A stretch of DNA of 64,000 nucleotides from a virus (Duplodnaviria; Caudoviricetes): the IMG/VR virus record IMGVR_UViG_3300044796_000401, one strand, 5' to 3'. Made by a program: the position numbers and the translations under genes. Positions 1 through 64,000 of the stretch are shown here, piece after piece (the stretch's first letter is position 1; each line of letters opens with the position of its first letter). The notes below the pieces were generated by a model. That model ran no database searches. It was not told the origin of the DNA and was given only the letters and a program-made list of their open reading frames with translations.

Positions 1-1082
1 GACGCCTTGACCTTCGGCCGACGGCGGCGGAGCTTCTCCCTCTCGTGGTGGATGTTGTCGATCAGCTTCACGAAGATGTCGTCTTCGCCCAGGGTGCGGC
101 GGTTCTCCTGGATGTACTGCTCAAGCAGCTTCGCGAGGCGGCCGATGTATTCGTAGAGCGAGGCGTTGCTCAATCGCGTTCTTTCCTTCCACAGCGGTTC
201 GAGGTGGCGGCGCGCTGGCATGTAGCCGGGGCGTCCCGTCCCCTCGTTCGGCGACTCCGTGGACTCGGACACCCACTCCCAGTAGATGTCGAACAGGGTG
301 ATGAACCACTTGGCGGACGTTTCGCTCTGGTGCTTCTTCAGCCACCCGTAGAAGCCGTCGCGGAATTCGCGGATGTCGTGCTCCGACTGGCGGATATCTC
401 TCGGGATACCGTCGTAGAGTTTCGGCTGGGTAGCATGCTCTTTGGTGTCGAGGATGTTTAACTCCTCGCCCTCATCCCCCAGCTGCCACATGCTGATCTC
501 CTTCGGCTGCCGCTCGTTGATCCAGCCACGGATCATTTTTTTGCCCCAACTGAAAGTATCAATAAGGAACTGCGTAAGTTGCTGCGCCAGTTCCTTTTCC
601 TTGTGTGGAAAACTCTCCTTGTTGCGCACGCCCTCGAATTGCTCCAGCACGCGGCGTTGTCCCAAATACGTGAATAGCATCTCATGAATGAGTTCGTCCT
701 TCTCCGACGGATCAATGTTCCCTGGGAGTTTTTGCGCTACTTGCTTCTCTAAGAAACCCGCCCAATCATAGGGCTTGCCATCGGTTCCAACCGGATAGGG
801 GAGTTGTTGCTTGGAATGTTGCTGGTTAAATTGGTCTATGTATCCGAGGATATAGAGGTTGAAGTCCTTGTTGTAGGCGAGGTGGAATCTGATCAGGCTT
901 GCGAACTGGGCAAAGGCGGGGCTTACCGGAACTACCTCGGAGACCGGTCGGCCTTGCATGTCGGCGAAGCGAACGACAGTGCCATCGGAATCGGCGACTT
1001 TGGATGCGACTCTGTAATGAACGCCGCTGATGTCGGTGACGACTTGCCCCGGCTCGTAGGAACTAAGCTTGTTGTTGGGCAT
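1..1082 (-). CDS. Hypothetical protein, partial (runs off the left edge); weak sigma-factor-like character
   Basis: Manual translation from ATG at 1082 (MPNNKLSSYEPGQVVTDISG...) stays open to position 1. It is missing from the ORF track because it has no stop in the window. The start overlaps the MTase stop. Confidence 0.7.
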   Translation of the reverse strand, partial: MPNNKLSSYEPGQVVTDISGVHYRVASKVADSDGTVVRFADMQGRPVSEVVPVSPAFAQFASLIRFHLAYNKDFNLYILGYIDQFNQQHSKQQLPYPVGTDGKPYDWAGFLEKQVAQKLPGNIDPSEKDELIHEMLFTYLGQRRVLEQFEGVRNKESFPHKEKELAQQLTQFLIDTFSWGKKMIRGWINERQPKEISMWQLGDEGEELNILDTKEHATQPKLYDGIPRDIRQSEHDIREFRDGFYGWLKKHQSETSAKWFITLFDIYWEWVSESTESPNEGTGRPGYMPARRHLEPLWKERTRLSNASLYEYIGRLAKLLEQYIQENRRTLGEDDIFVKLIDNIHHEREKLRRRRPKVKA

Positions 1083-2049
1083 ATTTGAACCGCTTTCCTT
1101 GCTCGTTGCTGAGCCAGTATTTGATTCGCTCTTCCGCGATCTTACAATATTCGGCATCCTTTTCGACACCCACAACCTCATCCCATCCCGCCAAAAGCGC
1201 CCCTATCATCTCTGATGCCACTCCCGAAAAGGGCACAAGCAAGCGGCGAGGCTTTACGCTGTTGGGCGGCAAAAGCAAAGAAGCAAGCCAGCGATTGAGT
1301 TCTATGGGCTTGATCGTGGGGTGGTCGTTATTCCCGCTAAGTCCCGCATTTTTTTCACGGATGCTTGCTTTGGCCACGTAGAAAAATCGGGATTTTTCGC
1401 CGAGCATTTCCCCGGTCTCTTCATCCAGCATCGCATTTGCGGGATAGCGACCTTCGGGTTTGATCACTTGCGGCGTGTCGCCATTGGATTTTGTCATTCC
1501 CCACTTCTGTCCCGAGCTATCCTCCGTTCTTCGGTTCCGATTTATTGTCCGTAGTTGGGACGCATCCATTTCCAAGTCGATGGCGATTCGTCCCGCATCC
1601 ACGTTCAAGGCTCCGCTGCCGAATCGCAGGGCGCAGGCATCATAGGTCAATCCCTGCCGGGGGGCGCGGAACATCAGGACAGGTTCCCAAGCTGGTTTGA
1701 GGGAGGGCGTCTTCCAGCCGTCGAATCCCTCCGCCTTGATGCTCTTGGCTTTCGGGAATCCCTGTCCGTGGAGCCACATCAGGGTGTCGATCATCTCGAA
1801 GCCCGCGTCTTCCATCCCCGCCGCCAACCGGTGCCATGTGCGGGTTCCGCCGAACATCAAGCAAAGTGCGCCGGGATACAGGTGCGGAAGCAACGCTTGT
1901 CCCCAGACTTTGTAGTCGGCGGACTTGTCCCAGTCCTTGCCCATAAAGTTCAAGTCATACGGGGGGTCGCTGAGCATGGCGTGGAACTTTCCGCCCATGT
2001 ACGACGGTGACCACGCAACAAATTTGGAGTTGACTACTTGATAGGCCAC
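1063..2049 (-). CDS. DNA adenine/N4-cytosine methyltransferase (beta-class motif order)
   Basis: Catalytic motif SDPPY near the N-terminus, HPTIKP motif, and a C-terminal SAM-binding motif variant LVPFSGVAS...VGVEKD. Confidence 0.88.
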   Translation of the reverse strand: MAYQVVNSKFVAWSPSYMGGKFHAMLSDPPYDLNFMGKDWDKSADYKVWGQALLPHLYPGALCLMFGGTRTWHRLAAGMEDAGFEMIDTLMWLHGQGFPKAKSIKAEGFDGWKTPSLKPAWEPVLMFRAPRQGLTYDACALRFGSGALNVDAGRIAIDLEMDASQLRTINRNRRTEDSSGQKWGMTKSNGDTPQVIKPEGRYPANAMLDEETGEMLGEKSRFFYVAKASIREKNAGLSGNNDHPTIKPIELNRWLASLLLPPNSVKPRRLLVPFSGVASEMIGALLAGWDEVVGVEKDAEYCKIAEERIKYWLSNEQGKRFKYAQQQA

Positions 2050-2054
2050 GCTAT

Positions 2055-2969
2055 TTACCCCGCATACTCGAATTGCCTTCCGAAAAACTTGTATCCTTTC
2101 CCGATTGAACGCGAAAGGTTTGATCCGTACCCACCGAATTTTTCAACCGCATGAAGCAGGGACGGAAACACTTCTCCAGTATCAATGCAGCGGACGGACT
2201 TGCCGGGTTTCGGGGAGATCGTCAATGCTCGTTGTACTCCGTCGCTTATGTTTTTTCGTTGCTGTTCAGAATGCTTCTTACCTAAATGATGCTTTGTATT
2301 CCGCATCTGCAATGCCCATATTTTCCGGCGTTCGGGAGTCCACCATTCCTTGTGGCTTTGGGTTTGTTTCGCACGATACACCGGGTCAGCCCAAAACTTT
2401 TTGGAATGTCCGGATTTCCACTGTTTCCAAGCTTCGGACGCTTTACGGCCTTTTCTACCCCGAAGAGCGAGGGAAATTTTGGATTTCCATGACAAAGAAA
2501 GAGGAGGTCTTTTATTTCCTAGTTTGGAAAGACGAATATTTTCTTTCCTCTCGGCACTAAAGATTGCCTTCTTTCCCAACTCGGATAACAAAGCTCTTGT
2601 TTCCGGAGAAGCTTTCTTACCAAGATGCGCGTTTCGATTTTTTAGTTTAGAAGCTTCAGAATGTTTGAATCCGTACATGCCGTCGCCGCCCTCGGTCATG
2701 TTGTATCCCTTCTTGGGATCGTTGGATTGATGCAAGGCAATGTGGAGTTTTTCCTTTTCGGAAAGCTCCTCAACAGTTTTAGCTCGGTCAATTATTTCAA
2801 TTCGGAAAGCATCTGGCCCGTATTTGCGGATGGCTCTGTGAAAATAACACGGACTTCCCATCTTGGCGGAATACTTATGATTCCGCCAACGCTGATCAAC
2901 AGTTGGATGACTCCACTTGCCGATATAGACCTTGCTGTTGACCGTATTTGTCACACGGTAAATCAGCAT
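2055..2969 (-). CDS. GIY-YIG homing endonuclease with NUMOD3 repeats and C-terminal NUMOD1-like domain
   Basis: LIYRVTNTVNSKVYIG, GYNMTEGGDG, KHSE..K repeats, KSVRCIDTGEVFPS. Confidence 0.9.
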   Translation of the reverse strand: MLIYRVTNTVNSKVYIGKWSHPTVDQRWRNHKYSAKMGSPCYFHRAIRKYGPDAFRIEIIDRAKTVEELSEKEKLHIALHQSNDPKKGYNMTEGGDGMYGFKHSEASKLKNRNAHLGKKASPETRALLSELGKKAIFSAERKENIRLSKLGNKRPPLSLSWKSKISLALRGRKGRKASEAWKQWKSGHSKKFWADPVYRAKQTQSHKEWWTPERRKIWALQMRNTKHHLGKKHSEQQRKNISDGVQRALTISPKPGKSVRCIDTGEVFPSLLHAVEKFGGYGSNLSRSIGKGYKFFGRQFEYAG

Positions 2970-3015
2970 AACTTCCTCCAGAGATTCAAGGGCTAAAGTG
3001 TTGAAACTAAGGCAC

Positions 3016-3282
3016 TTAATCTTTCAAAGGGTCGTTAGGGTCATGATCAGTTGATCCGTCTTCGGCCAGCACGGACTTGAGTACCGAAAGATACTCGCTG
3101 TGATCCGCGAAGGCTTGGGGGTCAAGCGTGCGCCCGGCCTCGCTCTCTTGCACCTTGTCGGCGATCTTGCGGCCAGCGAGGCGGGCGAACTCGACGCCGT
3201 AAAGCGAGTTCATTGCATCGTTGTCGATTTTTGCGATCTTCTTACTCATTTTCTTGGTTCTCCTAGCTAGGGATAGGCTCAA
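3016..3282 (-). CDS. Hypothetical protein (start may be the internal MSKKIAK)
   Basis: ORF track, colinear with neighbours, GC-rich codon usage. Confidence 0.6.
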   Translation of the reverse strand: MSLSLARRTKKMSKKIAKIDNDAMNSLYGVEFARLAGRKIADKVQESEAGRTLDPQAFADHSEYLSVLKSVLAEDGSTDHDPNDPLKD

Positions 3283-3335
3283 AAGCGAGCCCTACAAGGG
3301 AAAACGGTAGCTGATTTTTCTTGGGTTTGCAGGAC

Positions 3336-4913
3336 TTAGGCCCCGTAAATGGAGTATTTTCCGATCAGGGCCGCTGGCGGCACCGTCGAAGTCATGGCAT
3401 CCTTGAAGGGCGGGTCCGGGATGTGGTAGGTGGCTTGTATGACCCCCTGCAAGTCGAACGCGCTGTAGCTGAACATCAGGTACCTGTTGTTGACGGGATC
3501 GAACGAGAACGAGACGATGTCGAGCAGGTCGCCGTCCACGTAGATTTGCATGTCGCGCCGGGGATCGAACGCCCCGAGGGCGGAAGACGTATACGGCCCA
3601 GCGAGGGGCGAACAGTACAGCGCCAGCCTGCCGGGAAACGGGGCGTTGGTCCACAAGCCGGAAAGCGGCGTCACCACTTGCACCACGCTACCGCTGCTTG
3701 ACGCAAAAAGCCCTTGGGGGACGTAAATTGCCACGATGGCACGGGTTCCGGTATTCAGGCTGCTCGTGGTGTACTGGACGCTTCCCGCCGTGAGCGGCAA
3801 GCCCATGATGATGGGGACTGGGGGACTGATCCCGTCCAAGATAGCAATCGTTCCCGTAGCGGGTATGGGAGGCGAAGTCCCCGCCACACTAATCGTAAAA
3901 GTGACCGGATCGGTAAACACGGATGGGTTCGTACTGCTTGTGACCGTGGTCATGGTCGGCTGCATGTAAGTGTACCCGTTCACCAATGTGCCGAACTGCG
4001 AATCGGGATTCGCGACGACGATATTCACCGCGCCAATGGCGTGCGCCGGGGTCACGCAGGTCAACTGCGTGGGGTTCACGAACACCACGCTCGTCGCGGA
4101 CACGCCGCCGAAAGTAACCGTGCAGCCGCTTGCGAAGTCCGTGCCGAACAGGTTCGTGATCGCGGTTCCCCCGGCAATCGGGCCGCTGTTTGGCGTGCAG
4201 CCCGCGACGATCGGGGCGGGCGCAATAACGTAGTTAACTATATGCGAGAACTCCCCGGCTATGATCCATGCATTGTCAGGATTGCCGACGCCCTGAATCG
4301 TGACGACAAGGGCTGCGTTGCCCGTCGCCCCGATGCAAGCCCACAAGCTGGTTTGCCCTCCAGCGTCGTAAGTTGGGTCCCTCTCGACGACATCGGCAAG
4401 GTTGACGTAGATATTATTAGCATTGTCCGTGACCGTAATGCCGGAAAAAGGCGGATAAGTGTGGACGCCGTCCCAGCCGTTGTTGGAAGTTATGTTGACG
4501 ACAATCGTGTTTCCTGTTGTGGTCGGAGCCGGGAAAGTAACCGTGGCATCCAGCGGGATGGCCGGAAAGTTTGGATATGCAGGCTGTGCGAGGGGGGTTG
4601 CTTGGATGAGCCCCGGAGCATTGCCGTCCGTCTTGAAAAGGGCCAGGGCAAGCGCCAGAGGAAGAGACCCCGCCGAGTCCATGTTGGCTGTATAGGTGGC
4701 CGCGCCCGAAGGCACGGATTGGAATACGAAGATTCCGGCTCCCGATTGCGCTCCTATGGCTGTCCAACCGGCCACCGGAGTGTAGAATGATGCGGAGGTG
4801 CCGCCCGAAACGATGGCGAACTCCGGGTAGCCCGAAGGCGTGGCGGAAATCGCGGGATTCAGCGGGGGAACCATGACCGCCAACGTTGCGACTTTGTCCG
4901 CCGTGCTGCCCAT
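3336..4913 (-). CDS. Probable virion protein with IPT/TIG and bacterial Ig-like domains
   Basis: IPT/TIG pattern (PNSGPIAGGTAIT..GTDF..G.TVTFGG...LTCVTPAHAIGAVNIVVANPD) followed by Big_3-like TTTVTSSTNPSVF..PVTFT. TAATG overlap with the upstream stop. Confidence 0.75.
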   Translation of the reverse strand: MGSTADKVATLAVMVPPLNPAISATPSGYPEFAIVSGGTSASFYTPVAGWTAIGAQSGAGIFVFQSVPSGAATYTANMDSAGSLPLALALALFKTDGNAPGLIQATPLAQPAYPNFPAIPLDATVTFPAPTTTGNTIVVNITSNNGWDGVHTYPPFSGITVTDNANNIYVNLADVVERDPTYDAGGQTSLWACIGATGNAALVVTIQGVGNPDNAWIIAGEFSHIVNYVIAPAPIVAGCTPNSGPIAGGTAITNLFGTDFASGCTVTFGGVSATSVVFVNPTQLTCVTPAHAIGAVNIVVANPDSQFGTLVNGYTYMQPTMTTVTSSTNPSVFTDPVTFTISVAGTSPPIPATGTIAILDGISPPVPIIMGLPLTAGSVQYTTSSLNTGTRAIVAIYVPQGLFASSSGSVVQVVTPLSGLWTNAPFPGRLALYCSPLAGPYTSSALGAFDPRRDMQIYVDGDLLDIVSFSFDPVNNRYLMFSYSAFDLQGVIQATYHIPDPPFKDAMTSTVPPAALIGKYSIYGA

Positions 4914-6487
4914 TACCTAGCTCCCCCGAACAAGGATTTCTGCCCCAGCCGCAGCCTGTGGACAGGGACTTCATGGATGCCCAGCTTGCCCCAGTCCACC
5001 TTCACAAAGGTCGTCTGCGGCGCTTTCTTGTCGGGCAGGATTTCCAGCACCTTGCCCCGAGCATCGGGATTCGCGTCGAACCACACGCTGTCCCCGACCC
5101 CGATGTCTTCGAGCTTGGCGGCGAACTGAAGGCGGCGCTGGGGCGAAATGCCGAGCAGGATGTTGGCGGTGACGGTGCTTTCGTGCCCCCCGTCCCAATG
5201 CACGGTGGCATAGTTCTTCCCGACCTTCTCCACGGTGCCTTTCAACTCCATGTCCGCGAGCCAGCGGACCCTCATGCCTTTCTTGGCGTCGCGATGCTCT
5301 ATGGCGGTGCGGGCCTTGGCGAGCTTTCCCCTTTCCCGCCGCACCAAGTCCCGTATCGCCGACAGGTCCTCGTCTTCTTCCGGAGACAGGATTTCCCCGG
5401 GCTCAAGGGAGGACTTTTTCCTCGTGACCCAGTTCTTGATCTTGTTCCAGACGTTGCGCAGCTTCTCCATGTACGCGGGCGACTTCTTGCCGGGCTCTTT
5501 TATCTGCTTCCAAAGCCTGCCCAGCATGTCGGACGCGGACTCTTCCTCCTCCGGCTCCTTTTCGGTCTCGTATGGAAGCCCGGTGTGGATGTGCGGCTCG
5601 CCCTCCTCGTGCCGCCTTTTCTCCTCCTGCTTCGTCAGGTCCTCGATGTCGATCTCTTTCTCCTCGGGCTCCGTGGCTGGCTCCTTTTCCGGGGCTTCCT
5701 CCGGGACCTCGAATTCCTCCGGCTCCGGCTCCAGCGCCGGTCCTTCCCGTTCGACCACATCTTCATCGACCTTGCCCGGTGCCTTGCTTTGGTCCGTTAG
5801 CTCCTGCTCGTGCAAGAGGCGGGCCTGCTCCCCGCCCTCCAGTTCCTTGAGCAGCTTGTCCCTGACCTTCTTGTCCTTGATCTTCCGGATTTTCTCCAGT
5901 TCGTACTTCCGGCGCATCTCGTCCTGCTTCTTCCTGAGGCGCTCCGGGGTCTTGCGTTCCTCGTCCTTGTGGCGCTGGATTTCCCGCTCGCGCAATATTT
6001 TCACGATGTTGTGCTGCACGGACGGCAGGATGCGCTCGAAGACCGAGTGGACGTGCTTGCAGATCACGTAGTTCGCCCGGAGGTCGAGGCGCTCGGTCGG
6101 GGCGACGAGCTTCGGGCGCGGCGTGCCGAGCAGCCCGTCCTGCTGGTGGAGGTTCCACTGCGCCCCCCAGTACAAAAATGCCGGGCACGAACAACTGACC
6201 TGAACGTCGAGGTCCGCCGCCTTCTGGGACTCCTGCACCTTCGTCACGTCGAACTGGATGCGCACGTCGTGGCCGGCGGGGTCGCTGTCTTTCTTGTTGC
6301 ATTTCACATTGTAGTGGAGGAACAGCGCCTTGGGATTTGAGTCCAGCAGCTTTGGCGTACAGCCGGGGCGATACTTGAGACTAAACGCATTTGTACTCCG
6401 GATAATTTCGGGTAGCGTAATGGCCGTTTTTACATGTGGGTGTTTGTCCGCCAAAACCACAGGAATTGTGATGAAAAAGCCGTCCAT
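4913..6487 (-). CDS. SWIM-type zinc-finger protein with acidic linker and two C-terminal SH3/Tudor-like modules
   Basis: VSCSCPAFLYWG...VICKH motif; E-rich middle; G.RVRW...GTV.KV...TVHWDGG and GDSVWF...GKV....VKVDWG repeats. Confidence 0.7.
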   Translation of the reverse strand: MDGFFITIPVVLADKHPHVKTAITLPEIIRSTNAFSLKYRPGCTPKLLDSNPKALFLHYNVKCNKKDSDPAGHDVRIQFDVTKVQESQKAADLDVQVSCSCPAFLYWGAQWNLHQQDGLLGTPRPKLVAPTERLDLRANYVICKHVHSVFERILPSVQHNIVKILREREIQRHKDEERKTPERLRKKQDEMRRKYELEKIRKIKDKKVRDKLLKELEGGEQARLLHEQELTDQSKAPGKVDEDVVEREGPALEPEPEEFEVPEEAPEKEPATEPEEKEIDIEDLTKQEEKRRHEEGEPHIHTGLPYETEKEPEEEESASDMLGRLWKQIKEPGKKSPAYMEKLRNVWNKIKNWVTRKKSSLEPGEILSPEEDEDLSAIRDLVRRERGKLAKARTAIEHRDAKKGMRVRWLADMELKGTVEKVGKNYATVHWDGGHESTVTANILLGISPQRRLQFAAKLEDIGVGDSVWFDANPDARGKVLEILPDKKAPQTTFVKVDWGKLGIHEVPVHRLRLGQKSLFGGAR

Positions 6488-7224
6488 TAAGACACCCGTC
6501 CCAGTTGCCAGCCCTGCTCTATATAGGCATTCAAAAGACTGGTGGGCACCATCATTGTCTCAGTTTCGCGATGAATCCACCTTTTTCCGTAGCTGGGGTT
6601 GCTTTCTCCTGATAAAGCCTTGCTCAAGTTTTGACAGTGAATCTCAGAGAACTCCAGCCCTTTATGCGCCTCGCTCAACTTGTGTCGATGCTCTTCTGAA
6701 AGTACCTTGCCTTGATGTGCATATCTGATTTTTTCGCGATGTTCTGCGGAAAGTTTCTTGCCTCGTTGGGCTTCCCCTATCTTACGTCGAGTCTCTTCAC
6801 TACGTGGCTTGCCCCAATGGGGACTATTTGATCCTCGTTTCGAATCTCCGATGTGCCTGCAATGTTCCTCAGAAAGCTTTTTTCCAAGGCGAACTTCGCT
6901 CATTCTACGACGCGTTTCTTCAGTCACAAGAGACGCACCCTCACCGCCAAGCGTCATATTGTAGCCTTTTTCTGGTTCATGGGATTGGTGCGAAAGGATG
7001 AAATGAGTCTCCATTTTCGCCAATTCATCAACGTCCTTAGCGTGATAGATCACCTCTCGTGTGAACGCTTTGGGACCGTACTTACGAATGGCGCGGGCGA
7101 AATGGAATTGACCGCCTTGGTTAGCAGCGTTGCGATGCCATTTCCATCGTTTGGATAGCGAGGTCGTTGTCTTCCCGATATAGACTTTGCCGTTTATTTT
7201 GTTGGTGATCTTATAAATCAGCAC
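6487..7224 (-). CDS. GIY-YIG homing endonuclease with NUMOD3 repeats
   Basis: LIYKITNKINGKVYIGKT, GYNMTLGGEG, repeated SEETRRK/SEEHR.K.S.A motifs. Confidence 0.9.
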   Translation of the reverse strand: MLIYKITNKINGKVYIGKTTTSLSKRWKWHRNAANQGGQFHFARAIRKYGPKAFTREVIYHAKDVDELAKMETHFILSHQSHEPEKGYNMTLGGEGASLVTEETRRRMSEVRLGKKLSEEHCRHIGDSKRGSNSPHWGKPRSEETRRKIGEAQRGKKLSAEHREKIRYAHQGKVLSEEHRHKLSEAHKGLEFSEIHCQNLSKALSGESNPSYGKRWIHRETETMMVPTSLLNAYIEQGWQLGRVS

Positions 7225-7263
7225 ACCGAAGCCCCTACAATAAGGTTCGGTAGATAAATACTT

Positions 7264-7596
7264 TCAGAAGCTCCAAGGATTGGCGTTGCCTTCCCCGTAA
7301 AACACGATCTTGATTCGACTTAGGTCCCCGGCGTAGAGGCCCATCACGATGGCCCTGCGGATGACAGTCACCTTGCAGAATTTCCGGTACCCGGAAACCG
7401 TTCGGCTGCCCTTCACATTGTTGCAGCGGTTGCAGGCGGGAAGCAGATTATTATCGCGATTCTTCCCGCCGCGGGAGCGGGGAAGGGCATGGTCCACCGT
7501 GAGGTCGTCGGGATCGGGAAAATGCCCGCAGTACCAACAACGGCCGTCGCATTTGCTTGCGGTGTGAGCCCATTGGGTTTTCCGGGGAGTTCGCAT
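7264..7596 (-). CDS. HNH endonuclease
   Basis: CWYCG...TVDHALPRSRGGKNRDNNLLPACNRCN. Confidence 0.85.
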   Translation of the reverse strand: MRTPRKTQWAHTASKCDGRCWYCGHFPDPDDLTVDHALPRSRGGKNRDNNLLPACNRCNNVKGSRTVSGYRKFCKVTVIRRAIVMGLYAGDLSRIKIVFYGEGNANPWSF

Positions 7597-7598
7597 GG

Positions 7599-7841
7599 CT
7601 ATTGGCGTAGGTGGTAAACTTCGGGTTCGCCTTCAATCCGCACGATGTCCCCCGCACACAGAGCCTCTGCGCCGGGAACCTGTTCGCCGCCGGGATAAAG
7701 CAGGCGGTACGCTAGGCAACAGCACGAAATCGTGCCACGCCCGTGCTTGCCGAGGTTCATAACGGCATTGTGGGTGTCCAGCCAGCGATGGCACGTGTTG
7801 CAATGATCAACAACCCAAGGGATGCTTTTACAGGTCCGCAC
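7599..7841 (-). CDS. Small Cys-rich hypothetical protein
   Basis: ORF track; abuts both neighbours in operon-like fashion. Confidence 0.5.
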   Translation of the reverse strand: MRTCKSIPWVVDHCNTCHRWLDTHNAVMNLGKHGRGTISCCCLAYRLLYPGGEQVPGAEALCAGDIVRIEGEPEVYHLRQ

Positions 7842-8247
7842 CCTTCTCCGGTTCCTTCTCGGCTTCCGGCCGGGGCTCCGGCTCCTTGGGTGCCGCCTTG
7901 GGCGGCTTCTTGGCTTCCTTGCGGGCTTCCTTTTCGGGCACGGCGTCCTTCTGCTTGAACTCCGGCACGGGGGCTGGAGTAGCCTTCCTTGGGGCTTCGG
8001 GGGCTCTGGGAGACGCCGGAACGGCGGCGGGGCGCTGGGAGACCAGCAATTCGGAGACGAAGCCCTGCTTGAGCAGCGCGGCCATGCCGAGGGCCGTCTG
8101 GGTAATTGCTTTGACGATCTCCCCGTTCCGATACACGGTCAGCTTGTTCCCGTTCGCCGTGTCGTGGACCAGTATGTCGCCGACGCGCACGAAGAACCCG
8201 AAATTTGCGAAATTGATGGAAGATTTGACTACAAAGGATTTTTGCAC
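7828..8247 (-). CDS. Hypothetical protein with Pro/Ala/Lys/Glu-rich tail
   Basis: GTG start preceded by a purine-rich RBS and the CAGTATCTAAGTAGG motif. Confidence 0.65.
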   Translation of the reverse strand: MQKSFVVKSSINFANFGFFVRVGDILVHDTANGNKLTVYRNGEIVKAITQTALGMAALLKQGFVSELLVSQRPAAVPASPRAPEAPRKATPAPVPEFKQKDAVPEKEARKEAKKPPKAAPKEPEPRPEAEKEPEKGADL

Positions 8248-8265
8248 GCTCGGACCTTCCCCTAC

Positions 8266-9468
8266 TTAGATACTGAAATTGACCGTTTTGTCGGCTTTCT
8301 TCTTGGCGTGAAACGCTTTCAAGCTCTCGGAACGCTTGAGCTTGGTCGCTTCCGACTGTGTTTTGCCTTCAAGGGACCGGGATATTTTGTCACGGGTTGC
8401 GGCGTCCCGTTCCTTGCCGTATGTCCAATGCTGTTCCCTACGCGGGCGGGCGGCATCAAGCGCAGCCACGGCGTTGGGATTAGCGGTGTAGAATTCCTTG
8501 TGCGACTCGGACATTTTTTCCTTCGTTTCCTCGGAATGAAATTTGCCGCCCATCGGTCCCAATGTTCCATACCATGGGTTGTTTTCACCAAGGCGGGCAC
8601 CAGAATCCTTTAGTTTTTGCTTGGCTTCCTCGGACCAATTCCAATGCTTGCCTTTGGCGAGACCTTGATGTACCGGATGTTCGGGGGGTTTAGGAATACC
8701 AGTCAATTTCTTGCGGATTTTGCCTTTGGTCTTCTCGTCCCGTTCCTTGCCGTGCAGCCAGTGTTCTTCGCCGCGCGGCATATAAGAATAAGCATTGTCA
8801 CCTTTGGCTTTTTCTTCTTCGTGACGCTGCGTTGTTTTCTTCCTGATAGCTCTGCGTGACTCTTTGGTATGGAATTGCGCCCTACCTATCTGGTATCCCT
8901 GTTCAAGATAGGCGGGAACTTCCTTGGTTGGCACACGGTAAGACTCAGAACCCCTGAAGACCCATTGCCGGGGAGGGGCGGTCTGCGTCCAACCCGAATC
9001 CAAATAGCGTTGAAGCTGGTTTGCGGGAATGATGGTGCGGGAACTCTTTCCTTTGTAGACGTGCAGCCATCCGTCGATGGAATCCAGCTTCGCGCACATT
9101 CTTGCAAACGCACTAGATATTTCCCGCAGCAAAGCTTCGTCATATCCGCTTTGAGCAAGCAGATTGAAACGACTGTGACTGCACATCTTGAGGAAAGACA
9201 AATAAGCGACGGGATGTTTGGGCAGCGCCCGATACAGATAGTAGTGGGCGACAAGGTGGTCGGCGGGAGACAAAGGCTTGCAATTCCATGGATGCTTCTT
9301 TAAGGAGACGAATTCGGGAAACATGGCACGGGGCAAAATGTGATGGTGGTGGCAGCGGCCCATTGAGGGGTGTTCTCGCGGCGACAGAGCTTGTTCGATG
9401 AACGTCAAATAAACGTCCGTCCAAATCGGATCAGGGAATAGGGATAACAGTTGTTCTCGTATGTCCAT
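8266..9468 (-). CDS. HNH-like homing endonuclease with NUMOD3 repeats
   Basis: HHHHILPRAMFPEF...LSPADHLVAHY nuclease-like core; C-terminal HSEETKEKMS repeats; own sigma70-type promoter. Confidence 0.75.
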   Translation of the reverse strand: MDIREQLLSLFPDPIWTDVYLTFIEQALSPREHPSMGRCHHHHILPRAMFPEFVSLKKHPWNCKPLSPADHLVAHYYLYRALPKHPVAYLSFLKMCSHSRFNLLAQSGYDEALLREISSAFARMCAKLDSIDGWLHVYKGKSSRTIIPANQLQRYLDSGWTQTAPPRQWVFRGSESYRVPTKEVPAYLEQGYQIGRAQFHTKESRRAIRKKTTQRHEEEKAKGDNAYSYMPRGEEHWLHGKERDEKTKGKIRKKLTGIPKPPEHPVHQGLAKGKHWNWSEEAKQKLKDSGARLGENNPWYGTLGPMGGKFHSEETKEKMSESHKEFYTANPNAVAALDAARPRREQHWTYGKERDAATRDKISRSLEGKTQSEATKLKRSESLKAFHAKKKADKTVNFSI

Positions 9469-9498
9469 GGTCTATAATACCCGGCCTTTCATGAAATA

Positions 9499-9527
9499 AG
9501 TATAGACTAGAACAAAGTTTGTGTCAA
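9499..9527 (-). promoter_or_regulatory. Sigma70-type promoter of the 8266..9468 gene
   Basis: Minus strand TTGACA-17 nt-TATACT, 30 nt upstream of the ATG. Confidence 0.75.
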
Positions 9528-9554
9528 GGAGAAAGTAGCGAGGATTTATTCACG

Positions 9555-9594
9555 GGCAAAAGAAAACGGCTGACTTTTTAAGGTCAGCCGTTTT
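9555..9594 (-). terminator. Rho-independent terminator after the major capsid gene
   Basis: 12-bp inverted repeat AAAACGGCTGAC/GTCAGCCGTTTT (9563-9594) followed on the minus strand by a T-rich tract. Confidence 0.8.
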
Positions 9595-9622
9595 GAAGTT
9601 AAATCGTTGAAAACTAAGGAAC

Positions 9623-10582
9623 TTAGTTTTCCCCGACGTTGGCAGTCGAAGCGTAGCGTCCGTTGACGTGAAGCGCCTGAATGCCACTTGGGTTGAAGAC
9701 GAGGAAGCCGAGGTTTTCAAATATGCTAAATCCTATTTGACGAAGGTCCGGACGATCCGCCGACATGACTGTCAGAGGAATACGTTCGGGGATCACACCG
9801 AGGAACTCGGCGTCCGCCAGGATGTAGATCGAGCCGTAGCCGACCTTACGGGACTGGAGGAGCGTTGCGCCCCAGAGATAGCCCATGACACCTGTCTTGA
9901 GCAGCTTGCGCTGAGTTTCCCTGTCGATGTTCTGTTGGGTCCACTTCAACAGGTCCGTGTAGTCGCGGGGGTTGAAGAAGACGAATGCCACCGAGAGGTC
10001 GTGGCGCTGCACCTGCCCAAAACCGTCTGCCATCGAGTTGATGTCGATGGGGGCGTTGATGGCGATGCTCACGTTGTAAACCGGGTCGTTGGCCGACTTT
10101 GCGTTGGCGGCGGTAGCCACGGCGTCAAAGAGCCCGAAGACGTATCCGTCTTCCTGCGCGCCAACTTCGGCCTTAGCCAAGTTGAGCGAGCGGGCGACGA
10201 GATCGAACCTGCGTTCCTTGATCTGGGTGATCGGAATCATCGGGTTGGAGACGATTTCGAAGGTGGGAACAGTGACACGCTTCGGCTTGGTGACGCGGAC
10301 GATGTCCCCGCCCTCTTCGCCGACGACGAATGCTTCCACGAAGGACGAGCCCGGCGTTGAGCCGACCGTCATCGCGGAAGTGTCAAATTCCTTGTCGTAG
10401 ATGGGCAATGCGCCATCCGGCAGCGTTTCGACCATGAGCGCCTTGCGGGCGATACTCATGTAGTCGCGACGGCGACGGAGGGAAGGACCGAGAGAAGCAG
10501 CGAGCTTCTGGCGGCCGCCAGCGGTCTTGAGAAGCTGACCGAGCATTGCGGTTTGCTGTTGTGTGCGAGATAGATTAGCCAT
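9623..10582 (-). CDS. Major capsid protein (HK97-fold type)
   Basis: 319 aa downstream of protease, scaffold and decoration genes and followed by a strong terminator; strongly biased codons; N-terminus LLKTAGGRQKLAASL...RRRDY resembles large-phage capsid proteins (recall, not a search). Confidence 0.8.
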   Translation of the reverse strand: MANLSRTQQQTAMLGQLLKTAGGRQKLAASLGPSLRRRRDYMSIARKALMVETLPDGALPIYDKEFDTSAMTVGSTPGSSFVEAFVVGEEGGDIVRVTKPKRVTVPTFEIVSNPMIPITQIKERRFDLVARSLNLAKAEVGAQEDGYVFGLFDAVATAANAKSANDPVYNVSIAINAPIDINSMADGFGQVQRHDLSVAFVFFNPRDYTDLLKWTQQNIDRETQRKLLKTGVMGYLWGATLLQSRKVGYGSIYILADAEFLGVIPERIPLTVMSADRPDLRQIGFSIFENLGFLVFNPSGIQALHVNGRYASTANVGEN

Positions 10583-10602
10583 AGTAGTTTCCTAGTCTCC
10601 CT

Positions 10603-11422
10603 TTAGAGCAAGCTCGCAACGCCGAGCCAAGGCTCGCCGCTGGTTGGAACGTGGGTGCAAATGCCGACGGGAACTGCGACACCTGTGCCGCCGTCATTGC
10701 TACCCTCGGAGTCGGTGATGGAAACGTACAATCCAGCGCGCTTGGCAGTGCTGCCACCGCAATAGACGTACGATCCAACTGCGAAGTTGGTGGTGGTTCC
10801 GCCATAGGCTTGAGAGTCCACGTTGCCTTGCCACAGGGCGCGGACAACAGGGGCTTTCTTGGAACCGGATGGGCCGATGGCTCCAGCAAATTCGCCGGGA
10901 CCATTGAGTAGGGTTGCGAACGGGACATGGCCAACGGTGCTTGCAGCAGCACGGTCACAGGGGACGATGTTGCCGATAGTACCGAATGCAGGCTCATTAG
11001 CGGTCTGGATCACATAGGTGGCACCGTTGCCTGAGTACCCAGTTACGGTAGAGGTCAAGGCAACGATTGTGCCGCCAAGATAGCCAGCGGTTGTGAGGCT
11101 CTGTTGGTCGGTTCCCGGATCGCCAGAGAGCGCGATGGCAGGCGTAACGTTCACGCTGTCATTTTGCCCGTAATCATTTTGAGGGGCATTTGTTACCAGC
11201 GTTGCTGGGACAGGTCATTTCTGCCTATCTCTCACGGTTTTTATTCCCGTAATGTTCGGACTATCGCATCACCCGGTCTGGGTGCCCTCTCACTTAGTCT
11301 CTCAGGCTGCCTTTCGGCTTGCCCCTTGTTGGCGTTTCAGCGTTCAAGTCAATCAGAGAAGGTTGTTTTCCCTTGGATTCCGCCAAGGAGACCCATTACG
11401 TTTAGGTCAGTTTTAGTGACAT
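10603..11422 (-). CDS. Head decoration/cement protein, spliced: exon 1 11404..11422, exon 2 10603..11174 (196 aa, MSLKLTYYGQNDSVNVTP...)
   Basis: Immediately upstream of the capsid gene. Exon 1 has a GGAGA RBS and ATG at 11422. Splicing at the predicted sites gives 591 nt in frame (ACC T|AT TAC GGG). Confidence 0.8.
11175..11403 (-). ncRNA. Group I self-splicing intron, 229 nt, no ORF
   Basis: P1 GACCU/GGGUC with U.G at the 5' splice site; P10 CGUAAU/AUUACG; P2 CCUUGG/CCAAGG; P3 CCUUCUC/GAGAGGG; P7 GACUA/UAGUC; P8 CACCC/GGGUG; terminal omega-G at 11175. Confidence 0.88.
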
Positions 11423-11602
11423 ATTGGTTGGTTTCTCCAGTTAAAGTTGAAACTTGAACGTTTAATTTGCCCCTCCAATCCGGCCTCTTTTGGGAGAGGG
11501 TAGGACTATAGAAGAACACGTTCAATGAAGGATTGAGAAAAATCATTTTTCTCAAAACTAACGATTTTGTCGTTTTGGCACTTTTTGGGGTATTATATAG
11601 AT

Positions 11603-12514
11603 ATGCAAATAGATAGCCACCTCAAAGGGGTCTTGCAGGCCAAAGTCCCAGACACGGATTTCACAAGATATTTTGGTTTTCTCGAATCTTGCTCGTGCGA
11701 TGAGCATGGCGAACGTCATCACATATTGCCGAAGACGGAATTTCCGGAGTATAAAACCCATCCGAGCAACATTGTCCGGATTTCTGTTGCCAGCCATCTC
11801 TATGCCCACTATTGGCTGGCCGTCTGCGCCCCCGATTGCAGAGCATTCCAAAGGGCCTTTTTTCTGATGGCGAGAGTGGATCACACGGATATTAATGCAA
11901 GTTCCTTGCCCGAATATGCTGCGGTTCTGAAGCGGGGGAGGCTGGCCCAGAAACAGCCATGGACGCGGCAGCGCCGAAGACGGCAATCCGGCATCGCAAC
12001 GAAAGTAAATGCGGTCGAGAACTCAAAACTCCGGGATCGAAAATGCCTGTACTGCGGACAAGAATTCAAGCGGGTTACCAAGGGGGAATTCGGCGGCCAT
12101 CGCCGCTTCTGCCTGCATTACAAAGACAAGGAAGTTTCTGTCCGTCCGTTTGTTGTCTTGACGAGTATGAAGGTCAAGCGATGCGGCAAGTGCGGCAAGG
12201 AAAAGTTGTTGGACGCTTTCAATGTAGAACGCAAAGCACGGCTTGGCCGGGCGAATTATTGCCGAGACTGCGCCCACGAGCACCGCAAGACCCCCAGTGC
12301 ATCACAACTGCATGATTTCGTGTGCCCGGATTGCGGTCGAGACTTCAAGCAGGTAAAGCCGGGCGTTTATGGCGGACATCGGCGAAGCTGTTTGAATTAC
12401 GGCGCTAGGCGGCAAGAATTTGAGTCTTGGAGTGGTTCTGCCCAAGAATTCGCAAACACGCATAGCCTGCCGTTGCAGACTGTACGGCGCTGGGAAAACA
12501 GCCCCCTCAACTAG
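11603..12514 (+). CDS. HNH-like homing endonuclease with C-terminal zinc-finger modules (likely start ATG 11603)
   Basis: HHILPKTEFPEY...HLYAHYWL core shared with 8266 and 34488; CLYCG, CGKCG, CPDCG fingers; TATTAT box just upstream. Confidence 0.7.
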   Translation: MQIDSHLKGVLQAKVPDTDFTRYFGFLESCSCDEHGERHHILPKTEFPEYKTHPSNIVRISVASHLYAHYWLAVCAPDCRAFQRAFFLMARVDHTDINASSLPEYAAVLKRGRLAQKQPWTRQRRRRQSGIATKVNAVENSKLRDRKCLYCGQEFKRVTKGEFGGHRRFCLHYKDKEVSVRPFVVLTSMKVKRCGKCGKEKLLDAFNVERKARLGRANYCRDCAHEHRKTPSASQLHDFVCPDCGRDFKQVKPGVYGGHRRSCLNYGARRQEFESWSGSAQEFANTHSLPLQTVRRWENSPLN

Positions 12515-13032
12515 CAGCCCGACTTTGGCGTGCCCGGATTGTTCTCGGACGGCCGGAACCCCTTGTAGTCGGGGCCGTCCCGGATGACGTTCAACCAGTC
12601 CTTGAACAGGGGGAAATGCAGGAAGTAGTTGCCGAGGAACTCGATCCAATATCCTTGCACCGGCTCGTACCCGGCGTTCAACAGCGTGATCTTGCCCTTG
12701 GCGACCGGGGGCGGCGGGATGGGGTTGACCCCCATCATCAGCATGCGGGCCGCGGAAAATGCCGTTGGCGGCGGCGGTATCTGGGACAACTGCGCCCACT
12801 CCTCCGAACGGTTAGCATAGGTCATCAGGAAATTCTTGAAGCAGGTCGGCTCGTCGAGGTTGCTGGTCCAGCCGACCACGAAAAGGTCGTTGCCGAACAG
12901 CACGGTTGTCTGCACCTTGGCGAGGATTCCGGTCACGGCCAGGATCGCCCGGTGCCCGTCCAGTATGTTCAGATACGGGCCGGTAACGATTCTCGTCGGA
13001 CCCATTTTCAGGGAAAGAATGATGCCTGGCAT
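12511..13032 (-). CDS. Hypothetical protein of the head module
   Basis: ATG with GAGG RBS, GC3-rich codons like the structural genes. Confidence 0.7.
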   Translation of the reverse strand: MPGIILSLKMGPTRIVTGPYLNILDGHRAILAVTGILAKVQTTVLFGNDLFVVGWTSNLDEPTCFKNFLMTYANRSEEWAQLSQIPPPPTAFSAARMLMMGVNPIPPPPVAKGKITLLNAGYEPVQGYWIEFLGNYFLHFPLFKDWLNVIRDGPDYKGFRPSENNPGTPKSGC

Positions 13033-13060
13033 GGTTCCTCACTTAGGGAACGAATAGGCA

Positions 13061-13094
13061 AATAAAAAGCCCCGATCTTTCAACCGGGGCTTCT
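13061..13094 (-). terminator. Probable terminator after the scaffold gene
   Basis: Minus strand AAGCCCCGGTTGAAAGATCGGGCTTTTTATTT: imperfect GC stem plus T tract. Confidence 0.5.
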
Positions 13095-13120
13095 CAGTAG
13101 TGTTAGGTTTAGGTTTAGAG

Positions 13121-15295
13121 TTAAAACTCGTCGTTGCCGAGCAATGCGGATGCGATGTCGATCGGCTTCTTCTCGGAGGCAACCACGGGCTTCAGCTTCT
13201 TGATCACCGGAGTTTCCTTCTTGGCGGCTGCCTTGGGCTCTTGCAGTTCGTTGGTCTCGTCCTGCTTCACGCGCTTGAACCCGCCCTCTTCGGCTTGCTG
13301 GTTCTCGATCGCTTCGGCGAACAGATCGCCTTCGTGATCCTGCTCGTTGTCGCGGCTCTCGCCGGTAGCGGTGTCGGATTCGAACTTCTTGGCCGCCTCG
13401 CCTGTGAACGACGGGATGACTTCCATCCCCGCGACTTCGGCTGCGGTGCGGATTTCGCCAGCGATCAGGCGGGCAAGGGGATCGGAGTCCGAGCCCTTGA
13501 GGGAGAAGAAGTCTTCCATCGACGCGATCTGGGTGTCGTCAAGGGAGGCTTCAAGGCTCTCGGCCGCGGACGGCGCGAAGAACTCCTCGCCGTTCCCGGC
13601 GGTGTGCTCGTCGCCCTCATTCGCCAGCGAGGAGACCTTGTCTTCCATCTCGTCTTCGTTGAAAATCTGCGAATAGTCAAGCTCTTCGCCCTCGACGTTC
13701 TCTTCGAGAATTTCCTTCTCAAGGGCGCTGATGGCTTCCTGGGCTTCTTCGATCTTTTCCTCGACGACCATCTTCTTCTCGTCGCTGAGGACTTCCGCGG
13801 CATTGTCTTCCACCGGGGCTTCCTCCGCTGGAGGTAGCTCGGCCGGAGGCTCGATTGCGCCTTCGTCTGTCGGGGGAACGTCCCCGATCGGGGCTTCCGC
13901 GCCTTCCGCCGGAGGAGCGTCCGTGATGCCTACCGCGGGATCGTCCGCGGTCTTGGCTGCGCCGCACTTGGCGCACTTCTCGCCGTCCGCCAGCTTTGCG
14001 CATTCCGCGCACTTCTCGGCGTCCGCCTTCTTTTCCTTTTTCTTCTCGTCCTTCTTCTCGTCCTTCTTCACGCCAGCGTCCTTGGCGGCTGGAGCGGCGG
14101 CGGCCTTCGAAGCTTCCTTGCCCTTGCCTTCGCCCTCGGATTTGTTGATCGTGTTCGCCGGGCGGTTCGCCGCTTCCGTCTGCGACTTGCCGGAGCCAGC
14201 GTCCATTTCCTTCGGCTCGGAGTGGGTGCCGCCGCCGCATCCGCGCCCGTCATTGTAAGTTTCGACTTGGGGACCGGCATCCTTGCGGTCGTCCGCGACC
14301 TTGGCGGCAGCCTTCGCTTCGCCGTTGAGTTCGGATTTGATCGATGCCTTTTCCGACTTCAGAATGGAGGGGTCTTCGAGGAGATCGTTCATTTCGACCT
14401 TGTGGACTTGCTTGAAGGTCTCGGCGACCTTCGAATAGTGCGCATTCTTCGCCGTCTGGCGGAGCATGGCATTCAGAACCGGGGTCGGGTTCTGGAGCAG
14501 ATTCGCGGCGGCACTCTTCTGTACCTCCGCTGGCGCTGAAGGCAGCATCGTCTTGGCGATGGTCCAAGCGGCAGCGACGCGCTGTTGCGCTTCTTTCTTG
14601 ATCGCTTCGCGCTTCGACTTTACTTCCGCAAGCTTTTCCTTCAAAGACGGCTTGCTGGGGGTCTGGGTTGCCATGGTAGAACCTTCCTTTTTGAGGCTTG
14701 AAGGGCCGGAATTGCCCTTCCTATTAGGGGATTGAAAACTGTTTTTCTCGCTTACTGGGGATTTTGCGCTTGCCATCGGGGTTGCAACGGGGGCTGCGGG
14801 CTCTTCGACAGGTGCCGGGACAGGTTCTCCGATGGGGGCCGCATCAAGCACGGGCTCCTCAATGGGGGCTGCCTCAGGAGCCACGGGGGCTTCTGGAATC
14901 GGTGCGGCTTCGGGGGCGAGGGGCGCTGCGGGTTCCGGAGCCATGCCCAGAGCTTCCGGGCCTCCCAAAAGGTCACCAACCGGGGCTTGCTCGCCTCCAG
15001 CTATGTCGGTAATTTCGATGTCGATCTCGCCGAGCATGGTTTTGATCTCTTCGGACCACGGCCCGTCTCTGAACTTCTCCCATTCGGAGATAAGTTGAAC
15101 ACCTTCCTGCATTTTGGTGATCTCTTGCTCAAGTTCCTCGCGTTTTTCGCTTAGGATGTCGAACTCCGGGCTGGTAGGAGCGTCAATTGGCGCATCGAGG
15201 GCCATCTCCGGCATGCCGGATAGCTCGTCGTCGATCACATCAAGGTCCGCTCTCTTCTTCTTCAAAACGGCTAATGCGTGCTTTAAGTTGGGCAT
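13121..15295 (-). CDS. Acidic scaffold-like head assembly protein
   Basis: 724 aa, very E/A/P-rich, low complexity, coiled-coil-like segments; lies between protease and capsid genes. Confidence 0.65.
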   Translation of the reverse strand: MPNLKHALAVLKKKRADLDVIDDELSGMPEMALDAPIDAPTSPEFDILSEKREELEQEITKMQEGVQLISEWEKFRDGPWSEEIKTMLGEIDIEITDIAGGEQAPVGDLLGGPEALGMAPEPAAPLAPEAAPIPEAPVAPEAAPIEEPVLDAAPIGEPVPAPVEEPAAPVATPMASAKSPVSEKNSFQSPNRKGNSGPSSLKKEGSTMATQTPSKPSLKEKLAEVKSKREAIKKEAQQRVAAAWTIAKTMLPSAPAEVQKSAAANLLQNPTPVLNAMLRQTAKNAHYSKVAETFKQVHKVEMNDLLEDPSILKSEKASIKSELNGEAKAAAKVADDRKDAGPQVETYNDGRGCGGGTHSEPKEMDAGSGKSQTEAANRPANTINKSEGEGKGKEASKAAAAPAAKDAGVKKDEKKDEKKKEKKADAEKCAECAKLADGEKCAKCGAAKTADDPAVGITDAPPAEGAEAPIGDVPPTDEGAIEPPAELPPAEEAPVEDNAAEVLSDEKKMVVEEKIEEAQEAISALEKEILEENVEGEELDYSQIFNEDEMEDKVSSLANEGDEHTAGNGEEFFAPSAAESLEASLDDTQIASMEDFFSLKGSDSDPLARLIAGEIRTAAEVAGMEVIPSFTGEAAKKFESDTATGESRDNEQDHEGDLFAEAIENQQAEEGGFKRVKQDETNELQEPKAAAKKETPVIKKLKPVVASEKKPIDIASALLGNDEF

Positions 15296-15302
15296 AACCC
15301 CT

Positions 15303-15860
15303 CTATATAGTAGGAACCGTATTCTTAATTTCAGCCTGATAGTAGTAAATTTCCGCTACTAGCTCTAAAAACCCATCGTGTGGCATTGTGCCTTTTGCTT
15401 TGTTGCATCTAAAGCAGGACGACACTACGTTGCCCGGCACATACCCCTCGTTGTTATTCTTGCGGTCGAGTCCGTTGTAAGTAAAAGCATGCTTAAGCCG
15501 CTGTTTTCTACTGGCCGGAGGTTTTCCGCAATAGTGACAAACCGCTATAATTAGTTTGTCAAAGTCGTTTCGCGAAAGACCCCAGCACAACCCTCTCTTT
15601 TCCGCGCTGTACTTATAACCGTAAAAAATGCCGTTTTTCAGATGCTCGCTGATCTGTTCTGCCCTCAGGCAGCCGCAACTTTTAACTCTCCCCTGCACCA
15701 AGTTCGTACTTCGAACTACAGACTCATTTCCACAGTCGCAACGAACCCGCCACAGTATGGCATTGCTGCTTCCGCTATGCTTTTCTGACCCCTCTTTTGA
15801 GATCACCGTCAGCTTACCAAACTTTTTACCCAACAATCGGTGCATAACAACTACCCCCAT
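15303..15860 (-). CDS. HNH-family homing endonuclease with N-terminal CxCG module
   Basis: FGKLTV...WRVRCDCGN...SCGC; CHYCG...NGLDRKNNNEGYVPGNVVSSCFRCN. Confidence 0.8.
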   Translation of the reverse strand: MGVVVMHRLLGKKFGKLTVISKEGSEKHSGSSNAILWRVRCDCGNESVVRSTNLVQGRVKSCGCLRAEQISEHLKNGIFYGYKYSAEKRGLCWGLSRNDFDKLIIAVCHYCGKPPASRKQRLKHAFTYNGLDRKNNNEGYVPGNVVSSCFRCNKAKGTMPHDGFLELVAEIYYYQAEIKNTVPTI

Positions 15861-15891
15861 TAATAAATACTGTATTGGTAGTTGTTTTTAA

Positions 15892-16800
15892 TTAACGTCT
15901 GAGTTCTCCATAAAGATCAGCGCCCAACAAAATATTAGCGTACTCGGATGCCATATTTTCCGAGGCTGTCATTGCAAATGCGCTCCTGGCAGCGCTTTGT
16001 TTCTGGGTGTAGGGGGTCTTCGGCCCGACCCACTCCTCCGACACGATGCTGCGCTTGGCGGCACCGGGGAAGGCGGGGGTGGCAACCCAGGACGCCTCCA
16101 CGAACTTCACGCCGCCGTTGGGCATGGTCTTGTGGCCGCAAAGCTCGGCGATCCTGCGGGGGATGCCGTCGTCGTCGGCGAGGAACGTGCCCTTCTGGAA
16201 CTGGAGGTGGTTGCAGTAGGTGCTGGCGTCGGTAACGTGCGCCCCGCAATAGGAGCAGATCACGAGGTCCGTTACGCAGCCCATGCTCAGGTAGCGGACC
16301 TTGCTCTCGCGGATGTCGCTGACGAGCTTCTCGTGCGTGAGATCGGTGGCGACGAGGATGTCGCAGAAATAGACCCAATCATCCGGATCAGGGCCTAAAC
16401 TTATCTTCCTCAAGACTGTATCCAGGATATGCCCTTTTGCGAATTTTGAATTTTGGAAGTGCTCAACGAAATTGAAAGCGCCGACGAAGCTGCGGTGAGA
16501 AAGTTTCAAAACGGCCGAGGTCCACGCGTCATCATTATTATTGACCAAGTGTGCGGACGACGGGCGGATAAGAAAATCGAACGGATCAGCCTCTACGGCG
16601 ACCGAACTCATAATCGTGCAGTGGCTCAAAAGATACTTGCTAGAATCCGCCTGCTTTTTCATGGAGGCGGTCTTGCAAAACGGATGATCTTTGTCAATGT
16701 GGCATCCGCGGAATGCACGATTGCCGTACATCTTTTCCCAGTCCCCGGTGTTCAATCGAGGCTCCACAAGCGAGGCGGTAGCGATTTTCTTAAACGGCAT
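15892..16800 (-). CDS. Prohead (capsid maturation) protease, assemblin/HK97-like fold
   Basis: FVEH, YLSMGC and FVEASWVATPAFPGA motifs; position upstream of scaffold and capsid genes. Confidence 0.75.
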   Translation of the reverse strand: MPFKKIATASLVEPRLNTGDWEKMYGNRAFRGCHIDKDHPFCKTASMKKQADSSKYLLSHCTIMSSVAVEADPFDFLIRPSSAHLVNNNDDAWTSAVLKLSHRSFVGAFNFVEHFQNSKFAKGHILDTVLRKISLGPDPDDWVYFCDILVATDLTHEKLVSDIRESKVRYLSMGCVTDLVICSYCGAHVTDASTYCNHLQFQKGTFLADDDGIPRRIAELCGHKTMPNGGVKFVEASWVATPAFPGAAKRSIVSEEWVGPKTPYTQKQSAARSAFAMTASENMASEYANILLGADLYGELRR

Positions 16801-17599
16801 GGGCTTCCCTACTTAAAGAAGCGGTATTTGGCTTTTCTAGCTGAAATTTACCCGCCTTTCTAAGAAAGGCAATAAACTTATCATAGGGCATGGTTCCCTT
16901 CATTCGGTTGCAACTCCAACAAGCCGAGACACAATTTTCAAACACGTAGCCTTTCGTGTTGTTCTTACGATCAATGCCATTACATCTGCATGCGCCGTTG
17001 AATCTCGAAGAGTGCTTCCTGTCCGACGGAGGTTCGCCACAGTAGTGACAATCACCTTGAGTAAGTACATCAAACTGTTCGTTCACCAATTCCCAAGAAT
17101 GCCCGCGACGCTTAGCTGCCGCCTTGTAGATTTGCAGCAGATGGTTTCTCATTCCGATACCGGGCTCTAACATCCGACTCTCTTTACGCCAGCATCCGCA
17201 GCTTTTAGTCCTACCTGTAACCAACGCGTTCGTTCGGACGGTTACTTCTTTTCCGCATGCGCATTTGCACAGCCAGAGCTTCGCTGCCTGTTGACTTGAA
17301 TCAAAATTGTGAAAACGAATGACAGTTAAACGATTGAACGTTTGGCCCACTAGCTGCTCTTCCGTACGCTTGTTGATGGATTCTCTAAGCGCAACCATGC
17401 ATTCTCTGGCTACTTCTTTCATTAAACAGCCGCAGCTTTTAGTTCCCCCTCTTCGCAAATTGTTTCCAAGACAAATGACTTCCTGTCCGCAGTCACACTT
17501 ACAGACCCACCGTGCTTGCCCGTTTTTGTCTTTTTTCGGGTGTTCGCCAACCACTACAAGCCGACTAAACCGCTGTCCTAATAGATCAATTTTTCTCAT
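16790..17599 (-). CDS. HNH-family homing endonuclease with duplicated CxCG module
   Basis: Two RLxV...W.CKCxCG...TKSCGC repeats followed by CHYCG...NGIDRKNN..GY..ENCVSACWSCN. Confidence 0.8.
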   Translation of the reverse strand: MRKIDLLGQRFSRLVVVGEHPKKDKNGQARWVCKCDCGQEVICLGNNLRRGGTKSCGCLMKEVARECMVALRESINKRTEEQLVGQTFNRLTVIRFHNFDSSQQAAKLWLCKCACGKEVTVRTNALVTGRTKSCGCWRKESRMLEPGIGMRNHLLQIYKAAAKRRGHSWELVNEQFDVLTQGDCHYCGEPPSDRKHSSRFNGACRCNGIDRKNNTKGYVFENCVSACWSCNRMKGTMPYDKFIAFLRKAGKFQLEKPNTASLSREAHAV

Positions 17600-17638
17600 A
17601 CTACTTAATCCTGCCGTAGTTAGAAAACTTGATTAAGC

Positions 17639-20600
17639 CTACCTCTGGGCGTGCCAATCCTGGGGAATCCGGTTCCCCTTGCTGGCAAAATATTCATTCG
17701 CATAGTCTTGCCCAATTTCCTTCCATAGTTCCTCGGGGGTGCTATGACTTTCAGCGGCAAGCTGTTGTATATAGCCTTCCTTCAGAAACGCCTGCCGGGC
17801 CTCATCCTCGTCCGTCTGCGCCTTGCTGGCGAAGTCCTCAGACGCCGGTCTGTCCTGATGCTCTCGGTCGTAATGGTCGGCCTTCCTCAACAGGGCGGCC
17901 TTTGGTTTTTTCATCGTTTCACTCGCTATGAGCGGCATGCCCGGCACCGTTTGCTGCATGAGCAAGGATTCCGGGTCGCCGTTGATGTTCGGATCGAACT
18001 GCCTATGCAATGGCTTCGAACGCGGAGGCTCGGCGTTGAGGGGCTGCTTCACCCCGTCCATGACGCCTTCCATGACATCCCTTTCGGCTTCCACATCGAC
18101 GTGCTTGCGGAACTGTTCGCGAGGCGGCTTGAATTTCGGGGCGTCGTGGAACTCCACGGCGGCCCTCTTGCCGCCGATGTAAGACTCGATCTGTCCCGGC
18201 GCGAGGTTGAGTTGCTCCCGCAGCAACTCGATCTTCTGCTGCATCGGGCGGGCGGACTTGGCGAACCATCCCGTATCCTCTGTGGTGCCGAGCTTGTGCA
18301 GCGCCCATTTCATGGGATGGAAATCTATGCTCATCGCCAAGGAGGCGGACTTGAGGGCGGATTCCCGGTCCTCGACTCCGACCGCTATCCGCGCTTCCTC
18401 AACGACTGATTCTTCTTCCTGAGCGGCGGCTTTCTGCTCTTCTTCGTCCTCTTCGGGGTCCGGCACTGGCTGGTTGGGCGTGCCGCCGAGCGGAGCGCCC
18501 GCGCCGTAGAACTCCGTACCGGCGCTTGCCGGATTGTCCAAGGGCACATCCATCCCGTAGGCTTTCGTGGAGGCCGTCTTCTCTTCCCGCAGAGCGTCTA
18601 GGAATTCGTCTTTTTCCCCGGTCAGCAATTGCAACGCCTCTTTCGAGGATGTTTTTTGGGGCGGCTTGTGCAAGATATCCCAAAGGGTCTCATACTCTTT
18701 TTCATATGTTTTTCCCTTGAGCAAATCACGGGGAAATTGGTTGTTCCTGATTAGTGTCTGGGCATCCACCTTGTCTTTTTGACGGCTTTGCGGCAGCCCC
18801 ATGTCCACGCCGCCGAAGAAGCCGCCAATTTTCATGTCAATCAATGTCGCCGCATCGCAATACACGGGGGTCGTGTTGACGCTCGCCGGGGTGGGGAGGG
18901 GAACTTTATTGAACCCCGCTTTTCGCCCCTCTTGCATCGGTTGTATGAGTTCGCTGTTTTCCGGGTCCAGCAGATGTTCTTCGTCTTCGTCCGCCTGATA
19001 GCCGTTCTTGATGAGTACGAACCAAGCCTTTTTGGCGTCGGATACCGAAAGGTCGATGTCAAGCGTATTGCGGGCATACCCGTATTCTTGGAGCGCCACG
19101 CCGCCGATCACCAGCGACCCTATTCCGCTTTCCCCCAGTATTTTCACGGCCTTTTTCAGGGCTTGTTCTTTGTTTCCTGAGGCTTTTCGTATCGCCACAG
19201 CCTCTTTGTGGTTGTAGCCGGGATCGCTTACCTTGGCGATGCGATTGACCAGCTTGTTTTGTTGTTCGGGGGCGAGTTGATTCCACGAAGCGTGAAACGG
19301 GAAATTCCAGTCCAAAGACGCCTTCATCCAGCCCACCCGGTTGTCAATGTTAAGCTGATTCCACTGAGCAGCAATTTTAGGAATGCTTTCCCGCTCGGTT
19401 TCATTCACAAAATTCTTGCTGAGTACGGCTCCGGTCTTCCGTTCCTTTCGGGCCTCCTCTTCCTGTTCGTCCTTCTCATCATCCGAATCCCACTCGGAGC
19501 AGCAGGCGTCGCCGACCACGTGCGTTCTCCAGAACGAGCACCAAAGCCCACGTCCCTCAGGATCGGAAGCTTTGGCTTCTGCCCCGTACTCGCAACGCTT
19601 GCACCCGAATCCGCCCTCGTGCTCGCCATACTTCGCCTCTTCCTTGGTGAACTTCTCATCCATCGAGGGAGCGGTCTCGGGCTTGATCCCGAGGTGGTAC
19701 AGGCGGCAACCGCCCGTGTCGAAGCTGATCGGCCCTTCGACGCGCATGCAATCTGATTCATCCCTCCTCATATCGCAATCCCGGCATAAATACAGCCCTT
19801 TAGGATCGTACGGTTTGATATCCGCGGTGTTGTCCTTTTCCTCGGCGTACTGTGCCCACTGCTTCATCTCCTCGCGGACGTGCGCCTCGTGCTCGAAGTC
19901 GTATTCGCCGGGATCGGGCGCGTTGGCGTGGGCTTGCTTTTCCAAAACGCTTCCTCTTTTTGCGAAATCCGCGTCCGACCGACCGATTTCTTCACGCACA
20001 GCCTCCGGCGTGAGCAAAGACTCTTTCAACGCCAATGTGCCGTGCGTGGCCGGGCTGTTGAACCAAACCATATTCTCCATCGTGCCCGCATACAGGCCCC
20101 CGCCTTCCGCCACGATTTGTTTGTACCGTTCCTCTTTCTCCGTAGTGCCCTTGGGGTCTTTTTTCTCCCCCCCGTCAACAGCCCCCACGCTCGGGAGACC
20201 GAATCGCACACGAGCATCGTTAAGGCGCTCACGCACCTTTTCGTCACTAAACTCGTTCACAAACAAACCAAACTGGGTACCGCTGACCGGATCGTTGTAG
20301 ATGATGTACTGATTGTCAGCCGTGCCGGGAGTCTTGGTCGCGCCCTTGTAGTCCACGCCGTACCTTTCAGCGGCGGCGCGAAACGGCGTCTCATCAATGT
20401 CACTCACGACTTTCTTGGCGATGCGAGCCGGACGTTCCACGGATGCCCTGACCATCTCGTATTCCGGCAGGCTTCTCTTGAAGAACTCGTGCTCTTCCCT
20501 CTCCACCTCGACCGGACGCATGGCGGGGTCGCTTTCCTTGAAGAACGCGGCGTCTTCCTTGCCCTCGGGCGGCTCCAATTTGGGATGGGGCTCCACGACT

Positions 20601-20815
20601 TCGGCCGAGTAATGCAAGTCCTGAGGCGGGATGCTGACATCGAGACCCTCTTCAGGCTCCGTGGTATTGCGCCCGGCGTAGTCCTTGCCGTTCTGGGTCG
20701 TGAAATCCGGGTCCGAGTGGTGTTGGTGGGTGGCGTACTCGGGGTCTGCGTACATCTCCAGCAGGGCGTCTAACGCCTTCTTTTTGAGCAAACCAGATTT
20801 GGAGTTGGAAGCCAT
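17639..20815 (-). CDS. Large modular head-associated protein (about 1058 aa, start MASNSK at 20815) with Cys-rich domains and a nucleotidyltransferase-like domain
   Basis: Switch to GC3-rich codons at ATG 20815; VIGGVALQEYGYARNTLDIDL...KDKVD motif; CxxC clusters; many K-x-A motifs. Confidence 0.72.
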   Translation of the reverse strand: MASNSKSGLLKKKALDALLEMYADPEYATHQHHSDPDFTTQNGKDYAGRNTTEPEEGLDVSIPPQDLHYSAEVVEPHPKLEPPEGKEDAAFFKESDPAMRPVEVEREEHEFFKRSLPEYEMVRASVERPARIAKKVVSDIDETPFRAAAERYGVDYKGATKTPGTADNQYIIYNDPVSGTQFGLFVNEFSDEKVRERLNDARVRFGLPSVGAVDGGEKKDPKGTTEKEERYKQIVAEGGGLYAGTMENMVWFNSPATHGTLALKESLLTPEAVREEIGRSDADFAKRGSVLEKQAHANAPDPGEYDFEHEAHVREEMKQWAQYAEEKDNTADIKPYDPKGLYLCRDCDMRRDESDCMRVEGPISFDTGGCRLYHLGIKPETAPSMDEKFTKEEAKYGEHEGGFGCKRCEYGAEAKASDPEGRGLWCSFWRTHVVGDACCSEWDSDDEKDEQEEEARKERKTGAVLSKNFVNETERESIPKIAAQWNQLNIDNRVGWMKASLDWNFPFHASWNQLAPEQQNKLVNRIAKVSDPGYNHKEAVAIRKASGNKEQALKKAVKILGESGIGSLVIGGVALQEYGYARNTLDIDLSVSDAKKAWFVLIKNGYQADEDEEHLLDPENSELIQPMQEGRKAGFNKVPLPTPASVNTTPVYCDAATLIDMKIGGFFGGVDMGLPQSRQKDKVDAQTLIRNNQFPRDLLKGKTYEKEYETLWDILHKPPQKTSSKEALQLLTGEKDEFLDALREEKTASTKAYGMDVPLDNPASAGTEFYGAGAPLGGTPNQPVPDPEEDEEEQKAAAQEEESVVEEARIAVGVEDRESALKSASLAMSIDFHPMKWALHKLGTTEDTGWFAKSARPMQQKIELLREQLNLAPGQIESYIGGKRAAVEFHDAPKFKPPREQFRKHVDVEAERDVMEGVMDGVKQPLNAEPPRSKPLHRQFDPNINGDPESLLMQQTVPGMPLIASETMKKPKAALLRKADHYDREHQDRPASEDFASKAQTDEDEARQAFLKEGYIQQLAAESHSTPEELWKEIGQDYANEYFASKGNRIPQDWHAQR

Positions 20816-20892
20816 CCTAATAAGAGAACAAAAAGTTGTGAAAGCACAAATTGCAACTTTCCAGTATCTAAGTAGGAAGGAAAATTGTTGCA

Positions 20893-21492
20893 ATGAACTG
20901 CACCAGATGCAAAAAGGCCCACAACGAGGCCGGAAAAATGTGCCGAATATGCCTTGACTACGCGTATACACTTCGCAAAAACAAAGTAGCCGGGGGCAAA
21001 TGCCAGTGGTGCGGAAGGCCGTTGGCATCAAAGACGCTTTGCCAAAAGTGCCTTGACAAACAGACCAGTGCCCGTGAAGCAAAGATGTCTATTGGGGAAT
21101 GCACCTTTTGCGACCAAAAGGCCGTTTCGGGAGGCTCGACTTGCTTGGTCTGCCGCAGCCGAAGGCGACTCTGGAAGCATGGCATCTCGCGAGAAGACTA
21201 CAAATTCATCCTAAAGACACAGGACAACAAATGTCCTCTGTGTGGCCGGATTCTGGACGCTAACTGTAACATCGATCACGATCACCGATGTTGCCGAGGA
21301 GTGTCTGGCGGGGAACGAGGAAGAAAACCAGCGTGTGGGAAATGCATCCGCGGAATAGTCTGCTGGAAATGTAACCGATTCTTGGTCGCTTGGGGTGATT
21401 TCATGCTCCAGCAGCCCAACGGGGAAGAACTGTTACGGGATAGCTACCCGGCCCTGCTTCATTATCTGAATTCAAAGCTCTTCAAGAAGTAG
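20893..21492 (+). CDS. Endonuclease VII-like (HNH) protein with N-terminal Cys repeats
   Basis: QDNKCPLCG...IDHDH..C...CGKCIRGIVCWKCN. Confidence 0.75.
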   Translation: MNCTRCKKAHNEAGKMCRICLDYAYTLRKNKVAGGKCQWCGRPLASKTLCQKCLDKQTSAREAKMSIGECTFCDQKAVSGGSTCLVCRSRRRLWKHGISREDYKFILKTQDNKCPLCGRILDANCNIDHDHRCCRGVSGGERGRKPACGKCIRGIVCWKCNRFLVAWGDFMLQQPNGEELLRDSYPALLHYLNSKLFKK

Positions 21493-21533
21493 CCAAAACC
21501 CCCCAACCGCTGTATACTGGGGGCGGAGGAACA

Positions 21534-22157
21534 ATGGGCGATATATTAAAGGAACAGGCGGTGAGAGAGTTAGAAACTGATGGGTGGGAAGTTCTAACTA
21601 CAGGATTCCCCGATGTGATTGCTCGGAAAACTAGAGATGGTAAACCTACGTTTTTCACCCGAGAGATGAAAAATCTCAGCACAGGGGACCGTCCCAGTAA
21701 AGAACAACTAAAAATGGCGGCGTGGCTTAACGAATTGGGAATACGCCATGAGATTACTTACAGCCATCCCTTAGTAAATGAAGATACTGATGGCACAGAA
21801 CCCGAAACTCGTGTTATCTGTGAACCGGGGGAACTGCCCCGAGTTATTCGTGCCAAATTGGCACCCGGTTTCTACGGATACACCACACAAGACGGAGCAT
21901 CTCTTCGAATTCGTATTGATGAAAACGGTACAACGCTCTTAAAGAACAGCATTTTGCGCAAACAAGAGACAGAAAATCTACAGGACAGACGCCCGCTAAT
22001 CGTTGCACAGCGAGATGAATGGATAAAGAATGGTGTCTTAACTGCCGAAGGTTCTTTTCTTCGACTTGTACAGGATGTAAACGTCACCAGTCCGACTCGG
22101 GCAGCTTGTATAGGACTCGGTGCTTTTAGAAGCAGTACTGTATGGAAACCAGAATAA
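21534..22157 (+). CDS. PD-(D/E)xK/VRR-NUC-like nuclease fused to a DUF4357-like domain
   Basis: GFPDVIARK...REMK...S.EQ.K motif; C-terminal LKNS...LVQDVNVTSPTRAAC.GLG...TVWK. Confidence 0.6.
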   Translation: MGDILKEQAVRELETDGWEVLTTGFPDVIARKTRDGKPTFFTREMKNLSTGDRPSKEQLKMAAWLNELGIRHEITYSHPLVNEDTDGTEPETRVICEPGELPRVIRAKLAPGFYGYTTQDGASLRIRIDENGTTLLKNSILRKQETENLQDRRPLIVAQRDEWIKNGVLTAEGSFLRLVQDVNVTSPTRAACIGLGAFRSSTVWKPE

Positions 22158-22237
22158 ATTATGGGGTTCTCTTGGGGGTAGCCCCTCCCCACCGCTCTAT
22201 GGTATACTGTGAGTAAAGCATCTACCAAGGAGGAAGC

Positions 22238-22447
22238 GTGAGACTCTGTGAATGCAATCCCGACATGACGCAATGTCCCAACGCGGGTGAATATCCTGTC
22301 ATTTTTGAAGTTTACGAGGACGTGAAGCGGGTCAACTGGGTATGCAAGGACCATTACGGTGTTTTGATCGAGTTCAAACTGGCGAAGGATGCGCCAGACA
22401 GTTTGGTTAACCAGGTTGAGTGCCCAGAAGCAAACCATAAAGCTTGA
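22238..22447 (+). CDS. Small hypothetical protein
   Basis: GTG start with strong AGGAGG RBS. Confidence 0.55.
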   Translation: MRLCECNPDMTQCPNAGEYPVIFEVYEDVKRVNWVCKDHYGVLIEFKLAKDAPDSLVNQVECPEANHKA

Positions 22448-22543
22448 AGGACGGTCCATAGCTAATTTCCAAAACAAGAAGCCACACAACACAGTATTAG
22501 ACAGGGAGGGCAGTACGCCCTCCCCTTTTCATTTGGAGAGCCC

Positions 22544-22801
22544 GTGCCAACCTACACCATACCCACCCCCGGTATCTTGGATTATGTTGAAATCCCGCTT
22601 TCAAACGGCAAAACCGCATGGTACAAGCCACTGCATGCTGGACCACCGTACAACTCCGTGGTGACCGTCCTCGTTGACGGCGACAAGATAGCCGTGACGG
22701 ATGACCACGGGACCGCGTTTGCGGAAGTGGAAATAAAAAAGCCCCGGTCTGTTAAACCGAGGCTTTCTGCTGGTTCCGTGGGGACCTATTACTGGGAGTA
22801 G
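22544..22801 (+). CDS. Small hypothetical protein
   Basis: GTG with GGAG RBS and an upstream CAGTATTA motif; 13-nt convergent overlap with the tail tube gene. Confidence 0.45.
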   Translation: MPTYTIPTPGILDYVEIPLSNGKTAWYKPLHAGPPYNSVVTVLVDGDKIAVTDDHGTAFAEVEIKKPRSVKPRLSAGSVGTYYWE

Positions 22802-23475
22802 AGGAGCGAGCGACCTGTCTCGTCGCCGGTGTTCAATCCGGCGTCGAGGAACTCGCCGTAGATCGAGCCGCTCACGTCGAAGATGTCCGTGACCTGCACG
22901 CTGCAATCTTCCTGGACGGCCGCCGTGTCCACGGTGTAGGCCGTGTTGTACGATTCCATCCAGCATCCCTCGTATACTGTTGCCACGGCTAGGAGGCCGG
23001 GGTTGCCGAGGTTGTTCAAGCCGCCCTCGTTCGGGACATCCGCTGGCGTCGCGTATTCCTGGGCCGGATCGCCTGCGTAGCCGCCGGGGTCTTCCGTCGC
23101 AAGCTGGCTGAACACGATCTCGGTCTTGATGTCGAAGGGCCAGCGGTGGTGCTTGAGCGAGCGCACCGCGCCGCTCGTGCCCGCCTTGTAGCCAAGCACC
23201 TGCATGAGGTTCGCGAGGTAGAGCGCCGTGCGGGTGATCGCCAGCGTTGTCGGGGCGGTGACGCCGGGCACGAGTTCGGCCACCTGGTCGCCGTAGCCCA
23301 GACCGCGGATCGCGTCGAGGGGTTTGGTTTCTGAGATTGTGAATGACGAGGTCACGCCCAACTTGATAAACCGTCCCACGTCAACCAGATCGGTGAAAAT
23401 CTTGAATCGACTGGAGATAACGGTCTCGGTGTTGGGGCTTGTGCCTTGCCGATATACGTAGCCGCCTTGTGCCAT
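22789..23475 (-). CDS. Tail tube protein
   Basis: 228 aa downstream of the sheath; IRGLGYGDQVAELVPG and HHRWPFDI...YEGCWMESY..Y motifs typical of myovirus tube proteins. Confidence 0.75.
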   Translation of the reverse strand: MAQGGYVYRQGTSPNTETVISSRFKIFTDLVDVGRFIKLGVTSSFTISETKPLDAIRGLGYGDQVAELVPGVTAPTTLAITRTALYLANLMQVLGYKAGTSGAVRSLKHHRWPFDIKTEIVFSQLATEDPGGYAGDPAQEYATPADVPNEGGLNNLGNPGLLAVATVYEGCWMESYNTAYTVDTAAVQEDCSVQVTDIFDVSGSIYGEFLDAGLNTGDETGRSLLYSQ

Positions 23476-23545
23476 AGTCTGTTCCTCTGCCCCTTGCGGG
23501 GTCTTCTGTACTAAAAGCCGATATTCGCCAAACTGAGTTTGGCTG

Positions 23546-25222
23546 TTACTCCGAGGCCGCTATCGCCAGACCGAGGAACGAGCTTTTCTTGCCCTTGTTC
23601 TCTGCCTTGATCTTGGCTGCCGCTTCTTCGGATTCCACCTGCGCCTGCTGCTTGCTCAGGACTTTCGTGGCCTCGTTGAACAGGTCAGCCGCACGGAAAA
23701 TCGCCTCTACCGCCTCGCGCACGGGACGAGTGTCGTTCACGTTCGTGAGCGGCTTCGCCTCAAGGTATATGCGCTTCAAGTCCGCACCCAGCTTCTCGGA
23801 CTCCTTGACCGCCTTACCGATGGTCATTTCAGCCGCTTGCTTGTTGAGCGTAATGGGTGCGGTTGTCGCCGGACGGTCGATCCCAGTCTTATCTTCGAGC
23901 TTGGAGTGCGCCTCGCCAATTTCCGGAGTGCGCCCGCCATCTTCCGTCACTTCGATTGGCTTGCCGCCGCCGATAAACCATGAGCCGCCCTGCGCGTTGG
24001 CGATCTTGTCCAGCGCCGCGAACGCTTCCTTCAGGCTGCCTTCCTTCTCGTTGTGAATCTTCCATGCCGTAGCGTAGGCCTTGTCTTTCTCGCCGGGGTA
24101 CTGACCCTTGAGCTTGCGCATCAACTCTTCGCTGATGCCCGGAGGCGTAACGGCAACCTTTTCCGTGGATGCAACGATAGGCTCCTCTTCCGGAGCGGCG
24201 GTCGCCAAGCCGCCGAGGCTCACCTGCGCTTGGGCGGGATTGTCAGCGGCTTTCTTCTTGGCTGACGCCACGGGTGCGGGAATCGGAGCCGGAGCGGGTG
24301 CCGCTGCTGGCGCCGCGGCCGCGGGTGCCGCCTTGGGCTCTTCCTGCTCAATCGGGCGGGTCTTCAGTTCACGTGTCATAACTTCAACAAGAGCCTGACC
24401 CTGCTTGTCTTCCTCGAACGATTTGCAACCCACGGCTGCCTTGATCAATTCCGACAAAGCTTCGGTGCCAAGGAGCTTGACATCGAACGTGCCTTCTTCC
24501 GGAATCGGAGCGGCGGCTGGCGCTGGCGGAGTCACCGGGGCTATCGGGGTGGCGGCTGGCTTCTGCGCTTTCTTGTCCTTGGCTGCCAAGCGGGGCACTT
24601 CCACCTTCTCGGGTGCCTTGGCTACGCCCTTCTCGTCGCGGTCCGTGGAAAACGCCGCGCCGCCGTCGGCTTTCTTGCTCGGAACCGCACGGCATCCGCA
24701 ATGTGAACAAGTATGAGCGCGGCTCGGCTTTGCCGTCTCATCGTGACAATAGCAGGTCTTTTCCTCGCAGCCACTACGGTCCCATTTGTACGTCGTATCG
24801 GCCTTCTTCGCCGACGCCATGGGCGCGGGCATCTGCGCCCTTGCCGGAACTGCGGCTGGCTGGCCGACCGGGGCATTCTGCTGCACTTGCGATTTTCGGG
24901 AATGTGACTCCCTGCGCCATTTTGCAATCATATCTACCTCTTGTTTGACCTTGTTGGCCACGTCCGGCTTGACCGTATCGTCGAAGTACTCCTCGATGGT
25001 GCTCACGCCATCCTGCGCCATTTCCTGCGGATTCTTGTTCAAGATCGTCGATAGGAAATCCATGGAGTCCTGAAGCTGTTCCAGCCGGGGATCGTTCTCG
25101 TTTTCCGCCTTCCAGTACTCGGATAGCGTCTGGGCGTACCGGAGCGCGTCCTCGACGGTCTGCTTGGAGGCCTTGATCGTTGCCTTCTTGGCTTGCTGGC
25201 GGCGTGCTGTGAATTCCATCAT
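23546..25222 (-). CDS. K-x-A-motif-rich virion (probably internal head) protein
   Basis: 558 aa, A/P/E/K-rich, repeated KKAD/KQA/KVA/KIA motifs. Confidence 0.65.
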   Translation of the reverse strand: MMEFTARRQQAKKATIKASKQTVEDALRYAQTLSEYWKAENENDPRLEQLQDSMDFLSTILNKNPQEMAQDGVSTIEEYFDDTVKPDVANKVKQEVDMIAKWRRESHSRKSQVQQNAPVGQPAAVPARAQMPAPMASAKKADTTYKWDRSGCEEKTCYCHDETAKPSRAHTCSHCGCRAVPSKKADGGAAFSTDRDEKGVAKAPEKVEVPRLAAKDKKAQKPAATPIAPVTPPAPAAAPIPEEGTFDVKLLGTEALSELIKAAVGCKSFEEDKQGQALVEVMTRELKTRPIEQEEPKAAPAAAAPAAAPAPAPIPAPVASAKKKAADNPAQAQVSLGGLATAAPEEEPIVASTEKVAVTPPGISEELMRKLKGQYPGEKDKAYATAWKIHNEKEGSLKEAFAALDKIANAQGGSWFIGGGKPIEVTEDGGRTPEIGEAHSKLEDKTGIDRPATTAPITLNKQAAEMTIGKAVKESEKLGADLKRIYLEAKPLTNVNDTRPVREAVEAIFRAADLFNEATKVLSKQQAQVESEEAAAKIKAENKGKKSSFLGLAIAASE

Positions 25223-25668
25223 TAGACTGTCACCGGATTAATAACGGGCACAGGAGTCTGCGAGCGTAATTGCTGCATCGCTTGGGCAATACGCCCCGTA
25301 CCGGAAGCCATCAATATGCTTGCCCAAGATGTCGCCGCTTCACTGGGGTTAAGCGTCACGCAATCCAGAGGCCCCTGTATTGGTGCTGGCTGGTTCGGAT
25401 TCTGAGCTTGCGGCAGGGCTTCCATGAATCGAACAACTTGAGACGACAACTGAGTTGTCACTCCCACCCACATCTCCGTCGTAGGAAACTGAAACACAAA
25501 AGATGGATTCGACGGATCGGTGAACGAGCCAGCGATATTGACCACCGGGTCGCCAAACGCCGCAATTCTCTGCTTATCCGACATGTCGGTCTGATCCCCC
25601 ACGAAAGTTGCCTGAAGGATGACGCTAATAACACCGTTTGCTTGACTGACTATTGCGTTTACCTTCAT
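25222..25668 (-). CDS. Hypothetical structural-module protein
   Basis: TAATG overlaps with both neighbours. Confidence 0.7.
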   Translation of the reverse strand: MKVNAIVSQANGVISVILQATFVGDQTDMSDKQRIAAFGDPVVNIAGSFTDPSNPSFVFQFPTTEMWVGVTTQLSSQVVRFMEALPQAQNPNQPAPIQGPLDCVTLNPSEAATSWASILMASGTGRIAQAMQQLRSQTPVPVINPVTV

Positions 25669-26111
25669 TAGACCGTCACCGCCTCAAAATTGGTTCGATG
25701 GAATTTCAAATACTCAACAAGCTTCGCCAGCGTATCGGTATTTTCCCCAACCAAGCCTATAGCTGCGTTGCAATTGCCGCACAAAATCCCCCGCAATTTT
25801 TTCGTGTTGTGGTTATGATCAAGATGCCATCCTTGAGCATGCCGAGGCTCCGAAGACCCACATCCGGCGCATATGCGGCCTTGCTTGTCGAACATTTGCT
25901 TGCGTTCTTCCAATGTGATCCCGTAGCGCCATTTGTGCTGGCGGTCCTTTGCAAAATTTTTCGGAAGCTTGCTTGTATAAGTCTTCCGATACACCCTGCC
26001 AACTTCACTAACACACCCACGGCAATAACAATGCAGTCCGTCTCTCGCCACGTTCTTCTTTCCGAACTGTCCGGTATCTTTTTCCGCTTTGCACCTTATG
26101 CATATTTTCAT
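25668..26111 (-). CDS. Endonuclease VII-like homing endonuclease
   Basis: KWRYGITLEE...QGRICAGC...LDHNH...RGILCGNCNAAIG. Confidence 0.85.
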   Translation of the reverse strand: MKICIRCKAEKDTGQFGKKNVARDGLHCYCRGCVSEVGRVYRKTYTSKLPKNFAKDRQHKWRYGITLEERKQMFDKQGRICAGCGSSEPRHAQGWHLDHNHNTKKLRGILCGNCNAAIGLVGENTDTLAKLVEYLKFHRTNFEAVTV

Positions 26112-26117
26112 TTAAGC

Positions 26118-29100
26118 TCACAGACTCGTCTGGACGACAAACGTCACGCTCGCATACAGAAGCGAGAAGATTGGCTTAAAAGTCACAGTGACATCGACTT
26201 CGGTCGGGTCTTGCGGGTTCACGACAACGCTGAGGTTCTCGTACGCACTGACGATTTCGATGTTCACGAGCGATGTCAGGCGTGCGTTGCAGACCACCCG
26301 AATGTCCGTCACGAGGCTGTCCACCAGCTTGCGGCCTATGAACTGCTGCAAGTCGAGGCGGAACGCCTGCGCCACATAGTCGGTGATCGTCACCGAAGTC
26401 GGCTCGCTGGTCAGGTCGTTCGACGGGTCGGTCGTCTTGTAGTGGCGAATCTGCAATGCGCCGTTGTTGTTGAGCAGCATGGTCAAGCCGTTGGCTGCCA
26501 TGTTGTCCATCGTCGGGTCGTCGTAGGTGATGAGCAGGCGGCTGAACCCGACCAAGTTCTGGAGGGTAAGAGTCGTCGCCACGTCGTTCGACGGGTTGCA
26601 GTTCAAGCCCGCCATGGCGGCTGCCATGAATGGACCGTCCACGGGGTATTCCATCGCCACGCCGGTCGTCCGGTCGGTGATGAGGATGCCCGCGGCTGCG
26701 TTGCCGATGGCGATCATGCGGCTGTTGCTCAAGCTGACGGCGTTTGCCGAAGCCTGCGCCGCGGTCGTGAATTGGGAGTAGCCCACGAAGCCGATCGCCT
26801 CGCCCTTGAAGCGCGGCCCGGCTTGGGTGATAAGCTGGCGGCTCAGCGCTTGGTGCACCGCGGGGTCGTTGCTCAGGGGCACGACCACGTTCACCTTGCG
26901 GTTGAGGCCCGGGATGTTCTTCGTGAGTTGCTGCAATGCGCCGATGAAGTCCGAGGAGGCGGCATAGTTCGTGCCGGGCTGCACCGGGACTTGGATAGCG
27001 CCGAAGGTCTGCACGCCGTTCAAGGACATCAACTGGATGCCGAGGGACAGGCGGTTGACCGTGCTGGGCTGCCCATACTGGGCGTAAGCGTCGGACGGGT
27101 TGGTGTAAATCTTCAGGGCGTAGTCCGCGGCGGTCTTGCTGGTCGTGAAGGTCACGTCGTAGAACGTGCCAATTGCCGGACCCTTGCCGGAACCACGGAA
27201 CGTGCTGATGACCACGGTGTCGCCCGCGGTCGAGTTGTAGTCCGAGACGACCTCGGTGGTCAGGCCGGGGATGGCTACCCAGTTGTTGAACTGCGCCGGG
27301 AGCGTTCCCGGCGTGCCGCAGTAGCGGACGGCGGGAGAAACCCCGCCCACCGCGTCGGCGGCTACAGCGAACACCAGTATGTCGCCGGGCGTGAAGTTGT
27401 AGCTTGGTGAAATGGTTTGCCCGCCGTAGGCGGAAGAGGAAGCATCGGCCGGGTTGACGACCGTGATGCGGAATCCGGTCACAACGTCTTCATAGGTCTG
27501 GTCAAGATAGCCGATGTTTGCGTTGCCCGCCGTGACGGAACCAGAGCCCTTGGCGTTGGTTGAGCTTACCGTGTAGCTGTGGGTGATGGGGGCGGTTGTT
27601 CCATTAACACCGCCCAAGAGGGGCGTGGCGGCTGTAGTGGCGGCTTGACCTGAGGTTGTACCGCTGGCTATGCAGGAGATTCGCCCGCCATCAGTTGTTT
27701 CAGCCGAGGGGAACAAAGCCGCAATCTGTTGCAAGGTGAGGGGAGTGCTCGCCCAGTTGGCATAGATCGTGACGAGGTTACCGTTCACTGCGACAGGGAT
27801 AGAATTCGTACTCAAGGCATCGATGGCGATCTGGACGCTATTGCCGAGAATACCCGGCGTAGCCGCCGTGAAGAGCAGGTGCCCAGCACCCGCATTAAAG
27901 TTCAACGTCAAAGTTGCTTGAGCCGGAGAAACGACGATTTGATTACCATCGTTATTGAACGTCAATGTGACAGTCTCATCGACTGCCGTGCCAGCTTGAG
28001 CCTGATAGTCCGGTCTGCCGTTCGGATAAACGACTCCCGTGGCCGCAAAGGCTGCGGAGAGCGCTACCGTGCCGCTCGTGAAAGTCACAAGCGGGGACAC
28101 GCGGTTGAGTTCGTCTGCGATGATGAATGTGCCGTGCCCGCTGTAGCCGGAGGTCACGACCTGCACGGAGTATTCGTGGGTCTCAAGCGTGTTGCGATGG
28201 TACGATGCATACACGTTGTTCCCCAGAGCCGGAGGATTGTACAGAGTGACTTGCTGCGCCACAGAAGACAGTGATGCCACCTGCACCGCGCCAGCGAGAA
28301 ACGCTTCAAGGGGATCAGAGCCGACATAGACCTGAATGTTCTTCGGATCGTCTGTTGGACGGCCAAAGCCATCTGTTGGCGTGTCGAGAATTCCGAAGGC
28401 TGTAGCCCTGCTGCTGGCGACACCCGTCAGCGGACGAAGGAAAACCTGCTCGTCTACGAGGGATGTGGTCACTTCGGCCGGGGTGAAGTTTGCGTTCTCG
28501 CCAGCGGCGGATACGCCGATGGCCTCGCTGGCCGAATTGCCCCAGTTGATCGTGCCGTTGCCGTCCGCATCCACGCCGAGGGCAAAATCCACGTTCTGGA
28601 GGTAATCGTTGCGGTTCGGGCCGAGTCCGACGCTCACGATGGAGGCGATGTTCGACGCCGGAAGCAGGTCGTATGTGTTCTGCCACGTGTTGTAGTAGTA
28701 CGTGAAGGTCAGAGTTGAGCCGTATGCTACCGGGGATGCCAGGGTGACAAGACCGTACTGACCATTGACCGTGGAAACGGGTGCGGACAGCCCATCCACT
28801 TCCGCCGTGACGTTCGCGGGATTGATCGTGGTCACGCCGCCGTTCGTACCGTCAGTGATCGGGAAATTCTTGACTTGGAAGGTCGTGTTGCTGTTGTTGC
28901 CCTTGCCGCCCGCGAAAGGCAGAGCGGCTGTTGCGGACAATGTGGTCGATGCAACGCCCGTAATTGCATTAGGCGCTTGGAGGTATCCGCCGTCAAGCGT
29001 TGGAATGCTCGTGCTGTTGATCAAGGAGACCAAGCCCGTCAAAGTGCGAACTCCCGTGGGAGCATTCAAAGTGACGGGGCTGCTGATATTGATCACGATG

Positions 29101-29753
29101 GCGTCCGTGCCCGCGCCGGAAACAGCCTGCGCGTCCGGCACAGCCAGACCGGCCACGAATTGAAGCGTCACAAGATTGCCCGACGCACCCGGAGTGCTGA
29201 GGCTCAATACGACCGAGCCGCTCGTGGGCGGCGACGCTTCCGTCGTCGGAACAGTCAAAGTTGCATACTGCGGAATCTGGAGATGCGCATCCTCGTTCGT
29301 GACGAGCGTGTCGCCGCGCTTGAAGTTGTAGGTGATCTCAAGCGTCCAGCCCTGCGGGATGATATCCTGCGTGGAGAAGACGCCCGTCAAGCCGACCAAG
29401 GAAACCACGGTGACAGGGAGCACGTTGCCGTCCGTATCGACGGCTTGGACCTGGACCTTGCTCGGGTCGTTGGTCACGACGCCCTTGCCCGTCCCGTCCG
29501 TCACCGGATGGTAGGTGGTCGTGAAGCTGTGGGTAAAGCCGCTGACCTGATTCGAGATATTCTCGTTCACCGCCTGGTCGTCCTGCACCGAGGAGGAGCC
29601 GCGGAACAGTTCGACGTTCGGGAAGCTGAAGAACTGCTGTCCCTCGCCGATGATCACCGGGACGCGCGCGGTCCCGATCGCGGCCGAGGCCAGCGGATTG
29701 AAGATTTCGGTTGTGTAGACGCCTGGAGGTGCGTAGCTTGTAAACAGTGCCAT
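26118..29753 (-). CDS. Contractile tail sheath protein (1211 aa)
   Basis: N-terminal YAPPGVYT and C-terminal sheath core (AAAMAG...L..QNLVGF...PTEVDVTVTFKPIFSLLY). Confidence 0.9.
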   Translation of the reverse strand: MALFTSYAPPGVYTTEIFNPLASAAIGTARVPVIIGEGQQFFSFPNVELFRGSSSVQDDQAVNENISNQVSGFTHSFTTTYHPVTDGTGKGVVTNDPSKVQVQAVDTDGNVLPVTVVSLVGLTGVFSTQDIIPQGWTLEITYNFKRGDTLVTNEDAHLQIPQYATLTVPTTEASPPTSGSVVLSLSTPGASGNLVTLQFVAGLAVPDAQAVSGAGTDAIVINISSPVTLNAPTGVRTLTGLVSLINSTSIPTLDGGYLQAPNAITGVASTTLSATAALPFAGGKGNNSNTTFQVKNFPITDGTNGGVTTINPANVTAEVDGLSAPVSTVNGQYGLVTLASPVAYGSTLTFTYYYNTWQNTYDLLPASNIASIVSVGLGPNRNDYLQNVDFALGVDADGNGTINWGNSASEAIGVSAAGENANFTPAEVTTSLVDEQVFLRPLTGVASSRATAFGILDTPTDGFGRPTDDPKNIQVYVGSDPLEAFLAGAVQVASLSSVAQQVTLYNPPALGNNVYASYHRNTLETHEYSVQVVTSGYSGHGTFIIADELNRVSPLVTFTSGTVALSAAFAATGVVYPNGRPDYQAQAGTAVDETVTLTFNNDGNQIVVSPAQATLTLNFNAGAGHLLFTAATPGILGNSVQIAIDALSTNSIPVAVNGNLVTIYANWASTPLTLQQIAALFPSAETTDGGRISCIASGTTSGQAATTAATPLLGGVNGTTAPITHSYTVSSTNAKGSGSVTAGNANIGYLDQTYEDVVTGFRITVVNPADASSSAYGGQTISPSYNFTPGDILVFAVAADAVGGVSPAVRYCGTPGTLPAQFNNWVAIPGLTTEVVSDYNSTAGDTVVISTFRGSGKGPAIGTFYDVTFTTSKTAADYALKIYTNPSDAYAQYGQPSTVNRLSLGIQLMSLNGVQTFGAIQVPVQPGTNYAASSDFIGALQQLTKNIPGLNRKVNVVVPLSNDPAVHQALSRQLITQAGPRFKGEAIGFVGYSQFTTAAQASANAVSLSNSRMIAIGNAAAGILITDRTTGVAMEYPVDGPFMAAAMAGLNCNPSNDVATTLTLQNLVGFSRLLITYDDPTMDNMAANGLTMLLNNNGALQIRHYKTTDPSNDLTSEPTSVTITDYVAQAFRLDLQQFIGRKLVDSLVTDIRVVCNARLTSLVNIEIVSAYENLSVVVNPQDPTEVDVTVTFKPIFSLLYASVTFVVQTSL

Positions 29754-29812
29754 GGGTTTTCCTCTTAAAAATGGACTTCATCTAGGGGCATAAAAGTCCG
29801 AATTTTCTAGTG

Positions 29813-30169
29813 TTAATCTTCCTTTGGCTCGGGAGTTTGGACCGAAACGAGCTTTTTGTCGGTCGCCACGTACTCGCCTATGCCGACCGCCGTAAGGCCT
29901 GTTTTGCCGCTCTCCCGTCGAATCTTGTCCCGCTGAGCCTTCCGTTCAATGACCTTTTCCCACCGAACCTCGGCATCCTTGCCGATCGCCACGTCTATCG
30001 TCTTGTGGTCCATGCTGGCGGTCAGGACGCCCGGAGCGACCAGGAAGGCATAGAAAGAGTCCTCCCCGCACCTCGGGCACGGCAGGCTTTCCGGCAAGGG
30101 CTTGTGGATGGACTGGCGGAACTCCTGGACCACGCCGCAGCTATCGCATTTGTAGTCGTAAGTCGGAAT
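29813..30169 (-). CDS. FmdB-like zinc-ribbon protein, apparent ATT start at 30169
   Basis: (M)PTYDYKCDSCG...LPCPRCG; the first CxxC lies upstream of the track's GTG start; GGGAG RBS before the ATT. Confidence 0.7.
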   Translation of the reverse strand: MPTYDYKCDSCGVVQEFRQSIHKPLPESLPCPRCGEDSFYAFLVAPGVLTASMDHKTIDVAIGKDAEVRWEKVIERKAQRDKIRRESGKTGLTAVGIGEYVATDKKLVSVQTPEPKED

Positions 30170-30205
30170 GATTGGCTCCCTGTATTTGGGGCGGAAAGTC
30201 GTATT

Positions 30206-30817
30206 TTAGGGGAGGAATTTAACAACTGGGGGTGGTACGTCAAACGGACGATTTAACTGTTTAGCTCGGCCTTTAGCACCGATCCACTTTCTAAACTCTG
30301 GGGTATACTTCTTTCTTTCGAGGCTTTTTTTACGAATCAACTCTCGGGTTTCGACCGATTGTTCTTTCCCTAACATGCCAAAATGACCGGGAACACGACC
30401 CAAGTTTTTATTCCGGCACCTTTTACAGATGCCGCGAACTCCCGTCTTGCGCCTATGATCCCGCTGAAACTCTTTTATGGAGGTGTAGGCTTTATGTGTT
30501 GAACACCAAGCCATTCCTTCAGGCGCTATAACATTGTGGTTCCTACGTTGGTGCTGAATGTTGCATCTCTTATGTGAAAACCCTATGTTATCCATACTCC
30601 AAAACAATCCAGCCGAAACTCCACGCCACGGCTGTTTATGGTCGAGACTTGCATCTTCCGCTCTTTCGATCTTTTTACCGCATCGAATGCAGCTATCTAA
30701 CCCTGCTAGACAGATTAGATGAAATCTAACCTTTTGTTTCAGTTGGGATTCAGCGTTCTTTGGAAGGCCCACCACGGCATAAACCTGTTTTCTACGATCC
30801 CAGTTCCACTTGTCCAT
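30206..30817 (-). CDS. HNH-like homing endonuclease with zinc finger and NUMOD3-like tail
   Basis: CIRCG...SLDHKQPW...NIGFSHKRCN; WCSTHK...CKRC; QSVETRELIR. Confidence 0.7.
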   Translation of the reverse strand: MDKWNWDRRKQVYAVVGLPKNAESQLKQKVRFHLICLAGLDSCIRCGKKIERAEDASLDHKQPWRGVSAGLFWSMDNIGFSHKRCNIQHQRRNHNVIAPEGMAWCSTHKAYTSIKEFQRDHRRKTGVRGICKRCRNKNLGRVPGHFGMLGKEQSVETRELIRKKSLERKKYTPEFRKWIGAKGRAKQLNRPFDVPPPVVKFLP

Positions 30818-30834
30818 GGTTCTTAATACTGACT

Positions 30835-32730
30835 TTAACGATAATTAGGAATAAATTGAGCAGCACCTAATGCTTTTAATCGTGACGCCATCTGTAATTT
30901 TCCCTGGAAGCCGGGGTTCGACGGGGTATTGGTGATCTCGTACCGCACGAGGCGGGTGATCAGTGGCACGTACACCTTCCAGTCGGCGGACGCCGTGACG
31001 CCCACCGTGTAGATGTAGCTCGGGGCGGTGGCGCTCGGGTCGCGTGCCGCGCCTTGGAAATCGCGGGTGGCCTCGAAGACCGTCAATCCGTCCGCCTCGC
31101 AGTTCTCCCGCCCGAGGATCAGAAGCTGCTGCTTGAGCATCTCGCTCAGGTCGGAGGAGGTCTGGAGGTCGTTGGACTTGACCTCCAGCGTGAAACTGAT
31201 GTTCTCCTTGGAGCCGAATACCTCGTAAGTCTCCGTCAGCGTTGGGCTTACTACAATGGCCGCCTGGTCCCCGACGATGACTTGGTCCCCGACGGCCAAA
31301 ACGAGCCCCGGCAGGAAGTACCGCTGCTGCCCGTTGGCGAGCAGGGGGCTGCCCGCGGAGACCTGAACCGATGCTGGCTGGGGCTCCCCCTGTGCGGCCG
31401 GGGGCTGCTTGAACTGGATTGTGTTGGGATCGACGACAATCAGGCTGTTGAGTTCCCATTTCTTGGCGCTGGCTTTGACTTGAGGAGTTTCGATCCGGAC
31501 TTCCCAATGGCAGTATTCCCCCGGCTGGAGAAGCTGGGACAGGATGATGGTCCCGTCGGACTCCGCCGTCAGGCCGGTAAAATCCCCCGCCGTCGTGTGG
31601 ATGAAGGCTTGGCCGGGAGCCAATATCTCGTCCGGCTGGAGCCCAATCCGGAGGATGTTCTCGGGGTTGGTACCCGATGTCACCATGGGGTTGAGCTTCG
31701 TCACAGCGTTGCAGTACAGGACGGAACCGCTGGGCGACCATGCGGCAAGCTGGATGAAATTGCTGCCGTACATCGTGTAGTCGAGGTTCGGGCGCAGCAC
31801 GTAGCCGTCCTGGTCCGTAATGGTGAACCCGAGATTCGCCGGGATGCTGACCAGTTCGGAACCGCCGAGGGTCTTCTGGCAAATCGTCACGGTCTGCTGG
31901 CGCTCGTACCAATAGTCCGCGAGGGGTACGAGGGTTTGCCCGGCAAGGGGGTTTGGAATGTCGGGGGACAATGCCGCATAGGGAATCCAGACCGTATCCG
32001 GCCCCGGCAACTGCCCGACGTTTGAAATAGCCGCTTTCCATACGGTGGCGGCATAGGTCACCGTGGCACCGGTCGCATAGGTGATGTCGGGATTCCAAAC
32101 GGGGGCGAACAAGCTGTTCGTCCATGTGCAAACAAGCTTGTTGACCGGGGTGAGCAGGTTGGCAAACGCGCCGTTTGTCTGGTTGAATCCCGCAAACTGC
32201 ACCGGATTTCCCGTTTCCAAATCGGACATGGAAAGCAGCGTCACATCGATGCCAGGACGGAAGAACACCTGCGAGCCCGCGGCGTTCACGATCTTTCCTT
32301 CTTCCCACCTGAAGTACTGGCAGGTGAGCCCGATATCGTTGGTCTGCTCGTTGAAGTAATCGACGTTCAAGTAGTACACGCCAGCGGCGGGCGTCCGGCG
32401 GGTCTTGTCGGTCTCGCGCACCCATTCGACAAGCTGGCCGGGCTTGTCCCGCACCTTCGCCAGGATGGCGCGCCCCTGCTGCGTACAGAGAAAATAGTCA
32501 AAGGAGAGACGCGTGCCTGCGGTTGTTACGTTTCTAATTATGACTTGCGTGTCGTTCCATTTTATGTGCGTGTTCGAGGGAAACGTCACGGTCCCGAGCG
32601 TGTTCTTGAACCGGGGATTTTTTTCTACAATATCCCTCACGATTCTAATGATATACGCAACGAGATTTGCCCCAGTCAAGTCTAAAATGTTAGTACCAAA
32701 GGATTTACTCCTTCGCCTCCCCTTGTCCAT
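30835..32730 (-). CDS. Virion structural protein (tail completion/terminator-like); true start uncertain, near 32688
   Basis: 631-aa GC3-rich ORF between neck and sheath genes; the track N-terminus overlaps the upstream endonuclease. Confidence 0.6.
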   Translation of the reverse strand: MDKGRRRSKSFGTNILDLTGANLVAYIIRIVRDIVEKNPRFKNTLGTVTFPSNTHIKWNDTQVIIRNVTTAGTRLSFDYFLCTQQGRAILAKVRDKPGQLVEWVRETDKTRRTPAAGVYYLNVDYFNEQTNDIGLTCQYFRWEEGKIVNAAGSQVFFRPGIDVTLLSMSDLETGNPVQFAGFNQTNGAFANLLTPVNKLVCTWTNSLFAPVWNPDITYATGATVTYAATVWKAAISNVGQLPGPDTVWIPYAALSPDIPNPLAGQTLVPLADYWYERQQTVTICQKTLGGSELVSIPANLGFTITDQDGYVLRPNLDYTMYGSNFIQLAAWSPSGSVLYCNAVTKLNPMVTSGTNPENILRIGLQPDEILAPGQAFIHTTAGDFTGLTAESDGTIILSQLLQPGEYCHWEVRIETPQVKASAKKWELNSLIVVDPNTIQFKQPPAAQGEPQPASVQVSAGSPLLANGQQRYFLPGLVLAVGDQVIVGDQAAIVVSPTLTETYEVFGSKENISFTLEVKSNDLQTSSDLSEMLKQQLLILGRENCEADGLTVFEATRDFQGAARDPSATAPSYIYTVGVTASADWKVYVPLITRLVRYEITNTPSNPGFQGKLQMASRLKALGAAQFIPNYR

Positions 32731-33419
32731 CCTTTATGACTGTTTCGCCCACCGTGGAAAACTGAACTCATGTGGGATGCGGATAACCCACGTCCCGCAC
32801 AAAACCCTTTCAGATTTGTAATTGAAACTGTTTTGCCTTCAGGCGACCGCAATACGAAAGTTCTGGAGTTGGCCGCTTGAATTTTTCGACGAGTGGAGTC
32901 TGACAGATGCTTCCCAAAATTGGAATGGTCTTCTCCCCGCGCTCCCATCCGCTGACGTGATGCTAACGTATGTTTCTTGCCGAAGAAATGGTTATCTGCC
33001 CCCTGTGTATGCTCAGAAATTGCCTGCTTCGCTTCCTCAGATTGGTGCTTGCCGAACATCGGGTGCTTTATCCCGATTCGTGCCCGCATCAACGCCTTCT
33101 GCTTTTCCGATTGATGGAATCCAAAATTGCTCTCACCGCCTAGCGTCAAGTTATAGCCCCGAGAAAGGTCGTTCGATTGATGCTCAGCAATTGCTTGCAT
33201 TTCTAGGGAATTTAATTCTTCATTGGTTGAAGCGGTTGCGAGCAACTCAATTTTGAAGGCTGCCGCCCCATATTTGCGAATAGCAGCGCTTAAGACTGGG
33301 CATCCTTTTCCCGTCTTTGCCATATACTTGTGGACAGTCCACCGACGACCGAGTGTCGTCACAGTTCTCCCGATATAAACCTTGCCGTTGACCCGATTTG
33401 TGATCTTGTAGACGACCAT
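32682..33419 (-). CDS. GIY-YIG homing endonuclease with NUMOD3 repeats
   Basis: VVYKITNRVNGKVYIGRT, GYNLTLGGE, HPMFGKHQSEE. Confidence 0.9.
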   Translation of the reverse strand: MVVYKITNRVNGKVYIGRTVTTLGRRWTVHKYMAKTGKGCPVLSAAIRKYGAAAFKIELLATASTNEELNSLEMQAIAEHQSNDLSRGYNLTLGGESNFGFHQSEKQKALMRARIGIKHPMFGKHQSEEAKQAISEHTQGADNHFFGKKHTLASRQRMGARGEDHSNFGKHLSDSTRRKIQAANSRTFVLRSPEGKTVSITNLKGFCAGRGLSASHMSSVFHGGRNSHKGWTRGGEGVNPLVLTF

Positions 33420-33439
33420 TCCAAGCCCCTAATACTGCT

Positions 33440-33772
33440 TCAGATAGGCGATTTAACGCCATCGAGCAAATGCCTGATCGTCGCCGTGGAGTACGAATAA
33501 TCGTTGTTGTGAAGGAAGGCCCGGAAGTCGAATTCGAAGGTCGGGTCCGAGGGCTTGTGCCCGTCTTCGAGGAAGAACTCCATGGTGTCCTTGGCGAACT
33601 GCATCTCCTCGGGATCGTCTGGCTGATCGTTTAAGTCCGTGTAATCGTGGGTTTCCAGCCATTCAAGAACGTCGGGATGCTGCGGGACTCCTCGTTCCCC
33701 GTCTTTGTCACCGAGGACGCTTTCCATCCATCTATCGAACGCATCGATGGGCTGATCGAGGCGCATTACCAT
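33440..33772 (-). CDS. Acidic hypothetical protein
   Basis: ORF track, overlaps the upstream stop, GC3-rich. Confidence 0.65.
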   Translation of the reverse strand: MVMRLDQPIDAFDRWMESVLGDKDGERGVPQHPDVLEWLETHDYTDLNDQPDDPEEMQFAKDTMEFFLEDGHKPSDPTFEFDFRAFLHNNDYSYSTATIRHLLDGVKSPI

Positions 33773-34290
33773 CCACTGGGCACGTCCAAAGAGTGTCCTG
33801 CTTCGCCCTTGCTGAGTTCGTCCGGGCGGCCGTAGTTGGTCGGGCCATCCGTGATCTTGACGAGCAGAGCGCCATAGTCAACGCCCGGCGGAGGAGCGGG
33901 AACGTACTGCTGGATGGGTTCGATCCACTGCTCGATGGAGCGGCGAATGTCGTTTATGCCGACGCGCCCGCCGAGGCGCGGGTACCAGCGGTTCTCAATC
34001 TGAAGATACCCCTGCCACGGGTAGTCAAGAATGTTCCATTGGCTGCCGTCGCGGGCTTGGAAAGCAGCGCCGGGGATCATATAGGCGAAGAAAATCTCGT
34101 CACCCTGGAGCGGAGAAAGGGGATTGGGAAGCTGCATATTGCCGGGGTTGGGTTCGAATTGCACGAATGTTGAAATTCTTGAATCCGAGGCATCTCCTAC
34201 GAGTTTTTGTAGGTCTGGGTTGATGTTCACTTCGTCGGACTCATCCAGCACACGGGCCGTCTTTGCTAGGGTTTCAGCGTCAAATGCCAT
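33766..34290 (-). CDS. Hypothetical structural-module protein
   Basis: ATG with GAGG RBS, GC3-rich. Confidence 0.7.
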   Translation of the reverse strand: MAFDAETLAKTARVLDESDEVNINPDLQKLVGDASDSRISTFVQFEPNPGNMQLPNPLSPLQGDEIFFAYMIPGAAFQARDGSQWNILDYPWQGYLQIENRWYPRLGGRVGINDIRRSIEQWIEPIQQYVPAPPPGVDYGALLVKITDGPTNYGRPDELSKGEAGHSLDVPSGW

Positions 34291-34332
34291 GAGGGTACCT
34301 CTCTTAAAAGGTTGCGGTAGACGCCTTTTTGG

Positions 34333-35162
34333 CTATATGTCCGAGCTTATGCACAGCTTGCAAGCTGAGTTACGGATTCCCCGGTTAGTGTGCCAACGGG
34401 TGTGAAGGCTTTTAGCGTGGCCTTCTGGTGTTTTTATTCTAGCTAAATGCCCACTTTCAACGTTTTTGCGCCCCTGAACTTTACCGCCTAATGACCGCAA
34501 CTGCGCCATACGTCCACTCTCAACCGCCTTACGCCCAGCCAATGCAGCGATCTTCGCCAGATGTCCACTCTCGACGTTTTTGCGCCCACCGATCCTTCCG
34601 CCCTTTGCACAAGATTCCTTTGTACGAATACGGTAAATTTGCCCACTCTCAACCGCTTTGTCTCCCAACTTTTTGGCCCATCCGCTTTCGACATTTTGCG
34701 ACCGACTATCGGACCCCCTTTACGTCCGCCTCTAGCAGCAGCGCCCAGAGCAAAGATGCCCGTGCCGTTCTTTTTATTCTCAAGCCCGTAAAAACTAGAG
34801 ACCTCAGCCTGATGCGCCCCGCCCCTTTCATAAACCTCGGCGTATAGCGGCAACTCGTCAACGGAAACTTGCGAAGCGTACTTCCTGAACTTGGTCATGA
34901 AGAAAAACACCCGCTGGAACGACTCGCATTGCGGGGCGCAAACCGCAAGCCAATAGTGCGCCCTGAAGTGATCAGCGGGCGAGACACGGATTATGTTGTC
35001 GAAGTTCTTAGCGTACTCAGGGAACTCTTTCTTGGGAAGGATGCGATGTTTGTTGCCGTGTTTCGATGTGGGCAAAGACTCGACGAAGGCGAAGTACGGC
35101 GCAAAGTCCGTATCAGGGACTTTTTCAACCAAAGCCTTGCGCGATGTGTCGGAAATCAGCAT
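34333..35162 (-). pseudogene. Frameshifted HNH-like homing endonuclease (track ORFs 34488..35162 and 34333..34668)
   Basis: One A is missing in the run at 34694-34697; restoring it joins the frames into GRKNVESGWAKKLGDKAVESG, matching downstream GRKNVESGHL repeats. The core has HRILP where paralogues have HHILP. Confidence 0.7.
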
Positions 35163-35199
35163 CTACATTATATACTGAAAGTCCAATAGTTTCTTTGAT

Positions 35200-36495
35200 T
35201 TACGTCTGAATTTTTCCGAAGGAAATTGATCTTCCAACCTGCGGATTGACATTTTCCCAGTCCTTGCCCGGCACGGTGCGGGGATCAAAAAGTGGTTCTC
35301 CCCCGCCTTGTCCATCCAGCGGATCAGGCCGAACCACGGGATTAAAAAGCGTAGGAAGTCCTTGGTTCAGCGGGATCAGGTAGCGGGTGTCGCCCGGCGA
35401 AAGCAGGCTCACCGTGAAGTCCTGCTGGAGTATGACGCCGCGGGGCATCTTGTAAACCACGTTGCTGATGACGTTCCGGTCGCCGTTGCGCCGGACGATG
35501 AGGTCGCCGTTCTGGACGATGGGGGTGCGGGTCAAGAAGCTCCGGGAGTCACGCGTGGTCTTGATGCCGCCCTCGTTCAGTTCCCGCATGATCGCCGAGT
35601 CCGGGGGCACGAACAGGAGGTCATACGGGCCGATATACCCGCCGACGAAACCCGTCTCGAAGCATGTGCGGCACCCGGTCTTGCCCTGCGTCAAGCCCGC
35701 GGTGCACCCGCAGGGCTCGCCGCGCCACTTGCGGAACAGCACGTAGGCTGGCTCTCCGACCTCCTCGAAAATCCACTGGTTGCGATTGACCATCTCTTGG
35801 AATTCCCAGCTTATCTGGTCCACTTCCTGCGTGTTCTTGATCACGCTGCCCCGAGCGCCGGGAGCATGCGTCTCGTGCCCATCCTTGCCCACCGGTACAA
35901 CCGTATAAAATGTGCGATTTAACGCCGTATAGATGTCCACGAGGTTGCTGACCTTGTAGTAGGTGGCCTTGAACGCCGCGATTCCCGACCAGTCGCCCTT
36001 CCACACCACGCCGTTGCTTGCCAGCGGCAATGCTGACAATGCACCGCCTTCCGGAAGAGTGTTATCCATTTTCAGCCAGATCGTGCGGTCGAAGCCGTCC
36101 ACCTTTGCTGGGCGGAAAGTCTGGGCGTCATCAAAGTTCCCCGAGACGGAGGTGGTGACGAGGACATCCGTGGGATCGTTGCTGACCACGGGGCGTCCCT
36201 GCACCGCACGGGAGAACGGGGGGTCGGGAATGCGGAATACGAATCTTCCCAATTCTCCTCGTTCGATCCAGTCCGAATCCTGCACGCTGTGGACGACCTC
36301 GACCAACGAGGTCATGTCGCGATAGAAGTGCCCGCCCACGGGAACTTGGCTGATCTTCGTCCAGTTCGCCGGGTAGTCGAACGCCCGGTAGATTGAGTAA
36401 CCGTGAGTTGCCTCTGGAATGTCAGAAAACCAAATATCCCGTGACCCGACGTACGAGCTATTCAGTATTTGAAGGTTTTGTACCATCGGTACCAT
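35200..36495 (-). CDS. Neck/head-closure-like structural protein with zinc-binding insert
   Basis: CGC...CRTCFETGFVGGY motif and NGDLIVRRNGDRNVI segment; position in the head-tail joining region. Confidence 0.55.
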   Translation of the reverse strand: MVPMVQNLQILNSSYVGSRDIWFSDIPEATHGYSIYRAFDYPANWTKISQVPVGGHFYRDMTSLVEVVHSVQDSDWIERGELGRFVFRIPDPPFSRAVQGRPVVSNDPTDVLVTTSVSGNFDDAQTFRPAKVDGFDRTIWLKMDNTLPEGGALSALPLASNGVVWKGDWSGIAAFKATYYKVSNLVDIYTALNRTFYTVVPVGKDGHETHAPGARGSVIKNTQEVDQISWEFQEMVNRNQWIFEEVGEPAYVLFRKWRGEPCGCTAGLTQGKTGCRTCFETGFVGGYIGPYDLLFVPPDSAIMRELNEGGIKTTRDSRSFLTRTPIVQNGDLIVRRNGDRNVISNVVYKMPRGVILQQDFTVSLLSPGDTRYLIPLNQGLPTLFNPVVRPDPLDGQGGGEPLFDPRTVPGKDWENVNPQVGRSISFGKIQT

Positions 36496-36499
36496 CGGG

Positions 36500-39400
36500 C
36501 TATTCCTTTAACAATGACGCCTTAAACGGAATTTTGGGCTTCGCATATGTATCTTGAAGTTCGTCTTCATGGGGCTTTCCAAGCATGCTAGTCTGTCGGG
36601 AATCAGAACGAGCCTTTTCCGTGGGCGTCTTCGGGAGTTTGGAAGTTAGGTCACGGACCATCACCGGAAATATCGCACCCGTAATCGGCACCGGCTTGAA
36701 TCCCTGCCCCTTGTACCAGCCGATCAAGTCGAAGCCTTCGCGCTGTTTCCCGGCGGTGTCAACCACAGCCACGACCGCCGTGGCTCCGAGCTTTTTGGCT
36801 TCGGCTATGAAATCATAGAGCAGTGCCTTGCCCAAGCCTTGTCCTCTTTTTTCCTCGCTGACCTCTATCCCCTCCAAGGTGCCGATCTTTTTGTGCTCCT
36901 TCAGCAGACGAGTGAGCTTTGCGATCCCGCGCGTTGCACCCGGCATGAGCATGGCGGCCCATTCACCCAGCTCATCTATCGGAATGACGTTCCCGTAGGC
37001 GTTGCTTTCGCCGTCCCCGACGAGGATATCCGTGTCGGCCTTCTTGCTGAATCCCGCTTGTTTCGATGCGGTCTTGCCCTCAGCCTTCAATGCCTTCCGC
37101 GTGTTGAGCAGGGCTCTCGCCCGCGCGCCGTAGTTCCCGGCGTCGCTTCTAATTGTGGGCTCATACACGCCGTCGATCAGCCAGCCGCCATCCTCGACCT
37201 TGTCGGGAGGAATGCCCATCCTCCGGATGAACGAGATATGCGTATTACGTTCCCAGTCGGGATCGGCGAATATCTGCCCGTCGCTCGTGCGGATGGCGGC
37301 GTATTGCCCTTTTTCGGGAATAAGCCCGGCTTCCGGTATCTCTTCGCCAAGGTCTGGAAATTGCTGCATCACTCTTCCCATGTCGGCCTTCTTGCCGAAT
37401 CCCGCGACCTTGTCGATGCCGTACCGCTGCCCGAACTCTTCCACCCACTGCCGTACTCGGGGCTCGCACGAAGCCATGGACTCGGCATGCTCCGGATTCC
37501 CAAAGAATCCCTTGTCGTGGTAGAACGTCCCGGAGTCCCACAGGTCCGTCAGGTCGATAATGCGATCCGGCGTCTTGAGAAGCTGGTGATCGGCGTTGCC
37601 CCTGATCTGCCCGCCGAACAAAGCCTGGGCGAACAAGGAGGCGAACTTGCATGCGCCTTTTATGTCCATCGGCTCGCCCTCGCGCCCAAGTTCAAGGTGG
37701 CGCTCCGCCCATTTCTCCTTCAGGAAGTCCTTTGCACGGCCGACCCACTCGTCGGTCGCGGGATAGAGCTTGGCGGCTGTCTTGCCGAACAGCGGCTTGT
37801 CATCCGTGTCGCCCATGAACTTCGCCTCGAACTCATCAGGTAGCCACGGTCCCTTGATGGAGTACAAAGTGACGTTCAGTTCCTTTGCCATTTCATCGGC
37901 GGAACGTTGGCCCCCGGCATCGAAAGTCTTGCCATCCTTCTTCACGAAGGCGTGGGTGATCTCATATGGAATCTCGTCGCTCCATTCTTCCCCGTAGTCC
38001 GCCGACAGAATGCATATCTCCCCGCCGTTCTTGCGGGCGAAATCCACCGCCCAGATGCCGCAGCCCTCGACCATGCAATAGTCCTCTTCGCTGGCCTTCT
38101 TCGCGGCCGAGAACTTGCCTTCCTGGAGTTTCTTCAAGTGCAGCTTGTACGCATTTTCTTTGCCCGTCAGGTTGTGGAATACGGGAAGGTTATGCCAGTC
38201 TCTAACACCCTGCGGCGCTTCCGCATCGTAGTAGCGCCCTTCGAATTTGACGAAAGAGTGGGCGGGTTCATCGATGTTCTCCTCCACCCAACTGCCGCCC
38301 ACCTCGAAGTGCTCGGCACCCCTGACCAGCTTCACTAAGTCTTCGGCGAACTCCTGGCAATAGCCGTTGTTGATGCTGTAAGGCGTGTCATCGTACTTTT
38401 TTATGAGTTCCTGGATGACCATGGCGATGTCGGTGCGTGTCGGGCTCGGAGGTGCGTAACCCTCCGAATACACGCTCGGGTCGAAAGCGCCCCAATTCAC
38501 GGGATAGGGGATTCTTTGTCCTTCCTCGTTCGTGACATACTTGGGCGGTTTTTTCGCTGTTTTCTTTGGTTTGGGCTCTTTGAGCTTATCCCGTGTAGCC
38601 TTGCCACCCTCTACGAACCACGCAGCCGCATCGCTCCGATGGCGCAGGATATTAAGAATCTGATCGATGGCAGGATCATTGTCATCGGCGACCTTGTTTA
38701 CCGATGCCGTGCGGACCCAAAACTTTCCCTTTAAGTCACCAACATCCAACTGCTGCTTCTTGAAACCGAAACCACGAGCTAATTGATCGTAATACATGTG
38801 GACTTTTTCGCCCTCGACCGCTTCATCCCTTGTCGCAATGGTCTCCGCGGTGTGGATCGCCACGTTCTTGATGCCGTGCCTGCGGGCAAGCTCAAGCAGG
38901 CTGGCGATGCCGTACTCCGCCCAGTTCTGGAACAAAGCGATGAGCTTGCGCTTGATCCCTTCCAAGCCTTCGAGGTCGTATCCTTCTTGCAGCATCCGCT
39001 GCTTCGCCTGCCGGAAGTTCTGGGCGGTGATGCCCTTCTCCGCCGCCATCCGCCGCACTTTGTCGTTGGCGAGATTCGCCATGAAATCCTCGAAGCTGTC
39101 CGCCTCGATAACGAGCTTCGCCTGCGAGACGGCGTTCACGAGGTCCGATTGAACTTCATCGACCAGCAGCCAGTCATCATCCACAAAGTCCACGCGCAGC
39201 CGGCCCACGGTCTTCCGGGTCGCCGGGTGCCCGCTCATCTCGCTGGACTGCCCGACCATGTCCACCCACTTTGCGAGGACGGGGTCTTGGGCGAGGATGC
39301 GCGAGGCGTCGGCGCTCTGGTTGATCCTCAGCACAAGCTGTTCGGCGTCCCGGTAGGAGGTATCGGGGTCGCGGTACGTGGCGTGCTCAAGCTCGTAGCT

Positions 39401-39664
39401 CCGCTCCTGCGGCTTGAACTCGTCCATCCAGCGTTCCATGTCCTCGGTCGTTATGTGCGGGCGGTTCTGCCGCGCGTCCATCCACACCTTGGGGTACTTC
39501 TGCGCGAATTGTTGAAATCGGCGTTGGAAATCCTGCCACGAGAGCGACCGGATGCGGCTGTCTAGGTATTGCTGGTAGACCCAGCGCACCGCGTCGTATT
39601 CCTTGGCGACCGGGGCACTAAGCTCCTGAAGCTGGGGCACGTCGGCTTTCTTAAGAAGACTCAT
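36500..39664 (-). CDS. Large polyvalent protein (1054 aa): DEVQSD domain, three Cys-His-Asp modules, C-terminal GNAT acetyltransferase
   Basis: LLVDEVQSDL; NGYC..HSFV..YYDAE, EGC..HAFV..FDAG and GAC..HQLL..IDLT modules; EEKRGQGLGKALL...WYKGQGF acetyl-CoA-binding motif. Confidence 0.75.
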   Translation of the reverse strand: MSLLKKADVPQLQELSAPVAKEYDAVRWVYQQYLDSRIRSLSWQDFQRRFQQFAQKYPKVWMDARQNRPHITTEDMERWMDEFKPQERSYELEHATYRDPDTSYRDAEQLVLRINQSADASRILAQDPVLAKWVDMVGQSSEMSGHPATRKTVGRLRVDFVDDDWLLVDEVQSDLVNAVSQAKLVIEADSFEDFMANLANDKVRRMAAEKGITAQNFRQAKQRMLQEGYDLEGLEGIKRKLIALFQNWAEYGIASLLELARRHGIKNVAIHTAETIATRDEAVEGEKVHMYYDQLARGFGFKKQQLDVGDLKGKFWVRTASVNKVADDNDPAIDQILNILRHRSDAAAWFVEGGKATRDKLKEPKPKKTAKKPPKYVTNEEGQRIPYPVNWGAFDPSVYSEGYAPPSPTRTDIAMVIQELIKKYDDTPYSINNGYCQEFAEDLVKLVRGAEHFEVGGSWVEENIDEPAHSFVKFEGRYYDAEAPQGVRDWHNLPVFHNLTGKENAYKLHLKKLQEGKFSAAKKASEEDYCMVEGCGIWAVDFARKNGGEICILSADYGEEWSDEIPYEITHAFVKKDGKTFDAGGQRSADEMAKELNVTLYSIKGPWLPDEFEAKFMGDTDDKPLFGKTAAKLYPATDEWVGRAKDFLKEKWAERHLELGREGEPMDIKGACKFASLFAQALFGGQIRGNADHQLLKTPDRIIDLTDLWDSGTFYHDKGFFGNPEHAESMASCEPRVRQWVEEFGQRYGIDKVAGFGKKADMGRVMQQFPDLGEEIPEAGLIPEKGQYAAIRTSDGQIFADPDWERNTHISFIRRMGIPPDKVEDGGWLIDGVYEPTIRSDAGNYGARARALLNTRKALKAEGKTASKQAGFSKKADTDILVGDGESNAYGNVIPIDELGEWAAMLMPGATRGIAKLTRLLKEHKKIGTLEGIEVSEEKRGQGLGKALLYDFIAEAKKLGATAVVAVVDTAGKQREGFDLIGWYKGQGFKPVPITGAIFPVMVRDLTSKLPKTPTEKARSDSRQTSMLGKPHEDELQDTYAKPKIPFKASLLKE

Positions 39665-39671
39665 AGATCAC

Positions 39672-40916
39672 TCAATAAAGACGGGGAAAGTCGTCCAATG
39701 TAAGGACTTTGAGAGGCTCGTTTCCGTCCTTGTCCCAAAGCTGAACGACCGGAAGCCAACCATGGGATCGGACGGCGAGCAGCTTTTGAAGCAGGGTGCC
39801 GTCGGCCAGTGATTGCGCCAGTGTGTATTCGGACTTGACCTCGATGGCGGTCTGCTTGGATTTGACGCAGAGGTCGGGAAAATACGTGTGCTGATCGCCG
39901 TTCAAGTCCGTCCACGGGAAGGAAATACCGGCGTTGAACAGAAGCTCGTCCTCGGCGAAAGAACGAAGAAGGAAACGGATGGCGCGATCCTCGTAGCCTT
40001 GGTAGTTGACAATGCGGCCGGAAGGGAGGGGCAGTTGGTGGGTATGGTAGAGCGTAGGCTTTACGTTTTTAATCCACCACAAAGCTCGCTCTGGGTCTTT
40101 TCCCGGATGATCAAAACCGTGAATCACCTTGTAGGCGTCTTTGTACTTAGCCCACCATTCTCGTGACCCCAACTCCAATCCATTTTGATTAACTTTCCAC
40201 GTCGCATACTTTTTCATACCAATCTCTTCAACCTGCATGGGGTGTTCGACACCATACTTTTCAAGGTTATTCTTGCGGCGTTTTTCAACCACTTCCTCGG
40301 ATTGAATAGCATGCTCGACGCCGTAGATTTCCTTACTTGTTTCCCTGCGCTTTTTCTGCACAGATGGCAGTTGTGTCCAATGGTCCACGCCATAAGTCTT
40401 TTGGTACTGCTCACGGACCTCATTAAATACACCGGGGATTTGTGGTCCGTGCTCAACGCCGTAACGCTCCATGTTCGTGTCTTTAATCTTTTGGGCTAAC
40501 TCAGGCACATTCACGGCGCTTTTAGCCCCATATTTTTCAACCATCGTGGCTTCGAATCTTTCCTGGCGCTGTTTTTTGAGTTTGGGGTCTTGAAGGCGTT
40601 TTTCATAGCCAGCGACTTGAGCTTCATGATTTGCTTTGGCGGCGACGGGGCACTTGATCAAAGCTGTCCCCTGTCCGCATACGGGGCCGCAAGCTTGAAT
40701 CATGGTGGCGGGAGCGCCGCAACCGTAGCAAATCGAGCCCTCGGGAGCGGCCTTCGAGCACTTGTAGCCGTAGCTGGAACAGCAAAGCAAAAGGGAGTTT
40801 TTCAAGAGGAACTTCGCCGGGCGTTGACGGCAAATTTCGCACAGCGCCTCCGTTTCTATCTTGGCAAATGTGCGTTTAGGTGGAAAGCTGACGAATTTAC
40901 GTTTTGTGATGTCCAT
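39672..40916 (-). CDS. Putative PD-(D/E)xK endonuclease with zinc finger and (E/K)YGV(E/D)H repeats (start MDITKRK at 40916)
   Basis: Repeated KYGVEH units; C-terminal YFPDL......IEVKS motif; own promoter. Confidence 0.7.
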   Translation of the reverse strand: MDITKRKFVSFPPKRTFAKIETEALCEICRQRPAKFLLKNSLLLCCSSYGYKCSKAAPEGSICYGCGAPATMIQACGPVCGQGTALIKCPVAAKANHEAQVAGYEKRLQDPKLKKQRQERFEATMVEKYGAKSAVNVPELAQKIKDTNMERYGVEHGPQIPGVFNEVREQYQKTYGVDHWTQLPSVQKKRRETSKEIYGVEHAIQSEEVVEKRRKNNLEKYGVEHPMQVEEIGMKKYATWKVNQNGLELGSREWWAKYKDAYKVIHGFDHPGKDPERALWWIKNVKPTLYHTHQLPLPSGRIVNYQGYEDRAIRFLLRSFAEDELLFNAGISFPWTDLNGDQHTYFPDLCVKSKQTAIEVKSEYTLAQSLADGTLLQKLLAVRSHGWLPVVQLWDKDGNEPLKVLTLDDFPRLY

Positions 40917-40935
40917 ACTTATGGTCTCTGTAGTT

Positions 40936-40964
40936 ATAATACTGGACGGGGACAATTTTTGCAA
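40936..40964 (-). promoter_or_regulatory. Sigma70-type promoter
   Basis: Minus strand TTGCAA-17 nt-TATTAT, 19 nt before ATG 40916. Confidence 0.6.
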
Positions 40965-41078
40965 ATATCAAATCGGACGCTGCGATGCGGAGTAGTGACA
41001 AGAACGAAACTAAATCAATTTGACCGTTCTCTGACGGTATTGGTGATTTTATGTAAGTTGTTGAAAATGAACTATTTA

Positions 41079-42032
41079 TTATCCGAGTAACCAACGATTT
41101 TGTCTCAAACCCGCACTATAAGGTCTGTTTGCGGTAAGAAGGGGCGCCCACGTGTTGAACTGCTGGTCGAACGTCGAGCCGAGTGTGTGGTACATGCCGG
41201 ACTTGTTAATATCCAAAGATACACCGTTTAGGCTGTACGAAAATTCGTCAGCCGTCCACCTTGCAGACTCGCCGAGCAGGCAGAACGCCGCAGCGCCGAT
41301 CGCGGCGCACTTGCCCCAGTCCATTGGGATGCTGTCGAGCGTCCAGCCCGTGTAGTTCATGGGGTTCCATGTGTTGAGCTTGCCGATGCTGATGTCCAAG
41401 TTGATGAGGATATCCTCGTCCGTCCAGATGAAGCCCACGCGGGTGCTGTACCCGGCAACCACGCGGCCGGGCGTCGGCGGGCGGAAGTGGTAGTTGCGGT
41501 CGGGATTGTCGTCGCGGAGCAGCTTGCGGACATAGCGGATCGCCTTGGCGTACATATCGGGCGAAGTCTGGGCGCTGGCGATGCTCAGGGTCTTGCCTAT
41601 GATCATGCTGGGAGCCTCGAATGCCGGGTCGGCGGGATCGACCGCCTGCACCACGAAGTCCTCGAACACCTGATCCACTGGGGAACTCGGGTACTGCTGG
41701 AGGTACCACGTCAAACGGAAGATTCCGCCCCAAGTTGTCGGAATAGTGATCGGGACGAAGTAAGCCCCTTGCGAGGCGCGCTTGGGAATCTGGTTGGGTT
41801 GGCCGACCAACGCCAGCCCCTCGGGTGGCAGCGGCGGGCCGCCTTGCATATTTTGCGGCTGGTGCAAGTCCCACTCATAGGCTTGAGTCGGCTTCACCGG
41901 GATGGACTGGCTGATCTGGAAGATCGAATAGGTGATATTTTGGGGGTCCAATAAAGCACCACTCGCATCGCGCACAAGAATGGCTAGATTCCCAGCGTTT
42001 AATTGTTGGCCCTGTGTGAAGGTTACGCTCAT
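41079..42032 (-). CDS. Head-tail adaptor (neck)-like protein
   Basis: LRDDNPDRNYHFRPP...WTDEDI...N.WNP...FSYSLNGVSLDINKS pattern; position in the module. Confidence 0.55.
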   Translation of the reverse strand: MSVTFTQGQQLNAGNLAILVRDASGALLDPQNITYSIFQISQSIPVKPTQAYEWDLHQPQNMQGGPPLPPEGLALVGQPNQIPKRASQGAYFVPITIPTTWGGIFRLTWYLQQYPSSPVDQVFEDFVVQAVDPADPAFEAPSMIIGKTLSIASAQTSPDMYAKAIRYVRKLLRDDNPDRNYHFRPPTPGRVVAGYSTRVGFIWTDEDILINLDISIGKLNTWNPMNYTGWTLDSIPMDWGKCAAIGAAAFCLLGESARWTADEFSYSLNGVSLDINKSGMYHTLGSTFDQQFNTWAPLLTANRPYSAGLRQNRWLLG

Positions 42033-42490
42033 ACTGTCCCCGCCTTTCTTTGTACCTGAATCTGTCGCAAGCCCGGACTGAGAACCATCATGTCCCCATA
42101 AGAGAAATAGTTATTCTTGATTCGGTTGCAAACAACGCATGCTACCACAACATTGTTGTTCTCATACCCCTTCAAGTTGTTTTTCCTGTCCAAATTTATG
42201 GACCAATTTTTGTGCTTTAACCCGTTGCGGGGCGTCCACTGAACTTGTACACCGCAGTAATGGCACTCGACGATTTGCGTGAACTTAAAAAATTGTTCAA
42301 AAGTCAAGGAACACGGAACGCCGCGTTTCGCAGCATGGTAGGTAAGGCGGTTATACAACCACTCAAAAGGCCGTCGAAGACACCCGCCGCGACTCCTTTT
42401 ATTCGTTGGATAGCCAAATCTTCCGTACGGATGTTTGGCACGCCTCTCAACCCATAGGCTATGTATTTGCCATAAATTCATCCCTATCAT
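42029..42490 (-). CDS. HNH-family homing endonuclease
   Basis: CHYCG...NLDRKNNLKGYENNNVVVACVVCN. Confidence 0.75.
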   Translation of the reverse strand: MIGMNLWQIHSLWVERRAKHPYGRFGYPTNKRSRGGCLRRPFEWLYNRLTYHAAKRGVPCSLTFEQFFKFTQIVECHYCGVQVQWTPRNGLKHKNWSINLDRKNNLKGYENNNVVVACVVCNRIKNNYFSYGDMMVLSPGLRQIQVQRKAGTV

Positions 42491-42537
42491 AAGGCTCCAA
42501 TAGTTTTCTTAGTCGATGCGGGGGCTTCCGCAGTAGC

Positions 42538-43290
42538 TCACCGTTCGATCTCCAGCTTCTTGATGTTGTTCGCGGCCGGGATTTCGAGCACGAGGCTCCA
42601 CGCGATCAGGCTGTAGCCCAGCAGGTCGCGGGCGGAATCCTGCAAGGGCTCGAAGTTGGGAACGATGTCCTCTTGGGACGCAAGCTGGGTGTACCGGGCG
42701 ATCTTGTCCCACAGCCGGGGCAGCAATCCCACGACCCCATGCCTGCGGAAGCTCTCGCCGTAGTCCTGCGCCTTGCGGCAAAGATTTTCGGCGGCGATCT
42801 CGATCCGGGCCTTGACCATGTCTTCGGATTCGCAAAAGCAGTCCAAGGGAACGTCCGTGACGACGATCCGTTCCCCGATCAGGCAAAGCAGGGCCGCCAT
42901 GTAAACCATGAAGTGCAGCCCCCGCACATACATGTCGAGGAACATCGGCGGCCACTCGGCCAGCGGGGTCTCGGGATTCACCTTCGCCAGCGCTTCCAGG
43001 ATGAAAAATTGGTAGAGCCACTGGAGGGTGATGTTTTCGGCCGTGAGGCGATCCGGGGGAAGGTGCCCGAGGACAACCTCGGGATCGGGTGTGGCATAGG
43101 TCGGAACCCCCGCCAAATGCGCCACACCCCTCAGGCCGCAATGTGCTAATTGGTCTGCGGACTGAAGCAGGGGGCGGGCCTCGGCGGCGTTTATTTGGCC
43201 GGGGAGACCGCTTACGATACGTGGCCAGTCCTCGCCGCGGAGCATGACGGTGCTGCTTATTTCTTGCCAAAACCGGATGTTGTCGTCCAT
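42538..43290 (-). CDS. Protein with C-terminal DUF1599/Nmad1-like all-alpha nucleotide-handling domain
   Basis: RKAQDYGESF...G...RLWDKIARY...LQDS..DLLGYSLI. Confidence 0.7.
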   Translation of the reverse strand: MDDNIRFWQEISSTVMLRGEDWPRIVSGLPGQINAAEARPLLQSADQLAHCGLRGVAHLAGVPTYATPDPEVVLGHLPPDRLTAENITLQWLYQFFILEALAKVNPETPLAEWPPMFLDMYVRGLHFMVYMAALLCLIGERIVVTDVPLDCFCESEDMVKARIEIAAENLCRKAQDYGESFRRHGVVGLLPRLWDKIARYTQLASQEDIVPNFEPLQDSARDLLGYSLIAWSLVLEIPAANNIKKLEIER

Positions 43291-43312
43291 GGATACCTAA
43301 TACTGGAAGGGC

Positions 43313-43531
43313 CTAATGCTTCTCGGGTATGCGGATTCGATTGATGTTGAGGAGCCAGCCGAGGATTTTATGGGCTTTTACTCGGGCAACATGCTCGGAG
43401 ATGCCCAAGTCCCCGTGGTGCATGTCCATCAAGACAGCGGTGAGGTTATCGATGGTCCACTTGCTTTGGTACAATTCCATGATTCGCTCATCAGTGAGCT
43501 TGACTTCTTCTTCAGGAACGGTCATTAGCAT
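43313..43531 (-). CDS. Small hypothetical protein (start MLMTVPEE at 43531)
   Basis: Purine-rich RBS; overlaps the upstream ORF end. Confidence 0.55.
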   Translation of the reverse strand: MLMTVPEEEVKLTDERIMELYQSKWTIDNLTAVLMDMHHGDLGISEHVARVKAHKILGWLLNINRIRIPEKH

Positions 43532-43718
43532 GTCTTCTATCCTTCCCGATTCTGCGCTCGATCTTGTGCTCCTCGCAGCGTTCGCCCCAGACGACGGGCT
43601 TGCCGCAGAGCTTGGTGCCGAAGTTCCCGGCCAGTTCGGAGCCGTAGGTGTTCCAAACCCGCTCATTATCTGCGGCGTTCTCCCGATCAAATACCCATTC
43701 CAGGCATCCTTCGTTCAT
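43512..43718 (-). CDS. Small hypothetical protein whose ATG abuts the IS right end
   Basis: In the reconstructed empty site its ATG overlaps the upstream gene's TGA. Confidence 0.55.
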   Translation of the reverse strand: MNEGCLEWVFDRENAADNERVWNTYGSELAGNFGTKLCGKPVVWGERCEEHKIERRIGKDRRHANDRS

Positions 43719-44961
43719 CTCTTATGTCGCTGCGGATACCCCCAGTTTTAGCTGTGGGGAGGAAGCAGCGACCCTCCATGTATTGAAAGACAAAAACTTC
43801 GTGTCTTCTGGCTTGGCTGACTGCGTGAGCCTCTTGCCAGTTGAGACGTCGTGCAAACTGATACGACCCTTGGTTGCGCCGCCCACGTAGCACAGCCCGA
43901 ACTTCGGATGCCGAACCAACGAACCGCGAGAGAAGCCCTCGCTGCGCGTACCGCCATACGGCTTGCGAATATGCCCCTTGGAGAACTGCAAGCGATGCAA
44001 CTGGCGGCGGTGCAAACGAATTGGCTCGATGACCATCACGTCGGTGTTGTCTGGCTTCGTGTGCCCGCCAACTTCGTCGTTTGCCATTACCCAAGAATCA
44101 ACACAGTGCGCCGAGAAGTCCTCGGACAGTTTGTTCTTGGACTTCTTCAAGCCGTGGGCATCACGAAGTTTCTTCGTTTCCCAGCCCGTGTTGGTGCGAA
44201 GCAAACCCAACTTGCGAAGTTCGTCGTAAAACCACTTCTTGCCAACCTGCAATGGAGAGAACGACTTGTTCCAGCGGCGACCGCCGAAACAATGCGCCTT
44301 GATGTCCTCGACGCGGAAGTGCGTGACTGGAAAAATCTTTGCCAGTACAACAGCGATGCGAAGTTTCCAACCCCAGCGCGCTTTCGTGCTGGGTGGTATT
44401 CGTCCAATAGAACGATTGCAACGGTTTTGGCGGCACGGCGTGTTGCGATTACGGCGACCCCGGCGCATTTGGCGGCGAGTAGTAACCGCATCCTTAACCC
44501 AATCCACGGCGTGCGACTCGATGTTGAGATACGTATGCAATTCGGATTTGACCGTAAAGCCTTCCCGCTTGCTGCCTGGGTCAATGGCAACGACCACGGG
44601 TTGCATCTGTGTATCAGACGGCTGTTGGTTGAGGCGAACGCAGAACACACCCTTCTTGAAGAACGGTGTGGCTTTGCCTGAACGGACCCAGCGTCGTGCT
44701 CTTGCTGGGGTCGTGGGCATCAGCGGTTTTTGTTGCGAATCTACAACTGGTACATATTGCATTAAGCCACCTCTCGGTGTTTGTACTTCCCTTCGCCACT
44801 GACCTGCGGAGAGGTTCGAATTAGGGAAGCGTTCGAACATCCTATTGCCTACCACGGCAGCAGATTCAGTTAACATGGCTAGTCTCGGCTTACGTTGTGC
44901 TTTCGGATGTGGTTAGCACCCTTGGGTACAAGCCCCTAGCTTTAGCTATGGGGTCCTTGAC
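43719..44961 (-). mobile_element. Non-autonomous IS200/IS605-family element carrying omegaRNA and IsrB
   Basis: Left end GTCAAGGACCCCATAGCTAAAGCTAGGGG and right-end hairpin CCCCACAGCTAAAACTGGGGG; no tnpA inside. Confidence 0.85.
43722..44762 (-). CDS. isrB: IsrB (IscB relative lacking HNH), 346 aa, start MQYVPVVD
   Basis: PLMP/RRW N-terminus, RuvC-I IDPGSK, Arg-rich bridge helix, RuvC-II VEDIKA, RuvC-III HCVDSW; no HNH insertion. Confidence 0.85.
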   Translation of the reverse strand: MQYVPVVDSQQKPLMPTTPARARRWVRSGKATPFFKKGVFCVRLNQQPSDTQMQPVVVAIDPGSKREGFTVKSELHTYLNIESHAVDWVKDAVTTRRQMRRGRRNRNTPCRQNRCNRSIGRIPPSTKARWGWKLRIAVVLAKIFPVTHFRVEDIKAHCFGGRRWNKSFSPLQVGKKWFYDELRKLGLLRTNTGWETKKLRDAHGLKKSKNKLSEDFSAHCVDSWVMANDEVGGHTKPDNTDVMVIEPIRLHRRQLHRLQFSKGHIRKPYGGTRSEGFSRGSLVRHPKFGLCYVGGATKGRISLHDVSTGKRLTQSAKPEDTKFLSFNTWRVAASSPQLKLGVSAAT

Positions 44962-44985
44962 TGCTCCTCTGTCTCCCTCCGCATC
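44763..44985 (-). ncRNA. omegaRNA: scaffold 44961 to 44763 plus about 20 nt of 5' guide from the flank
   Basis: About 200 nt structured non-coding leader between the GTCAA left end and the isrB start; the standard OMEGA layout. Exact ends are inferred. Confidence 0.7.
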
Positions 44986-45311
44986 AACAGGTCGAGCCTG
45001 TTGCCCTTTTGAAAAACGACCCACGGATTCCCATTGCTCAGGCCGAGCAAAATCAGCACCCGTGCATCCGGCACAAACCTGGTCTGCCACCCGTAGCTGT
45101 CCGCTATCTTGCGGAGGGCGTCCTGCGTCCGGTCGTCCCACTTGCCGGATGGTGGGCCAGGCATGAAGTCGTGGGAGATCAAGACCTTTTGGATTTCGAC
45201 GATGCGCTGCGGATCGATCTGCTTCTGCCCCGTCATGGGCCTCTTGGGAGCCGCGCAAAGGGGCACAGCAAAGATTAAAAATAAAACGACAAACTTAGCT
45301 GGGCGTTTCAT
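44946..45311 (-). CDS. Secreted peptidoglycan-binding-domain protein
   Basis: Signal peptide; EIQKVL...SGKWDDRTQDALRK....GWQTRFVPDARVLILLGL. The last codons now come from the IS left end. Confidence 0.75.
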   Translation of the reverse strand: MKRPAKFVVLFLIFAVPLCAAPKRPMTGQKQIDPQRIVEIQKVLISHDFMPGPPSGKWDDRTQDALRKIADSYGWQTRFVPDARVLILLGLSNGNPWVVFQKGNRLDLLMRRETEEQSRTP

Positions 45312-45552
45312 ATTTCGTCTTCCATTGGGCCGACAGGGCGTTCATCTCGTCCGGGGTGGCTTTCTTCACGCCGGGGTCTTTCTTGATCCTCTGCTCCGCG
45401 CTCCCGGTCACATCGCAATGGACATACCACGTTCCGGGGTATTGAATCCACGACATCGGTATTTTCTGCGACTTGGCGTACCGCCGTAGCTCCTGCTCCG
45501 AGTCCGCCATCAGGCGGCTGAATTCGTTGTGCAAATCCTGAAGATAGACCAT
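45295..45552 (-). CDS. Hypothetical protein
   Basis: ORF track, operon-like overlaps. Confidence 0.6.
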   Translation of the reverse strand: MVYLQDLHNEFSRLMADSEQELRRYAKSQKIPMSWIQYPGTWYVHCDVTGSAEQRIKKDPGVKKATPDEMNALSAQWKTKYETPS

Positions 45553-45555
45553 GGG

Positions 45556-45795
45556 TTATCCGTCGTCTTCCTCTTCTTCCGCATTCAATCTTTCGTTGAG
45601 GCAATCGTCGCACAGCCGTATCGGGGGCTTGACCCATGAGTCATATACGGGAATCACGTAGCTGTGGCTGTCCCCGCATTCGTCGCACGTGCGCGCCAGA
45701 CAGAACATCGCGTGCGGCATCCCTATCTTGTAGGAACAGCCGCAGTCGGGACATTTCACGGTGTTTTTCTTCGGCTTGGGCTTACCTCCCTTCAT
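45556..45795 (-). CDS. Small zinc-finger protein
   Basis: CPDCGC, CDECG, LCDDC motifs; ATGA overlap with the upstream gene. Confidence 0.6.
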   Translation of the reverse strand: MKGGKPKPKKNTVKCPDCGCSYKIGMPHAMFCLARTCDECGDSHSYVIPVYDSWVKPPIRLCDDCLNERLNAEEEEDDG

Positions 45796-46016
45796 ACATC
45801 CTCCGGGAAGAACTTCTCTTCCAGTTCTGCTGCCGCGATGGGATTATTGAGCACGAGGCGGGAAACCGAATCCCATTTCGTCTGTAGCCTTTTGGCCCTT
45901 ATCCGGTATTGCTGAGGCGTCGAGGGCTCGTCTGCGATGGCGTACAGGAAGTTCGCCATCTGAGCGCCCACGAACTCCATCTTGGTGATCGGAATGCCCT
46001 TCTCGCGCTTCGCCAT
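45792..46016 (-). CDS. Small hypothetical protein
   Basis: GAGG RBS and an upstream sigma70 promoter. Confidence 0.65.
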   Translation of the reverse strand: MAKREKGIPITKMEFVGAQMANFLYAIADEPSTPQQYRIRAKRLQTKWDSVSRLVLNNPIAAAELEEKFFPEDV

Positions 46017-46037
46017 CTTGCGCCTCTTTCACATCCA

Positions 46038-46066
46038 AGTATACCCCAACTAGGCCCCGATCTCAA
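46038..46066 (-). promoter_or_regulatory. Sigma70-type promoter
   Basis: Minus strand TTGAGA-17 nt-TATACT. Confidence 0.65.
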
Positions 46067-46090
46067 GCAGGAATCTTGAGAGGATGAATT

Positions 46091-47098
46091 TCAGCGTCTT
46101 CCTACCGCCTTAAACCCCAGTAATTCCCCAGCTTCATATCGTTTGTTGATGCCCCTTCTCGCCAGTTCCCTAAAACAGTCTCGACTACAAGTTTTTGCTC
46201 CAGAATGCCTCGGAGTGAAATCGGTGTCACATACAACGCATTTCACTAACTGTCGCCGTCTAGCGTTGCGCTTTTGCCAAACTATAAAACATTCCCGCCT
46301 ACATGTAGTCCTTTTCTTGTTTAGTATTTCTGTCCCACAGACAGCACACGCGGGAATGACCTGGGGGAGGGGCAAGCCGTACTTCTTGCACGTTACTAAG
46401 TTAGGCATCCATTTATAAATTTCCATCTTTCTTTTCATGGCTTTTGCTAAAGATTCAAGCGATTTAGGCTTCCCCCTGTTGGAGGCGGCTATCCGCGATT
46501 TTTGTGCTTCAGACATAATGTAGCCCCTACGCGCCCTAGACATATTTTCCCGAATTTCTTCCGTGTAGACCCGCTCTCTGGCCACTTTAGCTATGCGCTG
46601 GCGCTCAGACTCAGGCATGCCCTGTTCTTTTTTGATTCTAGAAAGAAGTTGTTTTTGGGCTTCCGACATTGGCCCTTTGGATTTTCCGCGCTGCAAGTCA
46701 CCGATAAGTTTTTTAGTTTTCTCGGAGTGCTTGTAGTTGTCCCTAGCTCTCCGAGTGGCAACATATTTAGAAATTTCTTCTGGAGTTCTAGTCCGTCCCC
46801 TTGTGCCCTGCTTCACGTAAGGCAGGCTGTTGTATCCGTTTTTATAGGCGTCAAGACGATCAATCCAATATTGCTCCCGCACTACCAACACGGCTGGATC
46901 GCATTTCTCTAAAACCAGCCATTTCCAACTATCGGGACCGTGCTTGCACCAAGCTCGAAGAAGCTTAGTGCCTGTGTGTTTTCTAGATTTCAGTTCTCGC
47001 TTATGAGTCGCCCATCGCCGTTCAATCGCTATAGAACCGCCTACATACCACTTGTTATTCACCGAGCATTGAACGCCATAAATTCCGCAAGTCTTCAT
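46091..47098 (-). CDS. GIY-YIG homing endonuclease with NUMOD3 and C-terminal zinc-ribbon repeats
   Basis: CGIYGVQCSVNNKWYVGGS; HSEKTK, SEAQK repeats; CAVCG..TCRREC and CVVC..TCSRDC. Confidence 0.88.
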   Translation of the reverse strand: MKTCGIYGVQCSVNNKWYVGGSIAIERRWATHKRELKSRKHTGTKLLRAWCKHGPDSWKWLVLEKCDPAVLVVREQYWIDRLDAYKNGYNSLPYVKQGTRGRTRTPEEISKYVATRRARDNYKHSEKTKKLIGDLQRGKSKGPMSEAQKQLLSRIKKEQGMPESERQRIAKVARERVYTEEIRENMSRARRGYIMSEAQKSRIAASNRGKPKSLESLAKAMKRKMEIYKWMPNLVTCKKYGLPLPQVIPACAVCGTEILNKKRTTCRRECFIVWQKRNARRRQLVKCVVCDTDFTPRHSGAKTCSRDCFRELARRGINKRYEAGELLGFKAVGRR

Positions 47099-47137
47099 TC
47101 CTCTTCCACCTCTTACTTACGGGGTAAAAAGTTAAAA

Positions 47138-50062
47138 TTATGCTCCGATTTCTGCCAGAAACCGGCTGGGAGATACCTTTTGCATATTTTGTCCCCGCAA
47201 TTCTTTGTCGTAGACGCATATGACAAGTTGGTTTCGTGCTCTTGTTACAGCGACGTACCATAATCTGCGTTCTTCCTCTATAGAGGACTCTTCTCCAAGA
47301 CAGAAACGGTGCGGTAGCACACCGTCTACCACACCAACTAGATACACGCGATTCCATTCCAGACCCTTCGCTTGATGGATTGTGGTGATAACCACGGAGC
47401 CCTGGTCGAGCACCTTGATCTTGGCGTCCAGTTCGTCCTTGGTGATCTTGCCCTCGTCATAAGCCTTCAAGACCGCCTCCCGCTCCTCGGCCTCGTCCCC
47501 CTTTGGGCGGTCGAGCGTGAGGTTGAAGATCAGGTCGTCGAGGCTCATGTTCCCGTCCTGCACCAGCACGATTATCATCATGTTGAACCGCTCGATGTTC
47601 TCCAGCTTGCTCTGCACCCTGCCGGGCTCTTTCTTGTATTTCTGCCGGACGTACTCCTTGTAATTGCTCATCGCCACGACCTTCTCGACGGCGGCGATGG
47701 GGGAATCCTTGAACAAGGATACGTGCTCGATGGTGTCGCAGAACATGCCGAGCTTGCGCTGCTCGCGGGCAGCTTGGATCAGGTCCCCGTCGTACTTCTC
47801 GTTCGCCTGCTGGCGGATTTTCTCAAGGGTTGCCTCCCCCACGCCGCACTTCGGCGCGCCCGCCGCCCGTACGAGCGCCATGAAATCCTTGTGGTTGGCG
47901 GCGAGGCGCATGTACGCCATGATGTCCCGGATTTCCTCCGCGGCCAATAGTCCCCGCCCGCCGCGGACGATGTAGGGGATGTGGCGGCGTATCAGTTCGC
48001 TCTCAAGGTCGCGGATTTGGATTCCCGCGCGCACGAGCAGGGCGTTGTCCTTGTACGCGAGAACGCCGTGGCGGCTGTCCCGTGCTATTTCCTGCGCGAT
48101 GGCGGCGGCGACGCTCTGTGGGAAAGCCAAGACCATCTTGCGAACTTCGCCGTGTTCGTTGTTCATTCCCCGCCACGAGACCATTTGGATAGGTATCGTC
48201 CGCGTCATTTTTTTACAAATCAGGTTGGCGAAGTCCACGATCTCCGGCGCGCTGCGATGGTTGCGCTGGATTTTATAGAGGGCGGGTCGTACGCCGCGCC
48301 AATCCTCGGAATACTTGCGCATGATTTCCGGCACGGCCCCGTTGAAGCCATAGATTGAATTTCCAACCACAAGACCGTCTGCAATGTATGTGTGGTCTTT
48401 TTCCACGTCCAACGAATACACTAGCCCTTCGTACCGCTCAACGGAGACGGACGACAACGATGTAAATTTATTCACTCCTTGCACGGGAATATCCAGCAAG
48501 GGAGCGATGGGAACGATATTGGCGGCAATTGTCTTGAAATACCCACGCCATTTACGGTTACATTGATTGACTGATGCGCTGTCGAATCGCTCCACCAGCG
48601 GAATGTCCGCAAAGAGTCCGTAATCAGTCAAACATCGTTCGGCATTTGCGGGATTTGCATGAGAAAATACTAACTTAATAAAGTCTTGAGTTTTATTCCG
48701 ACAAGCATGCCCCGCATTGAAAACACTTTCGGGAATTCCATATTTAACCGAAGTAATTTCTTCCCAGGCTTCCGCTTCCCGCCTAGAATCACATACCCTC
48801 AAAATCCATGCTTTGTTTCCTCGTTCACAACTCAATCTACTACTAAGTCCAAAGCCGTTTCGACTCATACAACCCTTCTTAAATCTGCTGATCCCAACCC
48901 TATAACCGTAACCCAATTTGTACATTAGGTACACAATGTACTTATTGTGGGTGTTCTTGTTGAACCGTACCCACAGCCAGTGGTTCGGTGTGACTCGTGT
49001 TGATGCTCCGTTTTCCGCTTTAATCGTAAGAAGCGATCCCTTGTATATGCGGCTGAACACACTAACTTTTCTTGGGATAGAGTAAGTTCGCTGGTCTACC
49101 TTTGTCCAAGAAATCACATCTCCAACCAACCCCTCTATAGCTACAGTTTTGTACGTAGCCGAAACAAAACCTCGACCGTTTCCCGGTCCTCGGGTTCTTA
49201 TAGGGTGGTCTAAAATTGTGACTTTAGTTCCGGGGGGTTGGCATTGATTCATGTCCCCCACGACGTACATGTCTTTCTTTTCCGGATGCAAAAGCCCGTT
49301 GATGAACTCCCACTGCACGGGATTGGTGTCCTGCCCCTCGTCCATCAAAACATGATCGAATTGCTTGTGCAGGACCGCCAGCCAACGCTCGTCCGTACGC
49401 ATGCGGCGCACGGCATAATGCAGCATGTCGTCGAAGTCCACGACATTCGCGGCTAATTTCTCCCGCTCGAACTCCTCCCATAGGTCCAATTCCACCTCGT
49501 CCATGGCATGGTATCCGGCGTGCGTCTTCAGGGCTTGCTCGTGCACGTCGTCCGTGTACTCCTTGCGGAAGCCCACGCCCCGCGCCCGGTGAAAGGAAAT
49601 CCTGTCCAGCACCCGAAACATCAGGGAAGTCGTGTCCTCCTCGAATTTGCGGCGGCCGATGATCTTCTTCATCATCTGCTTCTGGTCGTAGTCGTCGAGC
49701 GGGGTGACTTTATCTTGCAATCCGAATCCCTCGGGGTTCTTGCGGATGCCGCTGAGGGCGAGCGAGTGGATGGTGGACATCCTCGGCATCGGTCCGTTTT
49801 CAATGCCCGGAATAGCCTCTATAACCCTTCGCGCAATTTCTCCTGCCGCACGATTCGTAAATGTCACACAGCATATCTTGGGGGGAGGCACACCCTGCTC
49901 AATCAACCAAACCACTCTGGATTGCAGGCACTTGGTTTTTCCGGAACCCGCGCCAGCGATCAACACTGCCGGGGAACCGGTCGGATGCGTCACAGCCAAA
50001 CGCTGTTCTTCATTTAGGGAGGACACGAGTGGCGGCAAGTCAGGGGTGCACATAATCATCAA
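47138..50062 (-). CDS. UvrD/PcrA/Rep-family helicase with intein (start may be ATG 50059 or 50053)
   Basis: AGAGSGKT Walker A, TFTNRAA, MDEGQDTN, VGDMNQ|SIYGF, NHRS, TIHQAKGLEW, EERRLWYVAVTRA. Confidence 0.92.
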   Translation of the reverse strand: MMIMCTPDLPPLVSSLNEEQRLAVTHPTGSPAVLIAGAGSGKTKCLQSRVVWLIEQGVPPPKICCVTFTNRAAGEIARRVIEAIPGIENGPMPRMSTIHSLALSGIRKNPEGFGLQDKVTPLDDYDQKQMMKKIIGRRKFEEDTTSLMFRVLDRISFHRARGVGFRKEYTDDVHEQALKTHAGYHAMDEVELDLWEEFEREKLAANVVDFDDMLHYAVRRMRTDERWLAVLHKQFDHVLMDEGQDTNPVQWEFINGLLHPEKKDMYVVGDMNQCQPPGTKVTILDHPIRTRGPGNGRGFVSATYKTVAIEGLVGDVISWTKVDQRTYSIPRKVSVFSRIYKGSLLTIKAENGASTRVTPNHWLWVRFNKNTHNKYIVYLMYKLGYGYRVGISRFKKGCMSRNGFGLSSRLSCERGNKAWILRVCDSRREAEAWEEITSVKYGIPESVFNAGHACRNKTQDFIKLVFSHANPANAERCLTDYGLFADIPLVERFDSASVNQCNRKWRGYFKTIAANIVPIAPLLDIPVQGVNKFTSLSSVSVERYEGLVYSLDVEKDHTYIADGLVVGNSIYGFNGAVPEIMRKYSEDWRGVRPALYKIQRNHRSAPEIVDFANLICKKMTRTIPIQMVSWRGMNNEHGEVRKMVLAFPQSVAAAIAQEIARDSRHGVLAYKDNALLVRAGIQIRDLESELIRRHIPYIVRGGRGLLAAEEIRDIMAYMRLAANHKDFMALVRAAGAPKCGVGEATLEKIRQQANEKYDGDLIQAAREQRKLGMFCDTIEHVSLFKDSPIAAVEKVVAMSNYKEYVRQKYKKEPGRVQSKLENIERFNMMIIVLVQDGNMSLDDLIFNLTLDRPKGDEAEEREAVLKAYDEGKITKDELDAKIKVLDQGSVVITTIHQAKGLEWNRVYLVGVVDGVLPHRFCLGEESSIEEERRLWYVAVTRARNQLVICVYDKELRGQNMQKVSPSRFLAEIGA
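48359..49243 (-). mobile_element. Intein (295 aa) in the helicase
   Basis: Begins CQPPGT, ends VYSLDVEKDHTYIADGLVVGN before S+1; removal restores the GDxxQSIYGF motif. Confidence 0.88.
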
Positions 50063-50080
50063 TACTGCAAATGGGAAAAA

Positions 50081-50881
50081 CTACACAGGCTCCGCAAAGC
50101 GCGTTTCGTTTTGCGCTGATTCTACGCGGACCAGGAGAGCCGATACGTTATCGCCCGTTGGGATTCCCAAAGCCCTATCGACTATGGCCTGCGCATCGCC
50201 GCCCGACTGGATGAGTTCCACGACGCTCTCGGCTGCGGCTTCCGTGTTCTCGTGTCCGGGGTCGAGAGCGCCGTCGGTGCATACCAGCACGAAACTGCCG
50301 ACCCCCAAAGCCTGCGCGGAGATTTCCGGAACCCGGCTCAGGACCCTGTCCAGGACCTTGTCGCCCAAAGCCCTCGCTATCTGTAGGCCCGGGCCGTCCC
50401 AATGCGCCACGAGATACCCGCCAATGACCTTGCCGCCGCGGGCCATCGCCGCCTCGGCCTCCGCATTGTTCGTCCGCACGTTGTGCTCGGGGGCGATCCA
50501 GATCGAGCCGTCCGCCCGCTTCACGATGACGGGAGAATCCCCCAGCACCGCCACATGCACCATGTCGGCGGACAACGGGATGAAGACGACCGATGCGGTC
50601 GTGCCCTCGTGCATGTCCTTCGTGGCGTTGTGGAGCTTTTCGAATGCCTTCAGGAACGCGTCTTGCGGGGTAGCGCCCGGCTCGCCGAGCTCGTCCACGA
50701 ACAGTCCGGGGAACGTCTCCGATGCCCTGTGGGCGCAATTGCAGCCCCCGTGGCCGTCGAACACGCCGAAGCACAGCCCCTGGGGCATGCCGGAGGTGAA
50801 GAAGCGGTCCTCTTGGTACGACCTACGACCCTTGGCCGTCGCCAAGGATGCCGGGGTCAGTTGTAGAAGCATAGTATTCAC
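50081..50881 (-). CDS. PP2C/PPM-family Ser/Thr protein phosphatase
   Basis: GRR..QED, FGVFDGHGG, LGDS, ARALGD, CTDG, GDNVS. Confidence 0.9.
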   Translation of the reverse strand: MNTMLLQLTPASLATAKGRRSYQEDRFFTSGMPQGLCFGVFDGHGGCNCAHRASETFPGLFVDELGEPGATPQDAFLKAFEKLHNATKDMHEGTTASVVFIPLSADMVHVAVLGDSPVIVKRADGSIWIAPEHNVRTNNAEAEAAMARGGKVIGGYLVAHWDGPGLQIARALGDKVLDRVLSRVPEISAQALGVGSFVLVCTDGALDPGHENTEAAAESVVELIQSGGDAQAIVDRALGIPTGDNVSALLVRVESAQNETRFAEPV

Positions 50882-51164
50882 CCGATTCGTCTGTGATCTT
50901 TGTTTTTGTGTCCTTGAGAATCCCGTCGTAACAAGACTCGCAAATCACAGCTTCGTGAACTTCACTATCCTTGCGGGAATGGTAGCCCCAGCTTGCGCGG
51001 AGCAAGAAGAAGTCCCTGAAAGCGGGCTCGTGGTACAGACCGTGGGGCTCGCCGAACGGATTCCAGCCGCCGTCGCTGATCTTTTCGATCTCCTTGTCGC
51101 AGCGGTCGCAAGCGACCCGGTCGAGCAGCTTGCGCTCGACGTTTTCGATCTTGAACTTCAGCAT
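50823..51164 (-). CDS. Hypothetical protein with CxxC pairs
   Basis: CDRCD and CESC; starts next to the upstream stop. Confidence 0.6.
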   Translation of the reverse strand: MLKFKIENVERKLLDRVACDRCDKEIEKISDGGWNPFGEPHGLYHEPAFRDFFLLRASWGYHSRKDSEVHEAVICESCYDGILKDTKTKITDESGEYYASTTDPGILGDGQGS

Positions 51165-51401
51165 TTAGGCCTCCGGGTCGATCTCTTCCAGCGCCCGGAC
51201 GGCGATTGCCGCCATCTTAGTCAGGCGTGAAGTAAAGTTTTCCGACTTGGAGGCGTACCAGTCGGTCCTCAATTTCTTCAGTTGCTCCTCAAGGAGGAGG
51301 ATGTGGGGCGCGGCACGGTTGTACTGCGTGCGGTTTGTCCAAACTGCGTCCTGAGACGTTCGCTCGGCATCGATAAGCTCGTAGGCCTGTTCACGTGTCA
51401 T
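51165..51401 (-). CDS. Small helical protein, MazG/NTP-pyrophosphohydrolase-like (MTREQAYELIDAER...)
   Basis: GGAGG RBS before ATG 51401; ER..QD..W and KMAAIAVRALE pattern. It is the C-terminal part of the track's 358-aa ORF. Confidence 0.55.
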   Translation of the reverse strand: MTREQAYELIDAERTSQDAVWTNRTQYNRAAPHILLLEEQLKKLRTDWYASKSENFTSRLTKMAAIAVRALEEIDPEA

Positions 51402-51481
51402 AGGTGTTCCTCCATACCATAATACCCCAAACAAAACAAAGGCGGGACATTTTCGGCCCCGGCTTTTGGCCGGGGCCGATG

Positions 51482-52387
51482 CTAGAATTGCGCCTGCGTG
51501 TAGGATTTGCCCCCGTTGTCCGACCAGATGACCCCGAAGCGGGACGTGGCGACCACCAGATGGTTCGGCGACGTGGCCACCATGTCGTTGACCGCGATGT
51601 TGCGGTTGCCCCGGCGCTTCCACGACTTCCCGGCGTCGGTCGTGGCCCACACGCCGTCCGTGGTGCCAGCGTAAAGCCGGGCCTCGCTCACCCGCCAAAT
51701 AACCTTGGTCCGCCGGGCGTCCGTCTTGGTCCGGAGCTTGCGGTACTGCTCGCCGTCGTCGCTGCCCTTGTAGATTCCGGAACAAGCGCCGATCCAGATC
51801 GTGCCGCCGTCCAAGACAATCGAGAAGAAATCCGAGTCGTTGATGATGCCTTTGTTGATGGGATGCCACGTCATTCCGCCATTGCGCGTGTAGTAGCCGA
51901 GGTGCCATGTCCCGACGAAGATGTAGGAGGGGTTGGATTGGTCGATGGCGAGGCTCTGCACGTCCCCGATCTCCCGAGAGATGGACTCGAACGTCCTGCC
52001 GTGGTCCAAAGAGCGGTACACGCCGTCCTGTGCTCCAACAACGAGCATTGTGCCGCTGGTCCCGATGGCGCGGACGGCTTTGTTGAACGTGAGCGTCCAC
52101 GTAGCGCCGCCGTCGTCCGACACGAAAAAGCTGCCTTGGCTCGGATCGCCTATCGTCCATGCGGCGACATAGAAATGGCCCCCGTCCACCAGCATGCGGT
52201 CGATCACGTAGTCTTTCCTGAACGCGGCGAAGCCTCGCCATGTGCGGCCTTCATCGTGCGAGGCGTAGACGGCCCCGGCTGACGTGCCGACGTACAAAAC
52301 GCGCCCAGAAACAACGAGGCTCCGGGCCTCGCCGTTTTGCGCCAAGGCCGGAGCCGCTAGGAAAAGAAATGTGAGCAGAAGCCTCAC
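51482..52387 (-). CDS. Secreted BNR/Asp-box beta-propeller protein
   Basis: Signal peptide; repeated SxDxGxTW (SHDEGRTW, SDDGGATW, SLDHGRTF, TTDAGKSW). Confidence 0.85.
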   Translation of the reverse strand: MRLLLTFLFLAAPALAQNGEARSLVVSGRVLYVGTSAGAVYASHDEGRTWRGFAAFRKDYVIDRMLVDGGHFYVAAWTIGDPSQGSFFVSDDGGATWTLTFNKAVRAIGTSGTMLVVGAQDGVYRSLDHGRTFESISREIGDVQSLAIDQSNPSYIFVGTWHLGYYTRNGGMTWHPINKGIINDSDFFSIVLDGGTIWIGACSGIYKGSDDGEQYRKLRTKTDARRTKVIWRVSEARLYAGTTDGVWATTDAGKSWKRRGNRNIAVNDMVATSPNHLVVATSRFGVIWSDNGGKSYTQAQF

Positions 52388-52830
52388 GGGTACTCAGTGA
52401 CTTCTACAATGCCTCCCATGTTATCAACGATATTGATGCCGACACGAGCGGGCTCAATCCCCAACTTGGATTCGCTATCAACAAAATAACGGTGAACGTT
52501 GATGGAGTTTTCCAGCCCGCCTTTGACGGCGACATGGGACTTCGGATAGTTCATGAGGAACAAAGCCACGTCGTCTAGCGACGCCTTGCAGACGTTGGTT
52601 ACAACGTGTTTTGAACCGAGATCACACGTGACTACGGTGTTGGCACGTAGTTCAGATGCCGGTTCGGGTGCCGCGTAAGTTACGACGGCCGGGGGCGGCG
52701 AGGCTGGGGGATAAACCTGCGGTGCCACAGACAAGACGATACCAGTCACTACAATGGCCGCTATCGTCTTGGGGTGCCCCGCCGTGATGTGAATGAGGCT
52801 CGAAAGGCTTCCGAATCCATAAGTGTACAT
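52384..52830 (-). CDS. Membrane-anchored protein with degenerate OmpA-like C-terminal domain
   Basis: N-terminal TM segment; CKASLDDVALFL..P.S...G and LGIEPARV pattern. Confidence 0.55.
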   Translation of the reverse strand: MYTYGFGSLSSLIHITAGHPKTIAAIVVTGIVLSVAPQVYPPASPPPAVVTYAAPEPASELRANTVVTCDLGSKHVVTNVCKASLDDVALFLMNYPKSHVAVKGGLENSINVHRYFVDSESKLGIEPARVGINIVDNMGGIVEVTEYP

Positions 52831-52834
52831 CTTT

Positions 52835-53653
52835 CTAGCTCCTTCCCTTGAATGCCCATCCCCGCCAAATTTTCAGGGTAAGGCTGAATTCGCCCGCGGA
52901 GACGTGCCCGGAGCGTGTTTCGTGCAGGTATACGGCCAAGAGGTCCATCCCCTTTGGCAGCACGAAATCAACTCCGCCACCGGGACGAACGTAATTGTTC
53001 CAGCTATAGCCGAGCGTGTCCTTGGAAAATGTGCCCACCGCGATAGGCACAATGACGACACGGTGGAATCGTTTGGCAACGACTCCCTGCTCGACATAGG
53101 TGGTAAAAATGTAGTTGCCGGACTCGATGGGGGTGATATGCCCGGCAATCGCCCAAGTGTCGCCCGGAAACCGGGAAGTCTTCACTCTGGCGTTTTTCCA
53201 TCCGAACCAATCAGAAACGTAATAGGTCGGAGAGGAATAGAGGGTACCGCTTTTGAAGCGATCCTCGAACGAATAGGCCCCTCCAACAGTGACAATCCCG
53301 TGGCGAAGTACAAAATTGGCCTTAACCCCGCCGTTTGTTTGGATGTTGTTGTTCCAATCGTACCCATAGGTGTCCGTCATGAAGTTGAGGGACGCGTAGG
53401 GCACGATGGAAAAAAATCCATGTCGATAGACGGTGGCACCCTGCTCAAAATAGCTGTTGAGTTGAATGTTGCCGCCTTCCACCGGAGACTGGTCGCCGAA
53501 TGCAAGCCGAAAGCTGCCCGGATAGCTGGTAGCGCTGGGGTAGGCTACTCCAGTTGATCCCGCTGGGATAGCCGTCTGCGCAAGAGCCGAAACACTCAAG
53601 CACAGAAGGCCCACGAACATTAATGCTGCTGCGAACATCGTTTTCTTTGCCAC
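52835..53653 (-). CDS. Predicted outer-membrane beta-barrel protein
   Basis: Signal peptide; alternating amphipathic strands rich in Y/W/F; AAGGAGG RBS. Confidence 0.65.
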   Translation of the reverse strand: MAKKTMFAAALMFVGLLCLSVSALAQTAIPAGSTGVAYPSATSYPGSFRLAFGDQSPVEGGNIQLNSYFEQGATVYRHGFFSIVPYASLNFMTDTYGYDWNNNIQTNGGVKANFVLRHGIVTVGGAYSFEDRFKSGTLYSSPTYYVSDWFGWKNARVKTSRFPGDTWAIAGHITPIESGNYIFTTYVEQGVVAKRFHRVVIVPIAVGTFSKDTLGYSWNNYVRPGGGVDFVLPKGMDLLAVYLHETRSGHVSAGEFSLTLKIWRGWAFKGRS

Positions 53654-53670
53654 AAATCCTCCTTGTTGAA

Positions 53671-53699
53671 ACTATACGCTTACTGCCCGTGAAAGTCAA
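53671..53699 (-). promoter_or_regulatory. Sigma70-type promoter
   Basis: Minus strand TTGACT-17 nt-TATAGT ahead of the barrel gene RBS. Confidence 0.65.
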
Positions 53700-54730
53700 T
53701 ACCGTTTGACGTGTAGCCATACGGTGTGGCGCTTGCCTTGCACCACGGTAAACCAGAAGTTTTTGAAGAACACGACGCAATCCAAAATCCGCATGAACGG
53801 ATACGTGGGAAAGGCCAACAGCACATCCAGCCTTTTTTCCTTCGCCGCGCAAAACAAGGTCCAAAACAGGCTGACGGCTATATCGGACAGCAGAGCTACC
53901 ATGGACCAGCGGGGCTTGAACAGGGCCACCATGGGCAGGGTCAGCAGCCAGAGCCCGAAAAGGAACGATTCGGACAACAGGGCCTTGAGTTCCCAGTCCA
54001 CTCGCTGGTTGCCCGTCCACACCTTGTGCTTTTTCATTATCTGCCAAGCGCCGACCTGCCAGCGGGTGACTTGTTTTATGTAGTCGCCGATTGTTCTGGG
54101 GTCTTGGATATACGCGTGCATGCGACGATTATGCAAGATTCTTCCCAGTTTTTGCCTGTGTATTTGAAAGGTGATGTCCATGTCTTCCACCATGGTTTCT
54201 TTGTTCCAGTCCAGCTTCCTAAACACGTCGGAACGGAAAATCGAAGTGAATCCCGGCATCACGAAGATCGTCTGCATGTTGCTCATGCCCTGCCAGTACA
54301 CGTAGCTGGCGATGTACATGAACATGCAGCGATAGGCAACCAGCCAATTGTGGGGCCGATTTTTTGCCCGGCCGCAAACGGCGGCGATGCTGGGATTTTC
54401 CGCGAAGGTCTTCTGCGCCTCCGTAAAATAGTCCGAAGCTACGTGGGTGTCTGCGTCTACGGTGCTGATGTACTTGTACCTGTCTTCTAGCTTGAAGTGG
54501 GTCGCCAGCCTGCGCAGGCTGAGGGCCTTGCCGATGTTTTTCTCGTTTCGAAGGACATTGACTCCGAAGCTGCTTGCACGCTCGAATGTTCTGTCGTCGG
54601 AGCCGTCATCTATCACATAAATATCCTCCGCCCTCATTCCGGCTCCAAGCAGGCTGCGGATGGAATTGGAAATGACTACCTCCTCGTTCTTCCCCGGAAC
54701 CAGTACACAGAAGTCTTTGAAGTCTCTCAT
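53696..54730 (-). CDS. Processive family 2 glycosyltransferase (PgaC/IcaA/cellulose-synthase-like)
   Basis: PGKNEE, IDDGSDD, NIGKA, VDAD (DxD), VEDMD, QVTRW (QxxRW), C-terminal TM helices. Confidence 0.9.
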   Translation of the reverse strand: MRDFKDFCVLVPGKNEEVVISNSIRSLLGAGMRAEDIYVIDDGSDDRTFERASSFGVNVLRNEKNIGKALSLRRLATHFKLEDRYKYISTVDADTHVASDYFTEAQKTFAENPSIAAVCGRAKNRPHNWLVAYRCMFMYIASYVYWQGMSNMQTIFVMPGFTSIFRSDVFRKLDWNKETMVEDMDITFQIHRQKLGRILHNRRMHAYIQDPRTIGDYIKQVTRWQVGAWQIMKKHKVWTGNQRVDWELKALLSESFLFGLWLLTLPMVALFKPRWSMVALLSDIAVSLFWTLFCAAKEKRLDVLLAFPTYPFMRILDCVVFFKNFWFTVVQGKRHTVWLHVKRY

Positions 54731-54765
54731 AGTCTTTTACCTTGTGTCCACCCAGTAGCCAAAGT

Positions 54766-57700
54766 CTACTCTGTCGGGAACGCTAAGGGCACCATAGTTT
54801 GCCCGTTCAGCCCCTCCATCGCCAAACCGTTGCTGATGGTGGCGGTGCGGATGCCGTTAGCGGTCAAGTACGAGGCCAAACCTGTCAATGCAGTGTCGTC
54901 GATGCTGATGGGGTTAGGAGACTGCCCCGATGGGCAGGAAGTGCTGGGATATGGGAAAGTCCCAGCGTTGCACTCATCCACCCGATGGAACAGGAAGATG
55001 ACCCAAGAACCCTTCGCCGTTGCCGATTGCACGATGGCAGTCAGTTGGGCTGTGGTCATGGCGTCACCAGAGGTAACATCCCCCGAGTAGCTTGCCAAGT
55101 AGAAGGGAAGATTGGTCGCCGGATTGCCGGAATTGTCACCTTCAAGTCCAACGTCCGAGGAACGCGCTCCGGTGTAGCCAGCCGATTGCACCAAACCGCC
55201 GATGACCGGAGCCGTCGTGCCTGTGCCGTTAGTGGGGTCCACCGACGGGGGGGCGCATCCGGCGGTCGCGACTTCGTTAATCGTGAGGCAGCCGTAGTCG
55301 CCGTACGGATACGCCATGACGTGAACGTTGATGAAGCCTGCGGCTTGTAGGTCCGACAACGCACCCGTGATTTCACCCACTTGGTCTTGTGCGCTGAGCG
55401 TTGAGATCGAATTGTGCGAGCGTGTGTGAGCGCCGATTTCGTTAGTAACGCCGTTACCAACGTTCACGGTTGAAAGAGCCTGCACCTGTGCCCACGTCAT
55501 GTAGTCCGCGCCTTCGCCTACGCCAACGAGGCAGCCCGACTGCGTGTTGTCCCACTGCGAAAGATTCGCTAGTGAGAACGTTGGGTCGGAAGGTGGGCAG
55601 TTGTCGTTGTTCCAGCCCCACGGGTAACCGTCCGAACGGGTGCTGTTGCTACCGGAGCATGTTCCAAGGCTTACACAGGAATTTCCCGTGATGATCATCG
55701 CCGTCACTGGGATTCCGGCGTTGTTGAAGATTGGAATGCCTTTCTGGTACGCGGACGTATAGGCATCGTCGAATGTGATGCTGACCATGCCCTCCGTGAA
55801 GACAAGGAAATTTGCCGAGTTGCTAACGGCTGCTCCTGTGTAGTCGGGGTTCAACGGATTCGTGACAAACACAGGAACGTTCGTGTCGGTGGTCACGGCA
55901 AGATTGATTGCCGGAACCGATACGGTCAACTGTGTGGACGAGACGAACGTCGCAGACAGAATGACAGAACCGAACGTCACTGTCGGCGCAACCGCATTGT
56001 AGGGCGCAAATCCTGTACCTATGATGGTGATGGTCTCGGGACGCATGCCTTGCGGAGCCGTGGTGATTCGTGCCGCACCCATGGGTGGGTAGATTGACAC
56101 GATGCTGATAGGAGCCGGAGCGATAGGACTCACAGTGATTGTCTGGCTTGTTCCCGTCATACTGCCGCTTGACGCTGTAACAGTAGCGATGCCGACGCCG
56201 ACCGCCGTGACATTGCCGCTCACGTCAACAGTCAGAACGCTAGGATTGGTGCTCGCCCACGTGAACGTTGATGCAAAACCGCCGCCCTTTTGGTCGAAGG
56301 CTTGCGCCGAGAACGTGGTCGTACCCTGATACTCCATGCTCGCAGTTCCACCAGTGATGCTGATTGTCGTCAGGACAGGGACATAGCAGACATTCGGTTG
56401 AGTGCAAGCAGTGACGTTGACAACGAACGACGTGCTGACGCTGTCGTCTGTGTCGATATGAACGTTCACCGTCGTTGTACCGATGCCTACGCCTTGAACG
56501 ATGATCTGATTTCCTTCACCGCTGTTCAGCGCGGTTGCGGAAACGATGGTTGTGTCATACCCGCTGTCTACGTCAATCATTGGCGTAGCGAATACGGCAC
56601 TAAACTCATCATAAGCAATGACAGTCACGGCGACAGACTGAGGCAGTGTCGGCGTTATTGTCTGAAAGACCGAAGCCGGGTTGGGAGTCGCTACAAGAGT
56701 CTTGGCGAAACGCACCTGAGGATTCACAGTAAGAACGACGGTGTTCGTCGTCAAACTATTGCACGTTGCAAAGATATTTGCAGTCAGAGTGTTGGGTGTG
56801 GCGTTCTGTGAAAGAACGGTGCCTGTCTGGTCGATTGTCGCAGCCGCCGTATTGTCGGACGAGTATGTGCAAACCACGTACGGTGCCATCGGGCGACCGA
56901 ACTGGTCTTGCTCCATGACGGAGAAAACTATGGAGCCAGACGGCGCAGAGATCGTCGGACTGCTTGGGGACAGGGTTACGCTCGTGAGAATGGCAGGGTT
57001 CAGTGTGAACACCGCGTTGCCGCTAGATACGCCGCCAGCCGATGCCGTAATATCCGCCGCGGTTGGAGTGCCAACCGCCGCACCTGTGGCGTTGCCGCCC
57101 GCATCGACGGTGACTGACGGGTTATCCGAAGCCCATGTGAATGTGGGCTGAGTAGCGAGTACTTGATTGAATTGGTCGAGAGCCGACGCTGTGAACAGCA
57201 CGGGGAAACCCGGATAGGCCGAAGCATTCGCCGGAGTCACGGAAATTGCCATGAGTGATTGACCAATGGTAATGTCTTGCGACACGGGAGCCGCCGCAGC
57301 ATAAATAGTATTTCCAGCTTGATTCGCTTCAATCAGGCAATCGCCAAACGACACTTCCGTTACCGTAGTGCCGTTGACGGTACAAGCCGTGGACGGTGAG
57401 GAGAACGTGACCGGAAGATTGGAGCTAGACGTTGCACTCACCGTGAAGGTCTGTCCGGGCATCGGCTCTGGGAACGTGATAGTTTGCGGAACCAGAGTTA
57501 CAGTAAATGACTGTGTGACGGACGGGGCCGCAGAGTAGTCCGCGTTCCCCGCTTGATCTGCCTCCAGCGTGCAGGTGCCGGATGTTAACGCCTGTGTGAT
57601 TGAGCACACTGAGGGGGTCTGGGATGTAAATACCATTGGCAACCCGGATGAAGCTGTTGCTGCCGGGGAAAGCGTCGAGAGAGCCTGAACGCTAGGCAGT

Positions 57701-60075
57701 GTCGGGAATGTGATTGTCTGCGTCGTCACGCCCACTGTCAGTGTCCCGTTGACCAACGTAAATGTGTAGTTGGCAGCCGCCAGCGTGCCCTGCACGACCG
57801 TGATTGGATAAGGCCCTACTGCCGAAGTCGCCGTCGCCGTTGTGCTCAGCGTCGGCGCTCCCGTCGTCGCCGTTCCCTGCGTGTCGCCGTTCACGAACCC
57901 CGTTAGGGTGTACGTGAAGCTTGGAATCGGCTGCCCGTAAACCATGCTTGCGCTGTTTGCCGTCACCGTCAGCCCCGCCTTGCCTATCGTGAGGCTTTGC
58001 GGTACGGGGGTCGCCGCCGCATAGACCGAGTTCCCTACCTGATTCGCCGTCACGGTCGCCGTGCCTGCGCCTGTGATCGTGAGGGTCGAACCCGACACGC
58101 TCACTGGTCCCGTCGTCATGTAGCTCACCGCCAAACCCGATGATGCCGTCGCTGTTAATGTAATCGGGCTAGCTCCGTACGTCACATTCGGCAATGCTCC
58201 GAACGTGATAGTTTGCGTCGCTAGAGTCACATTGAACGATTGCGTGACTGGAGGGGCAGCCGCATAGGTAGCGTTGCCTGCTTGGTCGGCTTCGATTGTG
58301 CAAGTACCAGATGTATTTGTTACCCACTGGATGGTGGGTTGTAACTGTTCGGCGCACACACCGCTGCCTGATGTGAGGATAAAAGTCACGGGCAGACCAG
58401 ATGAAGCTGTTGCAATCGGGATAAACGAAGAAAGTGCGGGAACGCTCGACAATGCCGGGAACGTGATCGTCTGCGACGCTCCGCCAGTGACGGTAAATGT
58501 GCCGCTGACGAACACGAAGGTGTAATTTGCTGCCGTCAGACTTCCTTGCGCGATGGTAATCGGGTAGGTGCCCACGGGGGAGGTGGAAACCGCCGTGGTG
58601 GATTCCGCCGGAGTCCCAGACAGAGACGCCGACGTATCCCCGTTCACAAAACCCGTCGCCGTGTAGGTGAGACTCGGAATCGGCTGTCCGTAGACCATGC
58701 TCTTGTTGTCCGCCGTCACGGTCAGGGCCGCTGGAGACACAGCAAAGCTCTGCATCACAGGTGTCGCGGCAGCGTAAGTGGAATTGCCAGCTTGCGAAGC
58801 CGTCACGCTTACAGTCCCGACCCCGGTCGCTTTTAGAACTGAGCCGTTGAGCGCCGCCGGACCTGTTACGGAATAGCTGACGGGCAACCCTGAGGATGCC
58901 GTTGCTCCCAATGTAATTGGGGCTGCGCCGTAGACCTGATTCGGCAGCGCACCGAAGGTGATAGTTTGCGGGTCTATCGCAACCCCGAAGCTTTGCGTCA
59001 CGGGCGTCGCGGCAGCGTACTGCGCGTTGCCAGTCTGCGTCGCTTGAATCGTGCATGTGCCGACCGCGAGTGCTTGTGAGATAGAGCAAATGGCTGGTGT
59101 TGTCGAAGCTAGCGTAACAGATAGGCCGGATATGGACGAAGCCGTAACTGTGAACGAGTTTCCAACTTGGATGCCCGACGGAGCGGTCCCGAACGTGATG
59201 GTCTGCGAAACTAGCACAACAGTAAAGGATACGGAGTTGCTCGTCACGGAGCCCGAAGACGCAGTGACCGATGCGCTGCCTTGCGCTACGGCGGTTACTG
59301 TGTTGCCGGAGACCGTGACCGCTGTACCCGTCAGGTTGAACGTCGGCGTGATGCTGAATGGATTTCCGTATTGATCAACACCCGCTGCTGTCAGTGTGGA
59401 GGTGTCGCCAACGTTGAGGGACACCTTCGATGCAGACAGCGTGATGGACTTGAGCGCCGGAGGAACGAGTGCGATGGTAAAGCTTTGCGTCACAGGAGCC
59501 GCAGCAGCGTACTGTGCATTGCCAGCTTGGGTCGCCTGAATCTGGCAGCCACCAGCCGCAAGCGCCGTTGTCGTGGAGCAAACTGTTGGCGTGAGAGAAG
59601 CAAACAATACAGGCAATCCCGAGGATGCCGATGCGGCTAGGACGAATGTATCCCCCACGAGGCGGTTGGACAATGAGCCAAACGTGATGATCTGCGGTGC
59701 GAGAGCAACAGTAAAGGATACAGAGTTGCTGGTTACAGAACCCGAAGATGCCGTGACTGATGCGCTGCCCACAGCCACAGCAGTTACAGTGCTGCCAGAG
59801 AGCGTGACCGCCGTGCCCGTCAACTTAAATGTCGGCGTGATAGCAAACGGATTCCCGTACTGGTCGAGGCCTTCTGCCGTCAATGTGGCGGTGCCGCCGA
59901 CAGTGAGGGCCGATTTTGACGCCAGCAAAGAGATGGACTGCAGTACCGCGGGGGCCTTCGACGAGTTGGATGGGGCTGAAGCGCAACCGGAAATGCACAG
60001 AACGAGAATAACAAGAACAGCAGACAAAAGCTTAAGGCCGGGTTTCATTGAATCCTCCATGCCCATAGTATACAT
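54766..60075 (-). CDS. Giant lipoprotein with tandem Ig-like (Big/MBG) repeats and C-terminal polysaccharide deacetylase (CE4/NodB); start likely 60057 or 60045
   Basis: Lipobox ISG|C; repeated QTITF...ATASSGLPV units and two LTVTA..SMVYGQPIP MBG domains; SITFDDAY, EIGAHTRSH, AYPYG, WVIFLFH. Confidence 0.85.
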   Translation of the reverse strand: MYTMGMEDSMKPGLKLLSAVLVILVLCISGCASAPSNSSKAPAVLQSISLLASKSALTVGGTATLTAEGLDQYGNPFAITPTFKLTGTAVTLSGSTVTAVAVGSASVTASSGSVTSNSVSFTVALAPQIITFGSLSNRLVGDTFVLAASASSGLPVLFASLTPTVCSTTTALAAGGCQIQATQAGNAQYAAAAPVTQSFTIALVPPALKSITLSASKVSLNVGDTSTLTAAGVDQYGNPFSITPTFNLTGTAVTVSGNTVTAVAQGSASVTASSGSVTSNSVSFTVVLVSQTITFGTAPSGIQVGNSFTVTASSISGLSVTLASTTPAICSISQALAVGTCTIQATQTGNAQYAAATPVTQSFGVAIDPQTITFGALPNQVYGAAPITLGATASSGLPVSYSVTGPAALNGSVLKATGVGTVSVTASQAGNSTYAAATPVMQSFAVSPAALTVTADNKSMVYGQPIPSLTYTATGFVNGDTSASLSGTPAESTTAVSTSPVGTYPITIAQGSLTAANYTFVFVSGTFTVTGGASQTITFPALSSVPALSSFIPIATASSGLPVTFILTSGSGVCAEQLQPTIQWVTNTSGTCTIEADQAGNATYAAAPPVTQSFNVTLATQTITFGALPNVTYGASPITLTATASSGLAVSYMTTGPVSVSGSTLTITGAGTATVTANQVGNSVYAAATPVPQSLTIGKAGLTVTANSASMVYGQPIPSFTYTLTGFVNGDTQGTATTGAPTLSTTATATSAVGPYPITVVQGTLAAANYTFTLVNGTLTVGVTTQTITFPTLPSVQALSTLSPAATASSGLPMVFTSQTPSVCSITQALTSGTCTLEADQAGNADYSAAPSVTQSFTVTLVPQTITFPEPMPGQTFTVSATSSSNLPVTFSSPSTACTVNGTTVTEVSFGDCLIEANQAGNTIYAAAAPVSQDITIGQSLMAISVTPANASAYPGFPVLFTASALDQFNQVLATQPTFTWASDNPSVTVDAGGNATGAAVGTPTAADITASAGGVSSGNAVFTLNPAILTSVTLSPSSPTISAPSGSIVFSVMEQDQFGRPMAPYVVCTYSSDNTAAATIDQTGTVLSQNATPNTLTANIFATCNSLTTNTVVLTVNPQVRFAKTLVATPNPASVFQTITPTLPQSVAVTVIAYDEFSAVFATPMIDVDSGYDTTIVSATALNSGEGNQIIVQGVGIGTTTVNVHIDTDDSVSTSFVVNVTACTQPNVCYVPVLTTISITGGTASMEYQGTTTFSAQAFDQKGGGFASTFTWASTNPSVLTVDVSGNVTAVGVGIATVTASSGSMTGTSQTITVSPIAPAPISIVSIYPPMGAARITTAPQGMRPETITIIGTGFAPYNAVAPTVTFGSVILSATFVSSTQLTVSVPAINLAVTTDTNVPVFVTNPLNPDYTGAAVSNSANFLVFTEGMVSITFDDAYTSAYQKGIPIFNNAGIPVTAMIITGNSCVSLGTCSGSNSTRSDGYPWGWNNDNCPPSDPTFSLANLSQWDNTQSGCLVGVGEGADYMTWAQVQALSTVNVGNGVTNEIGAHTRSHNSISTLSAQDQVGEITGALSDLQAAGFINVHVMAYPYGDYGCLTINEVATAGCAPPSVDPTNGTGTTAPVIGGLVQSAGYTGARSSDVGLEGDNSGNPATNLPFYLASYSGDVTSGDAMTTAQLTAIVQSATAKGSWVIFLFHRVDECNAGTFPYPSTSCPSGQSPNPISIDDTALTGLASYLTANGIRTATISNGLAMEGLNGQTMVPLAFPTE

Positions 60076-60123
60076 GGGTTGGGGGAATTCGTCTAGAGGC
60101 CCGGGCCTTATTTTAGGGAGAAA

Positions 60124-60858
60124 TTAAAGCGAAAGAAAGTCAGGATTTCCAGAACTTTGTGCTCTAGGCGGTGTTTTTCTGATCCTTCTTCGAATGCCAA
60201 ATATGCGGGCGATTGTTATAACGGCCCTTAAACCACACCCAAACTCTTTAGCGATGAGACGATAACTCAAGTCTGGGTTTGTCTTAATGCGGCGGGCAAT
60301 CTCATCCCACGGCAATTTCCTTCTTCGAATGTTGGATTCAGCTACCGCTTGACAGACAGAATCGGGTTTTTTCTTGCCGTTAGAGAGTACAGGCAGTTTC
60401 CAATGTTTCCCAAGAGCGGGCTTTCGTCCTTGTCTTTTCTCCCTTAATTTACGGCGGGTCTCTTCCGATGAGACATAACGTTTATGCGATTCACTCATCC
60501 TTTGCAGGACATCTTTTGAAAAACAATCAACGATTCCCTTGTTCCAAGGGATTCTACCCTTTAGTTTGTTTCGAGTTTCTTCCGATATTGGAGGACGAAT
60601 ACCGCCTGAAACTCCATCTCCACCATCGGTCAAATTACGAAGAATTCCCGTTTTGTTGTTCTTTCGTCCATAGTAGGAAATCAGTAGCTTTTCCGCTTCT
60701 AAAGCCTCTTCTTCTGAGGCGTGCGATTCTATTAGAATGCGTTCTTTCGGTGGGACGGGAACCCAGTGTTGGCTACTAAAGGCACGTTTGCCCATGCCTT
60801 TGCCAACGTAATAAGACGTGCCGTCTTCTCGAAGATAGAGGTATGTGTAAAACCCCAT
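60124..60858 (-). CDS. GIY-YIG-like homing endonuclease with NUMOD3 repeats (start MGFYTY at 60858)
   Basis: FYTYLYLREDGTSYYVGKG...ILRNLTDGGDG; SEETR repeats; terminal HTH-like segment. Confidence 0.85.
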   Translation of the reverse strand: MGFYTYLYLREDGTSYYVGKGMGKRAFSSQHWVPVPPKERILIESHASEEEALEAEKLLISYYGRKNNKTGILRNLTDGGDGVSGGIRPPISEETRNKLKGRIPWNKGIVDCFSKDVLQRMSESHKRYVSSEETRRKLREKRQGRKPALGKHWKLPVLSNGKKKPDSVCQAVAESNIRRRKLPWDEIARRIKTNPDLSYRLIAKEFGCGLRAVITIARIFGIRRRIRKTPPRAQSSGNPDFLSL

Positions 60859-60871
60859 ACCAATCAATACT

Positions 60872-61759
60872 CTAGGAGACCCAATACCGTACACTTTGGA
60901 CGTAGCAGTAGCGGGCGGTTCCGACCGTGGCTTTGCCGCCCCAGCTTGATGAATTGCATCCATAATGGTTGATGTCAATGCCCGGTATATTGCTTCCGGT
61001 GCCCGGCGTCGGAATATTCTTTGTGTTGGTGCCCTGAAAAATTCCATTGAGGTAGTACGCGATCCGACCCGCGCTCCATATGAGTCCGTAATAATTAAAC
61101 CCAGTCACCGCTGTCGGCACGACGAGATAACTATCGCTGCCCGCTTGGCTGATAAAGTTTCCACCGGACGGCTGGGTGTTTCCCGACGAGCCGCTGTTGA
61201 ACCACGTGTCGTACTCTGCCCATGTCGGATGCTGCCCCTCACATTCCGGGGCGTCTATTTCGGCGTAGCCCGTGCCACCGGGATTGTTCTGCGACATAAG
61301 GAATGTGCTGCTGACTCCTCCGCTTATTGCTGTACCCGTGCCTGTTGGCGTTGCAGATGAGGAGCCGAAGCGTGCGCAAAACTCGTATGTCCCGTACCCA
61401 CCTAAGCCCGTACTAGCGAATAATCCCGGAGCAGAAAGTATTTCCGACCCATTCGATACGGTAGCTGACGGCTGGTTCAGCGTTATACACAAGCATGGCG
61501 CTCCGGTGTTTGCGTTGAGGGGGAAGCTGAGATTGGAGGCCAGCATACTAACTGTCGAACCTGCTCCCGCGTAGTTCTGGGCCGTGAAATCCTGTAACAC
61601 CCAGTTCTTCGTGAACGCCGACGATGAGGACGACGTGTAGTTGAATAGGTCCGCGAAGCTCGGGGTTCCCAAGCCAGCAGCTAAGCTGCCGGACGCGGGG
61701 GCGTCCACGACAGCCAACAACGATGTCGGTGCGCTTGGTGCGGTTGCCATCAGAGCCAC
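60872..61759 (-). CDS. Glycoside hydrolase family 16-like protein
   Basis: GYGTYEFCAR, EIDAPE (ExDxxE catalytic motif), YGLIWSAGRIAYYLNG. Confidence 0.75.
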   Translation of the reverse strand: MALMATAPSAPTSLLAVVDAPASGSLAAGLGTPSFADLFNYTSSSSSAFTKNWVLQDFTAQNYAGAGSTVSMLASNLSFPLNANTGAPCLCITLNQPSATVSNGSEILSAPGLFASTGLGGYGTYEFCARFGSSSATPTGTGTAISGGVSSTFLMSQNNPGGTGYAEIDAPECEGQHPTWAEYDTWFNSGSSGNTQPSGGNFISQAGSDSYLVVPTAVTGFNYYGLIWSAGRIAYYLNGIFQGTNTKNIPTPGTGSNIPGIDINHYGCNSSSWGGKATVGTARYCYVQSVRYWVS

Positions 61760-61792
61760 CCAAACAAAGTCTTAAATACTGTCTTGATGGCG

Positions 61793-62074
61793 TTATAGAG
61801 CCGTTGCCACCAAGTTTGTTGGGGCGGTTGGGACAGAAAACGGAACGACGGCCGCCACCTCATTGGACGGCCCGGATGTTCCAGCGGAATTTACGGCGGT
61901 GACGACGTAGTAGTAGGTCGTCCCCTCGACCAAGCTCACAGTATCCACGTAGGACGTGGTGGTAGAAGTAGCTTCTACAGTTTCGCCGCCCTTGGTTGTG
62001 CTGCGCTCGATGTTGTAGGAAGTCGGGGTGCCCGATGTTGGGGCTGTCCACGACAAAGTAACTGAATGTGCCAT
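61793..62074 (-). CDS. Fibronectin type III domain protein (start MAHSVTLSW at 62074)
   Basis: VTLSWTAP...SYNIERST...SYVD...GTTYYYVVTAVNSAG.SGPSNE; GAGGAG RBS. Confidence 0.85.
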   Translation of the reverse strand: MAHSVTLSWTAPTSGTPTSYNIERSTTKGGETVEATSTTTSYVDTVSLVEGTTYYYVVTAVNSAGTSGPSNEVAAVVPFSVPTAPTNLVATAL

Positions 62075-62143
62075 ATGAGTCTCCTCATTGGAAGGAAAGC
62101 CATAGTTGAGAGACTTGGGGGAATTGGTTGGGCGGGAAGGAAT

Positions 62144-62218
62144 TGGTTCCGAGACTTGGATTCGAGCCAAGATAACCAGCTTCAAGGGCTGGTGTCCTAC
62201 CGGTTAGACGACCTCGGA
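62144..62218 (-). tRNA. tRNA-Gln(UUG), atypical (C33, C54)
   Basis: U1-A72 acceptor TCCGAGG/TCTCGGA, anticodon arm CCAGC-CCTTGAA-GCTGG, encoded CCA. Confidence 0.85.
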
Positions 62219-62226
62219 ATAAATCT

Positions 62227-62301
62227 TGGAGCCGTTGGAGGGATTTGAACCCCCGACCCGCTGATTACAGATCAGCCGCTCTGCCTCTGAGCTACAACGG
62301 C
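62227..62301 (-). tRNA. tRNA-Thr(UGU), atypical C33
   Basis: Acceptor GCCGTTG/CAACGGC, anticodon arm GCTGA-TCTGTAA-TCAGC, GTTCAAATCC T-loop, U73, CCA. Confidence 0.88.
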
Positions 62302-62313
62302 AAACTCATAAAC

Positions 62314-62389
62314 TGGAGCCGAGCAGCGGGTTTGAACCGCTATCCGTCGCTTACGAGGCGACCCTACTAGCCAGTTATACTAGCCCGGC
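62314..62389 (-). tRNA. tRNA-Thr(CGU)
   Basis: Acceptor GCCGGGC/GCTCGGC, anticodon arm GTCGC-CTCGTAA-GCGAC, U73, CCA; G10:G25 mismatch. Confidence 0.88.
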
Positions 62390-62395
62390 AAATTC

Positions 62396-62469
62396 TGGTG
62401 CGCGACCTCGGACTTGAACCGAGACCCTTCCCGTAATCGGCGGGATGCTCCGCATTGAGCTAGCCGCGC
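62396..62469 (-). tRNA. tRNA-Ile(GAU)-like, atypical (C33, U37, short D-loop)
   Basis: Cloverleaf with anticodon arm TCCCG-CCGATTA-CGGGA, A73, CCA; keeps the Ile stem determinants C4:G69, U12:A23, C29:G41. Confidence 0.72.
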
Positions 62470-62475
62470 AAACTC

Positions 62476-62628
62476 TTACTTGCAACAGACACCGTTCATA
62501 CCCTTGTACTCCGGCTCCTCTTCGCCGCAGTTACAAGGCTCTGAGTCGGGACAACCATGCCCCACCACAGCGCCGCACGACTCGCACATATCCTGCATTT
62601 GTCCGTTCACTTCTGCCTGCTGCGACAT
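62476..62628 (-). CDS. Small Cys-rich protein (MSQQAEVNG..., 50 aa) at the head of the tRNA operon
   Basis: GAGG before ATG 62628; CESCG, CPD..PCNC, VCCK. Confidence 0.45.
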   Translation of the reverse strand: MSQQAEVNGQMQDMCESCGAVVGHGCPDSEPCNCGEEEPEYKGMNGVCCK

Positions 62629-62651
62629 ACTGCCTCGAAGTGCGCCATAGC

Positions 62652-62682
62652 AAAAAAGCCGCCCTCTTTCGGGGGCGGCCTT
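62652..62682 (-). terminator. Attenuator terminator upstream of the tRNA cluster
   Basis: Minus strand AAGGCCGCCCCCGAAAGAGGGCGGCTTTTTT: 7-bp GC stem, GAAA loop, U6. Confidence 0.85.
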
Positions 62683-62708
62683 AAACATCTGATCTGATTG
62701 GGTTTCTT

Positions 62709-62795
62709 TTAGTTTGCCCATCCAGACAGAAGGCCGCCTGACCACGTTTGTTGCGTGGTAGTGGTGATAATTCGTGTCTGGCGTTGTGTCTTCAT
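62709..62795 (-). CDS. Leader peptide MKTQRQTRIITTTTQQTWSGGLLSGWAN (28 aa)
   Basis: ATG 62795 to TAA 62709, between a consensus promoter and the terminator; 7 Thr, 4 Gln and 2 Ile in the first 17 codons. Confidence 0.8.
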   Translation of the reverse strand: MKTQRQTRIITTTTQQTWSGGLLSGWAN

Positions 62796-62886
62796 GAATT
62801 CAGTTGTTTTATTTGTCCAGGGAACCTGCTTTCGCAGGCTCCTTGATTAGCAGACGGTCTTGGTTTCCCTAAACCATCCGTTCACT

Positions 62887-62915
62887 ATAATACTGGATAG
62901 CGGGAAAACTGTCAA
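62887..62915 (-). promoter_or_regulatory. Sigma70-type promoter of the leader/tRNA operon
   Basis: Minus strand TTGACA-17 nt-TATTAT. Confidence 0.8.
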
Positions 62916-62957
62916 GAACTGGTTTTGGGGATTACCCCTTTGAGTCCACAAGCCGGG

Positions 62958-64000
62958 CTAGCCCCAAGCGGCCACGAGGCCCTGCTCGGAGCACAGGGGG
63001 CAGCGCACGCTGGGCTTCGGGGGAATCTGCTTGCCGGTTTTCTTGCTGAACCACCCCCTGACATGCCAGCGGTTGTGGTTGTTTTTTGCTGTTGCTTCCG
63101 CATGCGCCTTCTGGTACTCGGGGTCGGCGGCCACCTTCTTCATGGCTTCCTGCCACTCGGGGCTGGCGGTACGCCTCGCAATCCCCTCCGCGTTCGCCTT
63201 CTGCCACTCGGGGCTGGCGGTACGCCTCGCAATCCCCTCCGCGTTCGCCTTCCGCCACTCGGGGCTGGCGGCCTTCTTGCGGTTCGCTTCCGAGACGTTC
63301 TTCCGCCACTCGGGGCTGGCGAACATTTCCGCCATTTTTTGCTGGTACTCGGGGCTGGCGGCCTTCTTGCGGTTCGCTTCCGAGACGTTCTGCTGCCACT
63401 CCGGGCTGGCGGTCATTTCCGCATGCGCCTTCCGCCACTCGGGGCTGGCGAACATTTCCGCCATTTTTTGCTGGTACTCGGGGTCGGCGTGCATCTTGCG
63501 CAGCGCTTCCGCGTGCGCCTTCTGCCACTCGGGGTCGGCGTGCATCTTGCGCAGCGCTTCCGCGTTCGCCTGCTGCCACTCGGGGCTGGCGTGCAGCTTG
63601 CGCATCGCTTCCACGACGTTCTGCTGCCACTCCGGGCTGGCGGTCATTTCCGCATGCGCCTTCCGCCACTCGGGGCTGGCGGTACGCCTCGCAATCCCCT
63701 CCGCGTTCGCCTTCTGCCACTCGGGGTCGGCGGCCTTCTTGCGGTTCGCTTCGGTCACCCTGCGAAGCTGGTCTTCGGTGAATTTGTAGCCGGATGGTCC
63801 ATCCCCTCCGTCCGTTCTATTGCGGAGGATTCCCGTCCCGTTGTCCTGGCGACCGAACAACTCGATCAGCGCTATCTCGGATTCGAAGGCTTCCGCTTCG
63901 TTCAGCATCGGGAAGATGACGATGCGGGAGCGGTCCTTCGGGGGACGGACATTGTGCTGGGCGGAACAAGCTCGATTGCCTGAGCCTTTCCCTGCGTAGT
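62958..64000 (-). CDS. GIY-YIG-like endonuclease with tandem ASPEW repeats, partial (start lies beyond the window)
   Basis: The frame is open to the right edge (YAGKGSG...RIVIFPMLNEAEAFESE...ILRNRTDGGDG), homologous to the 60124..60858 nuclease domain. Confidence 0.8.
   Translation of the reverse strand, partial: YAGKGSGNRACSAQHNVRPPKDRSRIVIFPMLNEAEAFESEIALIELFGRQDNGTGILRNRTDGGDGPSGYKFTEDQLRRVTEANRKKAADPEWQKANAEGIARRTASPEWRKAHAEMTASPEWQQNVVEAMRKLHASPEWQQANAEALRKMHADPEWQKAHAEALRKMHADPEYQQKMAEMFASPEWRKAHAEMTASPEWQQNVSEANRKKAASPEYQQKMAEMFASPEWRKNVSEANRKKAASPEWRKANAEGIARRTASPEWQKANAEGIARRTASPEWQEAMKKVAADPEYQKAHAEATAKNNHNRWHVRGWFSKKTGKQIPPKPSVRCPLCSEQGLVAAWG
63115..63745 (-). repeat. Imperfect in-frame tandem repeats (about 33-51 nt units around CCACTCGGGGCTGGCG); bounds approximate
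   Basis: More than a dozen (A/S)(S/D)PE(W/Y)(Q/R)x units visible in both DNA and protein. Confidence 0.85.

What the first reader, a model, noticed from the sequence alone, without database searches (positions are those of the whole stretch)
43512..45311. IsrB OMEGA element inserted exactly at an ATGA stop/start overlap
Seen: removing 43719..44961 gives ...GAG GAG CA|A TGA AC..., so the upstream gene ends E-E-Q-stop in frame and the downstream ATG overlaps it by 4 nt. The element supplies a replacement stop, leaving both genes intact. Established: the OMEGA guide comes from the 5' flank and the TAM lies 3' of the insertion; NTGA-type TAMs are reported for IsrB. Prediction: guide about ATGCGGAGGGAGACAGAGGAGCA, TAM ATGA. 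Inference: such a TAM steers the element to coupled gene junctions, a safe harbour in dense phage genomes.
Basis: partly seen in the sequence, partly recalled or inferred. Interest (0 to 1): 0.72.

Follow-up and report, generated by a model that had tools for sequence, protein, structure and literature searches.

The report
IsrB guide-RNA transposon at gene junction
A 1,243-base mobile element carrying the RNA-guided DNA nickase IsrB and its guide RNA sits exactly on the four-letter ATGA overlap between two genes of a giant peat/pond phage, leaving both genes intact; it is a clean but ordinary member of a known family, and its relatives show the same liking for start codons.

Summary
Window 43719..44961 (minus strand) is a non-autonomous IS200/IS605-type element. 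It carries an omegaRNA (HEARO-like, starting exactly at 44961), a 346-aa IsrB (43722..44762) and hairpin ends, and it abuts ATGA (43718..43715).

Its boundaries are fixed by other copies in metagenomes. Their homology starts at TCAT+43719 and ends at 44961/2.

Five relatives of the upstream protein all end ...E-[E/D]-Q-stop. The window protein carries four extra residues (SRTP) read from the element.

One related contig (L183) has the predicted empty site: ...GAGGAACA|ATGAACGAAGGAT. Three others have the same CAATGA overlap, but followed by an extra 61-68 aa gene, and one has a decayed remnant of that gene.

Across 43 unique viral insertions of this IsrB clade:
- 37 abut ATGA.
- The ATG opens a long ORF in 33/42, against 26% of other ATGA sites.
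- 9/37 are stop/start overlaps, against 2.9%.

The ATGA TAM/target, IsrB elements in phages, and co-orientation with host genes are all published. Earlier notes of this scan found IsrB elements at start codons on other DNA.

"Steering" is not shown, because selection on survivors could give the same pattern. Verdict: new member of a known kind, modest interest.

The parts
43719..44961 (-). Whole non-autonomous IS200/IS605-type (ISC-type) element, 1,243 bp
   Evidence: HEARO model position 1 falls at 44961. Homology breakpoints of other copies lie at 43715 and at 44961/2. End motifs are conserved across the clade.
44962..44981 (-). Predicted 20-nt guide (5'-CGGAGGGAGACAGAGGAGCA-3'). It is the last 20 nt of the upstream gene before the element.
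   Evidence: Inferred from position directly 5' of the scaffold. The 20-nt length is taken from DtIsrB (PMC9581776). Not measured.
44763..44961 (-). omegaRNA scaffold (HEARO-like), short form of about 199 nt, running up to the IsrB start
   Evidence: Rfam RF02033 hit at 44781..44961: 34.4 bits, below the gathering score of 83, E 6.5e-5, full model. A relative, L059, scores 111 bits. 27 of 33 consensus pairs show compensatory changes in 18 relatives.
43722..44762 (-). isrB gene, 346 aa plus TAA. The real start is MQYVPVVD, not the upstream ATG of the 384-aa ORF.
   Evidence: Pfam RRXRR. The KPLMP motif and D61/E152/H219/D222 are invariant in alignment A3. Best solved structure is DtIsrB 8DMB. 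Relatives align from this Met.
43719..43782 (-). IsrB-3' end of the element, which is the transposon left end in TnpA convention. Inner hairpin 43740-43759, outer stem 43726-43733/43765-43772, then 21 nt to the boundary.
   Evidence: nhmmer model built from related ends, E 4e-7. The hairpin resembles the one at the omegaRNA end.
43715..43718 (-). ATGA: predicted TAM and TnpA target (TCAT, within TTCAT, on the + strand). It is also the start codon of the downstream gene.
   Evidence: ATGA lies at this place in 37/43 unique relatives. Published TAMs are NTGA (DtIsrB) and TTCAT (GstIscB).
44946..45311 (-). Upstream gene (signal-peptide protein with a weak peptidoglycan-binding hit), 121 aa. The third base of the Q codon, four further codons (SRTP) and the TAG stop come from the element (44946-44961).
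   Evidence: Homologues end at Q. Alignment A1.
43512..43718 (-). Downstream 68-aa gene (MNEGCLEW...), intact. The IsrB stop TAA lies 3 nt before its ATG.

Best explanation
A non-autonomous IS200/IS605-family element carrying the omegaRNA and the RNA-guided nickase IsrB inserted, by single-strand 'peel-and-paste' transposition, 3' of TCAT on the window's + strand. That site is directly 5' of ATGA on the gene strand. The catalyst would be a Y1 TnpA supplied in trans.

At that place the stop codon of a secreted peptidoglycan-binding-like gene overlapped the start codon of the next small gene (…CA-ATGA-AC…).

The insertion is translationally almost silent, for three reasons:
- The first base of the element (G) completes the last sense codon (CAG = Gln, as before).
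- Four codons later a stop in the first hairpin of the omegaRNA ends the upstream protein (+SRTP).
- The ATG of the downstream gene is untouched and now lies 3 nt after the IsrB stop codon, so it can be translated by reinitiation.

The element has no promoter-like site of its own. The omegaRNA, whose guide is the last ~20 nt of the upstream gene, is therefore made from read-through transcription of the phage operon.

The IsrB-omegaRNA complex should recognise only the element-free junction (guide match plus ATGA TAM) and nick it. This would favour re-copying of the element after excision, or copying into element-free co-infecting genomes.

Shown here: the anatomy, the boundaries, an empty allele, the effect on the two genes, conservation of the ATGA site, and its enrichment at start codons.
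Inferred: nickase activity, the guide and TAM, the transcription route, the source of TnpA, and translational coupling.
For: - Identity: Pfam RRXRR E 4e-35 and no HNH. Full-length match to DtIsrB 8DMB, E 4e-35, against only N-terminal matches to IscBs. PLMP motif and RuvC D/E/H-D invariant.
- omegaRNA: HEARO hit starting at 44961. A relative scores above Rfam's threshold. 27/33 pairs covary.
- Boundaries: other copies' breakpoints and conserved clade ends.
- Empty site: L183 reads ...GAGGAACA-ATGA-ACGAAGGAT with no element. L011/L012, L013 and L014 have the same CAATGA overlap at the upstream gene's stop. Homologues end ...E[ED]Q.
- Fixed and maintained: the exact IsrB protein occurs in 21 contigs, always in this context. 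The SRTP-tailed protein is on record on 9 contigs as a 96-aa gene call and on 23 as the 121-aa call. A 1.3%-diverged strain keeps the insertion, with 9 synonymous changes against 7 changed codons in isrB.
- Site preference: ATGA in 37/43 (p about 3e-38). The ATG opens an ORF of 60 codons or more in 33/42, against 26% (p 2e-12). Overlap type is 9/37 against 2.9% (p 9e-7). The same pattern holds in bacterial loci, 16/18.
- Replacement stop: in the reading phase used by overlap insertions, 76% of elements stop within 25 nt, against 27% at random positions.
- No promoter-like site and no convincing same-strand terminator in or near the element.
- Literature: NTGA TAM, 20-nt guide and non-target-strand nick (PMC9581776). 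The omegaRNA lies at the transposon end, needs outside transcription and is co-oriented with host genes; GstIscB has a TTCAT TAM, the reverse complement of ATGAA (10.1101/2023.03.14.532601).
Against: - No isogenic empty allele was found. L183 is only 67% identical in the upstream protein, and its contig ends 9 nt after the ATGA.
- The closest relative (L008, 78%) has a 53-nt spacer and a TAA stop, not an overlap. Three other relatives have an extra gene in the slot.
- The Rfam HEARO score in the window is well below the gathering threshold.
- No TnpA was found in the 64-kb window (one tblastn query). Mobility today is therefore unproven.
- No RNA evidence for the omegaRNA.
- The enrichment counts are unique junctions, not phylogenetically independent events. 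ORF length is a proxy for 'gene'.
Confidence: 0.85

Rival explanations
1. Insertion came first and gene loss second. The element entered one of the two ATGA sites that flank the small 61-68 aa gene seen in relatives (MTYRV...). That gene was then deleted between the two ATGA repeats, or by an aberrant TnpA event using the second TCAT. On this reading the element now 'replaces' a gene rather than having hit a two-gene overlap.
For: In L011 and L013 both junctions of the small gene are ATGA sites. The window's left flank matches junction 1 and its right flank matches junction 2. The small gene is lost independently in L008.
Against: L183 shows that a genome with the direct overlap, with neither the small gene nor the element, exists. 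Insertion into a pre-existing overlap therefore needs one event fewer in the window's lineage. There is no remnant of the small gene next to the element.
Confidence: 0.12
2. The element is no longer a transposon. It is a fixed, phage-retained homing or competition nickase. It spreads or persists only by nicking element-free relatives during co-infection (non-restorative homing), or it gives the phage an edge over them.
For: It is fixed at one site in all contigs from many samples. isrB is under apparent purifying selection. No TnpA in the window. The neighbourhood is rich in homing-type genes, namely GIY-YIG and an intein. The concept is discussed in PMC13565253.
Against: Both transposon ends are intact. 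Near-identical ends occur at other sites, and as gene-less mini copies, in the same metagenomes, which suggests recent TnpA-type mobility of the family. The guide has 5 mismatches to the only empty relative found. IsrB makes a nick, not a double-strand break.
Confidence: 0.2
3. The start-codon and overlap bias is pure survivorship. TnpA inserts at any TCAT/ATGA, and only insertions that do not break genes persist in dense genomes. Nothing about the element is adapted to junctions.
For: The target is only 4 nt. A documented jump into phage Mic1 landed at an ATGA inside a gene and crippled it (PMC11237433). 22 of 37 insertions are neither overlaps nor short-spacer junctions by my ORF criteria.
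Against: The element's own sequence fits junction life. There is a stop codon in the first hairpin loop in exactly the phase used by overlap insertions (76% against 27%). The IsrB stop lies at or within a few nt of the TAM in many copies, and in eight it is the TAM's own TGA. These could, however, be by-products of RNA and end structure.
Confidence: 0.4

Closest known systems
DtIsrB-omegaRNA of Desulfovirgula thermocuniculi (PDB 8DMB; Hirano et al. 2022, PMC9581776)
   Same: Same protein architecture (PLMP, split RuvC, no HNH, C-terminal TAM-interacting part), aligned over residues 3-341 at E 4e-35. The omegaRNA lies 5' of the gene with the guide at its 5' end. The TAM is of NTGA type, and ATGA was among the TAMs tested there.
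   Different: The omegaRNA scaffold here is about 199 nt, against 262 nt, and falls below Rfam's HEARO threshold. The element is carried by a giant phage. Activity was not tested.
ISGst5 IscB element of Geobacillus stearothermophilus (Meers et al. 2023, 10.1101/2023.03.14.532601)
   Same: [quoted passage not shown] The target/TAM is TTCAT next to the left end, and the window has exactly TTCAT at 43714-43718 on the + strand. It needs outside transcription, is co-oriented with the upstream gene, and is usually without tnpA.
   Different: That nuclease is an IscB with HNH, which cuts both strands. Here it is an HNH-less nickase. No excision or cleavage data exist for this element.
Host IsrB element that jumped into cyanophage Mic1 gp49 (PMC11237433)
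   Same: An IsrB element in a phage genome, inserted at 5'-ATGA-3'.
   Different: That insertion lies inside a gene and inactivates it. The one here lies on a stop/start overlap, leaves both genes whole, and is fixed in the population.

Membership tests
IsrB (OMEGA RNA-guided nickase) | N-terminal PLMP domain | tested here: met
   KPLMP at residues 12-16. Pfam RRXRR covers residues 1-155 of the 346-aa protein, E 4e-35 (where the numbering is that of the 384-aa ORF). Aligned to the DtIsrB N-terminus.
IsrB (OMEGA RNA-guided nickase) | Split RuvC domain with catalytic Asp/Glu/His-Asp | tested here: met
   D61 (IDPGSK), E152 (VEDIK) and H219/D222 (AHCVDSW) are invariant in 5 clade members. This is sequence level only.
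IsrB (OMEGA RNA-guided nickase) | No HNH insertion (this separates IsrB from IscB) | tested here: met
   No HNH family hit in Pfam. 346 aa in total, with about 66 aa between RuvC-II and RuvC-III. The full-length PDB match is to IsrB; IscBs match only the N-terminal ~120 residues, or 189 in one case.
IsrB (OMEGA RNA-guided nickase) | Structured omegaRNA (HEARO) directly upstream, with the guide at its 5' end | tested here: met
   Consensus structure of 18 clade omegaRNAs: 27/33 pairs with compensatory changes. Relative L059 scores 111 bits, above the gathering score of 83.
IsrB (OMEGA RNA-guided nickase) | Window RNA reaches Rfam's curated HEARO threshold | tested here: not met
   34.4 bits against a gathering score of 83 (E 6.5e-5, full model, several helices missing). 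It is a shortened variant. Membership rests on the clade alignment.
IsrB (OMEGA RNA-guided nickase) | Guide- and TAM-dependent nicking of the non-target strand | not testable with these tools
   Needs biochemistry. Only the conserved ATGA next to the elements was seen.
IS200/IS605 (ISC-type, non-autonomous) | Subterminal hairpins at both ends, no terminal inverted repeats, no target-site duplication | tested here: met
   Similar hairpins lie near both ends (43740-43759 and 44933-44953). The flanks GAGGAGCA and ATGAACG are not duplicated.
IS200/IS605 (ISC-type, non-autonomous) | Insertion 3' of a fixed tetra- or pentanucleotide that abuts the left end | tested here: met
   TCAT (ATGA on the gene strand) abuts this end in 37/43 unique viral and 18/20 bacterial relatives.
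IS200/IS605 (ISC-type, non-autonomous) | Element-free allele with the flanks joined seamlessly | tested here: met
   L183, though from a diverged relative on a short contig.
IS200/IS605 (ISC-type, non-autonomous) | Y1 TnpA transposase available (in cis or in trans) | tested here: inconclusive
   None in the element. None in the 64-kb window by tblastn with one phage TnpA. The rest of the ~240-270 kb genome and the host were not available. A megaphage with five IsrB copies does carry an IS605 tnpA-tnpB pair.

The most novel reading that the evidence does not exclude
This widespread IsrB clade may be adapted to live on start codons of co-transcribed genes. Its 4-nt target/TAM, ATGA, is 'start codon plus A' and also the commonest stop/start overlap. 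Its first hairpin loop carries a stop codon in the phase needed to end the upstream gene. Its own stop lies at or on the TAM, so that the downstream gene is re-initiated. It borrows the operon's transcription for its guide RNA. In phages this would make it a nearly cost-free passenger that can also home into element-free relatives. The variable small-gene slot here would be a place where such homing reshuffles accessory genes.
Probability: 0.3. Interest if true: 0.6.

Novelty: new member of a known kind. Interest (0 to 1): 0.4.

Why it matters
The locus is a tidy natural example of an OMEGA element whose guide, TAM, empty site and effect on both neighbouring genes can all be read from sequence. 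It lies in an abundant, uncultured giant phage of peat and pond habitats.

The wider count made here covers 43 viral and 20 bacterial unique insertions. It puts numbers on a pattern that I found only as single cases, in one paper and in this scan's notes: these elements sit immediately before start codons, and a quarter of them on ATGA stop/start overlaps.

If that reflects adaptation rather than survivorship, it would explain how RNA-guided transposons persist in genomes with almost no non-coding DNA. It would also give a testable rule for predicting IsrB TAMs and guides from genomes.

None of it changes what is known about how IsrB works.

Tried and rejected
- No whole genome is held for the window, so other copies and a tnpA elsewhere in the phage could not be sought.
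- The GenBank phage collection held only one weak match, to isrB.
- The single metagenome scan re-found only L008's source contig.
- IMG/VR had no relative of the upstream protein under single-sequence patterns.
- Read laying on four runs (Logan contigs only) showed no joint that skips the element.
- The RNA run had no contig on the omegaRNA. Neither this nor the missing joint says anything about excision or expression.
- The predicted empty junction, written with wobble positions, was not found in IMG/VR or in the GTDB genomes. The empty allele came instead from a protein look-up.
- A generic hairpin finder for the element ends was too noisy or too strict. It was replaced by nhmmer models.
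- Shine-Dalgarno-like motifs in the last 16 nt of viral elements are not enriched: 4/43 against an 11% background. I therefore dropped the idea that the end generally supplies a ribosome-binding site, although several cyanobacterial copies end in GAGG/GGAG-TTTT before the ATG.
- Weinberg et al. 2009 described HEARO. I recall, unverified, that it noted integration next to ATGA/GTGA. I could not retrieve it.
- tblastn with one TnpA found nothing in the window. That is a weak negative.
Full report
**What is there**

All genes in this stretch lie on the minus strand. Read in gene order:
- A 121-aa secreted-looking protein with a weak peptidoglycan-binding hit (44946..45311).
- About 200 nt without an ORF of its own.
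- A 346-aa ORF (43722..44762) with Pfam RRXRR (E 4e-35) and no HNH.
- Three bases later, a 68-aa ORF (43512..43718).

The 346-aa protein aligns over its whole length to the solved nickase DtIsrB (8DMB, E 4e-35). It aligns only over its N-terminal part to IscBs. It has the PLMP motif. The RuvC residues D61, E152 and H219/D222 are invariant among five clade members.

The 200 nt upstream match Rfam HEARO from model position 1 at 44961 to 44781. The score is only 34.4 bits (gathering score 83, E 6.5e-5). A 59%-identical relative scores 111 bits. A consensus fold of 18 related leaders has compensatory changes in 27 of 33 pairs. The leader is therefore a shortened but real omegaRNA.

**Boundaries**

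The omegaRNA end begins GTCAAGGACCCC... at 44961. The other end carries an inner hairpin (43740-43759), an outer stem, and 21 further bases to 43719.

They share sequence with the window only from 43715 (TCAT plus the element) and only up to 44961 or 44962. Beyond those points they run into unrelated DNA (table 7).

**The reconstructed site**

Removing 43719..44961 gives ...GAG GAG CAA TGA AC.... Three lines of evidence support this as the ancestral state.

1. The five closest homologues of the upstream protein (64-78% identical) all end ...E-[E/D]-Q-stop at exactly this residue. The window protein runs on for SRTP, read from the element.
2. Contigs L011/L012, L013 and L014 have ...GAR CAA TGA at the gene end, with the ATG of the next gene overlapping by four bases.
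3. Contig L183 reads ...GAGGAACA-ATGA-ACGAAGGAT. That is the upstream stop overlapping the start of the same downstream gene as in the window, with neither element nor extra gene.

Caveats on L183: it is diverged (67% in the protein) and it ends nine bases after the ATGA.

In L011, L013 and L014 the gene that overlaps the stop is a different 61-68 aa ORF (MTYRV...). The window's downstream gene follows only after it, and it also begins ATGA in two of them.

L008 is the closest relative by the upstream protein. It keeps just a 45-nt remnant of that ORF and has TAA in place of TGA. The slot is therefore variable.

The window's element is flanked on one side by 'junction 1' and on the other by 'junction 2'. 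Because L183 shows the direct overlap exists on its own, insertion into a pre-existing overlap is the simplest history. Insertion followed by loss of the small gene remains possible (I give it about 0.12).

**State in nature**

- The stretch is held by 20 runs from 13 studies, from peat and pond metagenomes and viral-metagenome runs.
- The exact IsrB protein is on 21 contigs, always in this context.
- The SRTP-tailed protein is on record on 9 contigs as a 96-aa gene call and on 23 as the 121-aa call, the longest 270 kb. The cluster holds no tail-less member.
- A strain about 1.3% diverged keeps the insertion. Its isrB differs by 9 synonymous changes and 7 changed codons, with no stop once two adjacent changes in one codon are read together. 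This suggests purifying selection.
- No isogenic empty allele and no excision joint was found. The data were contigs only, so this is not evidence of absence.

**The clade**

A profile search of IMG/VR gave 80 loci with 45-66% identical IsrBs, many in contigs of 100-485 kb. I located the ends with nhmmer models of the two ends. Results:
- 45 distinct omegaRNA ends start GTCAA.
- Of 43 unique IsrB-3' ends, 37 are followed by ATGA. The rest are followed by ATGG (2), ATGT, GTGA, GTGG and GTGT. About 0.064 is expected per site, p about 3e-38.
- The ATG opens an ORF of at least 60 codons in 33 of 42 evaluable cases, against 26% for other same-strand ATGA sites in the same loci (p 2e-12).
- After removing the element in silico, 9 of 37 are stop/start overlaps with a long ORF on each side, against 2.9% of other ATGA sites (p 9e-7).
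- Of the 80 best bacterial relatives, mostly filamentous cyanobacteria, only 21 ends were found by the phage-trained model (20 unique). Of those 20, 18 abut ATGA, and 16 of 18 evaluable ones open long ORFs.

The general rule is therefore 'immediately before a start codon'. The coupled-junction case is a sizeable subset of it.

These are unique junctions, not independent events, and ORF length stands in for gene calls.

**Features that make the insertion cheap**

- In the reading phase used by overlap insertions (the first element base is codon position 3), 76% of elements supply a stop within 25 nt, with a median of 19 nt. At random positions the figure is 27%. The stop is the UAA/UGA of the conserved first hairpin loop. 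In the window it is a TAG one codon earlier.
- The IsrB stop lies within a few bases of the boundary in many copies. In eight it is the TGA of the ATGA itself. In the window, TAA is 3 nt before the ATG.
- No promoter-like site and no convincing same-strand terminator lies in or around the element. This fits the published view that IscB/IsrB omegaRNAs depend on transcription from the upstream host gene.

These may be adaptations, or they may be by-products of RNA and end structure. I cannot tell which.

**What is already known**

[quoted passage not shown] The TAM equals the TnpA target next to the left end. For GstIscB it is TTCAT, which is exactly what precedes 43719 on the + strand. The elements are co-oriented with upstream genes and rarely carry tnpA.
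- A host IsrB element has been seen to jump into cyanophage Mic1 at an ATGA inside a gene (PMC11237433).
- Homing into co-infecting phages is discussed in a 2026 review (PMC13565253).
- Earlier notes of this scan report IsrB elements at start codons in a cox operon, at nifE and in an archaeal genome, and an IsrB/TnpB swarm in a huge phage. I did not re-test those loci, but my counts agree with them.
- I recall, but could not retrieve, that the paper first describing HEARO already noted ATGA/GTGA next to the element.

**Verdict**

The element is an ordinary member of the IsrB/IS200-IS605 family in a neat, fully readable setting.

The causal claim that the TAM 'steers' it to coupled junctions is not established. 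The enrichment is real, but it is broader (start codons in general), and survival of harmless insertions could produce it.

Noticed in passing
window 43715-43759, as seen in runs X16 and X19 (tables 7 and 8): Contigs in which the IsrB-3' end and hairpin (43719-43759) run straight into ...TCCTTGAC or ...CCCTTGAC, the last 8 nt of the omegaRNA end, and then into unrelated DNA. These look like roughly 50-nt gene-less mini copies (a hairpin-to-hairpin deletion) at other sites.
   Followed up: no
window 42029-42490, 46091-47098, 47138-50062 (all minus strand): The element sits among other selfish-looking genes: a 153-aa ORF with an HNH-like Cys/His/Asn pattern (by eye only), a 335-aa GIY-YIG protein, and a UvrD-type helicase split by an intein (Pfam tags).
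   Followed up: no
L011 1714-1920, L013 876-1067, L014 513-698; remnant in L008 2951-3000: A small accessory ORF (MTYRV/MTVVG..., 61-68 aa) is present, decayed or absent in the same slot in related phages. It is bracketed by ATGA sites at both ends in L011 and L013.
   Followed up: partly
L095 (G001:C1:43933-47286), with L086, L087, L089, L090 and L093 on the same 327-kb viral contig: One megaphage contig carries five IsrB copies plus an IS605 unit with a Y1 TnpA (141 bits) next to a TnpB-like ORF. A phage can therefore supply the transposase for its own IsrB elements.
   Followed up: partly
L001, about 60-95 nt after the element's ATGA (output): A 32-nt sequence resembling a CRISPR repeat (GTCGCTCCCCGTACGGGAGCGTGGATTGAAAC) lies just downstream of an IsrB element on a viral contig.
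   Followed up: no
L035 1211-1281; L077 2525-2572 and 2620-2667; L020 472-529: Duplicated or solo element ends: a tandem copy of the first omegaRNA hairpin module (L035), two copies of the IsrB-3' end 95 nt apart (L077), and a lone 3'-end-like sequence about 1 kb upstream of an element (L020).
   Followed up: no
L081, L087, L093 and others (distance -4): In eight viral elements the isrB reading frame runs through the transposon end and uses the TGA of the target ATGA as its stop codon. In those cases isrB and the host gene themselves form an ATGA overlap.
   Followed up: partly

Follow-up and report, generated by a model that had tools for sequence, protein, structure and literature searches.

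The locus described here lies on the minus strand of the window, by which we mean the whole 64,000-nt stretch of DNA that was analysed, and comprises a promoter, a structured 5' untranslated region (UTR), a short leader open reading frame (ORF), an intrinsic terminator and four tRNA genes which are transcribed in the order Ile(GAU), Thr(CGU), Thr(UGU), Gln(UUG) (Table 1). A first reading of the sequence, referred to below as the original prediction, had described the promoter, the ORF, the terminator and the tRNAs as a leader-peptide attenuator of tRNA genes, and all of these parts were found on the minus strand at the positions listed. The four tRNAs gave Rfam scores of 47-66 bits. The -10 element of the promoter is contained within the motif CCAGTATTATAGT, and the same motif was found again upstream of the leaders of related phages. 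No second consensus promoter was detected by the promoter scan between this promoter and the tRNAs.

Three features had not been part of the original prediction, namely the 5' UTR of about 85 nt, the two ORFs which follow the terminator and the missing Shine-Dalgarno sequence. The 5' UTR contains hairpins at about 62880-62851 and 62845-62818, the second of which includes CCUGCGAAAGCAGG. An A-rich stretch precedes the ATG of the window leader, and no Shine-Dalgarno sequence was found before this ATG. The terminator is separated from tRNA-Ile by 182 nt in which the two small ORFs are located. In several relatives a DUF6915-like gene of about 123 amino acids sits after the terminator and before the first tRNA; Pfam returned only a sub-threshold DUF6915 match for this gene and nothing for the Cys-rich ORF. 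ORFs akin to the Cys-rich ORF, ending in MNGPCC, MNGRCCK or HGPCC, were seen between tRNAs in relatives.

Table 1. Features of the tRNA locus and their positions in the window.
Feature	Position	Strand	Evidence or remark
Promoter TTGACA-17-TATTAT	62887..62915	-	Promoter scan, 11/12 matches, near-consensus
Structured 5' UTR, ~85 nt, promoter to ATG	62796..62880	-	Two hairpins
Leader ORF MKTQRQTRIITTTTQQTWSGGLLSGWAN, 28 codons + stop	62709..62795	-	ORF call; orthologous leaders in relatives
Sensing zone, codons 3-17 of leader	62745..62789	-	13 Thr/Gln/Ile codons and two Arg
Protector hairpin	62722..62781	-	Within minimum-free-energy structure
Antiterminator strand GGCGGCCUU, codons 20-22	62730..62738	-	Complementary to terminator 5' arm
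Intrinsic terminator AAGGCCGCCCCC-GAAAG-AGGGCGGCUUU + U run (T6)	62652..62682	-	10-bp stem, -18.6 kcal/mol
Remnant ORF MAHFEAVCRSRQK, 13 codons	62607..62648	-	Start of the ~123-aa DUF6915-like gene of relatives
Acidic Cys-rich ORF, 50 codons, ends MNGVCCK	62476..62628	-	Inside gated transcript
tRNA-Ile(GAU)	62396..62469	-	ARAGORN + Rfam
tRNA-Thr(CGU)	62314..62389	-	ARAGORN + Rfam
tRNA-Thr(UGU)	62227..62301	-	ARAGORN + Rfam
tRNA-Gln(UUG)	62144..62218	-	ARAGORN + Rfam

The window belongs to a very large phage which encodes a tail sheath, a helicase and several homing endonucleases; metagenomes of peat, ponds and fresh water, 14 studies in all, contain its DNA. Searches by blastn and tblastn of 50,697 deposited phage genomes revealed no close relative beyond tRNA similarity, and neither an exact 39-mer nor a 26-mer taken from tRNA-Ile had a match in IMG/VR. 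Tunturiibacter phage Tunturi_5, a cultured phage picked up through its tRNA-Thr similarity, was considered as a model and rejected, as its tRNA arrays are mixed and lack a leader of this kind. When the tail sheath was used to search IMG/VR, 35 relatives were obtained with 41-75% identity, several of them on contigs of 120-456 kb which carry 10 to 64 tRNA genes each in several arrays. These relatives are uncultured jumbo phages whose tRNAs are grouped into arrays by amino acid.

The leader of the window is strongly biased towards the amino acids of the tRNAs that follow it. Thr, Gln and Ile account for 13/16 post-Met codons (binomial P = 2e-8, with a background frequency of 0.163 for this set taken from the long ORFs of the window), and the codon counts first reported proved correct: two ACA, two ACC, one ACT and two ACG for Thr, three CAA and one CAG for Gln, and one ATT and one ATC for Ile. 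Three of the 13 test codons (both ACC and the ACT) would be best read by tRNA-Thr(GGU), which is found in the array of relatives and is absent from that of the window. One of the two Arg codons in the sensing zone is CGA, and this codon is invariant across all Ile-Thr-Gln leaders.

An Ile-Thr-Thr-(Thr)-Gln array is kept in relatives with tail sheaths of 57-75% identity, and upstream of the Ile-Thr-Gln array a Thr/Gln/Ile-rich ORF with an ATG start, together with an intrinsic terminator, was found in contigs of ten distinct IMG/VR relatives. At least two further metagenome contigs have a leader and a terminator of this type, and in one of these the array follows. The leaders of the relatives (MKQTLQTRTTTQQITIT, MNYQRQTRITTTTTQ, MTSQTRTTTSTQRITT, MNQTPTTRTTTTQRIT, MRLSAQTRITTTTTQT and MTQSTQTRITTTTTTII) have diverged in sequence and kept their composition. 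An alignment of these leaders showed variation at third positions and a single codon that is ATT (Ile) in some and ACT (Thr) in others. Orthologous loci lacking the ORF, which the original prediction had counted as evidence against itself, do occur: the leader is kept in the ten relatives mentioned, but relatives G004 and G007 have the Ile-Thr-Gln array without a Thr/Gln/Ile leader.

A search upstream of tRNA arrays in related genomes had also been proposed, and it revealed leader peptides whose composition tracks the tRNAs of each array. Five further classes of array were identified, each with a leader enriched for its own amino acids. Tyr/Leu arrays are preceded by the leaders LRLYSLYLSY, LYLYLLL, LRLYSYL or LSLYYLL, and Pro/Met/Phe arrays by MRPTPMFRPCTP. 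The leaders of Val/Ala/Gly/Asp/Cys/Glu arrays are DGVVVTVVCAGVV, DSGTAAECCVAAEG, GAVGAVAAVCEAEG and VAAVAVVGVVAAAEAGCAGED, while a Ser array has the leader SSSSSSS and a Gln(CUG)/His/Arg/Asn/Lys array the leader RKHQRRNNRW. All curated leaders of the relatives start with ATG.

To avoid picking leaders by eye, an automated set was assembled in which each strong terminator (<= -13 kcal/mol) with a tRNA on the same strand within 900 nt was paired with the small ORF ending nearest upstream, noise included, which gave 28 units. The summed enrichment of the leaders for the amino acids of their own arrays was 54.3, compared with 18.1 +/- 5.3 when the assignments were permuted, and this value was reached in none of 100,000 permutations. 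Pooled statistics of this kind are drawn from homologous leaders, that is from related sequences which are not independent; this problem is removed at the level of classes, where the diagonal of a 6 x 6 matrix held the maximum in every row and every column, an outcome with a chance of 1/720. The enrichment was confined to one frame: cognate residues accounted for 48% in the frame of the ORF, compared with 14% and 18% in the two alternative frames.

Codon choice within the leaders also followed the anticodons. Leaders before tRNA-Gln(UUG) used CAA 22 times and CAG five times (pooled over related sequences) against a genome usage of 40:60, and the single leader before tRNA-Gln(CUG) used CAG. ATA was never used in leaders with tRNA-Ile(GAU). 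For tRNAs with G34, the leaders favoured the U-ending wobble codon by 36 to 12, against genome usage, in counts which are again pooled and non-independent.

The region between promoter and leader is short in most of the related units. Most of the 21 leaders have a -10 box of the GTATTAT type 0-25 nt before them, and several are leaderless, with the ATG 7 nt after the -10 box; a 5' UTR of 0-25 nt or a leaderless start is thus found in most relatives, unlike the 85 nt of the window. Many of the window's own genes likewise start 7 nt after such a -10 box, and only about one third of them have a Shine-Dalgarno-like motif, so that the lack of this sequence before the leader carries little weight. 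At the other end of the leader region, the U run of the terminator ends 6-19 nt before the first tRNA in 13/21 units, too close for another promoter to be accommodated.

The 9-bp antiterminator claimed in the original prediction was borne out, GGCGGCCUU at 62738-62730 pairing with AAGGCCGCC at 62682-62674 with an energy of -18.6 kcal/mol, which is stronger than in 98% of shuffles (z = -2.6). The 246-nt leader region as a whole folds better than shuffled sequences (z = -5.8), and its best fold contains both the protector and the terminator. The protector, in which CCAGACA-C-GAA (62781-62771) is paired with UUCUGUCUGG (62731-62722), was therefore present in the minimum-free-energy fold as had been claimed, but its overlap with the antiterminator is only partial; its inner pairs join GGCGG of the antiterminator to Ile/Thr codons.

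Pairing between the 3' part of the ORF and the 5' arm of the terminator was found in 21/21 leaders, with energies of -8.6 to -27 kcal/mol and a mean z of -2.2. The Pro/Met/Phe leaders were left out of these structural statistics because they are followed by a conserved complex structure and no simple hairpin terminator. The terminator types matched by antiterminators were GCCGCC, GAGGACGC, GACCCGGAGCC, GCCGACC and CAGAGGCC, and since the terminators differ in sequence between classes, the antiterminator pairing covaries with them. A consensus fold of 12 Ile-Thr-Gln leaders recovered the terminator, and two base pairs were preserved despite substitutions in both partners.

The effect of a ribosome on these structures was modelled in two ways. 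In equilibrium folding the terminator was always favoured when the ribosome was placed in the last 10-12 codons, and it was replaced in many relatives when the ribosome was placed on the test codons. No equilibrium flip with a stalled ribosome was obtained in the window, in G013, in G015, in the Tyr/Leu leader of G003 or in the Gln/His/Arg/Asn/Lys leader. The antiterminator and the terminator of the window are equal in energy at -18.6 kcal/mol each, and this together with the absence of an equilibrium flip implies that the switch would have to be kinetic, that is co-transcriptional.

A nascent-transcript model, in which the RNA ends before the 3' arm of the terminator, was adopted after equilibrium folding had failed to flip some of the leaders. 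In this model, and in 21/21 leaders, the 5' arm of the terminator was 60-99% paired for A-site positions as far as the last codon of the cognate run, and its pairing dropped to 0-40% directly beyond this point. The codon at which the switch occurred followed the end of the cognate run (Spearman 0.92) and was within one codon of it in 13/16 leaders outside the Val/Ala/Gly class. Cognate residues made up 233/368 (63%) of those before the switch and 72/266 (27%) of those after it (Fisher P = 8e-20). With no ribosome on the RNA, the 5' arm in the window was still mostly paired (0.75). The folding check suggested at the outset, run here with a stalled ribosome, gave a divided answer for the window, where the terminator was retained at equilibrium and the switch appeared in the nascent RNA.

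Known RNA families did not account for the leader region. An Rfam scan of 61500-64000 at E <= 10 returned only the four tRNAs and chance-level matches. With regard to the amino-acid leader families (Thr_leader etc.), the only match, with a score of 20.8 bits where the cut-off is 55, was to Phe_leader and was confined to the terminator. Covariance models of the T-box and other riboswitches gave no match at E <= 10. Traces of expression were seen in one peat metatranscriptome, in which exact contigs covered 62693-62975 and 62146-62322 but left 62323-62692 without coverage; the depth was 4-7, so that this is a hint only. The first of these contigs reaches 60 nt upstream of the promoter.

The locus therefore has an ORF with a start and a stop upstream on the transcript of its cargo and downstream of the promoter (62795-62709), a cluster of cognate codons which is frame-specific and is kept while the sequence diverges, a terminator before the cargo with no later consensus promoter, and a competing antiterminator which in the nascent-RNA model is masked once the ribosome is past the test codons (21/21 units). 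On this basis we consider it likely that the locus is a ribosome-mediated, leader-peptide transcription attenuator which gates the phage tRNA operon, and that synthesis of these tRNAs by the phage is probably restricted to periods of slow decoding of Thr, Gln and Ile codons. The thrL-type architecture put forward in the original prediction is supported, and the comparison with relatives makes a far stronger case for it than the window alone.

In the mechanism we propose, transcription would begin at the 62915-62887 promoter and a ribosome would translate the 28-codon leader while RNA polymerase advances. If charged tRNA is scarce, the Thr, Gln and Ile codons (3-17) would be read slowly and the ribosome held on the 5' half of the leader, which would leave GGCGGCCUU (codons 20-22) free to pair with the emerging 5' arm of the terminator. 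The terminator would then be blocked and the polymerase would continue into tRNA-Ile, the two tRNA-Thr genes and tRNA-Gln. If decoding is fast, the antiterminator strand would be covered within one or two codons past the run, the terminator would form and transcription would end at 62652. Since the tRNAs which are made read the test codons themselves, such an arrangement would act as a negative-feedback, self-limiting supply controller. The natural trigger may be the loss of host tRNAs through shut-off or anticodon nucleases, or the system may serve simple homeostasis.

The layout of the window would also allow the leader and its terminator to be an unrelated small gene or small RNA, in which case the tRNAs would have a promoter of their own and the match in codons would stem from coincidence or composition bias. 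The 182 nt and two small ORFs which part the terminator from tRNA-Ile would fit this, as would the metatranscriptome contigs, which cover the leader and the tRNAs and not the stretch between. That stretch has no consensus promoter, however, the corresponding gap is only 6-19 nt in 13/21 related units, the match in six array classes exceeds all permutations and the geometry of the antiterminator is conserved, all of which make this the least probable of the readings considered. We also find it very improbable that the switch mainly controls the protein genes after the terminator (the DUF6915-like and the small Cys-rich ones), with the tRNAs as passengers. The position of the DUF6915-like gene ahead of the first tRNA in several relatives, and the retention of its first 13 codons together with a Cys-rich ORF in the window, speak for such a role, but in many units the terminator is immediately succeeded by a tRNA, only a remnant of the DUF6915-like gene is left in the window, and the composition of the leaders follows the tRNAs and not these proteins.

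An attenuator of the tRNAs could in principle work without translation, if the triplets bound anticodons directly in the manner of a T-box specifier and so stabilised the antiterminator. The triplets are indeed complementary to the anticodons of the downstream tRNAs, and the window leader has no Shine-Dalgarno sequence. Such an RNA switch is nevertheless highly doubtful, as every leader is an intact ORF from ATG to stop with its cognate triplets in phase (48% vs 14% and 18%), several leaders are leaderless mRNAs which start at the AUG, no T-box or riboswitch match was found, and both the ATT/ACT toggling and the variation of third positions are as decoding predicts. The same translated attenuator might, on the other hand, respond to another signal, either amino-acid starvation acting through uncharged tRNA or the timing of tRNA expression, and not to the loss of tRNAs to host defence. 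Leader-peptide attenuators react to the supply of charged tRNA at the A site whatever the cause, as is established for the trp, his and thr leaders, and no result of this analysis separates the causes. Starvation would not be relieved by extra tRNA, however, and the arrays are sorted by amino acid, each with its own sensor; feedback on tRNA abundance is thus the more economical reading, and we regard starvation or timing as a rather unlikely, though serious, alternative to it.

If the attenuator reading is extended to all classes of array, these phages may possess a modular tRNA supply controller made up of amino-acid-sorted operons, each with a leader which samples its own codons and often the slower wobble codons among them. 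The phage would detect the loss of particular host tRNAs, for example to anticodon nucleases or shut-off, and replace exactly those on demand, after which feedback would turn the operon off. We put this forward tentatively, as a possibility that falls a little short of what we would call probable. A codon-matched attenuator before each tRNA operon would sense decoding capacity directly and would account for the sorting of these phages' tRNAs by amino acid. With it, the long-debated role of phage tRNAs would become open to experiment: they may add to the codon supply or may stand in for tRNAs which host defence has destroyed. The parts are small and modular and could therefore serve as codon-specific or tRNA-specific reporters.

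The tRNA genes of bacteria and phages are usually seen as controlled by their promoters, and to our knowledge the described cases of leader-peptide attenuation are confined to genes of amino-acid biosynthesis, resistance genes and a small number of synthetases. In a full-text literature search we came across no account of tRNA genes, phage or bacterial, being attenuated by a leader peptide, in agreement with the original prediction, which knew of no described case; as far as we could tell, codon-matched attenuation of tRNA genes is unpublished.

Among known systems, thrL of E. coli and Salmonella and the ilvGMEDA and ilvBN leaders are small ORFs in which codons for two or more amino acids are clustered (Thr and Ile in thrL); they have alternative antiterminator and terminator hairpins, and the position of the ribosome decides on termination. 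The locus resembles them in its multi-amino-acid codon run and its alternative hairpins, but its cargo consists of tRNA genes where theirs is biosynthetic enzymes, its antiterminator strand is internal to the ORF, 18 nt upstream of the stop, and the locus matches no Rfam leader family. In pheST, attenuation through the pheM leader controls phenylalanyl-tRNA synthetase, part of the machinery that decodes the codons which the leader tests. This feature would be shared by the locus, whereas pheST is bacterial and concerns a synthetase and one amino acid, and here phage tRNAs and sets of amino acids are concerned, once per tRNA operon. T-box riboswitches sense the charging of tRNA and switch between terminator and antiterminator ahead of translation-related genes; they bind one tRNA and do not involve translation. 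The locus would likewise sense tRNA charging through a terminator and an antiterminator for translation genes, but it has an in-phase ORF and T-box motifs are absent. Phage tRNA arrays have been proposed to substitute for host tRNAs that anticodon nucleases have cut (eLife 2023, PMC10264068); like the arrays considered here, they are sets of phage tRNAs thought to sustain translation after the loss of host tRNAs. We found no regulatory sensor described for such arrays, whereas those reported here are amino-acid-sorted and are each accompanied by a codon-matched leader.

The arginine codon CGA was invariant in alignment A1, being present in all 12 Thr/Gln/Ile-rich leader ORFs which precede Ile-Thr-Gln tRNA arrays. 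In the 10 of these leaders that were counted CGA made up 14 of 26 arginine codons, versus 12% in genome usage. The invariant CGA may slow decoding on purpose, may sense tRNA-Arg(ACG), or may belong to the stem of the protector, the predicted hairpin at 62781-62722 (minus strand) which overlaps part of the antiterminator. The 5' UTR of the window leader is 85 nt long and contains two hairpins, one of which is CCUGCGAAAGCAGG; among the relatives (uncultured jumbo-phage contigs and loci, L and G numbers) only G005 has a 5' UTR of comparable length. A -10-like motif, GTATTAT or GGTATTAT, was observed 7-25 nt 5' of many start codons, for example those of many long window ORFs, among them the minus-strand ORFs starting at 43270 and 9468, and of the leaders in L066-L076, and an SD-like motif was found in only about one third of window genes. 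The position of the -10-like motif in the sequence suggests phage promoters which would give leaderless or very short-leader mRNAs.

Directly 3' of the attenuator terminator several relatives carry a gene of approximately 123 aa (MAHF..HCRDCERLLG...) with a weak, sub-threshold match to DUF6915, of which only the first 13 codons are left in the window. Small acidic Cys-rich ORFs are scattered between the tRNA genes of the window phage and of relatives L068, L079 and L081; these end in MNGVCCK, MNGPCC, MNGRCCK or HGPCC and gave no match in Pfam. The genes on both sides of the tRNA module have N-termini that appear GIY-YIG homing-endonuclease-like in translation, and the upstream one contains approximately 10 tandem SPEW(Q/R)KA(N/H)AE-type repeats, a region with length variants (joints) among metagenome contigs.

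Features of the tRNA module and of related loci
Feature	Location	Strand	Remark
Flanking gene, GIY-YIG-like N-terminus	window 60124-61047	-	reading of translation
Small acidic Cys-rich ORF	window 62476-62628	-	between terminator and tRNA-Ile
Remnant of ~123-aa gene	window 62607-62648	-	
CGA codon	window 62772-62774	-	A1 columns 22-24
5' UTR	window 62796-62880	-	between promoter and leader
Flanking gene, GIY-YIG-like N-terminus	window 62958->64000	-	reading of translation
~123-aa gene	L072:2521-2889	-	
~123-aa gene	L126:2313-2675	+	
Pro/Met/Phe-array leader and complex structure	L066, about 5587-5785	tRNA orientation	
Pro/Met/Phe-array leader and complex structure	L069, 5020-5199	tRNA orientation	
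Pro/Met/Phe-array leader and complex structure	L074, 5196-5372	tRNA orientation	

Leaders of the Pro/Met/Phe arrays, another tRNA array class in the relatives, encode a well conserved peptide (MRPTPMFRPCTPTVRGG) and are followed by a conserved complex RNA structure, GCUGCUAGGC...AAUUCCAA..., with no simple hairpin terminator. L079 and L127 have the Ile-Thr-Gln array without the Thr/Gln/Ile-rich leader, and contain tRNA-like sequences 100-330 nt 5' of tRNA-Lys and between a Zn-ribbon ORF and tRNA-Ile. These have acceptor and T arms together with long insertions or odd anticodon loops, and were not called as tRNAs by ARAGORN. One or two tRNAs with a CUA anticodon (amber suppressors, labelled 'Pyl' by ARAGORN) were present in each of L068, L072, L080, L082, L083, L119, L123, L124 and L126, and four-base anticodons (CUAG, GCAA) also occur among the tRNAs of such relatives. 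These anticodons are a hint that phages of this clade reassign TAG or suppress frameshifts.
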